A DNA stretch of 64,000 nt, from positions 64,001-128,000 of IMG/VR virus record IMGVR_UViG_3300042258_000341. One strand, written 5' to 3'. A model generated the notes under the pieces. It was not told the origin of the DNA, searched no databases, and saw nothing but the letters and a program-made list of their open reading frames with translations. The position numbers and the translations under genes are program-made. The DNA is from a virus. Taxonomy: Duplodnaviria; Caudoviricetes. Below, piece after piece: positions 1 to 64,000 of the stretch. Every line of letters begins with the position of its first letter. Positions within the stretch are counted from its first letter, which is position 1.

Positions 1-651
1 ACCCCACACGTTAAAGTATATGATAAATACAATGACCGTGGCTTGTATGTCAGCCCCGAAGGATATGCTGCTGCAGCTATCAGCTTTACCGCAATGAATT
101 ATGAAATGTGGTATCCAGTTGCCGGTTTTAGACGTGGACAGGTAAATGTTCTTGATCTTCGCAGACGTTTCAGCAAAGGCGAAATGGATTACCTCTATGA
201 TGGAGCTGTTTCAGGTGGCGGCGGTATCAATCCGTTACGTTTCGCCCCCGGCAGAGGTATTTTGATTTGGGGGCAAAAGACCCTTCTCGGAAGACCTAGC
301 AGCTTATCGAGACTAAATGTAAGGCTTCTACTCTGCGTTATCGAACCTGCCATTGCTAAAACTCTCGAAGATTTCTTGTTTGAAATCAACGATGCTGCAA
401 CTCGTGCTCAGGTAACTTCTGTAATTACAGATTACATGACCATTGTTAAGGCAAGACGTGGTGTTTATGCGTTTGACATTGTTTGCGATGATACAAACAA
501 CCCTCCAGCAGTCATTGACCAATATCAAATGATTGTAGACCTGTATATACAGCCGATTCAATCAATTGAATATATCCCGTTCCGCTTAGTTATAACTAGA
601 ACAGGTTCAGCTTTAGCTATCAATCAAGCAGCGGTTAATGCCGGGGCGTAA
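1..651 (+). CDS. Tail sheath protein, C-terminal part (5' truncated by window)
   Basis: Frame open from base 1; WYPVAG..RG, INPL, IWGQKTL, LNVRLL, VCDDTNNPP motifs of gp18-like sheath C-terminus. Confidence 0.93.
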   Translation, partial: TPHVKVYDKYNDRGLYVSPEGYAAAAISFTAMNYEMWYPVAGFRRGQVNVLDLRRRFSKGEMDYLYDGAVSGGGGINPLRFAPGRGILIWGQKTLLGRPSSLSRLNVRLLLCVIEPAIAKTLEDFLFEINDAATRAQVTSVITDYMTIVKARRGVYAFDIVCDDTNNPPAVIDQYQMIVDLYIQPIQSIEYIPFRLVITRTGSALAINQAAVNAGA

Positions 652-675
652 TAGGTAGTTATATTTAAGTCCTGT

Positions 676-725
676 CTTTACAATAACCCCCTATTCATGT
701 AGAATATGAGTAGGGGGTTATTTTT
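676..725 (+). promoter_or_regulatory. Sigma70-type promoter overlapped by a hairpin covering the RBS
   Basis: TTTACA-17-TAGAAT; inverted repeat TAACCCCCTATTCAT / ATGAGTAGGGGGTTA followed by T-tract just before ATG 726. Confidence 0.7.
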
Positions 726-2618
726 ATGGCTGAAAAATTAAAACAAAAAGATGTGGAAAAGTGGTTTGAAGATCGGGGATCTAAACTACTTTCAACGTAT
801 ATTGATTCTAAAACAAGAATATTTTTCTTATGTTCTATGTGCGGTAAAGAGACAAGTCACGCTAAATTTCCAAGATTAAGAAAAGATAACCCGACTTGTG
901 TTTGTGTTCAATGTCATTTTGATAGAATGCGATTATCGATGTCTGAGATTTCAGAATGGTTTAAATCTAAAGGTTCTGAAATTTTAAATGAAATAACTTC
1001 AGTTCGCCAATCGGTTGTTTTTAAATGTTCTCTGTGCGGTAGAACTGAGAAATATTGTAGTCTTCATAGTTTAAAAGTAGTGAATCCTGACTGTAAATGT
1101 AAAGAATGTAACGGTAAAACTTTTAATTTAGATACTTTACAAAAATGGTTTGTGGATAAGGGTTCGAAATTATTTTCGACCGAATATGTAAATAATGTAA
1201 GCCCTCTTCAATATTCTTGCAGTAAATGTGGCTCCCCAGAAAAAAAATCTTTTAGGCATCTTCAAGAAAATTACAAAAATAATCCTGAAAAAGCTCTTTG
1301 GTGTAAAATATGTGTGTGGAAAGATTTGTCCAAGCGTTTTAAATACCCAAAAGAAAAGGCAGATATCTTTTTTAAATCCAAAGGTTCGGAATTATTGGAA
1401 TGGAACGGGTATTTTAAGCATGTAAAGTTTAAGTGTTGTAATTGTGGGGGGATTGGAACATATGCTAATTACAGTCAAATATATAAAAATAGATTTATGT
1501 GGTGTCTCTCTTGTTGGAGAGAGTATTATACCGGGGAGTCAAACCCACGGTATAATCATGAATTGTCTAAAAAAGAACGCATTTTAAGGCGAAACTTGCC
1601 GGGGTATTTGAGTTGGGTGAAACAAATATATCGTAAATTTAACTATTCTTGTGTAATTACTAAAAAAGACAATATAAAAAGAACCGCCCACCATTTGTAT
1701 AATTGGAGACATTTTGAAGATTTTAGATTTTCCCTTTGGAATGGAGTTCTTCTTTCAAAAAAGTTACATTTAGCATTCCATTCTCAATACGGATTCGGCA
1801 ATAACACCTTCAGTCAATTTAAAGAGTTTTATTTAAATTTAACGGGAAAAACTTTTTATCCTGTTAAGAATAAAAAGTTTGTTGTGGACATTTTAAATGA
1901 AAAAGAAGGATTAAAAGTCGCAGATTTAAAACAACTTTATCATTTAAAAGGCATAAATTATCTAAGTCTTTTGGAACAAGAGTTGCTGCAAAAACCTAAA
2001 ATATTCGATTCTTTTTTTGCAATTAAATTCCAAGTGTCTTCAGTTTTAACAAAAAAACACGCTCGAAAATTAATTGTAAAAGAGTTGACTTCAAAAGAAG
2101 CTAAGGTTTTTTTCACAGAAAACCATAGACAAGGGCATTACCCGGCTTCTGTGGCTCTTGGTTTATTTGATCCCGTAACAAATGAGCTTCTTTCCGCCAT
2201 GTCTTTCGGGCAACCTCGATTTGCAAAAGACTATCAATACGAACTTTTACGTTTCTGTAATAAAAATTACCATTTAATCCCCGGAGCAGCTTCTAAATTG
2301 TTCAAGTCTTTCTTAAAAAATTACAATCCATTAAGTATTATCTCATATTGTGACGTGCGATTCTCTTCTTTAGACCCTAAACAAACAGTTTATTCGTCAT
2401 TAGGTTTTAAACACACTCATACCTCCCGCCCGAATTATTTTTACATTAAAGACGGAAAAATGTATTCCCGAATTAAATTCCAGAAACATAAATTGAGGGA
2501 AGTTTTGGATACTTTTGACCCTAAGTTGTCGGAAAGAGAAAATATGTTAAATAATGGCTATGATATTTTTAAAGATTGTGGGAACCATGTTTTTGTTTGG
2601 AATAAAATTTCTTCGTAA
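726..2618 (+). CDS. Homing-endonuclease-like protein: CxxC Zn-ribbon repeats, HNH-like domain, C-terminal Hef-associated GNAT/Mom-like domain
   Basis: Repeated CxxC pairs; AHHL..NGVLL..LH..FH; YELLRFC..GAASKLF..IISYCDVRFS..LGF; paralog of 5098-7014. Confidence 0.7.
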   Translation: MAEKLKQKDVEKWFEDRGSKLLSTYIDSKTRIFFLCSMCGKETSHAKFPRLRKDNPTCVCVQCHFDRMRLSMSEISEWFKSKGSEILNEITSVRQSVVFKCSLCGRTEKYCSLHSLKVVNPDCKCKECNGKTFNLDTLQKWFVDKGSKLFSTEYVNNVSPLQYSCSKCGSPEKKSFRHLQENYKNNPEKALWCKICVWKDLSKRFKYPKEKADIFFKSKGSELLEWNGYFKHVKFKCCNCGGIGTYANYSQIYKNRFMWCLSCWREYYTGESNPRYNHELSKKERILRRNLPGYLSWVKQIYRKFNYSCVITKKDNIKRTAHHLYNWRHFEDFRFSLWNGVLLSKKLHLAFHSQYGFGNNTFSQFKEFYLNLTGKTFYPVKNKKFVVDILNEKEGLKVADLKQLYHLKGINYLSLLEQELLQKPKIFDSFFAIKFQVSSVLTKKHARKLIVKELTSKEAKVFFTENHRQGHYPASVALGLFDPVTNELLSAMSFGQPRFAKDYQYELLRFCNKNYHLIPGAASKLFKSFLKNYNPLSIISYCDVRFSSLDPKQTVYSSLGFKHTHTSRPNYFYIKDGKMYSRIKFQKHKLREVLDTFDPKLSERENMLNNGYDIFKDCGNHVFVWNKISS

Positions 2619-2676
2619 TTACATAAATTTTTCAGTATATTTTAAATAAACATAAAATAAAGGAGATATTACAGAT

Positions 2677-2970
2677 ATGCCACATCCTTCTCAGGTAATG
2701 ACTTCTCAGTTCCAAGTTCAACAGGTTTTATATTCCCATGATGATTTTGCAATCGGATATGGGATCTGGGACGGACATATTAAAACTATTGCTGTCCGGT
2801 GGAACGGATTAACGGACAATACTTTAGGATTCCCCGTTTCTCACGGACATCCGGTATGGCTGGTGATTCCTGAAAAATTGTGTTTACCTTTCATTATTAC
2901 GTTGTTCAACATCCCGGAATCTGATCGTCCCGCAATTATTGCTGCTTTGGAAGATATCGAAAAGGAATAA
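2677..2970 (+). CDS. Hypothetical protein
   Basis: ORF with AAGGAG RBS and upstream GTAA-N16-GTATAT motif. Confidence 0.7.
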   Translation: MPHPSQVMTSQFQVQQVLYSHDDFAIGYGIWDGHIKTIAVRWNGLTDNTLGFPVSHGHPVWLVIPEKLCLPFIITLFNIPESDRPAIIAALEDIEKE

Positions 2971-2974
2971 ATAA

Positions 2975-4153
2975 ATGAAACGATTAAAAGAATGTGAATC
3001 TTGTGGAAAGACAAAATTCCTTCGTGGTTTTCGGAAAGTATTCGGAAAACACTACCGAAAAATCTGTAGACAATGCGAAAAGAAAGGGCTTGTTTCTGGA
3101 CTTGCCCCTCGGAAAGAAGAATCCTCTCCGGAGGAAGTTATTCTTGAAATCGAAAAGCTTACTGTAGAACAGATACAAAAACTTGTGCGTTTCGGGGATC
3201 ATTCCGGGGTTGTAGGTCTTTCAAGAATAACCGGATTGCCTCTTTTTAAGACGCAAAAAGCTCTTAAAATCCTGAAAGAAAGAAAAGCAATAAAAGGGTT
3301 TGACCCGAATACAAAAGATTTCGAAATCTTTGTGGATTTACCGAATAGTGAAAAACAAGTCTTTTTTAGATTTAACGGGGATTTAAAAGCCTGTAGAGGT
3401 TGCGGAGCATATTTACCATATTCCGAATTCGACAAAGACTCTTACAATTTCGGGAAAGTGAAACATGTTTGTAAAAAATGTGAAAAAGAAGCTGTTTCTG
3501 CGGAAGAAGTCTTTAAAACTTGCGTTGTTTGCAAGAAAATAAAAATCCCGGAAGATTTCCCGAAAGTGAATAAAAAATATCGAAGAAGACAATGTAAAGA
3601 ATGTTACGCCTTTTTACAAAAAGAAAGACAGGAAAAATATAGAGCAAAGAAAAGAGGTGTTTTTTCTGAAGAAAAAACACCTAAAACCTTTCAAAAACCT
3701 TCCGATTTAGACGATCTTTTTGTGGAAGACATTGTAGAAGAAAGTATTCTCGGGGGTGAAGAGATGGGTCATAATCCTTTCGAAAGAAAAGAAACAACAC
3801 AATATCATGACGGGGGTAAAAGAACCTGTTATAAAAATGTAAGATATCCTGCAGGGGAAGAAAAAATAGACGGGGGTAAACAAAAAGAGCCTTCTTCTGA
3901 TACAGAAAAAGCAAAACCTGAAATAGACTCGGAATACGAAGAAGCTAAGGCATTTATCTACATGCTGGAAACTTTCTTTACTTATACCGAAGTCGCCGCA
4001 GATGTTGGCATGTTTCTTCAATTAGAAAAGACTTTTCATGACATTGCTAAACACACAAAGAACAAACAAATCGAAAAATATTTGGCAAAAACTTTACGAA
4101 ATATACATCAAATCAAAAGCATCTTCGAAACCAATAAGGAAGTGAACGGATGA
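2975..4153 (+). CDS. Multi Zn-ribbon protein (HNH-associated type CxxC repeats)
   Basis: Three CxxC..K...F..CxxC units; long ORF. Confidence 0.65.
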   Translation: MKRLKECESCGKTKFLRGFRKVFGKHYRKICRQCEKKGLVSGLAPRKEESSPEEVILEIEKLTVEQIQKLVRFGDHSGVVGLSRITGLPLFKTQKALKILKERKAIKGFDPNTKDFEIFVDLPNSEKQVFFRFNGDLKACRGCGAYLPYSEFDKDSYNFGKVKHVCKKCEKEAVSAEEVFKTCVVCKKIKIPEDFPKVNKKYRRRQCKECYAFLQKERQEKYRAKKRGVFSEEKTPKTFQKPSDLDDLFVEDIVEESILGGEEMGHNPFERKETTQYHDGGKRTCYKNVRYPAGEEKIDGGKQKEPSSDTEKAKPEIDSEYEEAKAFIYMLETFFTYTEVAADVGMFLQLEKTFHDIAKHTKNKQIEKYLAKTLRNIHQIKSIFETNKEVNG

Positions 4154-4323
4154 ATTACAAATATTCAGGGAAATTTAAAGACTTCATGCGAAAACTCTCC
4201 CTTTACTGCAAATGTGTAGATCATGCTAAATTGGAAGATAAAATGACTGCCCTTGCCAATATCGAAAACAAAAGAAAACTCACCCGGTTTGTCGAAGGAG
4301 AATATCTGGCTTCTCTACATTAA
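4150..4323 (+). CDS. Small hypothetical protein (57 aa)
   Basis: ATGA overlap with upstream stop; open frame MNYKYSGKF...LASLH. Confidence 0.55.
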   Translation: MNYKYSGKFKDFMRKLSLYCKCVDHAKLEDKMTALANIENKRKLTRFVEGEYLASLH

Positions 4324-4485
4324 TAATTTGTGCATTGTCTCCTAATATTTTTTACTCCCCGGAACACTCTTTTCGAGGAGTTTTTCTTTTTCTAATTCTA
4401 TCTGATAGATAAGTATTAAATTAATCTTTTGCAGATACTTATTGTAATTTTATTTTTCTGCTTTCTGCAAAAGGAGTTTATCGAT

Positions 4486-5010
4486 ATGACAGTAAGACCA
4501 ACAATTGATCAGGTCAGAACTTTAACCGATTTCGCAACCAGTTATCAATGGTTTATGCGTGTAGAACAGTCTGCTTCAGGGGGATTCCCCACTTCTGAAG
4601 AAATCAACTTAAGATGTATCTCTACAGAAATCCCTCTGTTGAACGATACTCCAATTGAAACTTCAATCCGTGGACATAAAGTATGGCAACCGGGAATCCA
4701 TAATTACACCCAGTCAATCACTCTTACAATGGCTGAATCTGTAGATATGAAAATTATGGAATGGATCAAGGCATGGCGTGAAGCTTGTTATGAAACCCAA
4801 ACCGGTGTTCACAGAACAAAAGACGATGTTGAAGCAACAATCGTTCTCACTCGCCTGAATCGTCAGGATCAACCTATCTGGACTTACAAACTTATCGGTT
4901 GTTTCTTGAGCCAATACACTCAAGATACTTTGGGAACAGAAAATGCCACCTTGCGCCCGACCCTTGTTATCAATTATGATTACTTTACTGATGGTGCGGG
5001 TCAGTTATAA
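4486..5010 (+). CDS. Tail tube protein (gp19-like)
   Basis: AAGGAG RBS before ATG 4486; PG..Y..ITLT, W..AW, W.YKL.GCF, .NYDYF pattern; near sheath. Confidence 0.8.
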   Translation: MTVRPTIDQVRTLTDFATSYQWFMRVEQSASGGFPTSEEINLRCISTEIPLLNDTPIETSIRGHKVWQPGIHNYTQSITLTMAESVDMKIMEWIKAWREACYETQTGVHRTKDDVEATIVLTRLNRQDQPIWTYKLIGCFLSQYTQDTLGTENATLRPTLVINYDYFTDGAGQL

Positions 5011-5044
5011 TCTGCGTTTGCGGGTTTTAAGTTAAAAACAACTC

Positions 5045-5097
5045 TTGATTTTTTTCAAGACCTTCCTTATAATAAAAAGTAAGGAAGGTCTTTTATT
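5045..5097 (+). promoter_or_regulatory. Sigma70-type promoter overlapped by a hairpin covering the RBS
   Basis: TTGATT-17-TATAAT; inverted repeat AAGACCTTCCTTA / TAAGGAAGGTCTT then T-tract before ATG 5098. Confidence 0.72.
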
Positions 5098-7014
5098 ATG
5101 TTGCAAAAATATATTGATAAATTTAAAGAAATTGGCTCGGAAATTATTCAATATCCGAAAAATGTTACGGGGGAGACTTTTACTTTCCGATGTTTAATGT
5201 GTGGCGGGGAGGGTTCTTATTTAAGTCTGGATACTTTTTTTCGAAGGAAAGCGAAAGCTCTTTGTGCGGAATGTACTGCTGAAATCACTCGAATAAAAAA
5301 GAAAAACAAAGAATACAATAAAGTCGTTTCTTTTGTCGAAAAAGCGGGAGCCAAAGTTGTAAATTACACAAAGCAGTTAGAGCCTATCACTTTACAATGT
5401 CCCGGGTGTTTACAAGAGTTCACATATTCCACTTTCAACAACCTTTTGAAAAGAAACCGGGAATGTTTCTGCAGCAATTGTGTAGAAAACACAAAAGAAT
5501 TGCAGAAAATACAAGAAAACGTGGAATATGTGGAAAAAGAATTAATCCCTTTTCTTTCGGAGAAAGGGATTAAAATTCGTCAGCCTTATCCGATAAATAA
5601 AGATGAGCCTCTTTTGGGGTATTGTTCGCAATGTGGGAAAGAACATGCTTATATATCAATCACACAACTTTTATTTCAAATAAAAAAACAAGGAATCCCG
5701 GTTTGTTCGGAATGCAAAGCTGTAAAAATAGGGGAGTCCCAAAAAAAGAACAATTTCCCGGGGTTTCTGAAAAAGACACGAGAACTCTTTAAACAACATG
5801 GTTCGAAGTTGATCAACAAACCACAATCGACAAAAAGTATTTTTATTTTTAAATGCGCTCAGTGTGGCGAAGAAAAATCCCGGTATAAATTTAGTTATTT
5901 CCGTAAAGAAACCGGCAATTTTATTTGCCCGGATTGCGCAATGAAAAATGCGGGAAAAAAGAAAAGAATAATTCCTTTTTTTGAGAGGGGTGAAAATAAT
6001 GTAAAAAACAGAGGGAATAATTTTGAATATTACAATACGTGGGTTTTAAAAATAAGACGAAAATACAAAAAGAAATGTGTTATTTCCGAAGAGACTAAAA
6101 AAGTGGCGGCTCATCATATCTTTGGCTTTAAAAGATTCCCCTCAGTGGCGTTAAATTTCTTCAATGGCGTTCTACTATCTTCTAAGTTACATAGAGAATA
6201 CCATTCAAAATACGGGAGAGCCTCTGCAAATTATTTCACTTTTCAAGAATTTTATAAAGAAAAAACAGGAAAGAACTTTTATCTGGTCAACAATAAAAAA
6301 TTAAGAGTTGATCTTTTTTCAGAACAAATTGACTTTTTAGAGTTGAAAAAAATAGCTGCAGATAAAAAGATTAATTTAATCCCTCTTTGGTGGCAGGAAT
6401 ATGTGTTAAATCCTGAAATAATGACTTCTATTTTCAATAATAAAATAGGAAAAATAAAAAATAGACTTTTTGCTCGAAATTGTGAGGTTCGTGAAATTTC
6501 TTCCGAACAAATACAAACCTTTTTACATAAAAACCACAGACAAGGTAAAATCCCCTCCAAGATTAATTTAGGTTTATTTTTCAAAGAGGAATTGGTTTCT
6601 GTTATGTCTTTAGGATCGCCTCGGTATTCAAAAGAAAACCAATACGAATTACTCCGGTTTTGTTCCAAATTAAATACGATAGTTGTGGGAGCCGCTTCCA
6701 AACTCTTTACTTATTTTGTAAAGAAATATAATCCCGTTTCCGTTATTTCATATTGTGATGTAAGGTTTTCTTCTCTTGATCCTGAAAAGACGGTATATCC
6801 GAAATTAGGTTTTAAATACTCGCACACTTCGCCTCCGAATTATTTTTATTACAAAGACGGGAAGTTCTTTTCTCGGCTACAATTCCAGAAACATAAGTTA
6901 CCGGAGATTTTGTCAGATTTCGATCCTGAACTTTCTGAAAAAGAAAATATGTTAAGAAACGGTTTTGAAATTATGACGGATTGTGGGAACCATGTTTTTA
7001 CTTTTAAGAAATAA
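5098..7014 (+). CDS. Homing-endonuclease-like protein (Zn-ribbon/HNH/GNAT-like), paralog of 726-2618
   Basis: Same domain order; near-identical C-terminal motifs YELLRFC, ISYCDVRFSSLDP, DCGNHVF. Confidence 0.7.
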   Translation: MLQKYIDKFKEIGSEIIQYPKNVTGETFTFRCLMCGGEGSYLSLDTFFRRKAKALCAECTAEITRIKKKNKEYNKVVSFVEKAGAKVVNYTKQLEPITLQCPGCLQEFTYSTFNNLLKRNRECFCSNCVENTKELQKIQENVEYVEKELIPFLSEKGIKIRQPYPINKDEPLLGYCSQCGKEHAYISITQLLFQIKKQGIPVCSECKAVKIGESQKKNNFPGFLKKTRELFKQHGSKLINKPQSTKSIFIFKCAQCGEEKSRYKFSYFRKETGNFICPDCAMKNAGKKKRIIPFFERGENNVKNRGNNFEYYNTWVLKIRRKYKKKCVISEETKKVAAHHIFGFKRFPSVALNFFNGVLLSSKLHREYHSKYGRASANYFTFQEFYKEKTGKNFYLVNNKKLRVDLFSEQIDFLELKKIAADKKINLIPLWWQEYVLNPEIMTSIFNNKIGKIKNRLFARNCEVREISSEQIQTFLHKNHRQGKIPSKINLGLFFKEELVSVMSLGSPRYSKENQYELLRFCSKLNTIVVGAASKLFTYFVKKYNPVSVISYCDVRFSSLDPEKTVYPKLGFKYSHTSPPNYFYYKDGKFFSRLQFQKHKLPEILSDFDPELSEKENMLRNGFEIMTDCGNHVFTFKK

Positions 7015-7066
7015 TTTATGTAATTTATTTCTTTTTCCGGTATATTACGTATAAAGGAAATACTAA

Positions 7067-7852
7067 ATGAAAATACAGATACTTTCAGACTTACATAGAG
7101 AATTCGGAACTCCCGCTTCTTTCTTTACAAAAGAGGACATTGTGGGGGACGTTCTGGTTCTTGCTGGGGATATAGATTGTAATCCTTTGCGTTTGAAAGA
7201 ATATCTTCTGACAATAAATAAAGTACCTATTTTCCTTGTCTTGGGTAATCATGAATTTTACGGACACAATTATTTAACCGTTCGTAAAAAATACCGGGAT
7301 TTATTGTTTTCCCCGGAAGAAAATCTTTATCTTTTGGACAATCGAGAAATACAATTACGGGAATTTTCCGGATATTCTTTTCACGGAACAACTCTTTGGA
7401 CAAAATTAACCGATGATGTTGTTGATATGTCTTACCTTCAACATGTAATGAATGACTATCACGAAATAATTTATTACAAAGAAGGACACACCGAGCTTTA
7501 CAACAGATTAAGCCCGGAGATCACTTCGAAAGAACACGGAAAGAATATTAAGTTTCTGAAAAAGACGTTACTTTCTCGTAGTTCACAAAAGAAACGAATT
7601 GTAATTTCACATCATTTACCTTCTTTTCAATCCGTTCCTTTACGTTTTGCGGGGAATAAGGTTAATTATGCTTACGCTACGAATCTGGAAGAAATGATTC
7701 TCGAAACTATGCCTGTTCTTTGGTGTCACGGTCACACCCACAATTCTCAAGACTATTTTATCGGAAATACAAGAATTGTCTGCAATCCCTACGGTTACTT
7801 CAATCACGAAGAAAACCGAGAGTTCAAAAAACATTTAATAATAGAGGTTTAA
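7067..7852 (+). CDS. Calcineurin-like metallophosphoesterase
   Basis: SDLH, AGD, GNHE, SHH, HGHTH motifs. Confidence 0.92.
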   Translation: MKIQILSDLHREFGTPASFFTKEDIVGDVLVLAGDIDCNPLRLKEYLLTINKVPIFLVLGNHEFYGHNYLTVRKKYRDLLFSPEENLYLLDNREIQLREFSGYSFHGTTLWTKLTDDVVDMSYLQHVMNDYHEIIYYKEGHTELYNRLSPEITSKEHGKNIKFLKKTLLSRSSQKKRIVISHHLPSFQSVPLRFAGNKVNYAYATNLEEMILETMPVLWCHGHTHNSQDYFIGNTRIVCNPYGYFNHEENREFKKHLIIEV

Positions 7853-7858
7853 GAAAGT

Positions 7859-8320
7859 ATGGCAACTAAAAAGACTCCCGTGAAAAAGACTCCCGTGAAA
7901 AAGACTCCCGTGAAAAAGACTCCCGTGAAAAAGACTCCCGTGAAAAAGACTCCCGTGAAAAAGACTCCCGTGAAAAAGACTCCCGTGAAAAAGATGGTTT
8001 TAAAACCTCAAGCCGAAGGAAGAGCTAAAAAAATAAAAACAACAAATCCTGTAAAACCTTTCAATCTTGAACCAAGTTCTAAATTTTCAACTATCCCTGC
8101 ATTTCAAAGCGAAAATGATTTTAGACTTATTTTAGATCGAGCGACAATCTCAAAAAATAATTTCCCTTTGAATCCTTTTGTAACTAAATATCTGGAACAA
8201 TTGGAAGAAGCCGCTTACGCTTTAATGGTTTTCTTTTATGCTTCCAATATAAATAATGCTCTTGATATTGAAGCTAAAGTTTTAGAAGAAGAAATTCTTA
8301 AACAGACTTTTAATGACTGA
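7859..8320 (+). CDS. Histone H1/Hc2-like basic repeat protein
   Basis: N-terminal (KKTPV)x8 followed by a small globular domain. Confidence 0.65.
   Translation: MATKKTPVKKTPVKKTPVKKTPVKKTPVKKTPVKKTPVKKTPVKKMVLKPQAEGRAKKIKTTNPVKPFNLEPSSKFSTIPAFQSENDFRLILDRATISKNNFPLNPFVTKYLEQLEEAAYALMVFFYASNINNALDIEAKVLEEEILKQTFND
7868..7987 (+). repeat. Perfect 15-bp tandem repeat x8 (AAAAAGACTCCCGTG)
   Basis: Directly visible; encodes KKTPV. Confidence 0.98.
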
Positions 8321-8325
8321 AGGTT

Positions 8326-8628
8326 GTGAAAAGCATGACAAAAGCAAATGAAAAATGGGTTCTGTTCAAACAATTCATGCACAATGAATTGGGGATAACA
8401 AAAGAAGATATCCGGGAATGGGTAAAAGAAGCTGTAAAAGAAGAAGCAGAAAGACTTGTAAAAAATACTTACGATAATTATAGTCCGAAGGCAATGGTTG
8501 AGAAAGCCCTTTTCGCGCATGACTTATTTCACGGGGATCATTTCAAAAGAGAAGTTATCCTTGAAGCTGCAAAATTGATCGTTTCTGAAATAGAAATTGT
8601 TCCGAAAGAAAGGAAAACTGTAAAATGA
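8326..8628 (+). CDS. Hypothetical protein
   Basis: ORF in tightly packed operon. Confidence 0.7.
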   Translation: MKSMTKANEKWVLFKQFMHNELGITKEDIREWVKEAVKEEAERLVKNTYDNYSPKAMVEKALFAHDLFHGDHFKREVILEAAKLIVSEIEIVPKERKTVK

Positions 8629-8948
8629 AATACAAAGAGACAATCGCTTCACAACTAGAAGCTCCAGTAAAGAGTAACCTTATCGAGAATATAGATAAGG
8701 ATTTTATCCCCCGGAAGCCTTTATTTTCTTTCAATGATATAGTTTCTTTTCCTGTTGAACTTAAAACGTCTTTCGGGTTAATAAAAACTGAGCCTTGTTG
8801 CTTGTATATTACATGCATTAAGATATATTCAACAGGCAGTAAAATAAATTATTCTTATGGTCTTTCTAAAGTTCCAACAGTTCCCGGAAATAGCGGGGAA
8901 GTCTTAACTTGGAAGCAAGAAGAAGAATTGACTTTGGTGGGAAAATAA
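8625..8948 (+). CDS. Hypothetical protein
   Basis: ORF overlapping upstream stop. Confidence 0.65.
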   Translation: MKYKETIASQLEAPVKSNLIENIDKDFIPRKPLFSFNDIVSFPVELKTSFGLIKTEPCCLYITCIKIYSTGSKINYSYGLSKVPTVPGNSGEVLTWKQEEELTLVGK

Positions 8949-8949
8949 C

Positions 8950-9231
8950 GTGGAAGACCTCTTTGTTTCTGGATTGGAATCTTCTTTATCCGATGCGCAA
9001 AAAGAATTGGATAAATTATATACCGAAAATGACGCTTTAAATAAGCAAATAGAAGAAGCAAATCTTTTGATTGAAGAAATGGGACAAGCTCTGTTAAAAC
9101 TCGAATTGAAGTGGAATAACCATTGGATTCCAGACCATTGCCGGGATGTTTGGAAAGATGTTTTAAGTAAATATAAAGAAAGAGAGAAAAATAAACAGTG
9201 TCTAAATTTACACAAGGGAAATGGCAGATAA
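8950..9231 (+). CDS. Hypothetical coiled-coil protein
   Basis: ORF in operon. Confidence 0.6.
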   Translation: MEDLFVSGLESSLSDAQKELDKLYTENDALNKQIEEANLLIEEMGQALLKLELKWNNHWIPDHCRDVWKDVLSKYKEREKNKQCLNLHKGNGR

Positions 9232-9506
9232 TCCCTGAATTCGGAAAACAAAAAGTCTATGCTGGGGAAAAAGGCTCACATTGTAATGTCTTCGATATCG
9301 CAAATGCAACAGAAGAAGGCATCGCTGAAAAAGAAGCAAATGCTAGATTGATTGCAGAAGCCCCTGAAATGTTTAGACAAATAATAGCTCTTACTGAGTA
9401 TCTGGAAGAAGAAAAAATGACGGACTGTGATGCTTACAGAGAAGCTATGTATCTTATTTATCGGGTAAACAATCGACAATGGAAAGAAGAAAGTAATGAT
9501 TCTTGA
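9198..9506 (+). CDS. Conserved phage hypothetical protein
   Basis: T.GKW...EANARLIA.APEM motif common in phage proteins. Confidence 0.75.
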   Translation: MSKFTQGKWQIIPEFGKQKVYAGEKGSHCNVFDIANATEEGIAEKEANARLIAEAPEMFRQIIALTEYLEEEKMTDCDAYREAMYLIYRVNNRQWKEESNDS

Positions 9507-10614
9507 AATTCAAAAATACTTAAGAACCCCCGGAAACACAGTCGAATCTCTTTGTGAACAATACAAGCTGAAAACAGCCCGACACAAAGTATATCCTAAT
9601 CTGGTGCAGTTTAAATATTGGATTGATTCCCCCATGTCCGAAACCATTTGTAGGGAAGCAAGGGGTTTGATTCTTGATGAAGAAAATGATTGGAAAGTAA
9701 TTTGCTTCACTTTCAAGAAATTCTTCAATTTCGAAGAAGGACATGCCGATAAATTAACTCCGGGGGATATTTCTTGTTACGACAAAGTAGATGGGAGTTT
9801 AATTCAGATGTATCACTACGCTGGGGATTGGCATGTTGCAACGACTGGCTTGCCGGATGCGTCTGGGGGATACAATAAGGACATCCCGGATAAAACTTTT
9901 GCTGATTTGTTTTGGAAAACATGGAGCGAATTAAATTACAAATACCCGGAAGAAAAAGAAGTGTGTTTTGCTTTCGAACTTGTAACAGAATACAACCGGA
10001 TTATTTGTAAATACGACAAACCCCGAATTGTTCTTCTTGGGGGCAGAGATTTGTTAACGCTCGAAGAATATCTGCCTGAAAAAATAAGTAAAAAATACAA
10101 CTGGGAAGTTGTGAAAAAATACCCGATGAATACTCTTGAAGAAATTGTTTCCGCAGCAAAAGAAATAAATCCGATGGAAAGAGAAGGTTTTGTTCTTGTG
10201 GGTGGGTTTACCTCTGATGATCTTTGTAACCACTTGAGAGTAAAAGTAAAAAACCCCGCTTATGTAGCTCTCCATCATCTTAAAGACGGAATGAGTAACA
10301 AAAGGCTTTTGCAGATATTGCAGAACAACGAATCCGAAGAGTTTCTTTCTTATTTCCCGGAATTTACGGAGCAATACTTAGGATTGAAAAAGAAGTTTTT
10401 GAAAATAGTAAAAGAAGCGGAAGATGTGTATATGCAGTATTCTGATTGTGAAACAGCAAAAGAATTTGCATTGCATGTGGCGAAACTTCCATATTCCGGG
10501 ATTCTTTTCGGAATGAGAAACGGGAAAATATCTTCGATAAAAGAAGGTTTCCGGGAGATACGTGTAGAAGCTCTTATGAAAATGCTGGGAGTTGAAAATG
10601 AGCCTTTATCTTAA
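9496..10614 (+). CDS. RNA ligase, T4 Rnl1-like
   Basis: EARGLI, F.KFFN, adenylation motif KVDGS, FELV, EGFVL, RVKVK..Y..LH. Confidence 0.88.
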   Translation: MILEIQKYLRTPGNTVESLCEQYKLKTARHKVYPNLVQFKYWIDSPMSETICREARGLILDEENDWKVICFTFKKFFNFEEGHADKLTPGDISCYDKVDGSLIQMYHYAGDWHVATTGLPDASGGYNKDIPDKTFADLFWKTWSELNYKYPEEKEVCFAFELVTEYNRIICKYDKPRIVLLGGRDLLTLEEYLPEKISKKYNWEVVKKYPMNTLEEIVSAAKEINPMEREGFVLVGGFTSDDLCNHLRVKVKNPAYVALHHLKDGMSNKRLLQILQNNESEEFLSYFPEFTEQYLGLKKKFLKIVKEAEDVYMQYSDCETAKEFALHVAKLPYSGILFGMRNGKISSIKEGFREIRVEALMKMLGVENEPLS

Positions 10615-10634
10615 CTTGTAATAATTAGCTCTTG

Positions 10635-10674
10635 AATCCGGCATTTAATAATAATGCTGGATTTTTCTTTTTTT
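10635..10674 (+). terminator. Intrinsic terminator
   Basis: AATCCGGCATT / AATGCTGGATT hairpin followed by T-tract. Confidence 0.7.
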
Positions 10675-10737
10675 AGGAGATAATATGCAGAACGTCTTGA
10701 ATTCTATGCAAATAAACCCCAAACACAGGTTCGAAAA

Positions 10738-11298
10738 ATGATCGTAAAATATTCTTCCCTTGAAATAGATGTTCCGGCTTTCTACAAGAAACACGGAATT
10801 GACCCGGAGAATCTTTCTTTTCTTGGAAAAGGATATTACGGGTCAGCATATTCTACCGGGGATGGAAGAGTTGTAAAGATAACTACTTCCAAATCCGAAT
10901 TTGAAATTGCCCAACAATTAATAGAAACCCCGAAAGAAAATATTGTAAAAATCTTCGATGCTGTCTTTGCTTCTGAAAGTCCTTTGAATTACAGGTATAT
11001 TATTTTGAAAGAGGAATTGGAACAAAACGAAGAAGATGAATATCTTTTCTACGAAGTTCAAGAAATGTTAGATACTCAGGGAGTCCCCCTTACTTACATA
11101 AGTCATTTCGATATGGAAGAATTCGAAGATTTAAACGGGGAAATAGGGGATAAATTAGCAAGTTTCTTTCAAGAGATTTCAGAGGTGGTTTGGGATGCTA
11201 CTCATCTTGTGGGAGATCGAGCGGATATCTCAGCAGATAATCTTGGAAGAGATAGGAATGGAACTCTTAAATTGTTAGATGTGGATGTGAAAAAATGA
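10738..11298 (+). CDS. Minimal Ser/Thr protein kinase-like protein
   Basis: LGKGYYGSAY glycine loop, VVKI lysine, E, NIVKI, DISADNL catalytic loop, LLD. Confidence 0.8.
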   Translation: MIVKYSSLEIDVPAFYKKHGIDPENLSFLGKGYYGSAYSTGDGRVVKITTSKSEFEIAQQLIETPKENIVKIFDAVFASESPLNYRYIILKEELEQNEEDEYLFYEVQEMLDTQGVPLTYISHFDMEEFEDLNGEIGDKLASFFQEISEVVWDATHLVGDRADISADNLGRDRNGTLKLLDVDVKK

Positions 11299-11733
11299 TA
11301 AAAAGATATTCGGAGTTGAACACCCAACTTCTTTATCACGGAAGGCATCAAGAAACTCCTTACGGGGGGGAATGGGATTTATCTTACCCCGGATAAAGAA
11401 TATGCAAAAAGATATGCTGGGGATCAGGACATTTATGTTTTTAAATTAAATGTTCCCGAAGATAAAATTTTCTCTTTCAGCCGGAAAACAGATGTGGAGA
11501 AAATAAAACCATATTTCCCGAAAGGACATTGGCAAGCTCTTCTTGGAAATGTAAATGACGGGGAAATGGACTGGGCAGGAGCTGGGGATTTAGCTAATTC
11601 CGAATTCGAGGAAACAGATGATTTCTTGAAGCATCTTGGATATGCTGGAATGTATTTAACAGAAAGAACAGGAATCAAATCTATTTACCTGTTCGATGAG
11701 AAAGACGCAACTCTGATCCGGCGGGAAAAATAA
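11295..11733 (+). pseudogene. ADP-ribosyltransferase-fold protein frameshifted at a G7 tract
   Basis: LYHG in frame from ATG 11295; GIYLTPDKEYAKRYA continues in the frame of ORF 11494-11733; removing one G at 11364-11370 joins them. Confidence 0.7.
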
Positions 11734-11739
11734 TTCTTC

Positions 11740-11768
11740 TTGACATCTTTTAATTTTTACCTTAACCT
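11740..11768 (+). promoter_or_regulatory. Sigma70-type promoter for leader/tRNA-Tyr unit
   Basis: TTGACA-17-TAACCT. Confidence 0.65.
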
Positions 11769-11786
11769 TGAAATTAAGGTGAAAAT

Positions 11787-11900
11787 ATGAATTCTCACAC
11801 GAACAAACTGAATCTCCTTACTTTATCGCTGTTATGCGGCGATCAGTTTGTCGTGTCAAGTTTGTATTATTACCTCGGGAGCGATTCGCTAACACTGTAA
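11787..11900 (+). CDS. Putative attenuator leader peptide (37 aa, Tyr-Tyr-Tyr)
   Basis: TAAGGTG RBS; MNSHTNKLNLLTLSLLCGDQFVVSSLYYYLGSDSLTL; TAT TAT TAC at 11865-11873. Confidence 0.65.
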   Translation: MNSHTNKLNLLTLSLLCGDQFVVSSLYYYLGSDSLTL

Positions 11901-11967
11901 TTTTTTCGTAACAAACACGATAAACTGAACAGGTAGCGAAGCCTTATGGCAACATCGCTCCTTTTTT
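11797..11967 (+). promoter_or_regulatory. Putative transcription attenuator (alternative helices plus U-tract terminator)
   Basis: 11843-11856 pairs with either 11797-11811 or 11915-11928; 11934-11940 pairs with either 11885-11891 or 11955-11959; T6 at 11962-11967. Confidence 0.65.
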
Positions 11968-12001
11968 GCATTTCCGGAACTTTAAATTTTTATGATATAA
12001 T

Positions 12002-12084
12002 GGACAGGTGGCTGAGTGGTTGAAAGCGGCGGGTTGTAGCCCCGTTCTGTAAAAAGCTCGCAGGTTCGAATCCTGCCCTGCCCA
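12002..12084 (+). tRNA. tRNA-Tyr(GTA), no encoded CCA
   Basis: Acceptor GGACAGG/CCTGCCC-A, anticodon arm GCGGG-TTGTAGC-CCCGT, long variable arm, GGTTCGAATCC T arm. Confidence 0.9.
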
Positions 12085-12108
12085 CTGAAATAAAAGGAGT
12101 TTTGAGAA

Positions 12109-12630
12109 ATGTCTGAAATGTTATTTTGTAAAAGTTGTGGAAACCCTCGAAATTTAGGCAGACGATTATGTGATCCATGTAATTCAAAAAGAATTCAAAA
12201 ATACCCCAGATATATTTGGCAAAATACTTGTGTGGCATGTAAGTCCTCTTTTTCTTCAATTCGAAAAGCAACTTTACTCTGTAAAGAGTGTCTAAATTTA
12301 AAAAAGAAATTGTCTATTGTTTCAACAACAACATATGTTTTTACCAAAACTGGAACCTTATTGCATCGAGAAATTGCGGAAAAGAACTTAAAGCGTTCTT
12401 TAAGTTCTGATGAAGTTGTTCATCATTTAGACCATAACCCTCAAAACAATCTCTCTTCAAATTTAATTGTATTGTCTCGAAAAAAGCATAGTGAACTACA
12501 TCAATATTTAAATTTGCAAAAAGTGATTTGGTTAAAAAAAGAAGGGGAAAATTTAGAAGGACAGCAATTACTTTTGGAGTCTTTTAATTGGTTGCAAAAA
12601 ACAGAAGCAACGTATTCAAAGCTTGAGTAA
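12109..12630 (+). CDS. HNH homing endonuclease
   Basis: LHREIAE..VVHHLDHNPQNN..SNL..H..LH with N-terminal CxxC pairs. Confidence 0.88.
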   Translation: MSEMLFCKSCGNPRNLGRRLCDPCNSKRIQKYPRYIWQNTCVACKSSFSSIRKATLLCKECLNLKKKLSIVSTTTYVFTKTGTLLHREIAEKNLKRSLSSDEVVHHLDHNPQNNLSSNLIVLSRKKHSELHQYLNLQKVIWLKKEGENLEGQQLLLESFNWLQKTEATYSKLE

Positions 12631-12724
12631 ATAAGGTTCAAGTCCGGGTAGTAGCATTCTTTAAAATAATTACGTCTTATTTTCTTCCTTTATGTAGTAA
12701 ATAAAAATAAAGGGAAGAAAATAA

Positions 12725-14653
12725 ATGTCAGTAAATCTTTCAAGTTTTACAAAAACATTAAGTAAAAACACAACCAGTTATAATATTGTAGAATTTGCTG
12801 AGAGAAAGAGTTGTCTGGGTATCAATTTATTCCCCCAACAGAAATATCTTCTTAAGCTTTTCGATAAAGTCCCCTTGGATGACAAAGAAAGAAACATTCA
12901 AGTAAAAGATCGTTTCGGGGAACACGTCTTACATACTTTTACTGAAATCGAATTCCACGATTTTCTGTATAAAGAGGGGAGAGTTTCTTTAGATTATGAC
13001 ACATACATGGACACCCCTATTACGAGTATTCTTCTCTCTTGTGGTCGTGGTGCTACAAAAACAACAACAATATCTATATACACAGCATACAAGCTTTACG
13101 AAATCCTTTCCCATTATTGCCCACAAGATTATTTTAATATTTTAACTCATGATGCGATAGACCTTTCGGTTGTGGCTCTTGGTGAAGCAAACGCCCTTGA
13201 AATTTTTTCAAGATTGACAACTTTAATTCATAACGCTCCTTTTTTTAAACCCCATATTTTAGAAGATCCTTTACAAGGCGAACTAAGGGTGTGGACACAA
13301 GCAGACCTTGATAAAATTCAAGGATATATTGCAAACCCCCCGGCACATTCCAATTCTATTAAATTATCAGCAAAACCTTGTTCCCCAAGTCTTCGTGGTG
13401 CAAATAGGGCGTTAACAATTCTTGAAGAATTTGCTTTTTTCAACAACTCCCCTAATTCCAGTAGAGCATTACCTTTGGACGAACAAATATATCGAGCAGT
13501 AACCCCTTCTGTCGCTAGGTTTAAATATCCAAACGGAGATCCTTTCGGAAAAGTCCTTATGATTTCTTCGCCTTCCGGAGAATCTGGGAAATTTTACGAA
13601 GAATATCAAAATGCTTTCGAGCATGGGCAGAAATCCGCTTTGTTAGCCCTTTCCACCCCTACGTGGTTCTTGAACCCCAGCCTTTCGAAGGTTTTCTATA
13701 TGTCAGAATACACAAAGAATCCACAGGCTTACAACAGTGAATTCGGAGCAGAATTTCAAAGTTACGAAAATCGTTGGTTGGTGGATGATAGTCCTATTTA
13801 CAGAGCTTTCGATACTTCTCTGGATCACACAAAAGTTTTCGGGGATTTCCAGAAAGTTTATTACATGGGTTTAGATGCTGGTTTCAGTGAAGACGGTTTC
13901 GGGATAGCGATTTCTCATTATGAAAGTGAGTATGTTGAATTTCCAGAAACTCTTATGAAAGAAGTACATGCTTATTATCCTGATTTTATAAAAGAAATAG
14001 AGAAGAACGATGGGCGATTTATTTCTCCAAAATACATTGTAGATTATTACGAAGTCTTTTATCCCGGAGTTTATCCTTATGAAGAATACAATGTTCTTCC
14101 TGTAGAAGGTGAAAACGGGGTCATTGAAAAGATTGTAAATTGTGCCAAAAGGTATCCTATTCGAAAAGGATTTTTAGATCAATTCTCAGGAGTCGTTTTG
14201 CAGGAACTTCTTCTTCGAAGAGGATTGAAGAACATTGAAATGATCAATGTAAATGCTGCAATAAATAACGATGTTCACAAAGTATTCAATATGCTTTTAC
14301 ATCAATTCGGAATCAAGATGGGTTTTAATGCTGAATTTTTGAAGGAACTAAAAGCTTTGAAAGCGAAGACAATCGGAAATGGGTTTTTACGGGTTGAGCA
14401 CCCCCCGGGAGGGCATGACGACATGTATAGTGCTTTGGCTAGGAGTTTATACCTTTGTTGGCTTTATACAACCAAGAACAAGGGTTTACTCTCAAATCTG
14501 GGAATTGTATTTAAAGACTCCAGAAATACAAACACGGCTCTTTCTGCAGCCCGAGGTCAGAAAGTATTTGAGAACATCAAGAATAGAATGCATAGTAATC
14601 AGAACTCGATTCGCAACCCAAGCAATATGTTCCCGAATAAAATAACCCGGTAA
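12725..14653 (+). CDS. terL: Terminase large subunit
   Basis: PQQ motif, Walker A GRGATKT, Walker B ILEEF, ISSP, nuclease GLD..FSED and GGHDD. Confidence 0.9.
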   Translation: MSVNLSSFTKTLSKNTTSYNIVEFAERKSCLGINLFPQQKYLLKLFDKVPLDDKERNIQVKDRFGEHVLHTFTEIEFHDFLYKEGRVSLDYDTYMDTPITSILLSCGRGATKTTTISIYTAYKLYEILSHYCPQDYFNILTHDAIDLSVVALGEANALEIFSRLTTLIHNAPFFKPHILEDPLQGELRVWTQADLDKIQGYIANPPAHSNSIKLSAKPCSPSLRGANRALTILEEFAFFNNSPNSSRALPLDEQIYRAVTPSVARFKYPNGDPFGKVLMISSPSGESGKFYEEYQNAFEHGQKSALLALSTPTWFLNPSLSKVFYMSEYTKNPQAYNSEFGAEFQSYENRWLVDDSPIYRAFDTSLDHTKVFGDFQKVYYMGLDAGFSEDGFGIAISHYESEYVEFPETLMKEVHAYYPDFIKEIEKNDGRFISPKYIVDYYEVFYPGVYPYEEYNVLPVEGENGVIEKIVNCAKRYPIRKGFLDQFSGVVLQELLLRRGLKNIEMINVNAAINNDVHKVFNMLLHQFGIKMGFNAEFLKELKALKAKTIGNGFLRVEHPPGGHDDMYSALARSLYLCWLYTTKNKGLLSNLGIVFKDSRNTNTALSAARGQKVFENIKNRMHSNQNSIRNPSNMFPNKITR

Positions 14654-14657
14654 AAGA

Positions 14658-14692
14658 AGAACTCCCGGAGCGTCAACTTCTCCGGGAGTTCT
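14658..14692. terminator. Hairpin terminator between convergent transcription units
   Basis: AGAACTCCCGGAG / CTCCGGGAGTTCT 13-bp inverted repeat. Confidence 0.8.
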
Positions 14693-14759
14693 ATGCGTAA
14701 TGGAGTTACAATTACTCACAGACTAATCTCGTAAATCAGCCTGTCATTCAAATTCCATT

Positions 14760-14984
14760 CTATACTTTTTTCTTCATGTTTTCAAGTTCTTTTGACATTT
14801 CGAATAAATCTTTTACTTTATTTAAATCCAAAACGTCTTCAAAATTGTTACGAAGATAGTTTGCAGTTTTCAAAGCCTCCGAAAGATGCTGTGCAAAGCT
14901 TTTCAGCATTTCTTTTGCTTCAAGATTTCGTTCTGTTGCCGTATTCATTTTCGCCTTCTTATCAGTTACTTGTAATTTACGCAT
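14760..14984 (-). CDS. Hypothetical protein, possibly virion
   Basis: ORF in operon. Confidence 0.65.
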   Translation of the reverse strand: MRKLQVTDKKAKMNTATERNLEAKEMLKSFAQHLSEALKTANYLRNNFEDVLDLNKVKDLFEMSKELENMKKKV

Positions 14985-14987
14985 TTA

Positions 14988-15974
14988 TTATTCCCTCATG
15001 AGTCCATTGATAAATGCGTAATCTTCTTGATCAAGGTCAGAGCCGTCTATTTTTCTCATATGTAAACCGTATTTGGTTTCAATGCCTTTTTCGAAATAAT
15101 CATTGTCGTAAATAGGGTCTACAGTTTCCAGCCAACCGGTGTTATCACTGTTCGACCAATGATAGTTGTTGTCTTCAATTTCCCGGGCAAGTTCAGCAGG
15201 AGACATGGCGTAATCTTCAAATTCAAAACCGTTATCGTCTGTTTCTCCAGCATCAACAGCTTCTTCATCCCATTTTTCGTAAGTTTTATTTACAAGAAAC
15301 ATCGGGATATCTGAAAGTTCTCCGTCTGAATTGTAATATCCGCCGTCTTTAAATTCAGGATATCCTAAATCTTCTTCTGCTTTTTTCTGCAGGGAAGATA
15401 TTTTAAGACTCGCTTTTACAGAAGCAAACTTGTTTTTAGAAACTTCAGCAAGACCTTTGCTGGAAAGTTCTTGTGCAACTTGTTGGGCATTTCCCGGGGC
15501 AATATTCTGCATGAAATAATTTACGAAGTCGGGCATCTGGAATTTCTTCTCTGAAGAAGGGGTTGGGCTGTTTTTGTCTTCAAAAACTTTCATGTCCAAT
15601 CCCGCACCTGATTTTGCAACTTCAATTACTTTATCGGTGCCTTTTACTTCGAAAACAAGAGAACGAAACTTCTGGAAAGCCCCGTTAAGAAGAGAAGCAA
15701 GTTGTTGCATATTCCCCATACCTTCTTGCTGTTTCTGTTGCATACGATCCATCAAAGCCCCGGCTTCTTTTTCATTACCTGCAAGATAATTCAAAGAGGC
15801 TTTCAAAGTATTTACGGGTTTTCTCTTAGAAGCTTCTTTGTATTCAGGGAAAGGCTTTTTTGCATCTGGATATTTTTCTTCCAGTTTTTCCGTCTTTTTT
15901 TCGTTCAAATTAGGGGTTTTATCTTCACGAAGATATTTAATATCCGAGGCTAATTTATGTTGGAGTTTTTTCAT
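14988..15974 (-). CDS. Hypothetical protein, possibly internal head protein
   Basis: Long ORF with repeated K-x-A motifs. Confidence 0.7.
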   Translation of the reverse strand: MKKLQHKLASDIKYLREDKTPNLNEKKTEKLEEKYPDAKKPFPEYKEASKRKPVNTLKASLNYLAGNEKEAGALMDRMQQKQQEGMGNMQQLASLLNGAFQKFRSLVFEVKGTDKVIEVAKSGAGLDMKVFEDKNSPTPSSEKKFQMPDFVNYFMQNIAPGNAQQVAQELSSKGLAEVSKNKFASVKASLKISSLQKKAEEDLGYPEFKDGGYYNSDGELSDIPMFLVNKTYEKWDEEAVDAGETDDNGFEFEDYAMSPAELAREIEDNNYHWSNSDNTGWLETVDPIYDNDYFEKGIETKYGLHMRKIDGSDLDQEDYAFINGLMRE

Positions 15975-15975
15975 A

Positions 15976-16299
15976 TCAAAAACCTTCCTTTGTTTCGAAA
16001 TCTTTTTCCTCGAAAGAAACTATGTCATTTATCTTTTTAATATCTGGCAATAATTCCCGAAGCTTTTCTTCGATTTCTTTAATTTTTGCAAGAGTCGAGG
16101 GTTCGTAATTGTAAGAACCTTCTTGTTTTTTATTCAAAGCGTATTGATTTGTTTCGGTGTCGTAAAAGTCTTCAAAACTATTTATTAAATTTTGAAGAGC
16201 AGAAATTTCTTTCTGCCACATCCCGCCAAGAATAGAATCAGCCGCTTTTTTCTTAAAAGCTGCTTTTTTTGTTAATTTGTTAAGATATTGCATATCCAC
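15976..16299 (-). CDS. Hypothetical protein, possibly virion
   Basis: ORF; KKAAFKKKAA N-terminus. Confidence 0.65.
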   Translation of the reverse strand: MDMQYLNKLTKKAAFKKKAADSILGGMWQKEISALQNLINSFEDFYDTETNQYALNKKQEGSYNYEPSTLAKIKEIEEKLRELLPDIKKINDIVSFEEKDFETKEGF

Positions 16300-16338
16300 A
16301 TCCTATCTTTAAATTAATTACAAAAGAAGGAAAAATTA

Positions 16339-16662
16339 TTACTTAATTATAGGAATGATGTCGAAGAGTTGAAAATTTGTGTGTTTGTTGACATGGAGGA
16401 TGTTTTGAAAATTTTCAAGAATATGGTAATTAATTTTACCGTTTTCCCCGGGTTCAACTCCGATAATGTAAGCTTTAAACGATTCTGTCTTTTCTAATCC
16501 AATCATTTCCAACAATTCCAAACCTTTAAAAATAAAAGGTTCCGGATCTTTTCTTTCCGGGGCGTATTCAAAAGTCAATAACGTCTTGAACTCATTTACA
16601 AGTATTCTGACAACCCTCTGTGATTGGACAGGAGAAACAATCTGTCGAAATTCTATTTTCAT
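16339..16662 (-). CDS. Hypothetical protein, paralog of 16669-16980
   Basis: Shared L.TFE..G..LLE..GL..AYI.G pattern. Confidence 0.7.
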   Translation of the reverse strand: MKIEFRQIVSPVQSQRVVRILVNEFKTLLTFEYAPERKDPEPFIFKGLELLEMIGLEKTESFKAYIIGVEPGENGKINYHILENFQNILHVNKHTNFQLFDIIPIIK

Positions 16663-16668
16663 TTTTTG

Positions 16669-16980
16669 TCACTTCCGAATTACATTTTTGAATTTAAACA
16701 CATCTATTTCTGTAATTTTCAACACGTCTTGATAAGGTTCGAAGATAAAAGGCTCCCCGTCTTCGGTAATTCCAAGAATATACGCAATCATAGTGTCAGA
16801 GTCTTTTAATCCGTTTGCTTCCAAGATATCCGCCCCGGCAATAGTAACAGTATCCGTTTCTTGATCGGTTTGTTCAAAAGTAAAAAGAACTTTGTGTTTG
16901 TCATGTATGTAAAACTGCACTTTTGTACAGTTTGGGTTCGGGTTTTCAGGAGTTCTTATTTCTATTTGTTTAAGCTTCAT
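16669..16980 (-). CDS. Hypothetical protein, paralog of 16339-16662
   Basis: Tandem paralog. Confidence 0.7.
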   Translation of the reverse strand: MKLKQIEIRTPENPNPNCTKVQFYIHDKHKVLFTFEQTDQETDTVTIAGADILEANGLKDSDTMIAYILGITEDGEPFIFEPYQDVLKITEIDVFKFKNVIRK

Positions 16981-17522
16981 TATATTTCTTCCTTCTCATT
17001 ATCTTCCGAATAAACATAAACATCTTCGGAATCTTCGCTTTCTGCATCGAAAGTAATAGGGAATAACTTAAATTCAATATCCACCCCGATTTTATTAAAA
17101 ATAGGGAAAGAGGCTCGTATGAAGTTAACAATATTTATATAACCCGAACCTGCAACCAATCCAAATATATCCCCATCTAAGTAGAAATGCATCTTGGCTT
17201 TATGCTCCGCAGCGTCTAAGGTTAAACTCACATAAACATCATACGGGCTGGGACTCCTACTTTCTGCCAACTCATTGTCGGAAAGTATTAATTTCAGATA
17301 TTGCCCGATAAACAAAGAGTATTCATTAAGGGCTTGAAACATTTTTATTTGTTTCTCAGACAATAAGTTTCCGTGGGTATCGTATTTAAGATCCGAAAAC
17401 ACTTCAACTCCTGTGATATTTAAAGCTGAGTGTGTGAAATGATCTTCGAGATTTTCAAGAATTTCTTGAGAAGCATTTGAGTCTCTTGAAATATTTTTGT
17501 TGTTGATAAATATGTTTTTCAT
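16980..17522 (-). CDS. Hypothetical protein
   Basis: ORF. Confidence 0.7.
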   Translation of the reverse strand: MKNIFINNKNISRDSNASQEILENLEDHFTHSALNITGVEVFSDLKYDTHGNLLSEKQIKMFQALNEYSLFIGQYLKLILSDNELAESRSPSPYDVYVSLTLDAAEHKAKMHFYLDGDIFGLVAGSGYINIVNFIRASFPIFNKIGVDIEFKLFPITFDAESEDSEDVYVYSEDNEKEEI

Positions 17523-17526
17523 AAAT

Positions 17527-18162
17527 TTATTGTCCTGATATTTGATTTAAAATAGTGTTTCCTTGAGAATCTAAAGAAACTTCGTAACAATTATCCGCCG
17601 CAATCGCGAATTCTTTTTGATGGGTGACAAGTAGAATAGGGGTGTCAAATTCTTGGGATAATGTTTTTAAAAATTCAGACATTGCCGGGATGTAATTAAC
17701 TGCGAGAAAAGAAAGAGTTTCATCAAACACAAGCAAAGGAAATCTTTTTGTTACGATATTGAATAAAACTTTTAAAACTACCGCTATTACCGCAAGCACC
17801 CCGCCTCCGAAGGAATGAATACTCCCTTGGATTTTATCTTTCATAATTACAAAAGAATACACATTATTTCCTCTTTTTACACTTTGTTCGATTTGGAAAG
17901 AGAGATTAATATCCGGGAAAATCAAAGATAACGCCCTATTTACAAAAGTTTCTATTTTCTGTAAATTTTGTCTCGATATCTTTTCAACAACTTCTTGTAG
18001 AATATTTTCAGCAATGTGTAAATAAGTCATTCTCTGCTTGAGGTTTGTAACACTTTCTTCTTTTTCTTTTATTTTTTCCAACAAAGAAGTTAATTGGAAC
18101 TCTGTGTTTTTTACAGAAACCCGTAAATCGAAAAGTTGTTTTTTTGCGCTTTCTATTTGCAT
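17527..18162 (-). CDS. sbcC: SbcC/Rad50 C-terminal half
   Basis: Coiled coil, signature-like SFGGG, Walker B LLVFDE, H-loop LVTH; no Walker A. Confidence 0.85.
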   Translation of the reverse strand: MQIESAKKQLFDLRVSVKNTEFQLTSLLEKIKEKEESVTNLKQRMTYLHIAENILQEVVEKISRQNLQKIETFVNRALSLIFPDINLSFQIEQSVKRGNNVYSFVIMKDKIQGSIHSFGGGVLAVIAVVLKVLFNIVTKRFPLLVFDETLSFLAVNYIPAMSEFLKTLSQEFDTPILLVTHQKEFAIAADNCYEVSLDSQGNTILNQISGQ

Positions 18163-18257
18163 GTGTATTTATTTCCTATTCTTTTTCTATATATACTGTT
18201 CAATATCAGCTATTTACTATATTATTGTTGCAAAGTTCTTGAAAGCAAGAACTTTTT

Positions 18258-18566
18258 TTACTCCAAAACAATGTAAATTTTTTGTATGTCCGATTTAATC
18301 AGAGGCAATAAGTGTAAAACTTCTTTCACTTTATATTTTGTGTTATCTGAAAGAAGAATATAATCCCCTGCCCGGGGGAGGTGTTGTAAATGATTTTTGT
18401 ATGCCGTTTGTGTTTCTGTGGAAGCTATTTTTGTTTTATTTACAACAAGGGGTTGATAATTAGCATCTGTAAAATAAATAGCTGCGTGTTTATCCGGGGT
18501 GGAAGTAGACTCGGAATAATCACTAAAAGACTTAAGAGGCTCTTGTATTCTTTTAGATATTGGCAT
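18258..18566 (-). CDS. Hypothetical protein
   Basis: ORF; LPRAGDYI..YKVKEV. Confidence 0.65.
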   Translation of the reverse strand: MPISKRIQEPLKSFSDYSESTSTPDKHAAIYFTDANYQPLVVNKTKIASTETQTAYKNHLQHLPRAGDYILLSDNTKYKVKEVLHLLPLIKSDIQKIYIVLE

Positions 18567-20112
18567 CTATCAACTCCAACTTTCTCAAGAAACTCGAAGT
18601 TTTTCTCTTCTTCATTTCATTGTATTCTTCTTGATATTTTTTCCCCGTTGCCGGGTTGATTCCGTATATATCCCATTTAACAGTTAATCCCTCTGGAAGT
18701 TTTGTTATTGCTGTTCCGTAAAGGTTTAAAGTACCACCGACCGTTGTTAAGCCTTCAGGAAGTTTTGTTATTGCTGTTCTTCTAAGGTCTAAAGTACCAC
18801 CGACCGTTGTTAAGCCTTCAGGAAGTTTTGTTATTGCTGTTCCTTCAAGGTCTAAATAACCACCGACAGTTGTTAATCCCTCGGGAAGCTTTGTTATTGC
18901 TGTTCCGTAAAGGTCTAAATTACCGCCAACAGTTGTTAAGCTCTCTGGAAGTTTTGTTATTGCTGTTTCTCGAAGGAATAAAGAACCACCGACAGTTGTT
19001 AAGCTCTCTGGAAGTTTTGTTATTGCTGTTCCGTAAAGGTTTAAATTACCGCCAACAGTTGTTAAGCCTTCAGGAAGTTTTGTTATTGCTGTTCCGTAAA
19101 GGTCTAAAGAACCACCGACCGTTGTTAAGCCTTCAGGAAGTTTTGTTATTGCTGTCCCTCTAAGGTCTAAATAACCACCTACAGTTGTTAAGCTCTCTGG
19201 AAGTTTTGTTATTGCTGTTTCTCTAAGGTCTAAATAACCACCGACAGTTGTTAATCCCTCGGGAAGTTTTGTTATTGCTGTTCCGTAAAGGTTTAAATTA
19301 CCCGGGAAAACCGAGGGTAATTCTATCGGGAAATCCCTTAAATTAAGGATTGCTCGTTTAAGTTCGGTTGTGTCCCCTTGTTTAACCGCTTTATTTACTC
19401 GTCGTTGGATTTCTGCATAATTATCAACAATCGCTAAATCATCTCTGCTCGGGCTGGATACAGAAATCTTAGGTTTCTTGAACCGAACAAGAATTTTATT
19501 CAAGACCTCGAAATCTTGTTTCAAGACATAAGGAGTTGATTGGCTTGGGCTGTGATTTTGACCGTTTCGCAGTTCGTAATCTGTAAAGTACCAAACTTCT
19601 TCTTGTGTTATTGCGAACAAAGGCTCGTTTTGTTTATAAACAATCTGAAATGCGCCACGCTTCTGTAAATAATCTTGAGCTGTAGAAACATTCTGCACAC
19701 ACCAATGCGAACCTTGACTTAATTTCGATAAAGCTTGTGGGGTTGACGCTTCGTAAACAACATATCCTCCGGGTAAAGAAAACAATTCTTGAGTCCCGGT
19801 TTCGCTTTGTTGTTCGGATTCAAGTTTTGTTTCATCCGCTGTTCGATATTGTTCTACCGCTTTATGCAGTTCTTCGTGGGTTTTATATTGTTCGATTTGT
19901 TTCTTGAGTTCGGGTTTATTGATATCCCGTTTCTTACGAATGTTTTCCATCCATCTTCGAATATCCAAGCCCACAATATCCGGGTCGAATTGTACAAATT
20001 CCCCGGATTGTGTTCGCTTTTCCGCCCGTTTCTCGAAAACCCTTAAATAATTTTTAAGCTGTTCTTCGAAAGAAGCTGAAAATTTAAGTGTGGAGTATTT
20101 CAGGATTGTCAT
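18553..20112 (-). CDS. Leucine-rich-repeat protein with ten 21-aa repeats
   Basis: (GxLxLxxTAITKLPE[GS]LTTVG)x10; N-terminal domain with S.WC motif. Confidence 0.85.
   Translation of the reverse strand: MTILKYSTLKFSASFEEQLKNYLRVFEKRAEKRTQSGEFVQFDPDIVGLDIRRWMENIRKKRDINKPELKKQIEQYKTHEELHKAVEQYRTADETKLESEQQSETGTQELFSLPGGYVVYEASTPQALSKLSQGSHWCVQNVSTAQDYLQKRGAFQIVYKQNEPLFAITQEEVWYFTDYELRNGQNHSPSQSTPYVLKQDFEVLNKILVRFKKPKISVSSPSRDDLAIVDNYAEIQRRVNKAVKQGDTTELKRAILNLRDFPIELPSVFPGNLNLYGTAITKLPEGLTTVGGYLDLRETAITKLPESLTTVGGYLDLRGTAITKLPEGLTTVGGSLDLYGTAITKLPEGLTTVGGNLNLYGTAITKLPESLTTVGGSLFLRETAITKLPESLTTVGGNLDLYGTAITKLPEGLTTVGGYLDLEGTAITKLPEGLTTVGGTLDLRRTAITKLPEGLTTVGGTLNLYGTAITKLPEGLTVKWDIYGINPATGKKYQEEYNEMKKRKTSSFLRKLELIDANI
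18680..19302 (-). repeat. 63-bp coding tandem repeat x10
   Basis: Conserved core AAGTTTTGTTATTGCTGT recurring every 63 bp. Confidence 0.95.
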
Positions 20113-20654
20113 TTCGCAATAAGGTTTACATTTAAAATAACAGTCATGGGGAATTCAGAATCAATTTCAAAAGGAAGTAAATAAGAAGAGGATACTATTA
20201 CATCTTCTGCGATGTCTTTGAATTTCTTGGATTTAACACATCGATCTTTTACGGTTTCTTCGAGTTCGAACTGGGCTTTTGTGAGGGAGTGATACATGGA
20301 AGGTTCTATTATCTTCAACCCTTCCATAGAAACATAGTTTTTATTTGTTAAAAAAGAAAGAGGGGCAAAATATTCGTCTTGAAATTCAGGAAAAAGTGTG
20401 GAGCTAAAAGTTGTGACAAAAAATAAAGGAATTGTTAATAAATCGATATCTTCTTCAACATTACCGGAAGACATTTGAAACTTAGACATTTCTTGTTGGT
20501 AGACTTCGTATTTAAGTTGTGTGAATTTTAAATATTTTCGAATGTTTTTAATTCTTAACGGGTTGAGAAGAGAAAGCCATTCTTTTGTGAGTTTATTGTA
20601 ATCGGTCGTATTCAAATAACCGTTTTTTTCCAAATCTTTAAAATTAATGTCCAT
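20109..20654 (-). CDS. Hypothetical protein
   Basis: ORF. Confidence 0.65.
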   Translation of the reverse strand: MDINFKDLEKNGYLNTTDYNKLTKEWLSLLNPLRIKNIRKYLKFTQLKYEVYQQEMSKFQMSSGNVEEDIDLLTIPLFFVTTFSSTLFPEFQDEYFAPLSFLTNKNYVSMEGLKIIEPSMYHSLTKAQFELEETVKDRCVKSKKFKDIAEDVIVSSSYLLPFEIDSEFPMTVILNVNLIAK

Positions 20655-20747
20655 GTAGAAGAGAACCCCCCTCGAAGAAATAAAATAAAGTAACTACATC
20701 TGATGGTAATTTCATTATGTATTTAAGCGAAGAGGGTTCGTCTTTTT

Positions 20748-22028
20748 CTACAAAGTAGTGTCGCCGTTTTCAGAAGCTTTTGGCGGTCTTCCTCTGCGTC
20801 CTTTTTTGGAAGAAGTTTTTTCAGGTTCTTCTTCGAATCCTGCGGGGGCAACATCTTGTCCTTTTTTATCTTCGGCAGTAAAATCAACCCCTAACACAGC
20901 TTTTTCTACAAGAAGAGTTGTGGCGGTTTGTTCTTCTCTTAATTTATCAAGAAGAGCTAAAGCGTCTTGCAGTAATTCTGGAGAATTTAAGAACTGTTCT
21001 TCGCCAACAGCTTTACCCCTTGCGGTAAATTCCGGGATATTTAAACCTATGTATTTAAAAGTAGCTCCGTTTTGGGTGATTCTTCCTCTGTTTCTTAAAA
21101 TTTCAAGTAAATCTTTTCCCGTATTCCATCCCGCTTTTTGTCCGGGAAGTTGAGCATCAAAATGTGTATACCCTTTTAGTTCAGGACGGGCACATTTATT
21201 TTTAACATTTGTGATTTGAACTCTTCGGGTTTTAATTATTTCTTCTTCTTCCCCAGAAACAGGGTTTACTTGTTTTTCTTTTTCAGTGCCTTTCAGTTCC
21301 ATTATCATGCGAATAGAAGCTAAGAAACGAGGGGTCATTCCGCCGGGGGCTGTTTTATCCTGTCCGTATTTATCGTTTGCGGAAATTCCGGGGCCTTGTG
21401 TGAATCTGTCTCTTGCGATTTGATATCTTACTTGATTTGTATACACAGCAGCAAAATTATTCAAATAAGCTTCTCTGCGTAATTTGTGTGTAAAGCGTCC
21501 AATAAGTCTTGCGTGAATCCCCACTTGAACATTGTCTTCAAGAGAACCATCAAGAATCGCTTGCGGTAACATACAGGCGATAGAATCAAAACCCATAAGG
21601 TCAATTTTAAGATCCGATTCCAGAAGTTTCTCGAAAATAACATCACCCTCTTCTAAACTTAAAGGTTGGAAAAGAAAGAAAGTTTCCATATCCAGTTTCA
21701 AACCGTAGCTTTCGAAGGCATAGTCCGGGTCGAAACATTGCTCGAAATCGAAGAGAACACAAACTTGTCCTCTTTTTTGCGCAGCTCCCATTGCTTTTAA
21801 AAGCAGCGAGGTTTTTCCCGTGCTCTCCATTGCGATGATTTCGGTAATTCTTCCTTTCGGGAACCCCCCTATACCCGTAATTAAATCAAAAACAAGATTC
21901 CCGGAGGAAACTGTTTCATATTGTTTATTAGGATCAAAAATAATATCGGGGTTTGTTTTGTTGAATTTTTTTTGAATTTCTTTCAAAACATCTCCGATAG
22001 CTTTTCCTTTTTTATTATCTTCTGCCAT
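20748..22028 (-). CDS. recA: RecA recombinase
   Basis: GIGGFPKGRITEI, Walker A ESTGKT, DFEQ, DSI, NQVR, APGG, VKNK. Confidence 0.95.
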   Translation of the reverse strand: MAEDNKKGKAIGDVLKEIQKKFNKTNPDIIFDPNKQYETVSSGNLVFDLITGIGGFPKGRITEIIAMESTGKTSLLLKAMGAAQKRGQVCVLFDFEQCFDPDYAFESYGLKLDMETFFLFQPLSLEEGDVIFEKLLESDLKIDLMGFDSIACMLPQAILDGSLEDNVQVGIHARLIGRFTHKLRREAYLNNFAAVYTNQVRYQIARDRFTQGPGISANDKYGQDKTAPGGMTPRFLASIRMIMELKGTEKEKQVNPVSGEEEEIIKTRRVQITNVKNKCARPELKGYTHFDAQLPGQKAGWNTGKDLLEILRNRGRITQNGATFKYIGLNIPEFTARGKAVGEEQFLNSPELLQDALALLDKLREEQTATTLLVEKAVLGVDFTAEDKKGQDVAPAGFEEEPEKTSSKKGRRGRPPKASENGDTTL

Positions 22029-22035
22029 ATAGAAA

Positions 22036-22533
22036 TTATTTACCTTTCTTTACAAAATCAGATTGTCCGTGCCAGATTCTTTTCATTATCAAATCTGACT
22101 TATATACCGCAATAGCTAAAGCTTGCCACATGTCAGCAGTAATGTTTTCGAGAATTGTGCCTTTTTGTTTTGTACGTGTGTTCCCATTCCCATATCGGGT
22201 AATAAGAATGGTTCGAATTGCGGAATCATTTGCTTTCGGGGAGCCGGAATGATATGTAACTACAGTTTTTCGGAAAATAAATTCAACTTTGCTTCTTCCG
22301 AATATTTCTGCAAAAATACCTATCCAGACACAAGTATCTAAAACACTCGCTCCAACTTGCCCGTATGCTGAGATCATTTCGATACAACATAAATCACAAG
22401 TCTTTTTTAAATCCCTTATTTTTACAGCAACTTCATCGTTTGTTTCTTTCCCAGAAACAATTATTTTTTCGGTTTTTTCATCCCAAACAACATAGGCACT
22501 TAATTCGTTTCCCGGGTCGATAGATAGAATCAC
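22036..22533 (-). CDS. RuvC-like Holliday junction resolvase
   Basis: ILSIDPG..SAYV, IE, D.WQALAIA; GTG start with RBS; next to recA. Confidence 0.75.
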   Translation of the reverse strand: MILSIDPGNELSAYVVWDEKTEKIIVSGKETNDEVAVKIRDLKKTCDLCCIEMISAYGQVGASVLDTCVWIGIFAEIFGRSKVEFIFRKTVVTYHSGSPKANDSAIRTILITRYGNGNTRTKQKGTILENITADMWQALAIAVYKSDLIMKRIWHGQSDFVKKGK

Positions 22534-22639
22534 GTAAAAAACCTTTCTTAAAGTTAATAGGCAACCGAGAAACAAATACATCATTCTCGGTTGCCGGGTA
22601 ACTGTTATTCACAAATACAGCAGAATAACATGAAAAACT

Positions 22640-23437
22640 TTAAGAAGCGGGTTTTACGAGTTTATTGAACGGGGATTCTGCAGTTGCTGATCCGGTTTGA
22701 TCTGCCACTTGAGCTTGAGGGGTGTTTCCTGCGGGAGCAGCTATTTGCGGTTGTTGAAAAGGATTTACAGCATTTGGGGTTGTTGTTGCGGTATCCCAGC
22801 CAAGTTTTATCGCAAGTTCTTCTGTTGGGATTGTGTTGGGAAGGTATTTTTTCAGTGCGGATTGATACAGAGATAGCCCCTGTTCTGCAATTGCAGCGGC
22901 ATCGGGAAGATGTTTCCACAAACAATCTTGTGCGGGTTGCATAGTCATGTTCTGGAATTTGATATCTGATTTTCCATCAAGACAAACAATCACATCTCTT
23001 CCGAAAAGATTCCATTCTTGATGCATGTTTTTGAGAGACTGCCATTTATCTGTTCCGAGAGGCCACACATAGTATGTGAATGTGGGGTTTCCTTCGGCAT
23101 TTTTAATAACAACCCCGTTTTTATCGGTATCGTAGCGAATAACGATAGTGAGGAATTTTATTTTAGGTTCCCCGTAACGAGCAATCAATTTAGCCATGAA
23201 TTCTTTGTCTTGGAGAGGAGCTTCGAAGCTGAATTTATTGTTTTCGTTGACTTCTACAAAGTAGTATTGAGAGAGCTTGAGGAGCGGAGAATTGTTGTTG
23301 TTTACATCAAAGGCAATCAGTGAAATTCGAGCTTTTTCATCTTTACCGAGATTTGGGAATTTTTCAACGATGTTTAATTTTACATCTGAGTCAAGAGTAA
23401 CGTCCATTGCGCCGGAGAATTTAAAAGTTTCAGCCAT
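22640..23437 (-). CDS. Probable single-stranded DNA-binding protein
   Basis: Context (recA, resolvase), beta-rich core, low-complexity C-terminal tail; no diagnostic motif. Confidence 0.5.
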   Translation of the reverse strand: MAETFKFSGAMDVTLDSDVKLNIVEKFPNLGKDEKARISLIAFDVNNNNSPLLKLSQYYFVEVNENNKFSFEAPLQDKEFMAKLIARYGEPKIKFLTIVIRYDTDKNGVVIKNAEGNPTFTYYVWPLGTDKWQSLKNMHQEWNLFGRDVIVCLDGKSDIKFQNMTMQPAQDCLWKHLPDAAAIAEQGLSLYQSALKKYLPNTIPTEELAIKLGWDTATTTPNAVNPFQQPQIAAPAGNTPQAQVADQTGSATAESPFNKLVKPAS

Positions 23438-23564
23438 TTGTTTTTCCTTTACATTTAAGTAGTTTTGGTTTAGGAGCCAGAGAGTTTAGTTTAGGAGCTT
23501 AGTTTCTTTTGGAAGGAGCTTGTGTTTTTTCATCACCTCCGATTTTAATTTCAGAGTTCTTAAG

Positions 23565-24059
23565 TTATACACTAATATACTCAGAACTTTCAATAATTTT
23601 CATTAAAAAATTAAAAAAAAGATTTTTTTCAGCATTTACCGAAATGAAGGGGAGATTTAATATCTTAAACAAAGGTTTCTGTTGGATAAGTTTTAAATCT
23701 TCTGGGATTAAATCTACGATTGCAAAGTAATATACGTGATTATGTAAGGGGGATAGTGAAAGGTATTCTTTAACAAGATTTATCTTTTCAGGAGAAATAT
23801 CGAAATTTTCAAAAAAGAAGTCGTTGATCCGATAGAAATTGTCTTCAACCTTTCCTAACGATTCAAGTGAAACCAGTAGCGGTTGGTATTTACCGACAAT
23901 TTCTTTTTGTTGCGGATTTAAAAAAATAAAATCGGTGCCGCTTTTAAGAAACAGGCACAAATATACGTTTTCTTCGGCTTTTGTTGTGAAAGGTAGTGTC
24001 GTTGGTTGGCTGAAGAAAGTATTTATTTTTTCGAATATTTGTGTCAAGAATTCGTTCAT
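23565..24059 (-). CDS. Hypothetical protein
   Basis: ORF. Confidence 0.6.
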   Translation of the reverse strand: MNEFLTQIFEKINTFFSQPTTLPFTTKAEENVYLCLFLKSGTDFIFLNPQQKEIVGKYQPLLVSLESLGKVEDNFYRINDFFFENFDISPEKINLVKEYLSLSPLHNHVYYFAIVDLIPEDLKLIQQKPLFKILNLPFISVNAEKNLFFNFLMKIIESSEYISV

Positions 24060-24700
24060 GTGATTGAAAATCCCATTCTTTCGGAAGGATCCCGGTATTT
24101 TTCAAGAAGGCGTAAAGAAGACTCCATGCGCAACTGTAAATTCATACGAGGTTGTAAGATATCTTCGAGTATTTTGCTGAGTTCTTTTATCATATTCGAA
24201 AGGAAGTTTTTGTAAACTTCCATATCGTTAAGAATCGCTTCTTTATGGTTTTTAAGTTCTTTTCGGGAATCGAAAGTTTCTTTCAAAACAATTTCTGCGG
24301 CAGAAGAAAAAGAAGTGACATAGCCTTTGGCTTGTGTGAAAATGGAAATATAGTGAATTAATTCTTCTTTTTGTTGTTGTGTTTTTTGTAGTTTAACATG
24401 TATCTTATTACAGAAATCGGCAACTTCTTCCATCATAGGTTTAGAGCTTAATTGTAAAGTTTCTTCCGTGTCTAATGTGGCTTTTTTTATTGCAAGAGAT
24501 ATGTCCGTAAGGAGTTTAATATCTATCGTTTTTACAAGCTCTTTTAATGTGTCGTTGAGAAAAGAAACCACAATTTCCTGTGGAGTTTTTTCAGGGTGAT
24601 AGGTTATCTTCTTTTCTATTTCTTCCCGAAGCATAAATACTGTAAATGGGAGAAAAGGTTTAGATAGAAGGTCTTGTAATACTTCTTGAGTGTTGATCAT
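24056..24700 (-). CDS. Hypothetical helical protein
   Basis: ORF. Confidence 0.7.
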   Translation of the reverse strand: MINTQEVLQDLLSKPFLPFTVFMLREEIEKKITYHPEKTPQEIVVSFLNDTLKELVKTIDIKLLTDISLAIKKATLDTEETLQLSSKPMMEEVADFCNKIHVKLQKTQQQKEELIHYISIFTQAKGYVTSFSSAAEIVLKETFDSRKELKNHKEAILNDMEVYKNFLSNMIKELSKILEDILQPRMNLQLRMESSLRLLEKYRDPSERMGFSIT

Positions 24701-25332
24701 AGTTTATCTATTTCCTGTTCGTTTTTGGTATTCTTTTTCTTTTTGGGTTCCGCTTTCTGCAAGTCCCACATAAGAGAAATAAGAAAATCTAAGTATTTCT
24801 TTTCATATTCGACATTTGTTTTTATTTCTGCAGGAGAAAAAGAGATATACTGTTTAAGCTGTAGAAATCGAGCACGAAACATAAGATATTCAGCAATAAC
24901 ATCGGGTGTGCAAATATCTGCAGAAAACTCCAGATGGAACGGTTTAAAAGTTATAAATATGTTCTGTCCGGGGTACTGTAGGTATTTGAAAGTAGGGCAA
25001 TCCAAGTTACCTATCGAAGGGAAGTTATTTTCAAATTCCGCAATTTCCTCCAAGGAAAGTTGTTTATCCAAGTTTTGTATCTCAAGTATCCATATTTTAT
25101 AAAAGTCATTTTGTGCAATTCCCGCAAGAATATCCCCAGATAGAAAGCCTATTGTCACATCGTTTTCAGTCGCTTTGAAACTTTCCTTTATTGCTGGTTT
25201 TAAAGTCACTTCATACCCTAAAGAAGAGAAAGAAGATGCTTGTTTAGAAGTAACATTGATCTTTTCCACTTGTGGGTTCAAATAAGATTCCAGCCAAAAT
25301 TGGATTGTATTTAAAGGTTCGGGTATTTGCAT
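24697..25332 (-). CDS. Hypothetical protein
   Basis: ORF. Confidence 0.7.
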   Translation of the reverse strand: MQIPEPLNTIQFWLESYLNPQVEKINVTSKQASSFSSLGYEVTLKPAIKESFKATENDVTIGFLSGDILAGIAQNDFYKIWILEIQNLDKQLSLEEIAEFENNFPSIGNLDCPTFKYLQYPGQNIFITFKPFHLEFSADICTPDVIAEYLMFRARFLQLKQYISFSPAEIKTNVEYEKKYLDFLISLMWDLQKAEPKKKKNTKNEQEIDKL

Positions 25333-25397
25333 ATTTATTACACCTTTCTATTTATCTATATCCTTAAATATACGATTCTTTTTTTCTTTTTACATAA

Positions 25398-26354
25398 CTA
25401 TTTCAACAAATATTCTTGTGTCTTTTGTAAGAAAGAGGACATCGCCGGTATAAATTCAGAAGTATTTAGACTCGCTTCTGTTTCAGACAATGTGAGACTG
25501 AATTTTAATAAAGAGACCGTTGATATATTTGCATATTTTTTCAGCATCCTGTTTTTAAATTCCGAAGAGGTATTTTTCTGTGATAATTGTGAATTTATCA
25601 ACATAAGATCGAAAATTGCCCGGTAAATAGCACTAATGACAAATCTACTTTCAGGCACTTCTGTGTAAATGCTGCAAAGATGTGTAAATAGAATATCTTT
25701 TGATTCTGTTGTGGGTTGAGTTAAAAAGAAATATAACTGTTCGTGAAGCTGAAAATATTTAATCGTTTCTTTTACAGGGAGAAAAGTATTGAAGAGTTTA
25801 CGTTCCCACACGTACTTATCATCTTCTTGTTGCAAACAAACTAAAAGAGCTTCCTCAGCTTTAAGTAAAAAAGAAGAAATGTCTTCGGACTTATTGTAAA
25901 GATTTTCCAAATCGGTAGTAATTACGGGAATTGATTCTTTTACTGTTTCCGGGGTATTTGTAACCTTTAAAAGAAATTGTAAAAAGAATTGAAAATTATT
26001 CTTTGTTTTATCCGCTTCTGTTATTTTTTGTGCGGTTTTAAATTCTTCAGAAAAAGGAGTGAAGACTTCTTCTGGTAAAGAAACGAATATTTTATCTTCA
26101 CAGTCTATTCGCAACCCCGGCAAGATTTTTTTAAATTCTTCTTTATTGGTAATTTGTAAGAAATAATTTCTGTGCCCGAACAAACAAGAACTTCGAATAT
26201 CTTCTATAAAATTTTCAGGGGTTCTTGTTTCACATCCGAATTTATTCATTACTTTTGTTAAAACTTCCGCTTTAAACACCCCTGTTTTAAAGGGGTAAAA
26301 GCAAAGTCTTCGTAATGTTGTTTTAGGATTAAGGATAAATTCAATATCTTGCAT
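25398..26354 (-). CDS. Possible DNA polymerase III delta-like clamp-loader subunit
   Basis: Size, S.LFG motif, adjacency to delta-prime-like gene. Confidence 0.45.
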   Translation of the reverse strand: MQDIEFILNPKTTLRRLCFYPFKTGVFKAEVLTKVMNKFGCETRTPENFIEDIRSSCLFGHRNYFLQITNKEEFKKILPGLRIDCEDKIFVSLPEEVFTPFSEEFKTAQKITEADKTKNNFQFFLQFLLKVTNTPETVKESIPVITTDLENLYNKSEDISSFLLKAEEALLVCLQQEDDKYVWERKLFNTFLPVKETIKYFQLHEQLYFFLTQPTTESKDILFTHLCSIYTEVPESRFVISAIYRAIFDLMLINSQLSQKNTSSEFKNRMLKKYANISTVSLLKFSLTLSETEASLNTSEFIPAMSSFLQKTQEYLLK

Positions 26355-27227
26355 TTATTTTAAAGTCTGTTTAAGAATAAAAATAGAAGAAAGAAGGTTT
26401 TTGAACTGATTTTCTCTGTTGATCTCGGTGTTCTGGTAATTTAATACCCCGGGAGCAAATTTACATTTTATTTTATCCAGATAAAACATATAATGCAGAC
26501 TCCCGTATTCTTTTGTTTTTACTGCTTGAAATAAGATATACGAAAGAACAAAAGTAATTACATGGTTTTTTTCATATTCCGGTAAAGGCTTTATTTTTGT
26601 GAAAAAGCCTCCTATTTTATCCTGTAAATCCGCAAGATCGTTTGTTTTCAAAAGCCAGTCGGTAAAAAGAGTTTCCAGCTCGTAAGTGAAGAAAACTTCG
26701 ATTTCGAACATAGTGGTAAATGGGAATTTATCAAGAATCGAAATTAAATGTTGTCTGCCGGGAATATTCTTTAAGATTTCTATTTGTCTTTCTTTTCGAA
26801 GAGTATTAAAAAAATAAACATGCAGTCTTGATATTAATGCTGGGGGTAGTAATTCTATATTATTGGTTAAAACAAAAGTGTGATAATGCCGAGGCTCTTC
26901 AAGTTTCTTGAGAAGAAAATTAATTGTAGCAGCAGATAAAAATTCAACATTATTTATAACTAACCACTTATACGACAATTCTTTTGCGGGAGAATTAAAA
27001 ACTGAAAGATCTTCCTTAATTTCTTCAACAGATTCGTTCCCTTTTATTTCAAGAATATCAGGACTACCTTCTATTCTATTGTGTAAAGAAACAGGAGTAT
27101 GTTGTTTTATTATTTCAAAAACAGTTGTCCTTTTACCCACACCTTTATCCCCGTAAAATAACGAAAGAGCTTTTTCTTTCGCAAGCCTTTCCAAACTAAA
27201 AGCTTTATCCTGTAATTCTTTTTTCAT
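26355..27227 (-). CDS. DNA polymerase III delta-prime-like clamp-loader AAA+ protein
   Basis: LFYGDKGVGK, PDI, NFLLKKLEEP, LPPALISR. Confidence 0.8.
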   Translation of the reverse strand: MKKELQDKAFSLERLAKEKALSLFYGDKGVGKRTTVFEIIKQHTPVSLHNRIEGSPDILEIKGNESVEEIKEDLSVFNSPAKELSYKWLVINNVEFLSAATINFLLKKLEEPRHYHTFVLTNNIELLPPALISRLHVYFFNTLRKERQIEILKNIPGRQHLISILDKFPFTTMFEIEVFFTYELETLFTDWLLKTNDLADLQDKIGGFFTKIKPLPEYEKNHVITFVLSYILFQAVKTKEYGSLHYMFYLDKIKCKFAPGVLNYQNTEINRENQFKNLLSSIFILKQTLK

Positions 27228-27424
27228 TTTTCAACAGTCCTCTTTAAAATATCTTTTTTCATATTCGCTATTTCAGATAAAATAAGGTCTCCGATTGCAA
27301 TTTGGGAAAACCTTAAATATTCCGAATCGATTTTTTTTTGCAGGGAATATTTTTCATTGTTATATAACATAACAATGCGTAAAATATCGTTCTTCAATTC
27401 AATTTTTTTTATTTTTATACTCAT
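27224..27424 (-). CDS. Hypothetical protein
   Basis: ORF. Confidence 0.6.
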   Translation of the reverse strand: MSIKIKKIELKNDILRIVMLYNNEKYSLQKKIDSEYLRFSQIAIGDLILSEIANMKKDILKRTVEK

Positions 27425-27569
27425 AACATAGATGAATAAACGATTATCTGTATATCATGGTTTAAAACCGATTCCCGTTGATTTACACAGTGTTTTAAAA
27501 GAGGGGGCGAAGGGTTTGGAAAACCCCTGCCCCCGAAAACTAAGAATAGTGTGGATATTCTTAGGAGGC

Positions 27570-27983
27570 TTACGTAATTTTTTCAAGAAGAGCGATAGTA
27601 ACAATTTCTTGCGAAGCGTCTGTTACTTCTTTTTTAATTTCTGCTTTTGATCTGCGGTTTCGTAAAGGGAGCATTTCAACCGGAGGCTCCACCCCGAGTT
27701 CTCGCATTCTTTTTACTTGTAAGTTACTTAGCCTAACAGCAATATTTTTTGATTTTTCTTTTTTCTTGGGTTTCAAATGTTCGGGGACTTCAATTCCCAT
27801 ATACTGTAATTTTTTTACTTCCCCTTTTTTCAGAGGCTCGGATAAAGTGACATGTCCTGCAGCTAACGCTCTTTTATATTCTTCGATTCTTTCTTTGATA
27901 TCTTTTTTCTGCCACAGGGATTTTATTTGTCCTTTTTGTGTACCTTTGAAGAAATGTTTTGTAAGTAATTTATATTCCGACAT
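27570..27983 (-). CDS. Basic hypothetical protein with internal repeat
   Basis: Two L..MG/LG.E.P units. Confidence 0.7.
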   Translation of the reverse strand: MSEYKLLTKHFFKGTQKGQIKSLWQKKDIKERIEEYKRALAAGHVTLSEPLKKGEVKKLQYMGIEVPEHLKPKKKEKSKNIAVRLSNLQVKRMRELGVEPPVEMLPLRNRRSKAEIKKEVTDASQEIVTIALLEKIT

Positions 27984-27998
27984 TTTAAGGTATCTCCT

Positions 27999-28232
27999 CT
28001 ATCTTTTTACCGTAACAGAAGTTTTTACACTCTTTCTTTTCGTAAGAAGAGCGATTTCTTCTGGCGTTGGGTTATCAAGAGTAACGTCCTCTCGAATTTG
28101 CAAAGCGTATTTGTTATAACACTCTGTGCAGACCCGGTATTTATCTTGCACAACGCCTTCTCGACAGAAAGCGATATGTAAAGGTTTTATTTTTCTCGAA
28201 ACAGGTTGTTTGCAAATATCACAAGTTGTCAT
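27999..28232 (-). CDS. Small Zn-finger protein
   Basis: CDIC..CTEC. Confidence 0.65.
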   Translation of the reverse strand: MTTCDICKQPVSRKIKPLHIAFCREGVVQDKYRVCTECYNKYALQIREDVTLDNPTPEEIALLTKRKSVKTSVTVKR

Positions 28233-28389
28233 TCTTTCTTCTCACTTTCTTGTATTTTTATTTTTCTTCGTATTAATTTATCCCGAAAAAGATACAAAGG
28301 ACAATCTTGACGTGGGCAGAGAATAATTTCCTCTCTACTCCCACACGAACATTCGAGGCATTTATCAAGAATCGCTTGTAAAGGGGATT

Positions 28390-36838: not shown

Positions 36839-37510
36839 TTAAATTAATTGTGCCCGGAGGATATTAAATAAATAATCTCTCCCGTTTAACTTGTAAGATT
36901 CGTTTATGTCTTTCCCTTGAAAGTTAAGGAACTTAAAGGTATTTGCAAATTCTGTATTCACCTTCGTTTCTTTTATTATATTCTTTACTGCAGTTTGCCC
37001 GGATTTATCGTTGTCGTAAGCAAAATAGATATTGTTCGAAATCGCCTTCAAGAAACAACAGAATTTAAAGGAATGCATTGCAGTTAACGGGGAAATTATC
37101 GGAAATCCCAAGGGTCTTAAGGTTTCAGCATCTATTACCCCTTCGGTTACGATCAAAGGCGTTTGCGGGTCTATCTCGGAAAGAGAGGTTGTGTAATACA
37201 AAAGTAAATCCACAGATTCTTCTTTGAATTTTCGATATCTTAATCGGGAAGATTCTGTTCCCAAGTAACGAGCATCGAACCCTATCAGTTTTGCCGGATC
37301 TTCTACATCGGTAATCGGGAAATACAAAGTATCTGTAAATAATCCCGGGGGCAGGAAAGCAGAAAGAGATATGAAGCTGTTTTTATCCCCCCCGGTAAAG
37401 ACAGGCGGGTATCGCATAGCTTCAGAATTAACCCCTCTTGTCAGGAGGTATTTTTTAGCATTTGCGATGTTTTCTTCGGTATAAATTATATTCGCAAGTT
37501 TCTGTATCAT
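36839..37510 (-). CDS. DNA primase, TOPRIM domain only
   Basis: YL..RG, FPI, GF.AR, VTEGVIDA, YDNDKSG, KDINE. Confidence 0.85.
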   Translation of the reverse strand: MIQKLANIIYTEENIANAKKYLLTRGVNSEAMRYPPVFTGGDKNSFISLSAFLPPGLFTDTLYFPITDVEDPAKLIGFDARYLGTESSRLRYRKFKEESVDLLLYYTTSLSEIDPQTPLIVTEGVIDAETLRPLGFPIISPLTAMHSFKFCCFLKAISNNIYFAYDNDKSGQTAVKNIIKETKVNTEFANTFKFLNFQGKDINESYKLNGRDYLFNILRAQLI

Positions 37511-37546
37511 ATCTCTCTCATATATACTCGAAAACAGGGTTATTTT

Positions 37547-38866
37547 TCAGATATCTTTTGCAATCGAAAGAACAGTCGCTGTTTCGTAATTTTCTTCAGT
37601 GTCTTTTACAAGAACTGCTTTATCTTTCAAAAGCTGGAAAGTAACTGTTTCAGATTTAAAGAAATTAAGAGTTTTCAATAAATTCTCCAATCCAACATAA
37701 AATTCTCTTTCCTGTAAATCTTGTGCGCTTTGTCGAGAAATAGAAAGAACATCTCTTGATTTTTTCCCGGTGAAGTCTTGTATCGAAAGAATTAATTTTG
37801 CTTCCGGGTTTTTGTTGTAAAGCTTGAATTTTACAAGAATGTTCTTTGCTACAGCAACAACAGATAGTTTCTGCAAAGAGGAAACAAAGGCACTTCTCGG
37901 GAGATTTATTGTCTCATCTACAGATAAGGACAGTAATGTTTTAAGAGAAGGGAAAGAAACTTCGGTCTTTTCAAGACCAAGGAATAAGTTCTGATCCCGA
38001 ATAATAAAATAAGTATCTGTTTCGAAAAGTTTTGTTTTTGCAGGATCGAAAAAAGGAAGGACTTTCGAAAGCACAGACACCACTTCTTGTTTTAATTTCA
38101 AAGGCACATTCAACAGAGACGGGGATTTAAAATAACCTATTGCCGCAACACTCCCCCCTACAATTGCAGAATCCCGGCAATCGATAACCGAAAGAGATTC
38201 TTGACTTTCGTTCTTTTCGGAATACAAGGAGAGGTAATTGAGGGCTGTTTGCAATATCTCTACATTCAAATTACATTCCACCGGGAGGATATTTACAATA
38301 TTATTGTGATATTGTATAAAATCAGTAGCTTCCCTTACAGAAAGTTCAAGATGCGTTTCTCCGGAATCCATCTCAAGAAGAGCGTTCTCTGCATTGTATT
38401 TAAAAGAAAGCTCGTGATTCGGGAAAGAAGCTGTGATTTTTGCAAGAGTCGGGTAATCGAAAGCAAAAGAGATTTCAGGGTTCTTCCCGACAGAAGATAT
38501 TTTTGTAAGTGGGATAAAAACCTCTCCGAAAGAAAAATTATTAAATCCCGATATCTTAAGCTGTGTTTCGAAAATAACAATCTTTATCAAATTCGGATTT
38601 ATTTTACTGCCCGTATATGTGTGTTTCAAAACCCCACAAGCATATTTAAGAAATCTTGAATCCACAGAAAAAGAATACTCCCCAACTCCGGGGGCATCTC
38701 CTTCTTTGTGGAAACGATCAAAAAGAGAAGTATCTTCGGATTTGTAATACACCTCTTTTAACTCCCGGATAACTTCTTTTGGGGAAGCATCTGCGTCTAT
38801 TACAATAGAACTGTCTGCTGAAGGTTTTACCATATTTCCTATTTTGCTGCTTAAAGTTTCTGTCAT
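37547..38866 (-). CDS. DNA polymerase III beta-clamp-like protein
   Basis: Three-domain length and beta/alpha periodicity, FP..L motif, replication context. Confidence 0.6.
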   Translation of the reverse strand: MTETLSSKIGNMVKPSADSSIVIDADASPKEVIRELKEVYYKSEDTSLFDRFHKEGDAPGVGEYSFSVDSRFLKYACGVLKHTYTGSKINPNLIKIVIFETQLKISGFNNFSFGEVFIPLTKISSVGKNPEISFAFDYPTLAKITASFPNHELSFKYNAENALLEMDSGETHLELSVREATDFIQYHNNIVNILPVECNLNVEILQTALNYLSLYSEKNESQESLSVIDCRDSAIVGGSVAAIGYFKSPSLLNVPLKLKQEVVSVLSKVLPFFDPAKTKLFETDTYFIIRDQNLFLGLEKTEVSFPSLKTLLSLSVDETINLPRSAFVSSLQKLSVVAVAKNILVKFKLYNKNPEAKLILSIQDFTGKKSRDVLSISRQSAQDLQEREFYVGLENLLKTLNFFKSETVTFQLLKDKAVLVKDTEENYETATVLSIAKDI

Positions 38867-38869
38867 GAT

Positions 38870-39241
38870 TTATTGTCCCGCCTGTTCCATAGCTTCTTTT
38901 AAAACTTGAAGTTGATCTGTAAGCTGTGTTTCAAGTTCTTCTTTTTTTATTTCCAGCTCCGAAACATCTTTTATCCCGTATTTTTCAAGAATTTCTTTTG
39001 TCTGTTTGTCGATTTCTTTTTCTTTTTCTTCCAGTTGAGCCTCAAGAGCGATTACAGAAACGGAAAGAGTTTCTTTTTCTTTTGCTATTTTAGACAAAAG
39101 GTTTGTTAATTGTTCCGGGGTGAGTTTCTTTACATCCACATCCAGAACTTCTTTGTATTTACTTAATTCGGATTGCAGGGCAGATTTTATTTCTTTCGGG
39201 AGAGCATCGATAATTTCAGCAAGAGTTTTTGTTTCGGACAT
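38870..39241 (-). CDS. Coiled-coil protein
   Basis: Heptad-rich ORF. Confidence 0.7.
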   Translation of the reverse strand: MSETKTLAEIIDALPKEIKSALQSELSKYKEVLDVDVKKLTPEQLTNLLSKIAKEKETLSVSVIALEAQLEEKEKEIDKQTKEILEKYGIKDVSELEIKKEELETQLTDQLQVLKEAMEQAGQ

Positions 39242-39266
39242 ATTTATATTGTCAACCTTTCTTTTC

Positions 39267-40445
39267 TTATAAAGTTATATTTCCGTTGGATTCAGGGTCG
39301 AGTAGAGAAATCATTTGTTTTGCGGCTTTCTTTGCGAACATTTTGTCTGCAAAGTCCGACATGCAAGTAACTCCTTTTTCTTTAGCTGCGGGGCATTGTG
39401 GTAATGCCAGACAGAACTGGCAATTACTGTTACTCGGATTTAATTCGAAAAGTTCATCTTGAAAAAATAATCCGTGAGGGGTTGTTTTATTTTCGAATTT
39501 TTGTTCCAAATCCCGGCAAGTATCTAACAGGGCATTTACGCCGTCTTCAATTTTAAGACGAAAATCCATATTAAAATCAAATTCTTTCAACTTGTTTTCT
39601 GTCCAAGAATATAAAGCCATTCTCCCGGGGATTTTTCTTGTCCGTAAGAAAAGCAGGAAGGCGTAGAATTGTAATTGATCTTCTTTCGTATAAGAAGAGA
39701 AATTGTATTTCCCGTCGAAAATAAAATACCCGTCTTCGAGTTGCCCGATACTTGAGAAATAAGAAGTGCTTTTCTGTCTTGTATTGTACAAGAAGTCGAT
39801 GCTTCCAGTAAAAAGCATATCCCCTACTTCTATATTTAAAGGAATTTCAGACATAATTCGGTCAAGAGTCAGCTCCTGATCGATAAACATCTGTAAAATA
39901 GCGGGATATAAAGAACAAAGTTTGTCGAGCAGTTTTTCTTCGGTTTCGTAAATGTTCTGAAAAGTATTTCGGTCGATAAAAGAAATATTAACTTCAGTTA
40001 TCTCTGGGTCGAGATTGTAATTATTTATTATGCTTTGTCGATGTAAAGAACCATACTTATTGTTCCAAAACCCTTTTCGGTTCTCGAATTCCGGCTGAAG
40101 CTGCTGTTCTACCGGGAACTTAGACAAGTAGAAAACAGCTTTGGTGTTTGTTGTGAGCCAAGACAATAAATCGGACATCGAAGACATTCCCGGACGAGAA
40201 TAAATTCGAGAATTGATAAAAACTTCCATAACTTTTTGTATCACAGTCCCGGGGATTGCTCTTGAATCTTCTCGGATTGTAGGAGTAACTACAATATCTC
40301 TTGGGGCTTGGAGGACATAGTTGGTAAACCACCAGCCTTTACATGTTCTAAAATTGTCGAATTTACTCCAAGACATTCGAGTGGTTTTTTTCAAAGCTTC
40401 TTTTGTCAGGTTGACATCGTAAATAATATCGGTAAGTTCAGTCAC
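39267..40445 (-). CDS. PD-(D/E)XK nuclease, RecB/Cas4-like
   Basis: SWS..F..C, G...Q, E, GSID, DGK, QLQFYA, C-terminal CxxC..C. Confidence 0.8.
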   Translation of the reverse strand: MTELTDIIYDVNLTKEALKKTTRMSWSKFDNFRTCKGWWFTNYVLQAPRDIVVTPTIREDSRAIPGTVIQKVMEVFINSRIYSRPGMSSMSDLLSWLTTNTKAVFYLSKFPVEQQLQPEFENRKGFWNNKYGSLHRQSIINNYNLDPEITEVNISFIDRNTFQNIYETEEKLLDKLCSLYPAILQMFIDQELTLDRIMSEIPLNIEVGDMLFTGSIDFLYNTRQKSTSYFSSIGQLEDGYFIFDGKYNFSSYTKEDQLQFYAFLLFLRTRKIPGRMALYSWTENKLKEFDFNMDFRLKIEDGVNALLDTCRDLEQKFENKTTPHGLFFQDELFELNPSNSNCQFCLALPQCPAAKEKGVTCMSDFADKMFAKKAAKQMISLLDPESNGNITL

Positions 40446-40515
40446 GTAAAAAATTTCCTTTTGTTTTATTTTCTGTTATGAATATACCGCAATCTTAAAT
40501 TAATTACAGAAAAAA

Positions 40516-41559
40516 TCATTTATTCAAATATTCCGTAACAATATCGAAAACTTCTTTTTGTAAGTTTAATTTCTGCAAATAAGCCATAGGATTTTCGGTA
40601 AAGAAAACATCATCTTTCGAGGATATTTGTTGTCGTAAGCCTTGTATGAATTGTTGAATTTCTTTGGATTTTTCAAGTTGAGTTTGTAACGAATCCAGTT
40701 GAAAGATATCCAATCCATTTTTAATTCCCGGGATTGGTTTGTAATACATATTCAAAGCCAGTCCATCGGGAGTGTCTTCTATTTCGGTTACAGAATAGGC
40801 GGGGATATGTTGTTTTTCAAGAACTTCTGTTTGGTTGAAATAGTCTTTTATGACCCTTCCTATACTCCACGGCTTAGATATGGTTACATTTCTTACAGGG
40901 TCTTGCCACGGGGCAAAAGAAGCATGAATATGCCCCATAAAAAGGAAAGAGTTCTTCGGGAACATTTCGGAAAGTTCCTGATAAGAAAAAGATTCCCAAA
41001 GCGTAACCTGTAATTTATTCGGAGTTGCATCTACATGGATCATAAACCCGTAAAGGATTCTTCCACATTCTTTTAATTCCGGCTCTAATTTCTGTAAATA
41101 ATTTGCAACAACGTCTTTGAAGTTGGACATAGGGATATAAGGGATTCCAACCAAAACAAAAGTGTCGAAATTATTTCCGGAAAGAGGTATTTTTGCGTAT
41201 TGAAAAGAAATATCAACTATTATGTTAGGTAATAGTCCGGTAAGAGAAGTGTAAGGGCTGTCCTTGATGTTTGCAATTGCAGATTTCGGAAGATCGTGGT
41301 TGCCCGGAATTGAATAAAACTGCGGGAAATCTTTTAACAGTTCCCGGTAATGATTTAAATCTTTCGGGGAATAGGCAGATTGATTCTTAAGATGGAATAA
41401 ATCCCCGGTGAAAAGAATTAAATCGGGATTTTCTTCTTTCAAAGCTTCCCTTAAAGAACTCAGCTCTTGTGCAACATCGGCATGATACATTTCAGTCCGG
41501 GATTGTGGAATGTGCCCTAAAGGGGATAAATGTATATCCGAGAAATGGCAAATTTTCAT
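40516..41559 (-). CDS. sbcD: SbcD/Mre11 nuclease
   Basis: SDIH, GDLF, GNHD, GHIH; adjacent to SbcC N-half. Confidence 0.88.
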   Translation of the reverse strand: MKICHFSDIHLSPLGHIPQSRTEMYHADVAQELSSLREALKEENPDLILFTGDLFHLKNQSAYSPKDLNHYRELLKDFPQFYSIPGNHDLPKSAIANIKDSPYTSLTGLLPNIIVDISFQYAKIPLSGNNFDTFVLVGIPYIPMSNFKDVVANYLQKLEPELKECGRILYGFMIHVDATPNKLQVTLWESFSYQELSEMFPKNSFLFMGHIHASFAPWQDPVRNVTISKPWSIGRVIKDYFNQTEVLEKQHIPAYSVTEIEDTPDGLALNMYYKPIPGIKNGLDIFQLDSLQTQLEKSKEIQQFIQGLRQQISSKDDVFFTENPMAYLQKLNLQKEVFDIVTEYLNK

Positions 41560-41702
41560 TTCTTTTCCGCTTTCTTTGCACACTCTTTACACCCTATTAA
41601 ATGACTTACCGGAACATCAACATGCTTATTCGGGATTAAATGTTTTTCTTCGTGTTCCGGGATGTATCTTTGACAAAACATGCATTTAGTTTCTTTTTCC
41701 AT
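41556..41702 (-). CDS. Small Zn-finger protein (48 aa)
   Basis: CMFC..CKEC; stop overlaps sbcD start (ATGA). Confidence 0.6.
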   Translation of the reverse strand: MEKETKCMFCQRYIPEHEEKHLIPNKHVDVPVSHLIGCKECAKKAEKK

Positions 41703-41705
41703 ACT

Positions 41706-42971
41706 TTATTTCTCCTTACAAATTTCTTGTTCGCAAACAGGGCAGACCCCTAAAGATGTGAAAATAGCTGGTTTTAAAGAAGACAGTCCTTCCACTTTAT
41801 TTTTACAATCGGAAGTCTTTTTCGACAATTCGACAACTTCATCTTGTAACTTCGGGAGGATTAAAACATCCTTCTTGCACCCGACAACAGTCTCCACAAT
41901 ACGGTGTAGTTCTGTAAAATAAACATTAAGACTCTTTTTCAAAGATAACAAATCTGAATTGTTTTTATGTTTCTGCAGCACCTGACTATGTTGTCGAATA
42001 TCTTTTACAGAAACCAGATTGTTTAGTATCTGTTCTACCGACTGTAAAATAATTCTTTTGGGGACAAGATAGTTGTTCCCGGAAAGAACTTCTTCTTTTT
42101 TATTCTGGAGGTTAGATAGTTCTTTCTGAGCTACGGAAAGAGCATAAACCTTTTCTTGTAAAGAGAATAAAAGGTCTCGGATATGATTTTGAGCTTTTAC
42201 CTTTATTTTTTCTTTTTCGATAAGGTCTTTTTTTAATTCCAGCCCCTGTAATCGAGCTATATCTACACCCACATCAAGAATGTCTGTTTGCAGTTTTTCC
42301 GTGTCTTTAATTGCTACAGAAAGAATATCTATTTTAAGATTTAAATCTTTAACTTTATCTTCGAGCGTAGTTGCTTCTAAGTAATCGCTTTTCAACTCTT
42401 CTTCCTGATTACTCACAGCTTTAGATATTCGGATATCATCTGTTTTCATTTCCCGTAAAGCTTTTTCGAAACGAGAGATATCAAAAACTTTGTTGATAAA
42501 TGAAGTTATTTCCGTATCTGTGGAAGTGATCAGAAATAAAGGGTCTAATTGGGACTGAAAATTAAGATTAAAAACATCATCTCTTTCTGTAATTACCGGA
42601 GATAAGTTTAAATCTTCAAATTTTTCAGGGACATTTTTACCCACTTTCGGATATTTTACGGTATCCCCGGAAAAAGAAATTAAAGTGTACTCGTTTGCTG
42701 GTTTTTTTACCGAAATTTCAGCTATATCCATGTCCGGAAGAACTGTGTTCAAATACCCGGTTCTTTCAGGGATAGAAAAAGTAACTTCTGTTTCTTTTTC
42801 ATCCAGCGTAGTAAATCCTGCGTTCCACTCATTCAAAAGAACTGTCCGTAAGGAACGCAGGATTGCTGATTTTCCACGATTACTTTTACCTACAAGAGCG
42901 GTAAACCCTTTTATCGGAAGAGTAAGGTTTTTTATACTTTGAAAATTCTTAACTTTCAGTTCGTAACTCAT
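41706..42971 (-). CDS. sbcC: SbcC/Rad50 N-terminal half ending at the zinc hook
   Basis: KNFQSI, Walker A GKSNRGKS, Q-loop FQSQ, coiled coil, C-terminal CPVC. Confidence 0.88.
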   Translation of the reverse strand: MSYELKVKNFQSIKNLTLPIKGFTALVGKSNRGKSAILRSLRTVLLNEWNAGFTTLDEKETEVTFSIPERTGYLNTVLPDMDIAEISVKKPANEYTLISFSGDTVKYPKVGKNVPEKFEDLNLSPVITERDDVFNLNFQSQLDPLFLITSTDTEITSFINKVFDISRFEKALREMKTDDIRISKAVSNQEEELKSDYLEATTLEDKVKDLNLKIDILSVAIKDTEKLQTDILDVGVDIARLQGLELKKDLIEKEKIKVKAQNHIRDLLFSLQEKVYALSVAQKELSNLQNKKEEVLSGNNYLVPKRIILQSVEQILNNLVSVKDIRQHSQVLQKHKNNSDLLSLKKSLNVYFTELHRIVETVVGCKKDVLILPKLQDEVVELSKKTSDCKNKVEGLSSLKPAIFTSLGVCPVCEQEICKEK

Positions 42972-42984
42972 TGTTCTTGCTTTC

Positions 42985-43275
42985 TTATTGATTGTCAAAA
43001 GGACTGTTGCCATTTCCTACGGGGAAGGCATTAACAAGAAAACCTTTCCCATCTCCTAACGCCGTTAAAGGGATATCTGTAATTACAATATTGAACTTTA
43101 ACTGTTTTAGAATTTCAGGATCGACCCCGTTAGGCAAGGATTTTGTATCTATATACATCATCCCGTATTGTCTCCAGCCATTTTTATCGTTTCCATATTT
43201 GTCTTTGTAAGTCGAAACAGCCATTTTCAAAACAAAAGGCATGTCTTTTTTTTTCGAAGAATTGTCTCTTACCAC
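42985..43275 (-). CDS. Hypothetical protein
   Basis: ORF; Y.DK.G..K..W..G. Confidence 0.6.
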   Translation of the reverse strand: MVRDNSSKKKDMPFVLKMAVSTYKDKYGNDKNGWRQYGMMYIDTKSLPNGVDPEILKQLKFNIVITDIPLTALGDGKGFLVNAFPVGNGNSPFDNQ

Positions 43276-43290
43276 AAATATTTCCTTTCT

Positions 43291-43434
43291 TTACACAATA
43301 ACCGCAAAGACAAGCAACCATGTAGGAACTGTCTGCCCGGAAAGGAAAAGAAGCCCGATTACCGACCACAAGGCAATGTTCATGCCTATAGAAATTTGAA
43401 CCGATTTGTTTTTGAAGTAAATTTGTGTAAGCAT
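43291..43434 (-). CDS. Small membrane protein (47 aa)
   Basis: AAGGA RBS, hydrophobic ORF after class B promoter. Confidence 0.5.
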   Translation of the reverse strand: MLTQIYFKNKSVQISIGMNIALWSVIGLLFLSGQTVPTWLLVFAVIV

Positions 43435-43493
43435 TTTTTAATATCCTTTCTTTATGTATATACTAGGTTGCCGGAAAAATTACCGAAAATTAT

Positions 43494-43703
43494 TCAGAAA
43501 ACAAATGCGCCCCATTTTTGCCATTTCGGGCAGGAATCATTTGCATCTCTCGTTACAGAAAGAATTGTTTCAAGGTGGCATCTACCTCTTGAAGATTGCA
43601 TATAGAGGATTTCCATTCTGTTTTCACAGAGTTTTCTATCCCCAGACCAGTGTTGGCATGTGCAGCATACCGGGCTGGTACTTCCTGTTTTCATCTGTCC
43701 CAT
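43494..43703 (-). CDS. Small Cys-rich protein
   Basis: CCTCQHW..C..C.KW. Confidence 0.65.
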   Translation of the reverse strand: MGQMKTGSTSPVCCTCQHWSGDRKLCENRMEILYMQSSRGRCHLETILSVTRDANDSCPKWQKWGAFVF

Positions 43704-43708
43704 ACAAT

Positions 43709-43897
43709 TTACTCTCCTTTTCGCATTAAACTTAATTTAAGATTCAATCGGATTAAATCCGTTGTTTCTTTCTTTTCTTTCACCACAGACATAAAGTATG
43801 CTGTAAATACTTTATAAATCTCTTCTACATCTTGCCCATTTAGAGCAATCCCTATCGATTCAAGAATCTTAATTTCTTTTTCGGAAAAAGTTGGCAT
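43709..43897 (-). CDS. Hypothetical protein
   Basis: ORF. Confidence 0.55.
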   Translation of the reverse strand: MPTFSEKEIKILESIGIALNGQDVEEIYKVFTAYFMSVVKEKKETTDLIRLNLKLSLMRKGE

Positions 43898-43910
43898 ACG
43901 GAGCCTTTCT

Positions 43911-44492
43911 TTATTTTATTTTTATATCAAGATTGTCGTATTGTTGTTGTGATTCCACTTTCACCCGCTGTCCGATCAACCCAAAACTGTTTTTGATTGC
44001 CCTTATCGCTTCCGGGTCTTTTGAAATTTCTGTAGAACAAGTTATTACAAAACGTCCTTTTACAAATTCATCATTTTGCAACCAAACCCTACCCCGTTCA
44101 ATCTCATTGTATTTCACATTTAAAATTTCGGGGATTTCATCTTTGTATTGCTCTTGTAAAGTTTTAAAGGTTTGGTTGTGTTCTTGAGAAACACATATGA
44201 AACTATCCGGCTCACAGTTTTCAGGAAGGTCTTCATATTTCAAAACTCTTCCTGCGACATACCACCATACCCCTACAGTTGGAGTTCCAGCGATTTTTTC
44301 ACATATTGCAATATGTGAATATTCAGCAGAAGAGCCATGTTCTTTTATTTTTGTATTTATGATTTTTTCGATATTTTTCACTTGTAACACTCTCCTTTTA
44401 TTCCAGAGTTTTGCAAGCGTAGTAATCTTTTGTGAAGGGGTCAAACCAGATACCGTCCGGCAGGACATGCCCTGAACCACTTCGAATATCAA
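43911..44492 (-). CDS. Hypothetical protein, paralog of 28390-28842 (true start probably near 44389)
   Basis: GVWW..H..F..Y..IERGRV..QY. Confidence 0.65.
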   Translation of the reverse strand: MIFEVVQGMSCRTVSGLTPSQKITTLAKLWNKRRVLQVKNIEKIINTKIKEHGSSAEYSHIAICEKIAGTPTVGVWWYVAGRVLKYEDLPENCEPDSFICVSQEHNQTFKTLQEQYKDEIPEILNVKYNEIERGRVWLQNDEFVKGRFVITCSTEISKDPEAIRAIKNSFGLIGQRVKVESQQQYDNLDIKIK

Positions 44493-44625
44493 AGCCCCCA
44501 GCCAAGGCGAGAGCTGTTTGGCAAAACATAGCTGGGACTCGGATCATTCTTTCATCAGGATGTCTTGAACCATCTTCGGAACGGTTAAGGTTTTCCCACA
44601 TAATCATGTTGGCGGTCTTTTCCAT
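44398..44625 (-). CDS. Hypothetical protein
   Basis: AGGAG RBS after class A promoter. Confidence 0.65.
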   Translation of the reverse strand: MEKTANMIMWENLNRSEDGSRHPDERMIRVPAMFCQTALALAGGFDIRSGSGHVLPDGIWFDPFTKDYYACKTLE

Positions 44626-44652
44626 TTTTGAAACTCTCCTTTTTTTATTGTC

Positions 44653-44688
44653 TTATTTATATATAGTAAAAAAGGAAAAGAAATTTAA
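44653..44688 (-). promoter_or_regulatory. Class A phage promoter motif (2 of 5)
   Basis: Same motif as 29186-29221. Confidence 0.75.
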
Positions 44689-44701
44689 CAGAAAATTAAA
44701 A

Positions 44702-45238
44702 TTATTTTCGCCCTCTTTTTTGCAACTCTGTAAAAAGACTATCAGGGAATGGATGTAATTTATTTTGCGGGACAATAATTGTTTGATTTTCATCCAAAGG
44801 CTTTAAGTATTTTCGTTCAGCATTTAAAGCTTCCAGTTGGCTACACCAGCCAACAATATTAAAAGTCGGGAAATTGCCTGTAGATAAAACATAAATATCC
44901 GCATCATAAACTTTATGAAATTCCAGCAATAAACTCCCGTTTTCTCTCGAAGACCATTTAGATTCTATTTTATACTTACAGAAAGTTCCGTCTAAATTAG
45001 GGAACACAGCCTCCAAATCGTATCCCCTGTTCCCTGAAGTTAAAGTCCAATCGAAAGAACAATTTAAAAGCCAAGAAACAGCATATTCCGCCCCGAACCC
45101 GTTGTAATGTGTATCTTTTTCCGAAAGATTCCCGAACTTTTTCCGAGCCGTTTTTTCACTTCTTCGGGCAAAATACATCTTTTCGCAAAAAAGAGGGATC
45201 ATTTCTTGGACAAAAGGAGGGAGAGTCACAGTTATCAT
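44702..45238 (-). CDS. PD-(D/E)XK restriction-fold nuclease-like protein
   Basis: G..AE.AV, GYDL, IESK, D.YVL. Confidence 0.6.
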   Translation of the reverse strand: MITVTLPPFVQEMIPLFCEKMYFARRSEKTARKKFGNLSEKDTHYNGFGAEYAVSWLLNCSFDWTLTSGNRGYDLEAVFPNLDGTFCKYKIESKWSSRENGSLLLEFHKVYDADIYVLSTGNFPTFNIVGWCSQLEALNAERKYLKPLDENQTIIVPQNKLHPFPDSLFTELQKRGRK

Positions 45239-46204
45239 TTATTGCCCTCTCTCTTTTGGATACGGGAAGATTGTGTTTTTCTGTAAAAAAAGACTTCGTA
45301 ACTTCTTTGTCTCGGAAGGAGTTTTACCTAAAACATAACAATATTTGTGTTTTGCCGGAGTTTTTCTTTTTTTACAAGAATCTTTATGCTCTTGTCGTCG
45401 TTGTTTTAATTTTTTTGCAATGTCTTCAGGAATCTTTTTCCAATCTACTTTTCGATAAGATTTTGCCACTTTATACCATTCCGGTTGCCAGACAATTCCA
45501 AGTTCTTTTGCATATCGAATAATTTGACTACGATCATTAAAGCCAGTATCTCCGAACCAGCCTCTTTTTTTATTGTTAGGGTCAAGGTATTGCCAAGAAT
45601 TTCCGAATTTTTGTCCGAGATAATAAAAATTACAGGCTTGATATATTGTCCCGAGTTCTTTAGCTTCAGGGTCTGAATACGCTGTGAAAATACGGAATTC
45701 TGTATTCTTTACCATCCATCTAATAGCTTGCATTGTCAGCCAAGAGCCTAAGTTTTTAGGAGACCACGAGATACAAGCCCCCCTTGCGATGAGTTTTTCA
45801 ACATCCCGATATTCTTCTCCTAAAAGATGAGAGAAAGCATTGGGAGTTGCCATTATACAAACTCCCGCAAGAATATTATTCTTTTTAAGCCTTACTGTAA
45901 AACGATGGGTTAACCATATCGGCATTTTCCCCAACCATTCATGCTTTTCGATAAACGAAACGATTTCTCGACAAGTTTTTTTATCTTCCGCCGGGACATA
46001 TTCGAATTTAAAATCGGAAGTTTTCAAATTCTTTATTTCTTCATGAGTTAATCCTGAGCTTAAAACATCCCCGGATTTATTTTGTTGTCGAATTTCGTAT
46101 TGCCAACAATGCTCTTTATCATACTCTGCAAACCTGTCGTGAACATTTTCCACAACCGGATCAGCAATATCGAATAAAGAAGGGAGTCGTAATTGTTTTA
46201 TCAT
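45239..46204 (-). CDS. Mom-like (GNAT-fold) DNA modification protein
   Basis: FI..HEWLG, R.AC..PKNL.S, AYSDP..ELGTIYQACNF.YLG. Confidence 0.7.
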   Translation of the reverse strand: MIKQLRLPSLFDIADPVVENVHDRFAEYDKEHCWQYEIRQQNKSGDVLSSGLTHEEIKNLKTSDFKFEYVPAEDKKTCREIVSFIEKHEWLGKMPIWLTHRFTVRLKKNNILAGVCIMATPNAFSHLLGEEYRDVEKLIARGACISWSPKNLGSWLTMQAIRWMVKNTEFRIFTAYSDPEAKELGTIYQACNFYYLGQKFGNSWQYLDPNNKKRGWFGDTGFNDRSQIIRYAKELGIVWQPEWYKVAKSYRKVDWKKIPEDIAKKLKQRRQEHKDSCKKRKTPAKHKYCYVLGKTPSETKKLRSLFLQKNTIFPYPKERGQ

Positions 46205-46555
46205 TTACCACAAATCTTCACTTGTTAAAATATAAGCTTCGGTTTCAATTATTTGTCCTGTTTTCTTGGCAAGAATTAAAGCTTCGTTTCTGTCCAAGAA
46301 ATTTCCTTTACTTGTCAAGAAACCTTCGGTGCAGATCGAAAGATTAGCACGTCCTTTTTGAAGTTCGTAAAGAATTCCGAAGCAATTATGATGTCTATGT
46401 CCACAAACACAAATGCCGGTTTCTTTATTCCGGGGGAGGCATCTGGGGTCTTTGGGCTTTAATCCTGTTTCATACCAGATAGCGGAACAAAGAATGTATT
46501 CCTGATTTAAATCAAATTTTGTAGATGTTGTTTTCATATTATTCCACCTCGTCAT
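46205..46555 (-). CDS. Conserved phage hypothetical protein
   Basis: CSAIW, G.RH..C, GFLTS.G.F.DR.EA, SEDLW. Confidence 0.75.
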   Translation of the reverse strand: MTRWNNMKTTSTKFDLNQEYILCSAIWYETGLKPKDPRCLPRNKETGICVCGHRHHNCFGILYELQKGRANLSICTEGFLTSKGNFLDRNEALILAKKTGQIIETEAYILTSEDLW

Positions 46556-46979
46556 GAATATTTCCGAGAATTTTTACCCCCAGAATAACTTGATCGTCTT
46601 TGGGAGTTTGAGAGTATTCATCTAAATAAGCATAATGATCATTACCTTCTTCGTATCTGAAATTTTTAAACTTCAGATAAAATCCGGCGGTTGTTTTATC
46701 CCAAGCAATGATAACGGTTTCTTCCGGGTTTACACAATGCTGGAAGAAATCCCCTTCAAAAACCATATTACCTTCTAAATCAAGAAACCCGGTGAACATG
46801 CAAACTGTTTCAGGCTTAACTTCCCAAGCAGTGACATATATCTGCTGAGGTCTGTGTAAATTCTGACAACATCCTGTAACAATAAAACGGGAAACAGGAG
46901 TTTCCAGCAACTGCCCTACAACCCATTCATTATTGTCCTTACGTTTCCCTTGGAAACAAAACTCACGATACCATCCCAT
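46539..46979 (-). CDS. YopX-family protein
   Basis: RE..F.GKR.D..EWV.G, TG..D..G..FEGD, GNIHD. Confidence 0.85.
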   Translation of the reverse strand: MGWYREFCFQGKRKDNNEWVVGQLLETPVSRFIVTGCCQNLHRPQQIYVTAWEVKPETVCMFTGFLDLEGNMVFEGDFFQHCVNPEETVIIAWDKTTAGFYLKFKNFRYEEGNDHYAYLDEYSQTPKDDQVILGVKILGNIHDEVE

Positions 46980-46983
46980 ATTC

Positions 46984-47532
46984 TTATATTTTCCTTTCTG
47001 CTTGCATCAAATAAGTTCGCACAACCCAAGATTTCTTTATCGGGGAGGGAATAAGGAACTGATCGTGAAAAATATCTGCTTTTTTCAGAGGTTTTACAAT
47101 CCCGGTATAACTGTCGTAAGGGTTCTTTTCAAAAATATCTTCCAGAAAAGAATCGAAAAGTTTTTCTTTTTCCGGATCATTTCCGAAAGCATTTAATACG
47201 CCTGAATATGTTTCCCAATCAATATAATACCCAGCATTTAAAGCGTAATCCCAGATAGTAGAATCGATTGCAACAATGTGTTTTTCCGGGACATCCAACA
47301 CCCACAGCCGTTCTTGTTCGAAATTTTGCACTTTGTTGTTTTTATTTGCACAAATAACCGGGTTGCCGTAGCACCAAATCCAATTGTTCGCTCCAAGTTT
47401 CTTGTAGAGGAAGTCATAGGCTTTTCTAATTTCCTCTGAGTAATCCGCATCGTTGTAAAATTCAGAGAGCTTTAAATCAGTAGCTTCTTTTACAAGATGA
47501 AAATTAAGTGGGTGTTGAGTATAAAGATACAT
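46984..47532 (-). CDS. Hypothetical protein (DUF3841-like)
   Basis: LYT.H, AY..L, IWC, LDVP, D...W...LN. Confidence 0.5.
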   Translation of the reverse strand: MYLYTQHPLNFHLVKEATDLKLSEFYNDADYSEEIRKAYDFLYKKLGANNWIWCYGNPVICANKNNKVQNFEQERLWVLDVPEKHIVAIDSTIWDYALNAGYYIDWETYSGVLNAFGNDPEKEKLFDSFLEDIFEKNPYDSYTGIVKPLKKADIFHDQFLIPSPIKKSWVVRTYLMQAERKI

Positions 47533-47537
47533 TTTAT

Positions 47538-47909
47538 TTAATCTTTCAGGTATTTTCCGACATAACTATATACCTTTTTATCGGTCACTTTTTCAAAAGA
47601 AATGTTTTCTTTCTCAGCAACCATATGTCGGAGAGTTTCTAAGAGTTGTGCTTTTGTGGCGGTTTTTTTAACTTCCGGCAATGACTTTAAATGGAGGCAA
47701 TCCAGATGCGATTTCTTCTCTTTCAGGAGCTTACGGAAAATATCACAATTGTCTGCAGGTTTTTTACTGAAAAATCTGGAAGGACAGTCTGGTTTTTCAT
47801 GTGCCACACAAGGCATTTTATCTTCTATCTTTAAATCGTCACAGGTGCAAACTTTTACAAGATTCCCTTCTTTATCGAAACACGAACACTTACTTTTCTT
47901 TATCGACAT
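47538..47909 (-). CDS. Hypothetical protein
   Basis: ORF. Confidence 0.6.
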   Translation of the reverse strand: MSIKKSKCSCFDKEGNLVKVCTCDDLKIEDKMPCVAHEKPDCPSRFFSKKPADNCDIFRKLLKEKKSHLDCLHLKSLPEVKKTATKAQLLETLRHMVAEKENISFEKVTDKKVYSYVGKYLKD

Positions 47910-48366
47910 CTGTATTTACCTCCGGGAAGCGATTTTCTTCGGAAACATCTTCTGTATGTCCCGGGGAATAACTTGTTTGTATGTAACTTTCTTCTTGATG
48001 AGCATTTGCTATCAATTCCCCTTGAAGTCGGGTAACTTCCGCTTGAAGTGCGTCTATTTTATCCAGAAGCGACTTTTGATCTTCAAAAAACCGATCATTT
48101 TCTTCCAATTCATCTTGCGTTTCCAGAATCAATTTGGCAACAATGAAGTTGTAATTATTTTCATTTTCAAAAAGTTGCCGGATATTATTTCCTAATGCCG
48201 AGGGTTTTTGCACAAGAATCGAATAAAGCTGCATGTTTACAAACATTTCTTCAGAGATAATTCTTTCGTCCAACATTTTTTCAAGGAAAATATTTTTTGC
48301 TTTGTTTATTTCCACTTGGAGATCTTCAGCAGTTAATTCCCAGTATTGTAAATCCATATTTGTCAT
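47890..48366 (-). CDS. Hypothetical protein
   Basis: ORF. Confidence 0.65.
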   Translation of the reverse strand: MTNMDLQYWELTAEDLQVEINKAKNIFLEKMLDERIISEEMFVNMQLYSILVQKPSALGNNIRQLFENENNYNFIVAKLILETQDELEENDRFFEDQKSLLDKIDALQAEVTRLQGELIANAHQEESYIQTSYSPGHTEDVSEENRFPEVNTDVDKEK

Positions 48367-48367
48367 T

Positions 48368-48628
48368 TTATATAACCTCCGCCATTTGTAATCTCCAGCC
48401 TAAATCGTAATTTTCTCGAAAAGCTGAGTTTAAATCTTCCACTTGTTGCCAAATTTCTCGCATTTTATCTTCAGTGACTTCTTTATCTGCGTAAACTGTA
48501 ATCCAATACCTCGGTATAGTGTTCACACCTAAATCCCTAATTCTTAAATCCATAGAATCCTGTTTAACATTAAAGTTTGCAACAAACTTTGTAATTTCTC
48601 GGTAATATTGTAAATTGGCAACTTTCAA
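48368..48628 (-). CDS. Hypothetical protein
   Basis: ORF. Confidence 0.6.
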   Translation of the reverse strand: MKVANLQYYREITKFVANFNVKQDSMDLRIRDLGVNTIPRYWITVYADKEVTEDKMREIWQQVEDLNSAFRENYDLGWRLQMAEVI

Positions 48629-48629
48629 C

Positions 48630-49007
48630 TTACGAAGAGTCTTTTTTTTCTTCCTCGAAAACTTCTTTATCTTCTTCCGAAAAGAAACCTCCTTTATTTT
48701 TTAATATTTGCAAATGCTCCCGGAATTTTACAGGGTCATCTGAATTTAATTCAGAATAAGAAGGTTTAAATTTATCTATCAATATTTCAATTTGTCCGAA
48801 AATAACCGGTTTATGTTTTGTTATCCAAATACCGAACAGCCAATGTGGTAATTCTTTTATTCGAAAATGACATATCGCCGCAGAACCCGCATTGAAAATA
48901 AAATAATGACTGTAAAACCGCACATCTGTAACCGTAAAAGGTTTAAGACGAGACAAAAGCTCACAATGTATTTTTTTATTCCGTTTCTTTATGTCCCTTT
49001 GTCTCAT
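48630..49007 (-). CDS. Hypothetical protein
   Basis: ORF; WLFGIW, IDKFKPS. Confidence 0.65.
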   Translation of the reverse strand: MRQRDIKKRNKKIHCELLSRLKPFTVTDVRFYSHYFIFNAGSAAICHFRIKELPHWLFGIWITKHKPVIFGQIEILIDKFKPSYSELNSDDPVKFREHLQILKNKGGFFSEEDKEVFEEEKKDSS

Positions 49008-49285
49008 TTATTTTTTCTCCATTTCACAATTGCTTTTGCAATTTCGTAAGGTCGATCATTCCGGTATTCGATAGCATGTTCTATTTCTTGGATCAATTCT
49101 TTGTAATGCGCAATAAAGTCTTGTAATTCTTTTATCGAATGTTTCCGTAATTTCTTTTGGTAAGCAATAATTTTTGTGCAAGTCGAGCAATATGCTGTTC
49201 GATAGGACTTTTCCGGGGAGTAATCTTGATAGCATAAGGGACAGTTCTTTACTTTTTTCAATATATATTCTTTTTTTGTTTTCAT
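49004..49285 (-). CDS. Zn-finger hypothetical protein
   Basis: CPLC..YCSTC; start at ATGA overlap. Confidence 0.6.
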   Translation of the reverse strand: MKTKKEYILKKVKNCPLCYQDYSPEKSYRTAYCSTCTKIIAYQKKLRKHSIKELQDFIAHYKELIQEIEHAIEYRNDRPYEIAKAIVKWRKNK

Positions 49286-49632
49286 TTTCTTGCTCTCCAG
49301 AATTTGAATTCCCCGATTTCCCCGCAAGGTTTTATTTTCCCCCCGGCGTAATATCTTTGTCCGTTGTAACATCGCCCTTCAACCCCGTAATGGCAGTTAC
49401 TACATCGCTGAATAGCATTAGCTGTTAAAAGAGCCTTTATTGCTTTTTCCGGGAGTTCTCCTTCCGGGTAAAGAGAGAGAATATAATTTACAAGAATGTT
49501 TTTTTCTCGTATCAGCCGAGCAACCAAAGGATTTTTTATTTTTGTGTAATCCGAAGAATCGAAAAAGTAATTTTCCAAATCTTTTGTGAAATCTTTAGCT
49601 TCATTTTCAGGGGCTATTTCATTTTCTTTCAT
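49282..49632 (-). CDS. Hypothetical protein
   Basis: ORF with AGGAG RBS after class B promoter. Confidence 0.65.
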   Translation of the reverse strand: MKENEIAPENEAKDFTKDLENYFFDSSDYTKIKNPLVARLIREKNILVNYILSLYPEGELPEKAIKALLTANAIQRCSNCHYGVEGRCYNGQRYYAGGKIKPCGEIGEFKFWRARK

Positions 49633-49688
49633 ATACTTATTTCTCCTATATTTAAGATATACTGCAGAAATAAAATTATTACAGAAAT

Positions 49689-49862
49689 TTATTTTCTTTT
49701 CAGAGCTTTTTTGATCATTTCCAACATGTCTTGATCTGGAGTGTGTGCCTCGAAGAATTCCGCTTCAGCTTTTACCCAAGAGAACAAGGCTTCTAAAGCC
49801 GTTCTTAGGTTTTGATTTTCGAGCTTTAAATCCTTTATTATTTCTGAAGTTTTAATCTTCAT
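49689..49862 (-). CDS. Hypothetical protein
   Basis: ORF. Confidence 0.55.
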   Translation of the reverse strand: MKIKTSEIIKDLKLENQNLRTALEALFSWVKAEAEFFEAHTPDQDMLEMIKKALKRK

Positions 49863-49887
49863 ACAAGCTTTTTCTTCTTTCAAACAA

Positions 49888-50190
49888 CTAATCACTGTCT
49901 GCCTGAGTTAAGTCGAAATCTTTTATTTCTGCAATAGGAGTGTATTTGTTGAATTCGACACAGTCTTGACAGTTTTCACACCAGCCAGACATATGTATAC
50001 ATTCTCTGCAGCTTATTTTTTCGAACTTTTTTTCGAATTCTTTTCTTTCTCAGACAAAATGTTCTCCATATTTATTCACATACAAGACAAATGGGAGTTC
50101 CGGCGTACGATTTGAATTTGTAGCATTTCTCACAAAGAAAGAGATTACTTTGTAGATTTGTTGATTCTTTTTATTTCGATACGTCTGCAT
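49888..50190 (-). pseudogene. DUF1653-like gene with an in-frame TGA
   Basis: MQTYRNKK..YKV..NAT..VLY..GEHFV*ERKEFEKKF; TGA at 50050-50052 replaces the expected Arg. Confidence 0.6.
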
Positions 50191-50202
50191 TTTTAATATT
50201 TC

Positions 50203-50601
50203 TCACTTTTTAAGATTTATTTCTTGTATTCCAAAAGTTTCTTTTTTCCCAGAAGATAAAAGAAACTGGAACTCATCTGCAGTCACAATTGGAATATCTT
50301 TCAAATACAACTGCATTGTTTCGATATCCCAATTAGAGAGAACAACAAGATAATTGCCTTCTTTTTTTATCATTCCCTGTATTTTAGGATCAGACCTAAC
50401 CCTAGAGATAAGAGTGACTTCTGTAATACTGCTTTCTTTTAAAACAGGCTTTTCGACAATTTTTATTTTCACTTCAGGAACAATATTCTCCAAGACCAAT
50501 GCGGAGAAAGACAACCCCAACAGAAGCCCGTAAAAAAACCATTTTATTTTCAGGTTTCTTTTATTTTTTAAAGACTTCATCTGCTTTTCGGACAATTTCA
50601 T
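50203..50601 (-). CDS. Membrane-anchored hypothetical protein
   Basis: N-terminal hydrophobic segment. Confidence 0.6.
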   Translation of the reverse strand: MKLSEKQMKSLKNKRNLKIKWFFYGLLLGLSFSALVLENIVPEVKIKIVEKPVLKESSITEVTLISRVRSDPKIQGMIKKEGNYLVVLSNWDIETMQLYLKDIPIVTADEFQFLLSSGKKETFGIQEINLKK

Positions 50602-51460
50602 CTTCGATATCTGGGGAACAAATTGCGTCTTTGAGTGTTCTCAAAAGAGTTTTATGTAGCCGCAGTCCTTTTCGATTAATTCTCTTCACATGTTGAGAGA
50701 CATTTGTTTTAAAAACAATAGCATCTATCCATTCTACAACATGTGGGGGTGGTTGCATACTATATTTTACTTTGTTCAAAACGGCAAGATATTCTTGATT
50801 TCGTATTTCTTCAAAGAGACAAAAATCAGAAAATTCTTGATCCCAATATGTAAAAGGGACGAAGAAAGATTCATAATTTCCAGATACAGAAATTCTTTCA
50901 AAGAACACAGAATCTCCTATTCGATAGATTCCTTCTCGACCGTAGACAACATCTTTCTTTCTCCACATATCGGTATTTATTTTTACGGTGCCGCCTTTAA
51001 GATAGCCCGGTAGCGGGAGAACTTTTAACTTCTCATTTTCTGTAAAGAGAATGTCTTTTGTTCTAAGTATTGCGTTCACTCTCCAATATCTCGGCTCTTC
51101 GTTTGTTGCAAAAAGAATTTCACATTTTCCAAGATAGTCCGAAATTTCTTTCAGTTCTGAAGTGCCGTATCTATCAAGTTCTTCTGGAACCCCTGTTTCC
51201 ACCCCCTCCCCATCGTAAATAACATACCGGGACTTCTCGAACCATAGATGTCCACTGGGGCGCATAACAATCCCATCGAAAGGAAACCATACTCCCGGTT
51301 TATTCGAATTTCTACCTGTCGAACGGTAAAATAATTGTCTTTTTTTATCCGGGTAAATAGCTACAACGAAGTCCCTACCTCGGAAAGAAAGATTTATGTG
51401 GTATAAATGTATTTTGTTATATACTCCTAGATTTTCGTAGAACTTAAGAAACTTTCTCAT
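50561..51460 (-). CDS. Hypothetical protein
   Basis: FYRSTG.NS..G.WFPFDG motif. Confidence 0.7.
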   Translation of the reverse strand: MRKFLKFYENLGVYNKIHLYHINLSFRGRDFVVAIYPDKKRQLFYRSTGRNSNKPGVWFPFDGIVMRPSGHLWFEKSRYVIYDGEGVETGVPEELDRYGTSELKEISDYLGKCEILFATNEEPRYWRVNAILRTKDILFTENEKLKVLPLPGYLKGGTVKINTDMWRKKDVVYGREGIYRIGDSVFFERISVSGNYESFFVPFTYWDQEFSDFCLFEEIRNQEYLAVLNKVKYSMQPPPHVVEWIDAIVFKTNVSQHVKRINRKGLRLHKTLLRTLKDAICSPDIEDEIVRKADEVFKK

Positions 51461-51776
51461 GTTTATTACCCCCACATTTTTCACAGGGAACGGATTTCCC
51501 GTTGTTTCGAAAATAAAAACCAGTGTTGTTACATTTCTTACAGAAACGGGGCTTTTTTCTTTCAGGCTCCCTTTCCGGAATAGAGTCGGGAGAGTCTTTT
51601 ATCGGATAGAATTCGTGATTACAAGCTCCGTTTGTGGGAAGGGAGTGGAAATGAATGCATTTGTGACAGGGGGCTGTGCAAAGTTTTGTAGCAGAGATTG
51701 GATTTGCAGCGGGATTCCCTTGTATTTCATCTACAACAAGAGTTTTTGTGTGAGAATATAATTCAGGTATTTGCAT
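51444..51776 (-). CDS. Cys-rich protein with CxxCxxxG finger
   Basis: CKKCNNTG..PCEKC. Confidence 0.6.
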   Translation of the reverse strand: MQIPELYSHTKTLVVDEIQGNPAANPISATKLCTAPCHKCIHFHSLPTNGACNHEFYPIKDSPDSIPEREPERKKPRFCKKCNNTGFYFRNNGKSVPCEKCGGNKHEKVS

Positions 51777-51779
51777 TTT

Positions 51780-52298
51780 TCAACTTCCACTTTTTCGTAG
51801 TCGAAATAATTCTTTATCCGGTATTTCATCGAATCTTCGAACAATTTTCATGCCGTAACAAATAAGATTCAAAGGGACTTGCTGACTTATTGCTTCCATA
51901 TGGTCTTTCCAAGTACTTTTAGGAAAATCACCATCTTCAAGGTAAGCTTGAACAACAAAATCAAATCCTTTAGGACTTACTTGCAAAATATCCGGGGCAA
52001 CCCCGTTTACTTGTATAAAAAGATCAATTGCCTCAGCAAGAACTTTCAAGAATGATTCTTCTTTTTTGGGGTAAAAGGCTCGAAGAGTTTCTTCTTTATT
52101 TTCTTTTATTTCCTGCAATTGTTTTATCCAGAAAGCAAGATTAAAATCTGCGATATGGAACTGTGTGTTCCATTGCTGAGTATTCGGATCGTAACTTCCT
52201 TGACAGAGCCAAATAGAAAAATGTTTGTCCCCTCGCTCAAAAGGGGTTAAAACTATTTCCTGATCATCGCCTATTGGCAGTCGTATTTCTTTTTTCAT
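51780..52298 (-). CDS. Hypothetical protein
   Basis: ORF. Confidence 0.7.
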   Translation of the reverse strand: MKKEIRLPIGDDQEIVLTPFERGDKHFSIWLCQGSYDPNTQQWNTQFHIADFNLAFWIKQLQEIKENKEETLRAFYPKKEESFLKVLAEAIDLFIQVNGVAPDILQVSPKGFDFVVQAYLEDGDFPKSTWKDHMEAISQQVPLNLICYGMKIVRRFDEIPDKELFRLRKSGS

Positions 52299-52343
52299 AT
52301 TTATTTCCTTTATTTAAGATATACCTAGAAAAATGAAAAATTT

Positions 52344-52655
52344 TCAGTCTTTCTCTATTTCTTTTATAAATTGTTCCATATCTTCTATATCTTTTTCGGA
52401 ATAATACTTAGGTTCCCGCCATTCCCCTATTTGTCGGGGATCAACTTCTTCAACTTTTCGCACAGGTCTTATATGTGCAATAAGAATAGGATTTCCGAAT
52501 TTTCTCCAAATCGGAATAATATTCTTTGCTTCCCGTAAAGTAATAGATTCCCCGGAATAACTTTGTATGCAATCTGAAAAAGCTCCAACTCGAATGAATT
52601 TTCTTCCGGTTGTTGCTGAAGTATATATTTTTATTGTATTTCTTTTTTCAACCAT
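52344..52655 (-). CDS. Hypothetical protein
   Basis: ORF. Confidence 0.6.
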   Translation of the reverse strand: MVEKRNTIKIYTSATTGRKFIRVGAFSDCIQSYSGESITLREAKNIIPIWRKFGNPILIAHIRPVRKVEEVDPRQIGEWREPKYYSEKDIEDMEQFIKEIEKD

Positions 52656-53998
52656 TCAAAAGCTTCCTCGAAAGAGTTATGTTCTCCGTCTAATTGCAAT
52701 TCGTAGGCTTTTTTAAGAACTACGCCCATTTCTTTACCCGGTTTCATTCCCAGTTCAATCAAATGTCTTCCAAGAAGAAACGCAGCCGGTTTCTCAAGCT
52801 GGACATTCAATTCTTTAGCTATTTCGATCAATTCCGGGCAAGGATGTTTCTTAGGCAGCGGGGGTCTTCCGGAATGATCCGCTTCAATTAAATGTGACAA
52901 CAATTCTATTGTTGTTTTACCCGATATTCGAACAGAAAGTCTTCTTACCGCCCGGGGGCTTAACTTTCCAGAAACATGAATCATATGTTCTTTTGTAAGA
53001 GTCGCAACAGCTTCTGTTATTTCATTCGGAGCACCTATTGATTGCATGAATGAAACAGCCAAGTCATATCCCCTTTTATCGTGTTCCGGGGAGGAGATTC
53101 TTCCAGCTTCATTGAGACAAGTTGTAGTTACTTTTCCGAAGTCATGGCAGAGAGCGGCGAAAAGAAGAATTGTCCTGTCTTTTTTCGAGAGCTTTTCCCG
53201 GATTGCAATTTTATTTGCAGCATCAACGGTGTGTAAGGTATGGAGCCAAACACAGCCCTCGGGATGCCATTCTTTATCTTGTTCAAGCCCCACAAGATTA
53301 TTTATCTCCGGATATAGTTCAAGCCAACCGATATCTTGCAATGCTTCTAACCCTGCAGAAGGAACTGTGCTCTTCGATGCCCATTTTTCCCATTCCCCCC
53401 AAATACGACTTGGAGGTAGAGAAGAATATTCCGGCAGAATAGATTTGCAAATGTCACAAGTTTCATCTGCAACATACATATGAAATCTCCCGGCAAATTG
53501 CATTGCTCGTAAAGGTCTTAAAGGATCTTCTACAAACTCCGAAGAAACATGCCGTAAAACTCCATCTGCCAGATCGTAATTTCCGTTATGTGGGTCGATG
53601 AGTTCCCTTTCCGAAATAGAATACATAATTGCATTCATTGTAAAGTCTCTACGGGAGCTTGCTTTTTTTACCGTCATGGTGGGGTCAACTTCAACCCGGA
53701 AAGATTTATGCCCCACTCCTGTTTTAGAATCACTCCGAGGTAAAGAAAAGTCGTATTCATTCCCTTCCGGGCAGGTGAATTTAAGAACCCCGAAGGATTC
53801 CCCAACTTCTTTTACAGTCCCGTAAGACTGTAAAATTTCCGAAAGAATGTTTATCGAAAGCCCGTAAACTTCGACATCGATATCTTTCGGATCTTCGTAA
53901 AGAAGGTGATCCCTCACTGCTCCGCCTACAATGTAGGCTTTCCCGTTTCGAGAAGTTATTTCAGAATTAATTTCTTGTAATATTTCAGGGATTTTCAT
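52631..53998 (-). CDS. cca: CCA-adding tRNA nucleotidyltransferase with HD domain
   Basis: VGGAVRD, DIDVE, RRDFTMN, EDPLR.LR, HPEG.VW.HT, HDFGK. Confidence 0.92.
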   Translation of the reverse strand: MKIPEILQEINSEITSRNGKAYIVGGAVRDHLLYEDPKDIDVEVYGLSINILSEILQSYGTVKEVGESFGVLKFTCPEGNEYDFSLPRSDSKTGVGHKSFRVEVDPTMTVKKASSRRDFTMNAIMYSISERELIDPHNGNYDLADGVLRHVSSEFVEDPLRPLRAMQFAGRFHMYVADETCDICKSILPEYSSLPPSRIWGEWEKWASKSTVPSAGLEALQDIGWLELYPEINNLVGLEQDKEWHPEGCVWLHTLHTVDAANKIAIREKLSKKDRTILLFAALCHDFGKVTTTCLNEAGRISSPEHDKRGYDLAVSFMQSIGAPNEITEAVATLTKEHMIHVSGKLSPRAVRRLSVRISGKTTIELLSHLIEADHSGRPPLPKKHPCPELIEIAKELNVQLEKPAAFLLGRHLIELGMKPGKEMGVVLKKAYELQLDGEHNSFEEAFEWLKKEIQ

Positions 53999-54012
53999 AT
54001 TTTTTCACCTCT

Positions 54013-54048
54013 TTATTTATATATAGTAAAAAACGGAAGAAAATTTCA
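54013..54048 (-). promoter_or_regulatory. Class A phage promoter motif (3 of 5)
   Basis: Same motif, upstream of cca. Confidence 0.75.
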
Positions 54049-54126
54049 CTCTTTTTTTGTAGAAATTATTTTTCCGTCCGAAGTTGTTTCAAGGTAGTAA
54101 TGATATAGCCTGTGAAAATAGCAAAC

Positions 54127-54152
54127 AAAGCGGTCTTTTTCAAGACCGCTTT
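54127..54152. terminator. Hairpin terminator
   Basis: AAAGCGGTCTT / AAGACCGCTTT. Confidence 0.7.
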
Positions 54153-54212
54153 TCAACATCCTGTTTTTACAGCCCGGATGTGAACACGGATACCATTTTT
54201 CGGTTTCTTTTT

Positions 54213-54446
54213 TCATAGAAATTTCCTGTATTTTTCTACAGTTTCGGAAATGTCTTTCAAAGCATTGCGCAAAGAAACATCATCCGAAACAACAATGGCT
54301 TTATCCAGAGATCCGAAATGTGTTTCCAGAATATTCAAAAGGAGTTGTTTTATTGCATCTTCGTCCGGGGAATGTCTTAAAGTTGATTTCTGATAAAGGA
54401 TGTCAAGTTCTTTTTCCGATTCATTTCTCTTAATAAATGTTACCAT
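54213..54446 (-). pseudogene. C-terminal fragment of a probable nucleotidyltransferase, truncated at the IS
   Basis: E.ELD.LY..S.LRHSPD...I..LL resembles the C-terminus of phage pol-beta-type NTases; N-terminus not found. Confidence 0.45.
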
Positions 54447-54449
54447 TCA

Positions 54450-56126
54450 CTAAGTAAAGTTCACAACAGAAAATACGTCTGTTATGGAAGAATCTTTCGA
54501 CGCAAGAGAAAAATTCTTTAAGAATACATTTCTTGCTCCGTTTAAATCCCTGTCTATTTCTAATCCACAAGAACATTTCAAAGTTTTCTTAGAACCAATA
54601 TTCTGAACTTTCCCGCATTTACCACATGTTTTGCTGGTGTAAGCTTCGTTTACCTCAATAATTTCACAAGAATACTCTTGTGCCTTGAATTTCAGAAATT
54701 GCTTGAACCTGTAATGTGACCATCCAAGCATTGCTCTGGCGACTTTTGAATGAAGTTTTGTTACCATATTTGATGTTTCAAACGATGGTATTAAAATACA
54801 ATCAAAATTTTTTACCAATAACAACGCTAATTTATGGTGTATTTCTGAAATCAAGTCTTTAATCTTCCAGCGAATTCGTTTCAATTTAAGATTATATCTG
54901 TTTGTTGCTTCTTTTTTACGCCTAGAATAAAGCTTATCTAAAATATAACATAAGCGATAAATTCGAGAAAAATCCGCATTACCAACTTTGGCAGCAAAAG
55001 AATCAGAATACAAGGTTTGAAATGTTCTCACACCGGGGTCAAGAGCTACGACAGGGAGCCTTTGGTTATCAGGTCTTTTGACAGCTTTATCTTCCGGTTT
55101 AATTACAAAATAACGACCATTTTCTAAAATTACACGACAATCATATTTAACTTCTCCAATCTTTTCTCTAAGATTAATAATTCCTGTGAGGGTGTGATAA
55201 AAACCAGCTTCTTTAAGTGCAGACTTAGGAATAAACAGATTAAAGTCCGCATTTTTACGAGAACGAAATTTTACTTTTTGAATTTTTCCAGTTTGCTTAA
55301 ATTTGCGCTTTGCATTTTTGGTTGCATCACAGGCATCTTTAATCGCAATGGATTTTATCTGATATGGCACTTCTTTCGCCCAGACTGGCAAACCATGAAT
55401 TAAATCTGTTTTTATGGCTTTCCAGTCTGCCTTCGTATTAGGTTGTCTAAGATACTCAACCGTTTTATTGAAAGAATATCTAGCTACGCCAAACCATTTA
55501 AACAGAATTGTTTTCTGTTGTTTCGTTGGATAAAATCTTATCTTTCTTGAGCGTTTCAGTGTATTTTCTGAGTCCGTGAATTCTACACGAGAAAACCGTG
55601 ATGATTGATAGCAAGTCTGTGACGAGTTCTTGTTGTGGGGAACTTTTACTGTCATCGAGAACCACGAGTTTAACATTGTGTTTAGTGAAGAACCACTCAA
55701 TGAGTTCAAATCCAAATCTACATAATCTGTCTCGATGGGCAACCACAACTTCTTTGACATTTCCAAGACTTGTTTGTTCCAAAAGCCACAGGAACTGTTT
55801 TCTTTTGAAGTTGATTCCACTTCCGACATCAAAGATAATTTCGTGTTCTGGGTAATGCTTTCGCATAAATTCTTTTTGGCGTTCAAGGTCATCTTTTTGT
55901 TTGTGTGATGAGACTCGGCAATAGCAGAAAGCCTTGCAGGTAGAACTTGATTGTTCGATGCTTGAGACATCATACAATCTTTGTCCTGCGGGATTTCTGA
56001 TATACTTAATTTTCCCATCATCAGCCCACTTTCGTAGAGTGTTAGCACAAACTCCAAGATGCTTAACCGCTTTTCTTGACGGTATAAACATTTGTTAACC
56101 CCCTGTAATGAATGGTAGCATATCAA
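54450..56126 (-). CDS. tnpB: TnpB RNA-guided nuclease, Fanzor2-like type (true start uncertain)
   Basis: KIRFYPT HTH, LDPGVRTF, ILIPSFE, VNEAYTSKTCGKC, DRDLNGARN. Confidence 0.9.
   Translation of the reverse strand: MICYHSLQGVNKCLYRQEKRLSILEFVLTLYESGLMMGKLSISEIPQDKDCMMSQASNNQVLPARLSAIAESHHTNKKMTLNAKKNLCESITQNTKLSLMSEVESTSKENSSCGFWNKQVLEMSKKLWLPIETDYVDLDLNSLSGSSLNTMLNSWFSMTVKVPHNKNSSQTCYQSSRFSRVEFTDSENTLKRSRKIRFYPTKQQKTILFKWFGVARYSFNKTVEYLRQPNTKADWKAIKTDLIHGLPVWAKEVPYQIKSIAIKDACDATKNAKRKFKQTGKIQKVKFRSRKNADFNLFIPKSALKEAGFYHTLTGIINLREKIGEVKYDCRVILENGRYFVIKPEDKAVKRPDNQRLPVVALDPGVRTFQTLYSDSFAAKVGNADFSRIYRLCYILDKLYSRRKKEATNRYNLKLKRIRWKIKDLISEIHHKLALLLVKNFDCILIPSFETSNMVTKLHSKVARAMLGWSHYRFKQFLKFKAQEYSCEIIEVNEAYTSKTCGKCGKVQNIGSKKTLKCSCGLEIDRDLNGARNVFLKNFSLASKDSSITDVFSVVNFT
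55498..56091 (-). CDS. tnpA: IS607 TnpA serine recombinase
   Basis: HTH, YCRVSS..QKDDLERQ, GSG, DRLCRFG, DLLSIITVFS. Confidence 0.95.
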   Translation of the reverse strand: MFIPSRKAVKHLGVCANTLRKWADDGKIKYIRNPAGQRLYDVSSIEQSSSTCKAFCYCRVSSHKQKDDLERQKEFMRKHYPEHEIIFDVGSGINFKRKQFLWLLEQTSLGNVKEVVVAHRDRLCRFGFELIEWFFTKHNVKLVVLDDSKSSPQQELVTDLLSIITVFSCRIHGLRKYTETLKKDKILSNETTENNSV

Positions 56127-56136
56127 TCACTTGTTG

Positions 56137-64000: not shown

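Follow-up and report, generated by a model that had tools for sequence, protein, structure and literature searches.

The DNA analysed here, referred to throughout as the window, is a stretch of 64,000 nucleotides, bases 64001-128000 of a virus record in IMG/VR that is 196,978 bp in length, has a G+C content of 36% and is estimated to be 82% complete. A block of genes on its + strand holds a short leader region. Upstream of the leader, this block comprises a gene for an Rnl1-family RNA ligase (9496-10614), a gene for a 186-aa protein and, at 11295-11733, a 145/149-aa gene that is frameshifted in the window's copy; downstream lie a tRNA-Tyr (GTA) gene (12002-12085), an HNH_3 homing-endonuclease gene (12109-12630) and a 642-aa gene (12725-14653), all in the same orientation. 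The tRNA-Tyr gene does not encode the CCA end, and its anticodon loop, TTGTAGC in the DNA and UUGUAGC in the tRNA, is atypical in this phage. The 642-aa gene is read as encoding the large terminase subunit on the basis of a Walker-A-like motif; its sole match among the precomputed Pfam assignments of the collection is to PF27249 (MJ0330_N), and a Pfam scan of the gene in the present analysis returned no match.

The leader begins with a promoter-like site (11740-11768, + strand), in which TTGACA (11740-45) is separated by a 17-nt spacer from TAACCT (11763-68), and from which transcription would be expected to start near 11774-76. The -10 hexamer is weak, agreeing with TATAAT at only three of six positions, and for this reason the site was absent from the results of a consensus scan; it is nevertheless one of only eight TTGACA-N16-18-TAnnnT sites genome-wide, TTGACA itself showing only a mild enrichment in the phage's intergenic DNA. 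At the putative 5' end of the transcript stands a Shine-Dalgarno (SD) sequence, AAGGTG (11776-11781), followed by an open reading frame of 37 codons, MNSHTNKLNLLTLSLLCGDQFVVSSLYYYLGSDSLTL (11787-11900), that ends in TAA. The only tyrosine codons in this ORF are the consecutive TAT TAT TAC at 11865-11873, hereafter YYY, a run with a probability of approximately 0.006 in a random 36-codon ORF. A T6 tract (11962-67) then precedes the tRNA-Tyr gene by 34 nt, and no usable promoter lies within this gap. A perfect extended -10 sequence, TGATATAAT (11993-12001), abuts the tRNA gene, inside which the corresponding transcription start would fall. The promoter, ribosome binding site, 37-codon ORF, tyrosine codons, T6 tract and 34-nt spacing had all been described in an initial annotation of this DNA, and all were recovered in the same positions. 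In RNA form, the anatomy is that of a promoter-proximal transcript of ~190 nt, with an SD at its 5' end, a 37-codon ORF, two AGCGA and two UCGCU sequences (contained in segments 1-4, described below) and a terminal U6.

Searching with the terminase identified a single relative in IMG/VR, L002 (60% amino-acid identity), which has neither a tRNA nor an HNH gene upstream of its terminase gene; searches of IMG/VR by terminase, HNH and 186-aa protein gave one relative in all, without the leader, tRNA-Tyr and HNH genes. Homologues of the upstream gene, 67-69% identical, are present on L003, L004 and L005, in which the terminase gene is next to this upstream gene, either directly or past an unrelated 73-aa ORF, and the tRNA is absent. 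In all of L002-L005 the 149-aa gene is followed by the terminase gene, with nothing of the leader cassette between them. As these syntenic relatives do not have the leader, tRNA-Tyr and HNH genes, the region from 11734 to ~12700, about 1 kb, can be regarded as a lineage-specific cassette or insertion.

The leader is identical to the window's in the near-identical contigs L015-L021, which come from sister samples, making microdiversity uninformative. A blastn-short search for a second leader copy in the phage's own genome found none, and the covariance model R1 detected one copy in that genome and none in the 224-kb relative G001; a blastn search of INPHARED phages with the window locus was also without a match. 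Nothing points to a group I intron carrying the HNH gene, there being no match to Intron_gpI around the HNH ORF between 11000 and 13000. A homologue of the HNH protein found elsewhere, at 48% identity, sits inside a group I intron. A role at the DNA level, as a pac or cos site or an origin, was rejected because the region is absent from syntenic relatives and because its + strand folds better than the opposite strand (-68.6 vs -60.1 kcal/mol).

Predicted fold of the leader RNA

The sequence between 11775 and 12001 is predicted to fold with a free energy of -68.6 kcal/mol (z = -6.2 against dinucleotide shuffles), and among 2070 tiles of 190 nt, drawn from either strand of the 197-kb genome, the 190-nt leader element ranks first in stability (z = -4.45 after correction for GC). 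Its main helices have pair probabilities near 1 and make up two domains that fill the leader RNA: P1 (11777-11875) and the branched P2 (11877-11962). P1 is a hairpin of 99 nt and -36.5 kcal/mol on the + strand, the lower stem of which pairs the SD and AUG (11777-93) with 11859-75, a stretch that includes the three tyrosine codons. Above this, a middle stem joins 11797-811 to 11843-56, and a top stem joins 11826-32 to 11836-42. The lower stem, which is part of the largest helix in the leader, was absent from the initial annotation.

P2 is closed by GGGAGCGAU/AUCGCUCCU, directly abutting U6, and harbours four segments with alternative partners. Segment 1, GGGAGCGAT (11877-11885), is predicted to pair with segment 4, thereby closing the terminator when no ribosome is present. 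Segment 2, TCGCTA (11886-11891), pairs with segment 3, TAGCGA (11934-11939), to give the core of an antiterminator, which is extended apically by 11893-11933, where the sequence varies and the helix is kept. Segment 3 may alternatively pair with segment 4, forming a 3:4 terminator that includes a small GCC/GGC hairpin (11941-11950); segment 4, ATCGCTCC, and the T6 tract (together 11954-11967) supply the 3' arm and the U-run. Underlying these alternatives are the complementarity of TTCGCTA (11885-91) to TAGCGAA (11934-40), that of AGCGA (11935-39) to TCGCT (11955-59) and that of GGAGCGAT (11878-85) to ATCGCTCC (11954-61), the last of which would close the terminator, as the initial annotation had proposed. 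In the folding calculations, the 1:4, 2:3 and 3:4 pairings give mutually exclusive terminator and antiterminator helices, with U6 behind them; the 3:4 hairpin alone amounts to approximately -11 kcal/mol and the full P2 domain to approximately -31 kcal/mol. Rfam searches, at gathering thresholds over the whole window and at E values up to 10 around the locus, returned only tRNAs and no leader family.

A homologous leader in an unrelated phage lineage

An exhaustive phmmer search with the 37-aa leader peptide found a second 37-aa protein, with 67% identity and an E value of 6e-6, the 90% cluster of which contains a further member. The only other match, to a 2151-aa protein aligned in three stretches at 28% identity, was short and was taken as spurious. 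The homologous leaders form clade B, comprising L144, L145/L146 and L147, an 8.6-kb contig that was reached via a neighbouring gene. L144-L147 are phage contigs without any protein in common with the window genome; none of the proteins of L147, which bears a tail-fibre-like gene, matched that genome. The only DNA common to L147 and the window genome is the leader (11773-11991) and one tRNA-Leu. Similarity between the two leaders, at 74% identity over 229 nt (BLAST E value of 8e-29), extends to 11991, and the 24 nt past the T6 tract (11968-11991, GCRTTTCCGRRACTT..TTTTT) are conserved between the two phages.

In clade B, an A-rich tract is followed in order by a promoter, AGGTGA, a 37-codon ORF containing YYY and the blocks GGGAGCGATTCGCTA, GGTAGCGAAGCCTTAT and ATCGCTCCTTTTTTGC. 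The promoter, at the homologous position and with the A-rich tract in front, is TTGACA-16-TGgTAAAAT, matching at 11 of 12 positions, and is the only sigma-70-like site on the + strand ahead of the tRNAs. A tRNA-Tyr(GTA) gene lies ~110 nt beyond the conserved leader blocks, with more tRNAs after it: the array of L147 consists of two tRNA-Tyr, one HNH gene and five tRNA-Leu, and in L144 tRNA-Tyr is accompanied by five tRNA-Leu and by two tRNA-like elements that have GUA loops and were left uncalled. Hence tRNA-Tyr is the next gene after the leader in both lineages. The tRNA-Tyr genes themselves are far more diverged between the lineages than is the leader, giving no blastn match to one another, and the HNH proteins of the window and L147 are barely related. 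Given the unrelated genomes and diverged tRNAs, it follows that the leader stayed, or landed again, before tRNA-Tyr in two unrelated phages. The leader and tRNA-Tyr would seem to travel between phages as a module, often beside a homing endonuclease gene; with two lineages known, their linkage may represent a single inherited event. A blastn comparison of L144 with INPHARED matched single tRNAs only, and pattern scans of IMG/VR and JGI metagenomes, using the tRNA anticodon arm, the switch segments and a codon-degenerate YYYLGSDSL, found only the window's own lineage. Scanning bacterial genomes with a D-arm pattern returned only tRNA-Ser-like genes, spread over many phyla, with no leader similarity and no clue to the host.

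The length of the leader ORF and the positions of its start and stop (TAA in one lineage and TAG in the other) are the same across 26% nucleotide divergence, and its frame is the only one open in all copies; AGGTGA is likewise invariant in the four distinct leader copies. Differences affect 21 codons, nine synonymously and 12 non-synonymously, with the synonymous set including a change from AGT to TCT at Ser25 and four Leu codon switches. When the 28 nucleotide differences of codons 2-28 were redistributed at random in a permutation test, 15.8 amino-acid changes were expected, as against the 11 observed (P=0.007). YYY is invariant as tyrosine, with its first codon varying synonymously between TAT and TAC both between and within lineages, such that the change from TAT to TAC loses a P1 pair and keeps the amino acid, and all 10 Leu positions of the peptide are conserved. 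Taken together, the conserved SD and ATG, the shared length, the start and stop positions and the excess of synonymous change (P=0.007) indicate that the leader ORF is probably translated, and amino-acid conservation beyond YYY suggests a possible function for the peptide itself as well. In both lineages, 19 of the 37 codons specify Leu, Ser or Tyr (P = 2e-5 relative to the proteome), a richness that is suggestive when set beside the Tyr and Leu tRNAs of the clade B arrays. These three are the amino acids of the tRNAs with long variable arms, and the geometry of P2 gives no explanation for the bias.

With the four distinct leader sequences as input, RNAalifold returned the same two-domain fold, with 66 pairs and seven compensatory changes (five in P1 and two in apical P2); the L144 leader alone folds at -67.1 kcal/mol (z = -5.8). 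Segments 1-4 and T6 are invariant, as are the 31 nt of codons 26-35 but for one synonymous site, whereas the remainder of the ORF differs by ~30% and apical P2 has diverged with indels; the GCC/GGC terminator hairpin also occurs in clade B, where its loop is 5 nt long. Such a distribution of invariant and diverged positions would be expected if constraint fell on the switch sequences and on the spacing between them and YYY. Owing to the invariance of the switch segments, covariation neither supports nor contradicts the 1:4, 2:3 and 3:4 pairings. The initial annotation had pointed to conservation in homologous loci as a check on its reading, and there YYY, the ORF, the switch segments and T6 proved to be conserved. 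Its proposal of a second switch fared less well. The sequence 11843-56 is indeed complementary, over 14 bp in each case, both to 11797-811 and to 11915-28, the latter lying inside the apical 2:3 extension and being a near-copy of the former; however, in a hand alignment with clade B the pairing of 11843-56 with 11915-28 suffers a C×A mismatch and a bulge, while the rival P1 pairing is compensated, and this switch is therefore not counted in the mechanism.

Attenuation and its alternatives

The effect of a translating ribosome was modelled thermodynamically, by folding the RNA left free downstream of it for several positions of its leading edge. In the ribosome-free RNA, P1 forms together with the complete P2 domain. 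When the RNA is free from 11878, pairing 1:4 is predicted to close the terminator, and when it is free from 11881 the closing stem retains only 5 bp and stops 3 nt short of the U-run. Freeing the RNA from 11884-11886 allows 2:3 to form, leaving segment 4 unpaired and no terminator, and from 11888 or later the 3:4 terminator appears, at approximately -11 kcal/mol. These thresholds are identical in L144, L145 and L147. The full antiterminator is restricted to leading edges at about 11883-85, defining an antitermination window of ~6 nt. From footprint geometry, the leading edge of a ribosome lies ~12 nt past the first base of the codon in the A site. The expectation of the initial annotation that stalling at YYY permits read-through is reproduced by masked folding for the third tyrosine codon, at which the antiterminator forms, and partially for the second, but not for the first, at which a stall leaves the terminator intact. 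The narrowness of the antitermination window, with this terminating stall at the first tyrosine, is a weak point of the attenuator model.

The leader is probably a trp/his-type ribosome-mediated transcription attenuator gating read-through into the phage tRNA-Tyr, a reading of the modelled folds that is supported by the occurrence of a second-lineage leader before tRNA-Tyr, by coding selection and by compensatory changes. In the proposed sequence of events, upper P1 (11797-11856) would, before the SD becomes sequestered, form a pause hairpin to be melted by a loading ribosome, so coupling translation to transcription. Translation would need such a kinetic window, since both SD and AUG become sequestered by P1; were no ribosome to load, the lower stem would then lock the SD, P1 thus potentially serving both as pause hairpin and as lock on later initiation, and the nested 2:3 and 1:4 pairings would make up a terminator abutting the U-run. 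On reaching the UAA stop (11898), a ribosome would cover segment 2, allowing 3:4 to form and transcription to stop. One stalled with the third tyrosine codon in its A site would cover only segment 1; segment 2 could then capture segment 3, segment 4 would be left single-stranded and RNA polymerase would read on into tRNA-Tyr. A stall at the second tyrosine codon would leave only the shortened closing stem, and hence a weakened terminator. The output would be homeostatic, in that more decodable tRNA-Tyr would mean less stalling and less transcription of tRNA-Tyr. With a YYY leader and a switchable stop before tRNA-Tyr in both, these two unrelated phages probably produce the tRNA for the most part when too little tyrosine tRNA is available to ribosomes.

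Selection on the peptide beyond YYY, extending to all 10 of its Leu positions, would also fit a gene for a small protein that is followed by a terminator of its own and whose 37-aa product might be a membrane-active or anti-host micro-protein, or be type-I-toxin-like. On this account the hairpins would control translation of the peptide and end the transcript, the tRNA being made from a promoter that went unrecognised or through constitutive leakage; the hiding of SD and AUG in a long helix, an arrangement seen in the mRNAs of small toxins under tight repression, and a weak anti-SD, CCUUA (11817-21), able to pair with the SD early in transcription, are in keeping with it. The Leu-rich peptide is, however, broken up by polar and charged residues, with G-D-Q or S-S-R-Q mid-stretch, such that there is no clean transmembrane segment, and it matches no family. 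Of type I toxin features, there is a minus-strand TTGACA at 11859-54 without a good -10, and the only match to an Rfam antitoxin, SIB_RNA at 14 bits, is at chance level. We regard a small-protein gene as unlikely, as it leaves unexplained both the two AGCGA and the two UCGCU elements, which sit at exactly one ribosome-edge from YYY and from the stop in sequence that is near-invariant over 31 nt, and the repeated siting of the leader before tRNA-Tyr, in clade B behind the only strong promoter.

An alternative that dispenses with translation takes the ~190-nt RNA to be non-coding, stable and structured, or to act in processing or termination; it could be an sRNA, or an RNase III site coupled to a terminator that insulates the border of a mobile tRNA/HNH cassette. 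The ORF and YYY would then be by-products of a helix pairing with the A-rich SD region. In keeping with this, TATTATTACC is the complement of GGTGAAAATA. Such an element is improbable in view of the retention of ORF length, start and stop across 26% nucleotide divergence, of the synonymous bias, AGT to TCT included, in the only frame open in all copies, and of the first-Tyr change from TAT to TAC, which breaks a P1 pair yet keeps the tyrosine; nor does it match any Rfam family. It would accommodate a very well-defined fold that leaves hardly a nucleotide unaccounted for between the inferred start and T6, a near-continuous P1 duplex of ~30 bp that would suit RNase III, and the fact that gene callers left the 37-codon ORF uncalled on the near-identical contigs of the window's lineage. 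Classical tyrS T-boxes have a UAC specifier, and the succession of a long 5' stem and a terminator/antiterminator recalls a T-box-type riboswitch sensing tRNA directly, with P1 as Stem I bearing the UAC specifier and P2 reading the 3' end of the tRNA. RF00230 gives no match even at E values up to 10, there is no T-box sequence or UGGU bulge to pair with ACCA (the sole UGG occurs in AUGGCA), the tyrosine codons are base-paired and outside any specifier loop, and the coding signal of the ORF goes unexplained, making a T-box highly improbable.

Relation to known systems

Phage tRNA genes are usually discussed as aids to codon usage or as constitutive spares against tRNA-cleaving defences, and a full-text literature search found no description of tRNA genes controlled by attenuation. 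If the attenuator model is true, the phage gauges in real time how well its host can decode and responds by making the matching tRNA; the classical logic of attenuation extends from amino-acid supply to tRNA supply, and infected cells carry a direct feedback loop on a component of translation. The leader element, at ~230 nt, is self-contained and amenable to study with a simple reporter, and it could serve as a sensor of tRNA-Tyr integrity.

tRNA-Tyr is a known target of PtuAB/Septu, and in the parts of the literature consulted T5 is described as countering the PtuAB of retron-Eco7 with a phage tRNA-Tyr (PMC11555353), while a T6 tRNA-Tyr and the homing endonuclease SegB counter Septu, tRNA and homing endonuclease genes being reported to co-localise in phages (PMC13096335). 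It is conceivable, if doubtful, that the module is likewise an on-demand counter-defence, in which loss of tRNA-Tyr to a host nuclease (Septu/PtuAB, for example) causes stalling at YYY and turns on the phage tRNA-Tyr until decoding recovers, the unit of leader and tRNA spreading between unrelated phages with the help of neighbouring homing endonucleases. On the counter-defence reading, the leader would sense decodable tRNA-Tyr, or perhaps all long-variable-arm tRNAs. As far as the same two sources are represented by their abstracts, section headings and one section, the T5 and T6 systems resemble the window in that the phage tRNA-Tyr adjoins a homing endonuclease gene, and clade B in that a strong promoter lies upstream; they differ in that the dose of tRNA-Tyr is raised by a strong promoter or gene amplification, and those portions of PMC11555353 and PMC13096335 make no mention of codon-sensing control. 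The endonucleases of the window and L147 are HNH_3 proteins.

Among the closest parallels to the proposed attenuator are the amino-acid leaders trpL, hisL, pheL, leuL and thrL. Like the window leader, these have a short promoter-proximal ORF in which cognate codons follow one another, four segments whose terminator and antiterminator pairings exclude each other, and a U-tract ahead of the gene under control, and their stop codon is positioned such that a ribosome finishing there would block segment 2. In the trp attenuator only codons 10-12 are effective, a narrow stall window comparable to that predicted here. The window leader differs in regulating a tRNA gene rather than a biosynthetic enzyme, in a phage setting; in that its untranslated state would stop transcription via nested 1:4 and 2:3 rather than 1:2 and 3:4; in the 99-nt hairpin that pairs the SD with the regulatory codons; and in its longer ORF (37 codons), conserved amino acids and want of an Rfam leader match. 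The logic of trp and pheL attenuation is summarised in PMC3082878.

T-boxes of the tyrS type share with the window leader, as modelled, a choice between terminator and antiterminator that responds to the state of tRNA-Tyr, although they bind the tRNA directly and need no translation, and their defining motifs are absent from the leader. A further counterpart is the pheM leader, which controls by attenuation the pheST operon, an aminoacyl-tRNA synthetase gene. Both pheM and the window leader, as modelled, sense the supply of charged tRNA and control a component of the translation apparatus; the target of pheM is the gene for a synthetase protein, whereas that of the window leader is the tRNA itself, which would close a direct feedback loop.

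Leader peptide and tRNA-Tyr genes in two phage lineages

The peptide encoded by the leader ORF (window 11787-11897; L144:246-356 in clade B, a second phage lineage with a homologous leader) comprises, in both lineages, ten leucines, six serines and three tyrosines, accounting for 19 of its 37 residues. Every leucine position is kept across the two lineages, and all six leucine codons are in use in the clade B ORF. Leucine, serine and tyrosine are the amino acids of tRNAs with long variable arms. In the window's tRNA-Tyr (12002-12085) the anticodon loop, UUGUAGC, is atypical at U32, G37 and C38; the clade B tRNA-Tyr genes have the usual CUGUAAA loop. The window tRNA also contains an A3·C70 mismatch, lacks an encoded CCA and has a D-arm identical to that of tRNA-Ser genes from bacteria of many phyla.

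Sequences flanking tRNA-Tyr and the HNH gene

A 24 nt stretch 3' of the leader's T6 tract (window 11968-11991; L147:6211-6234 in clade B), GCRTTTCCGRRACTT..TTTTT, is conserved across both lineages, and in the window copy includes the palindrome TTCCGGAA. A perfect extended -10 motif, TGATATAAT, is found at 11993-12001, stopping one base short of the 5' end of tRNA-Tyr. Transcription from this motif would begin within the tRNA; the motif may serve as a promoter element for the HNH gene (12109-12630) or be left over from a junction. Shortly 3' of the HNH stop codon lies a T-arm-like motif, GGTTCAAGTCC (12635-12645), possibly what is left of a tRNA at the 3' edge of the cassette formed by the leader, tRNA-Tyr and HNH gene. 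On contig L014, the closest homologue of the HNH protein (48% identity; L014:1085-1774) overlaps an intron of group I, which scores 54 bits with Rfam Intron_gpI, and the downstream genes of this contig include one with DCD and intein matches.

Further tRNA-like elements

Between the called tRNA-Tyr and tRNA-Leu genes of L144 are two tRNA-like elements (L144:640-830), each having acceptor and T arms, a GUA anticodon loop and an odd D region; neither was called by ARAGORN or Rfam. In place of this arrangement, L147 has two tRNA-Tyr genes, a 340 aa HNH gene and five tRNA-Leu genes. Within the window, a 109 nt element adjoining a Gln/Leu/Gly tRNA cluster (29426-29534, minus strand) scores 41 bits with the Rfam tRNA model and is uncalled by ARAGORN; one possibility is a tRNA whose anticodon region carries an insert. 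The tRNA cluster of a 224 kb relative of the window phage contains a 124 nt match to the tRNA model and a sub-threshold match to the Y RNA-like YrlA (L006:2004-2118; 37 bits, against a gathering score of 69).

Genes upstream of the leader

The gene preceding the leader (11295-11733) is frameshifted by a run of seven G (11364-11370) in the window and in three near-identical contigs (L015, L017 and L018), whereas L016 and L019 have six and an intact gene of 145 aa; homologues elsewhere are 149 aa. The run length thus either is polymorphic between samples or reflects an assembly error. Further upstream, 1.2 kb from the leader, is a gene for a T4 Rnl1-family RNA ligase (9496-10614). In T4, the ligase of this family mends nuclease-cut tRNA, and such a gene near the leader is consistent with a tRNA-defence setting.
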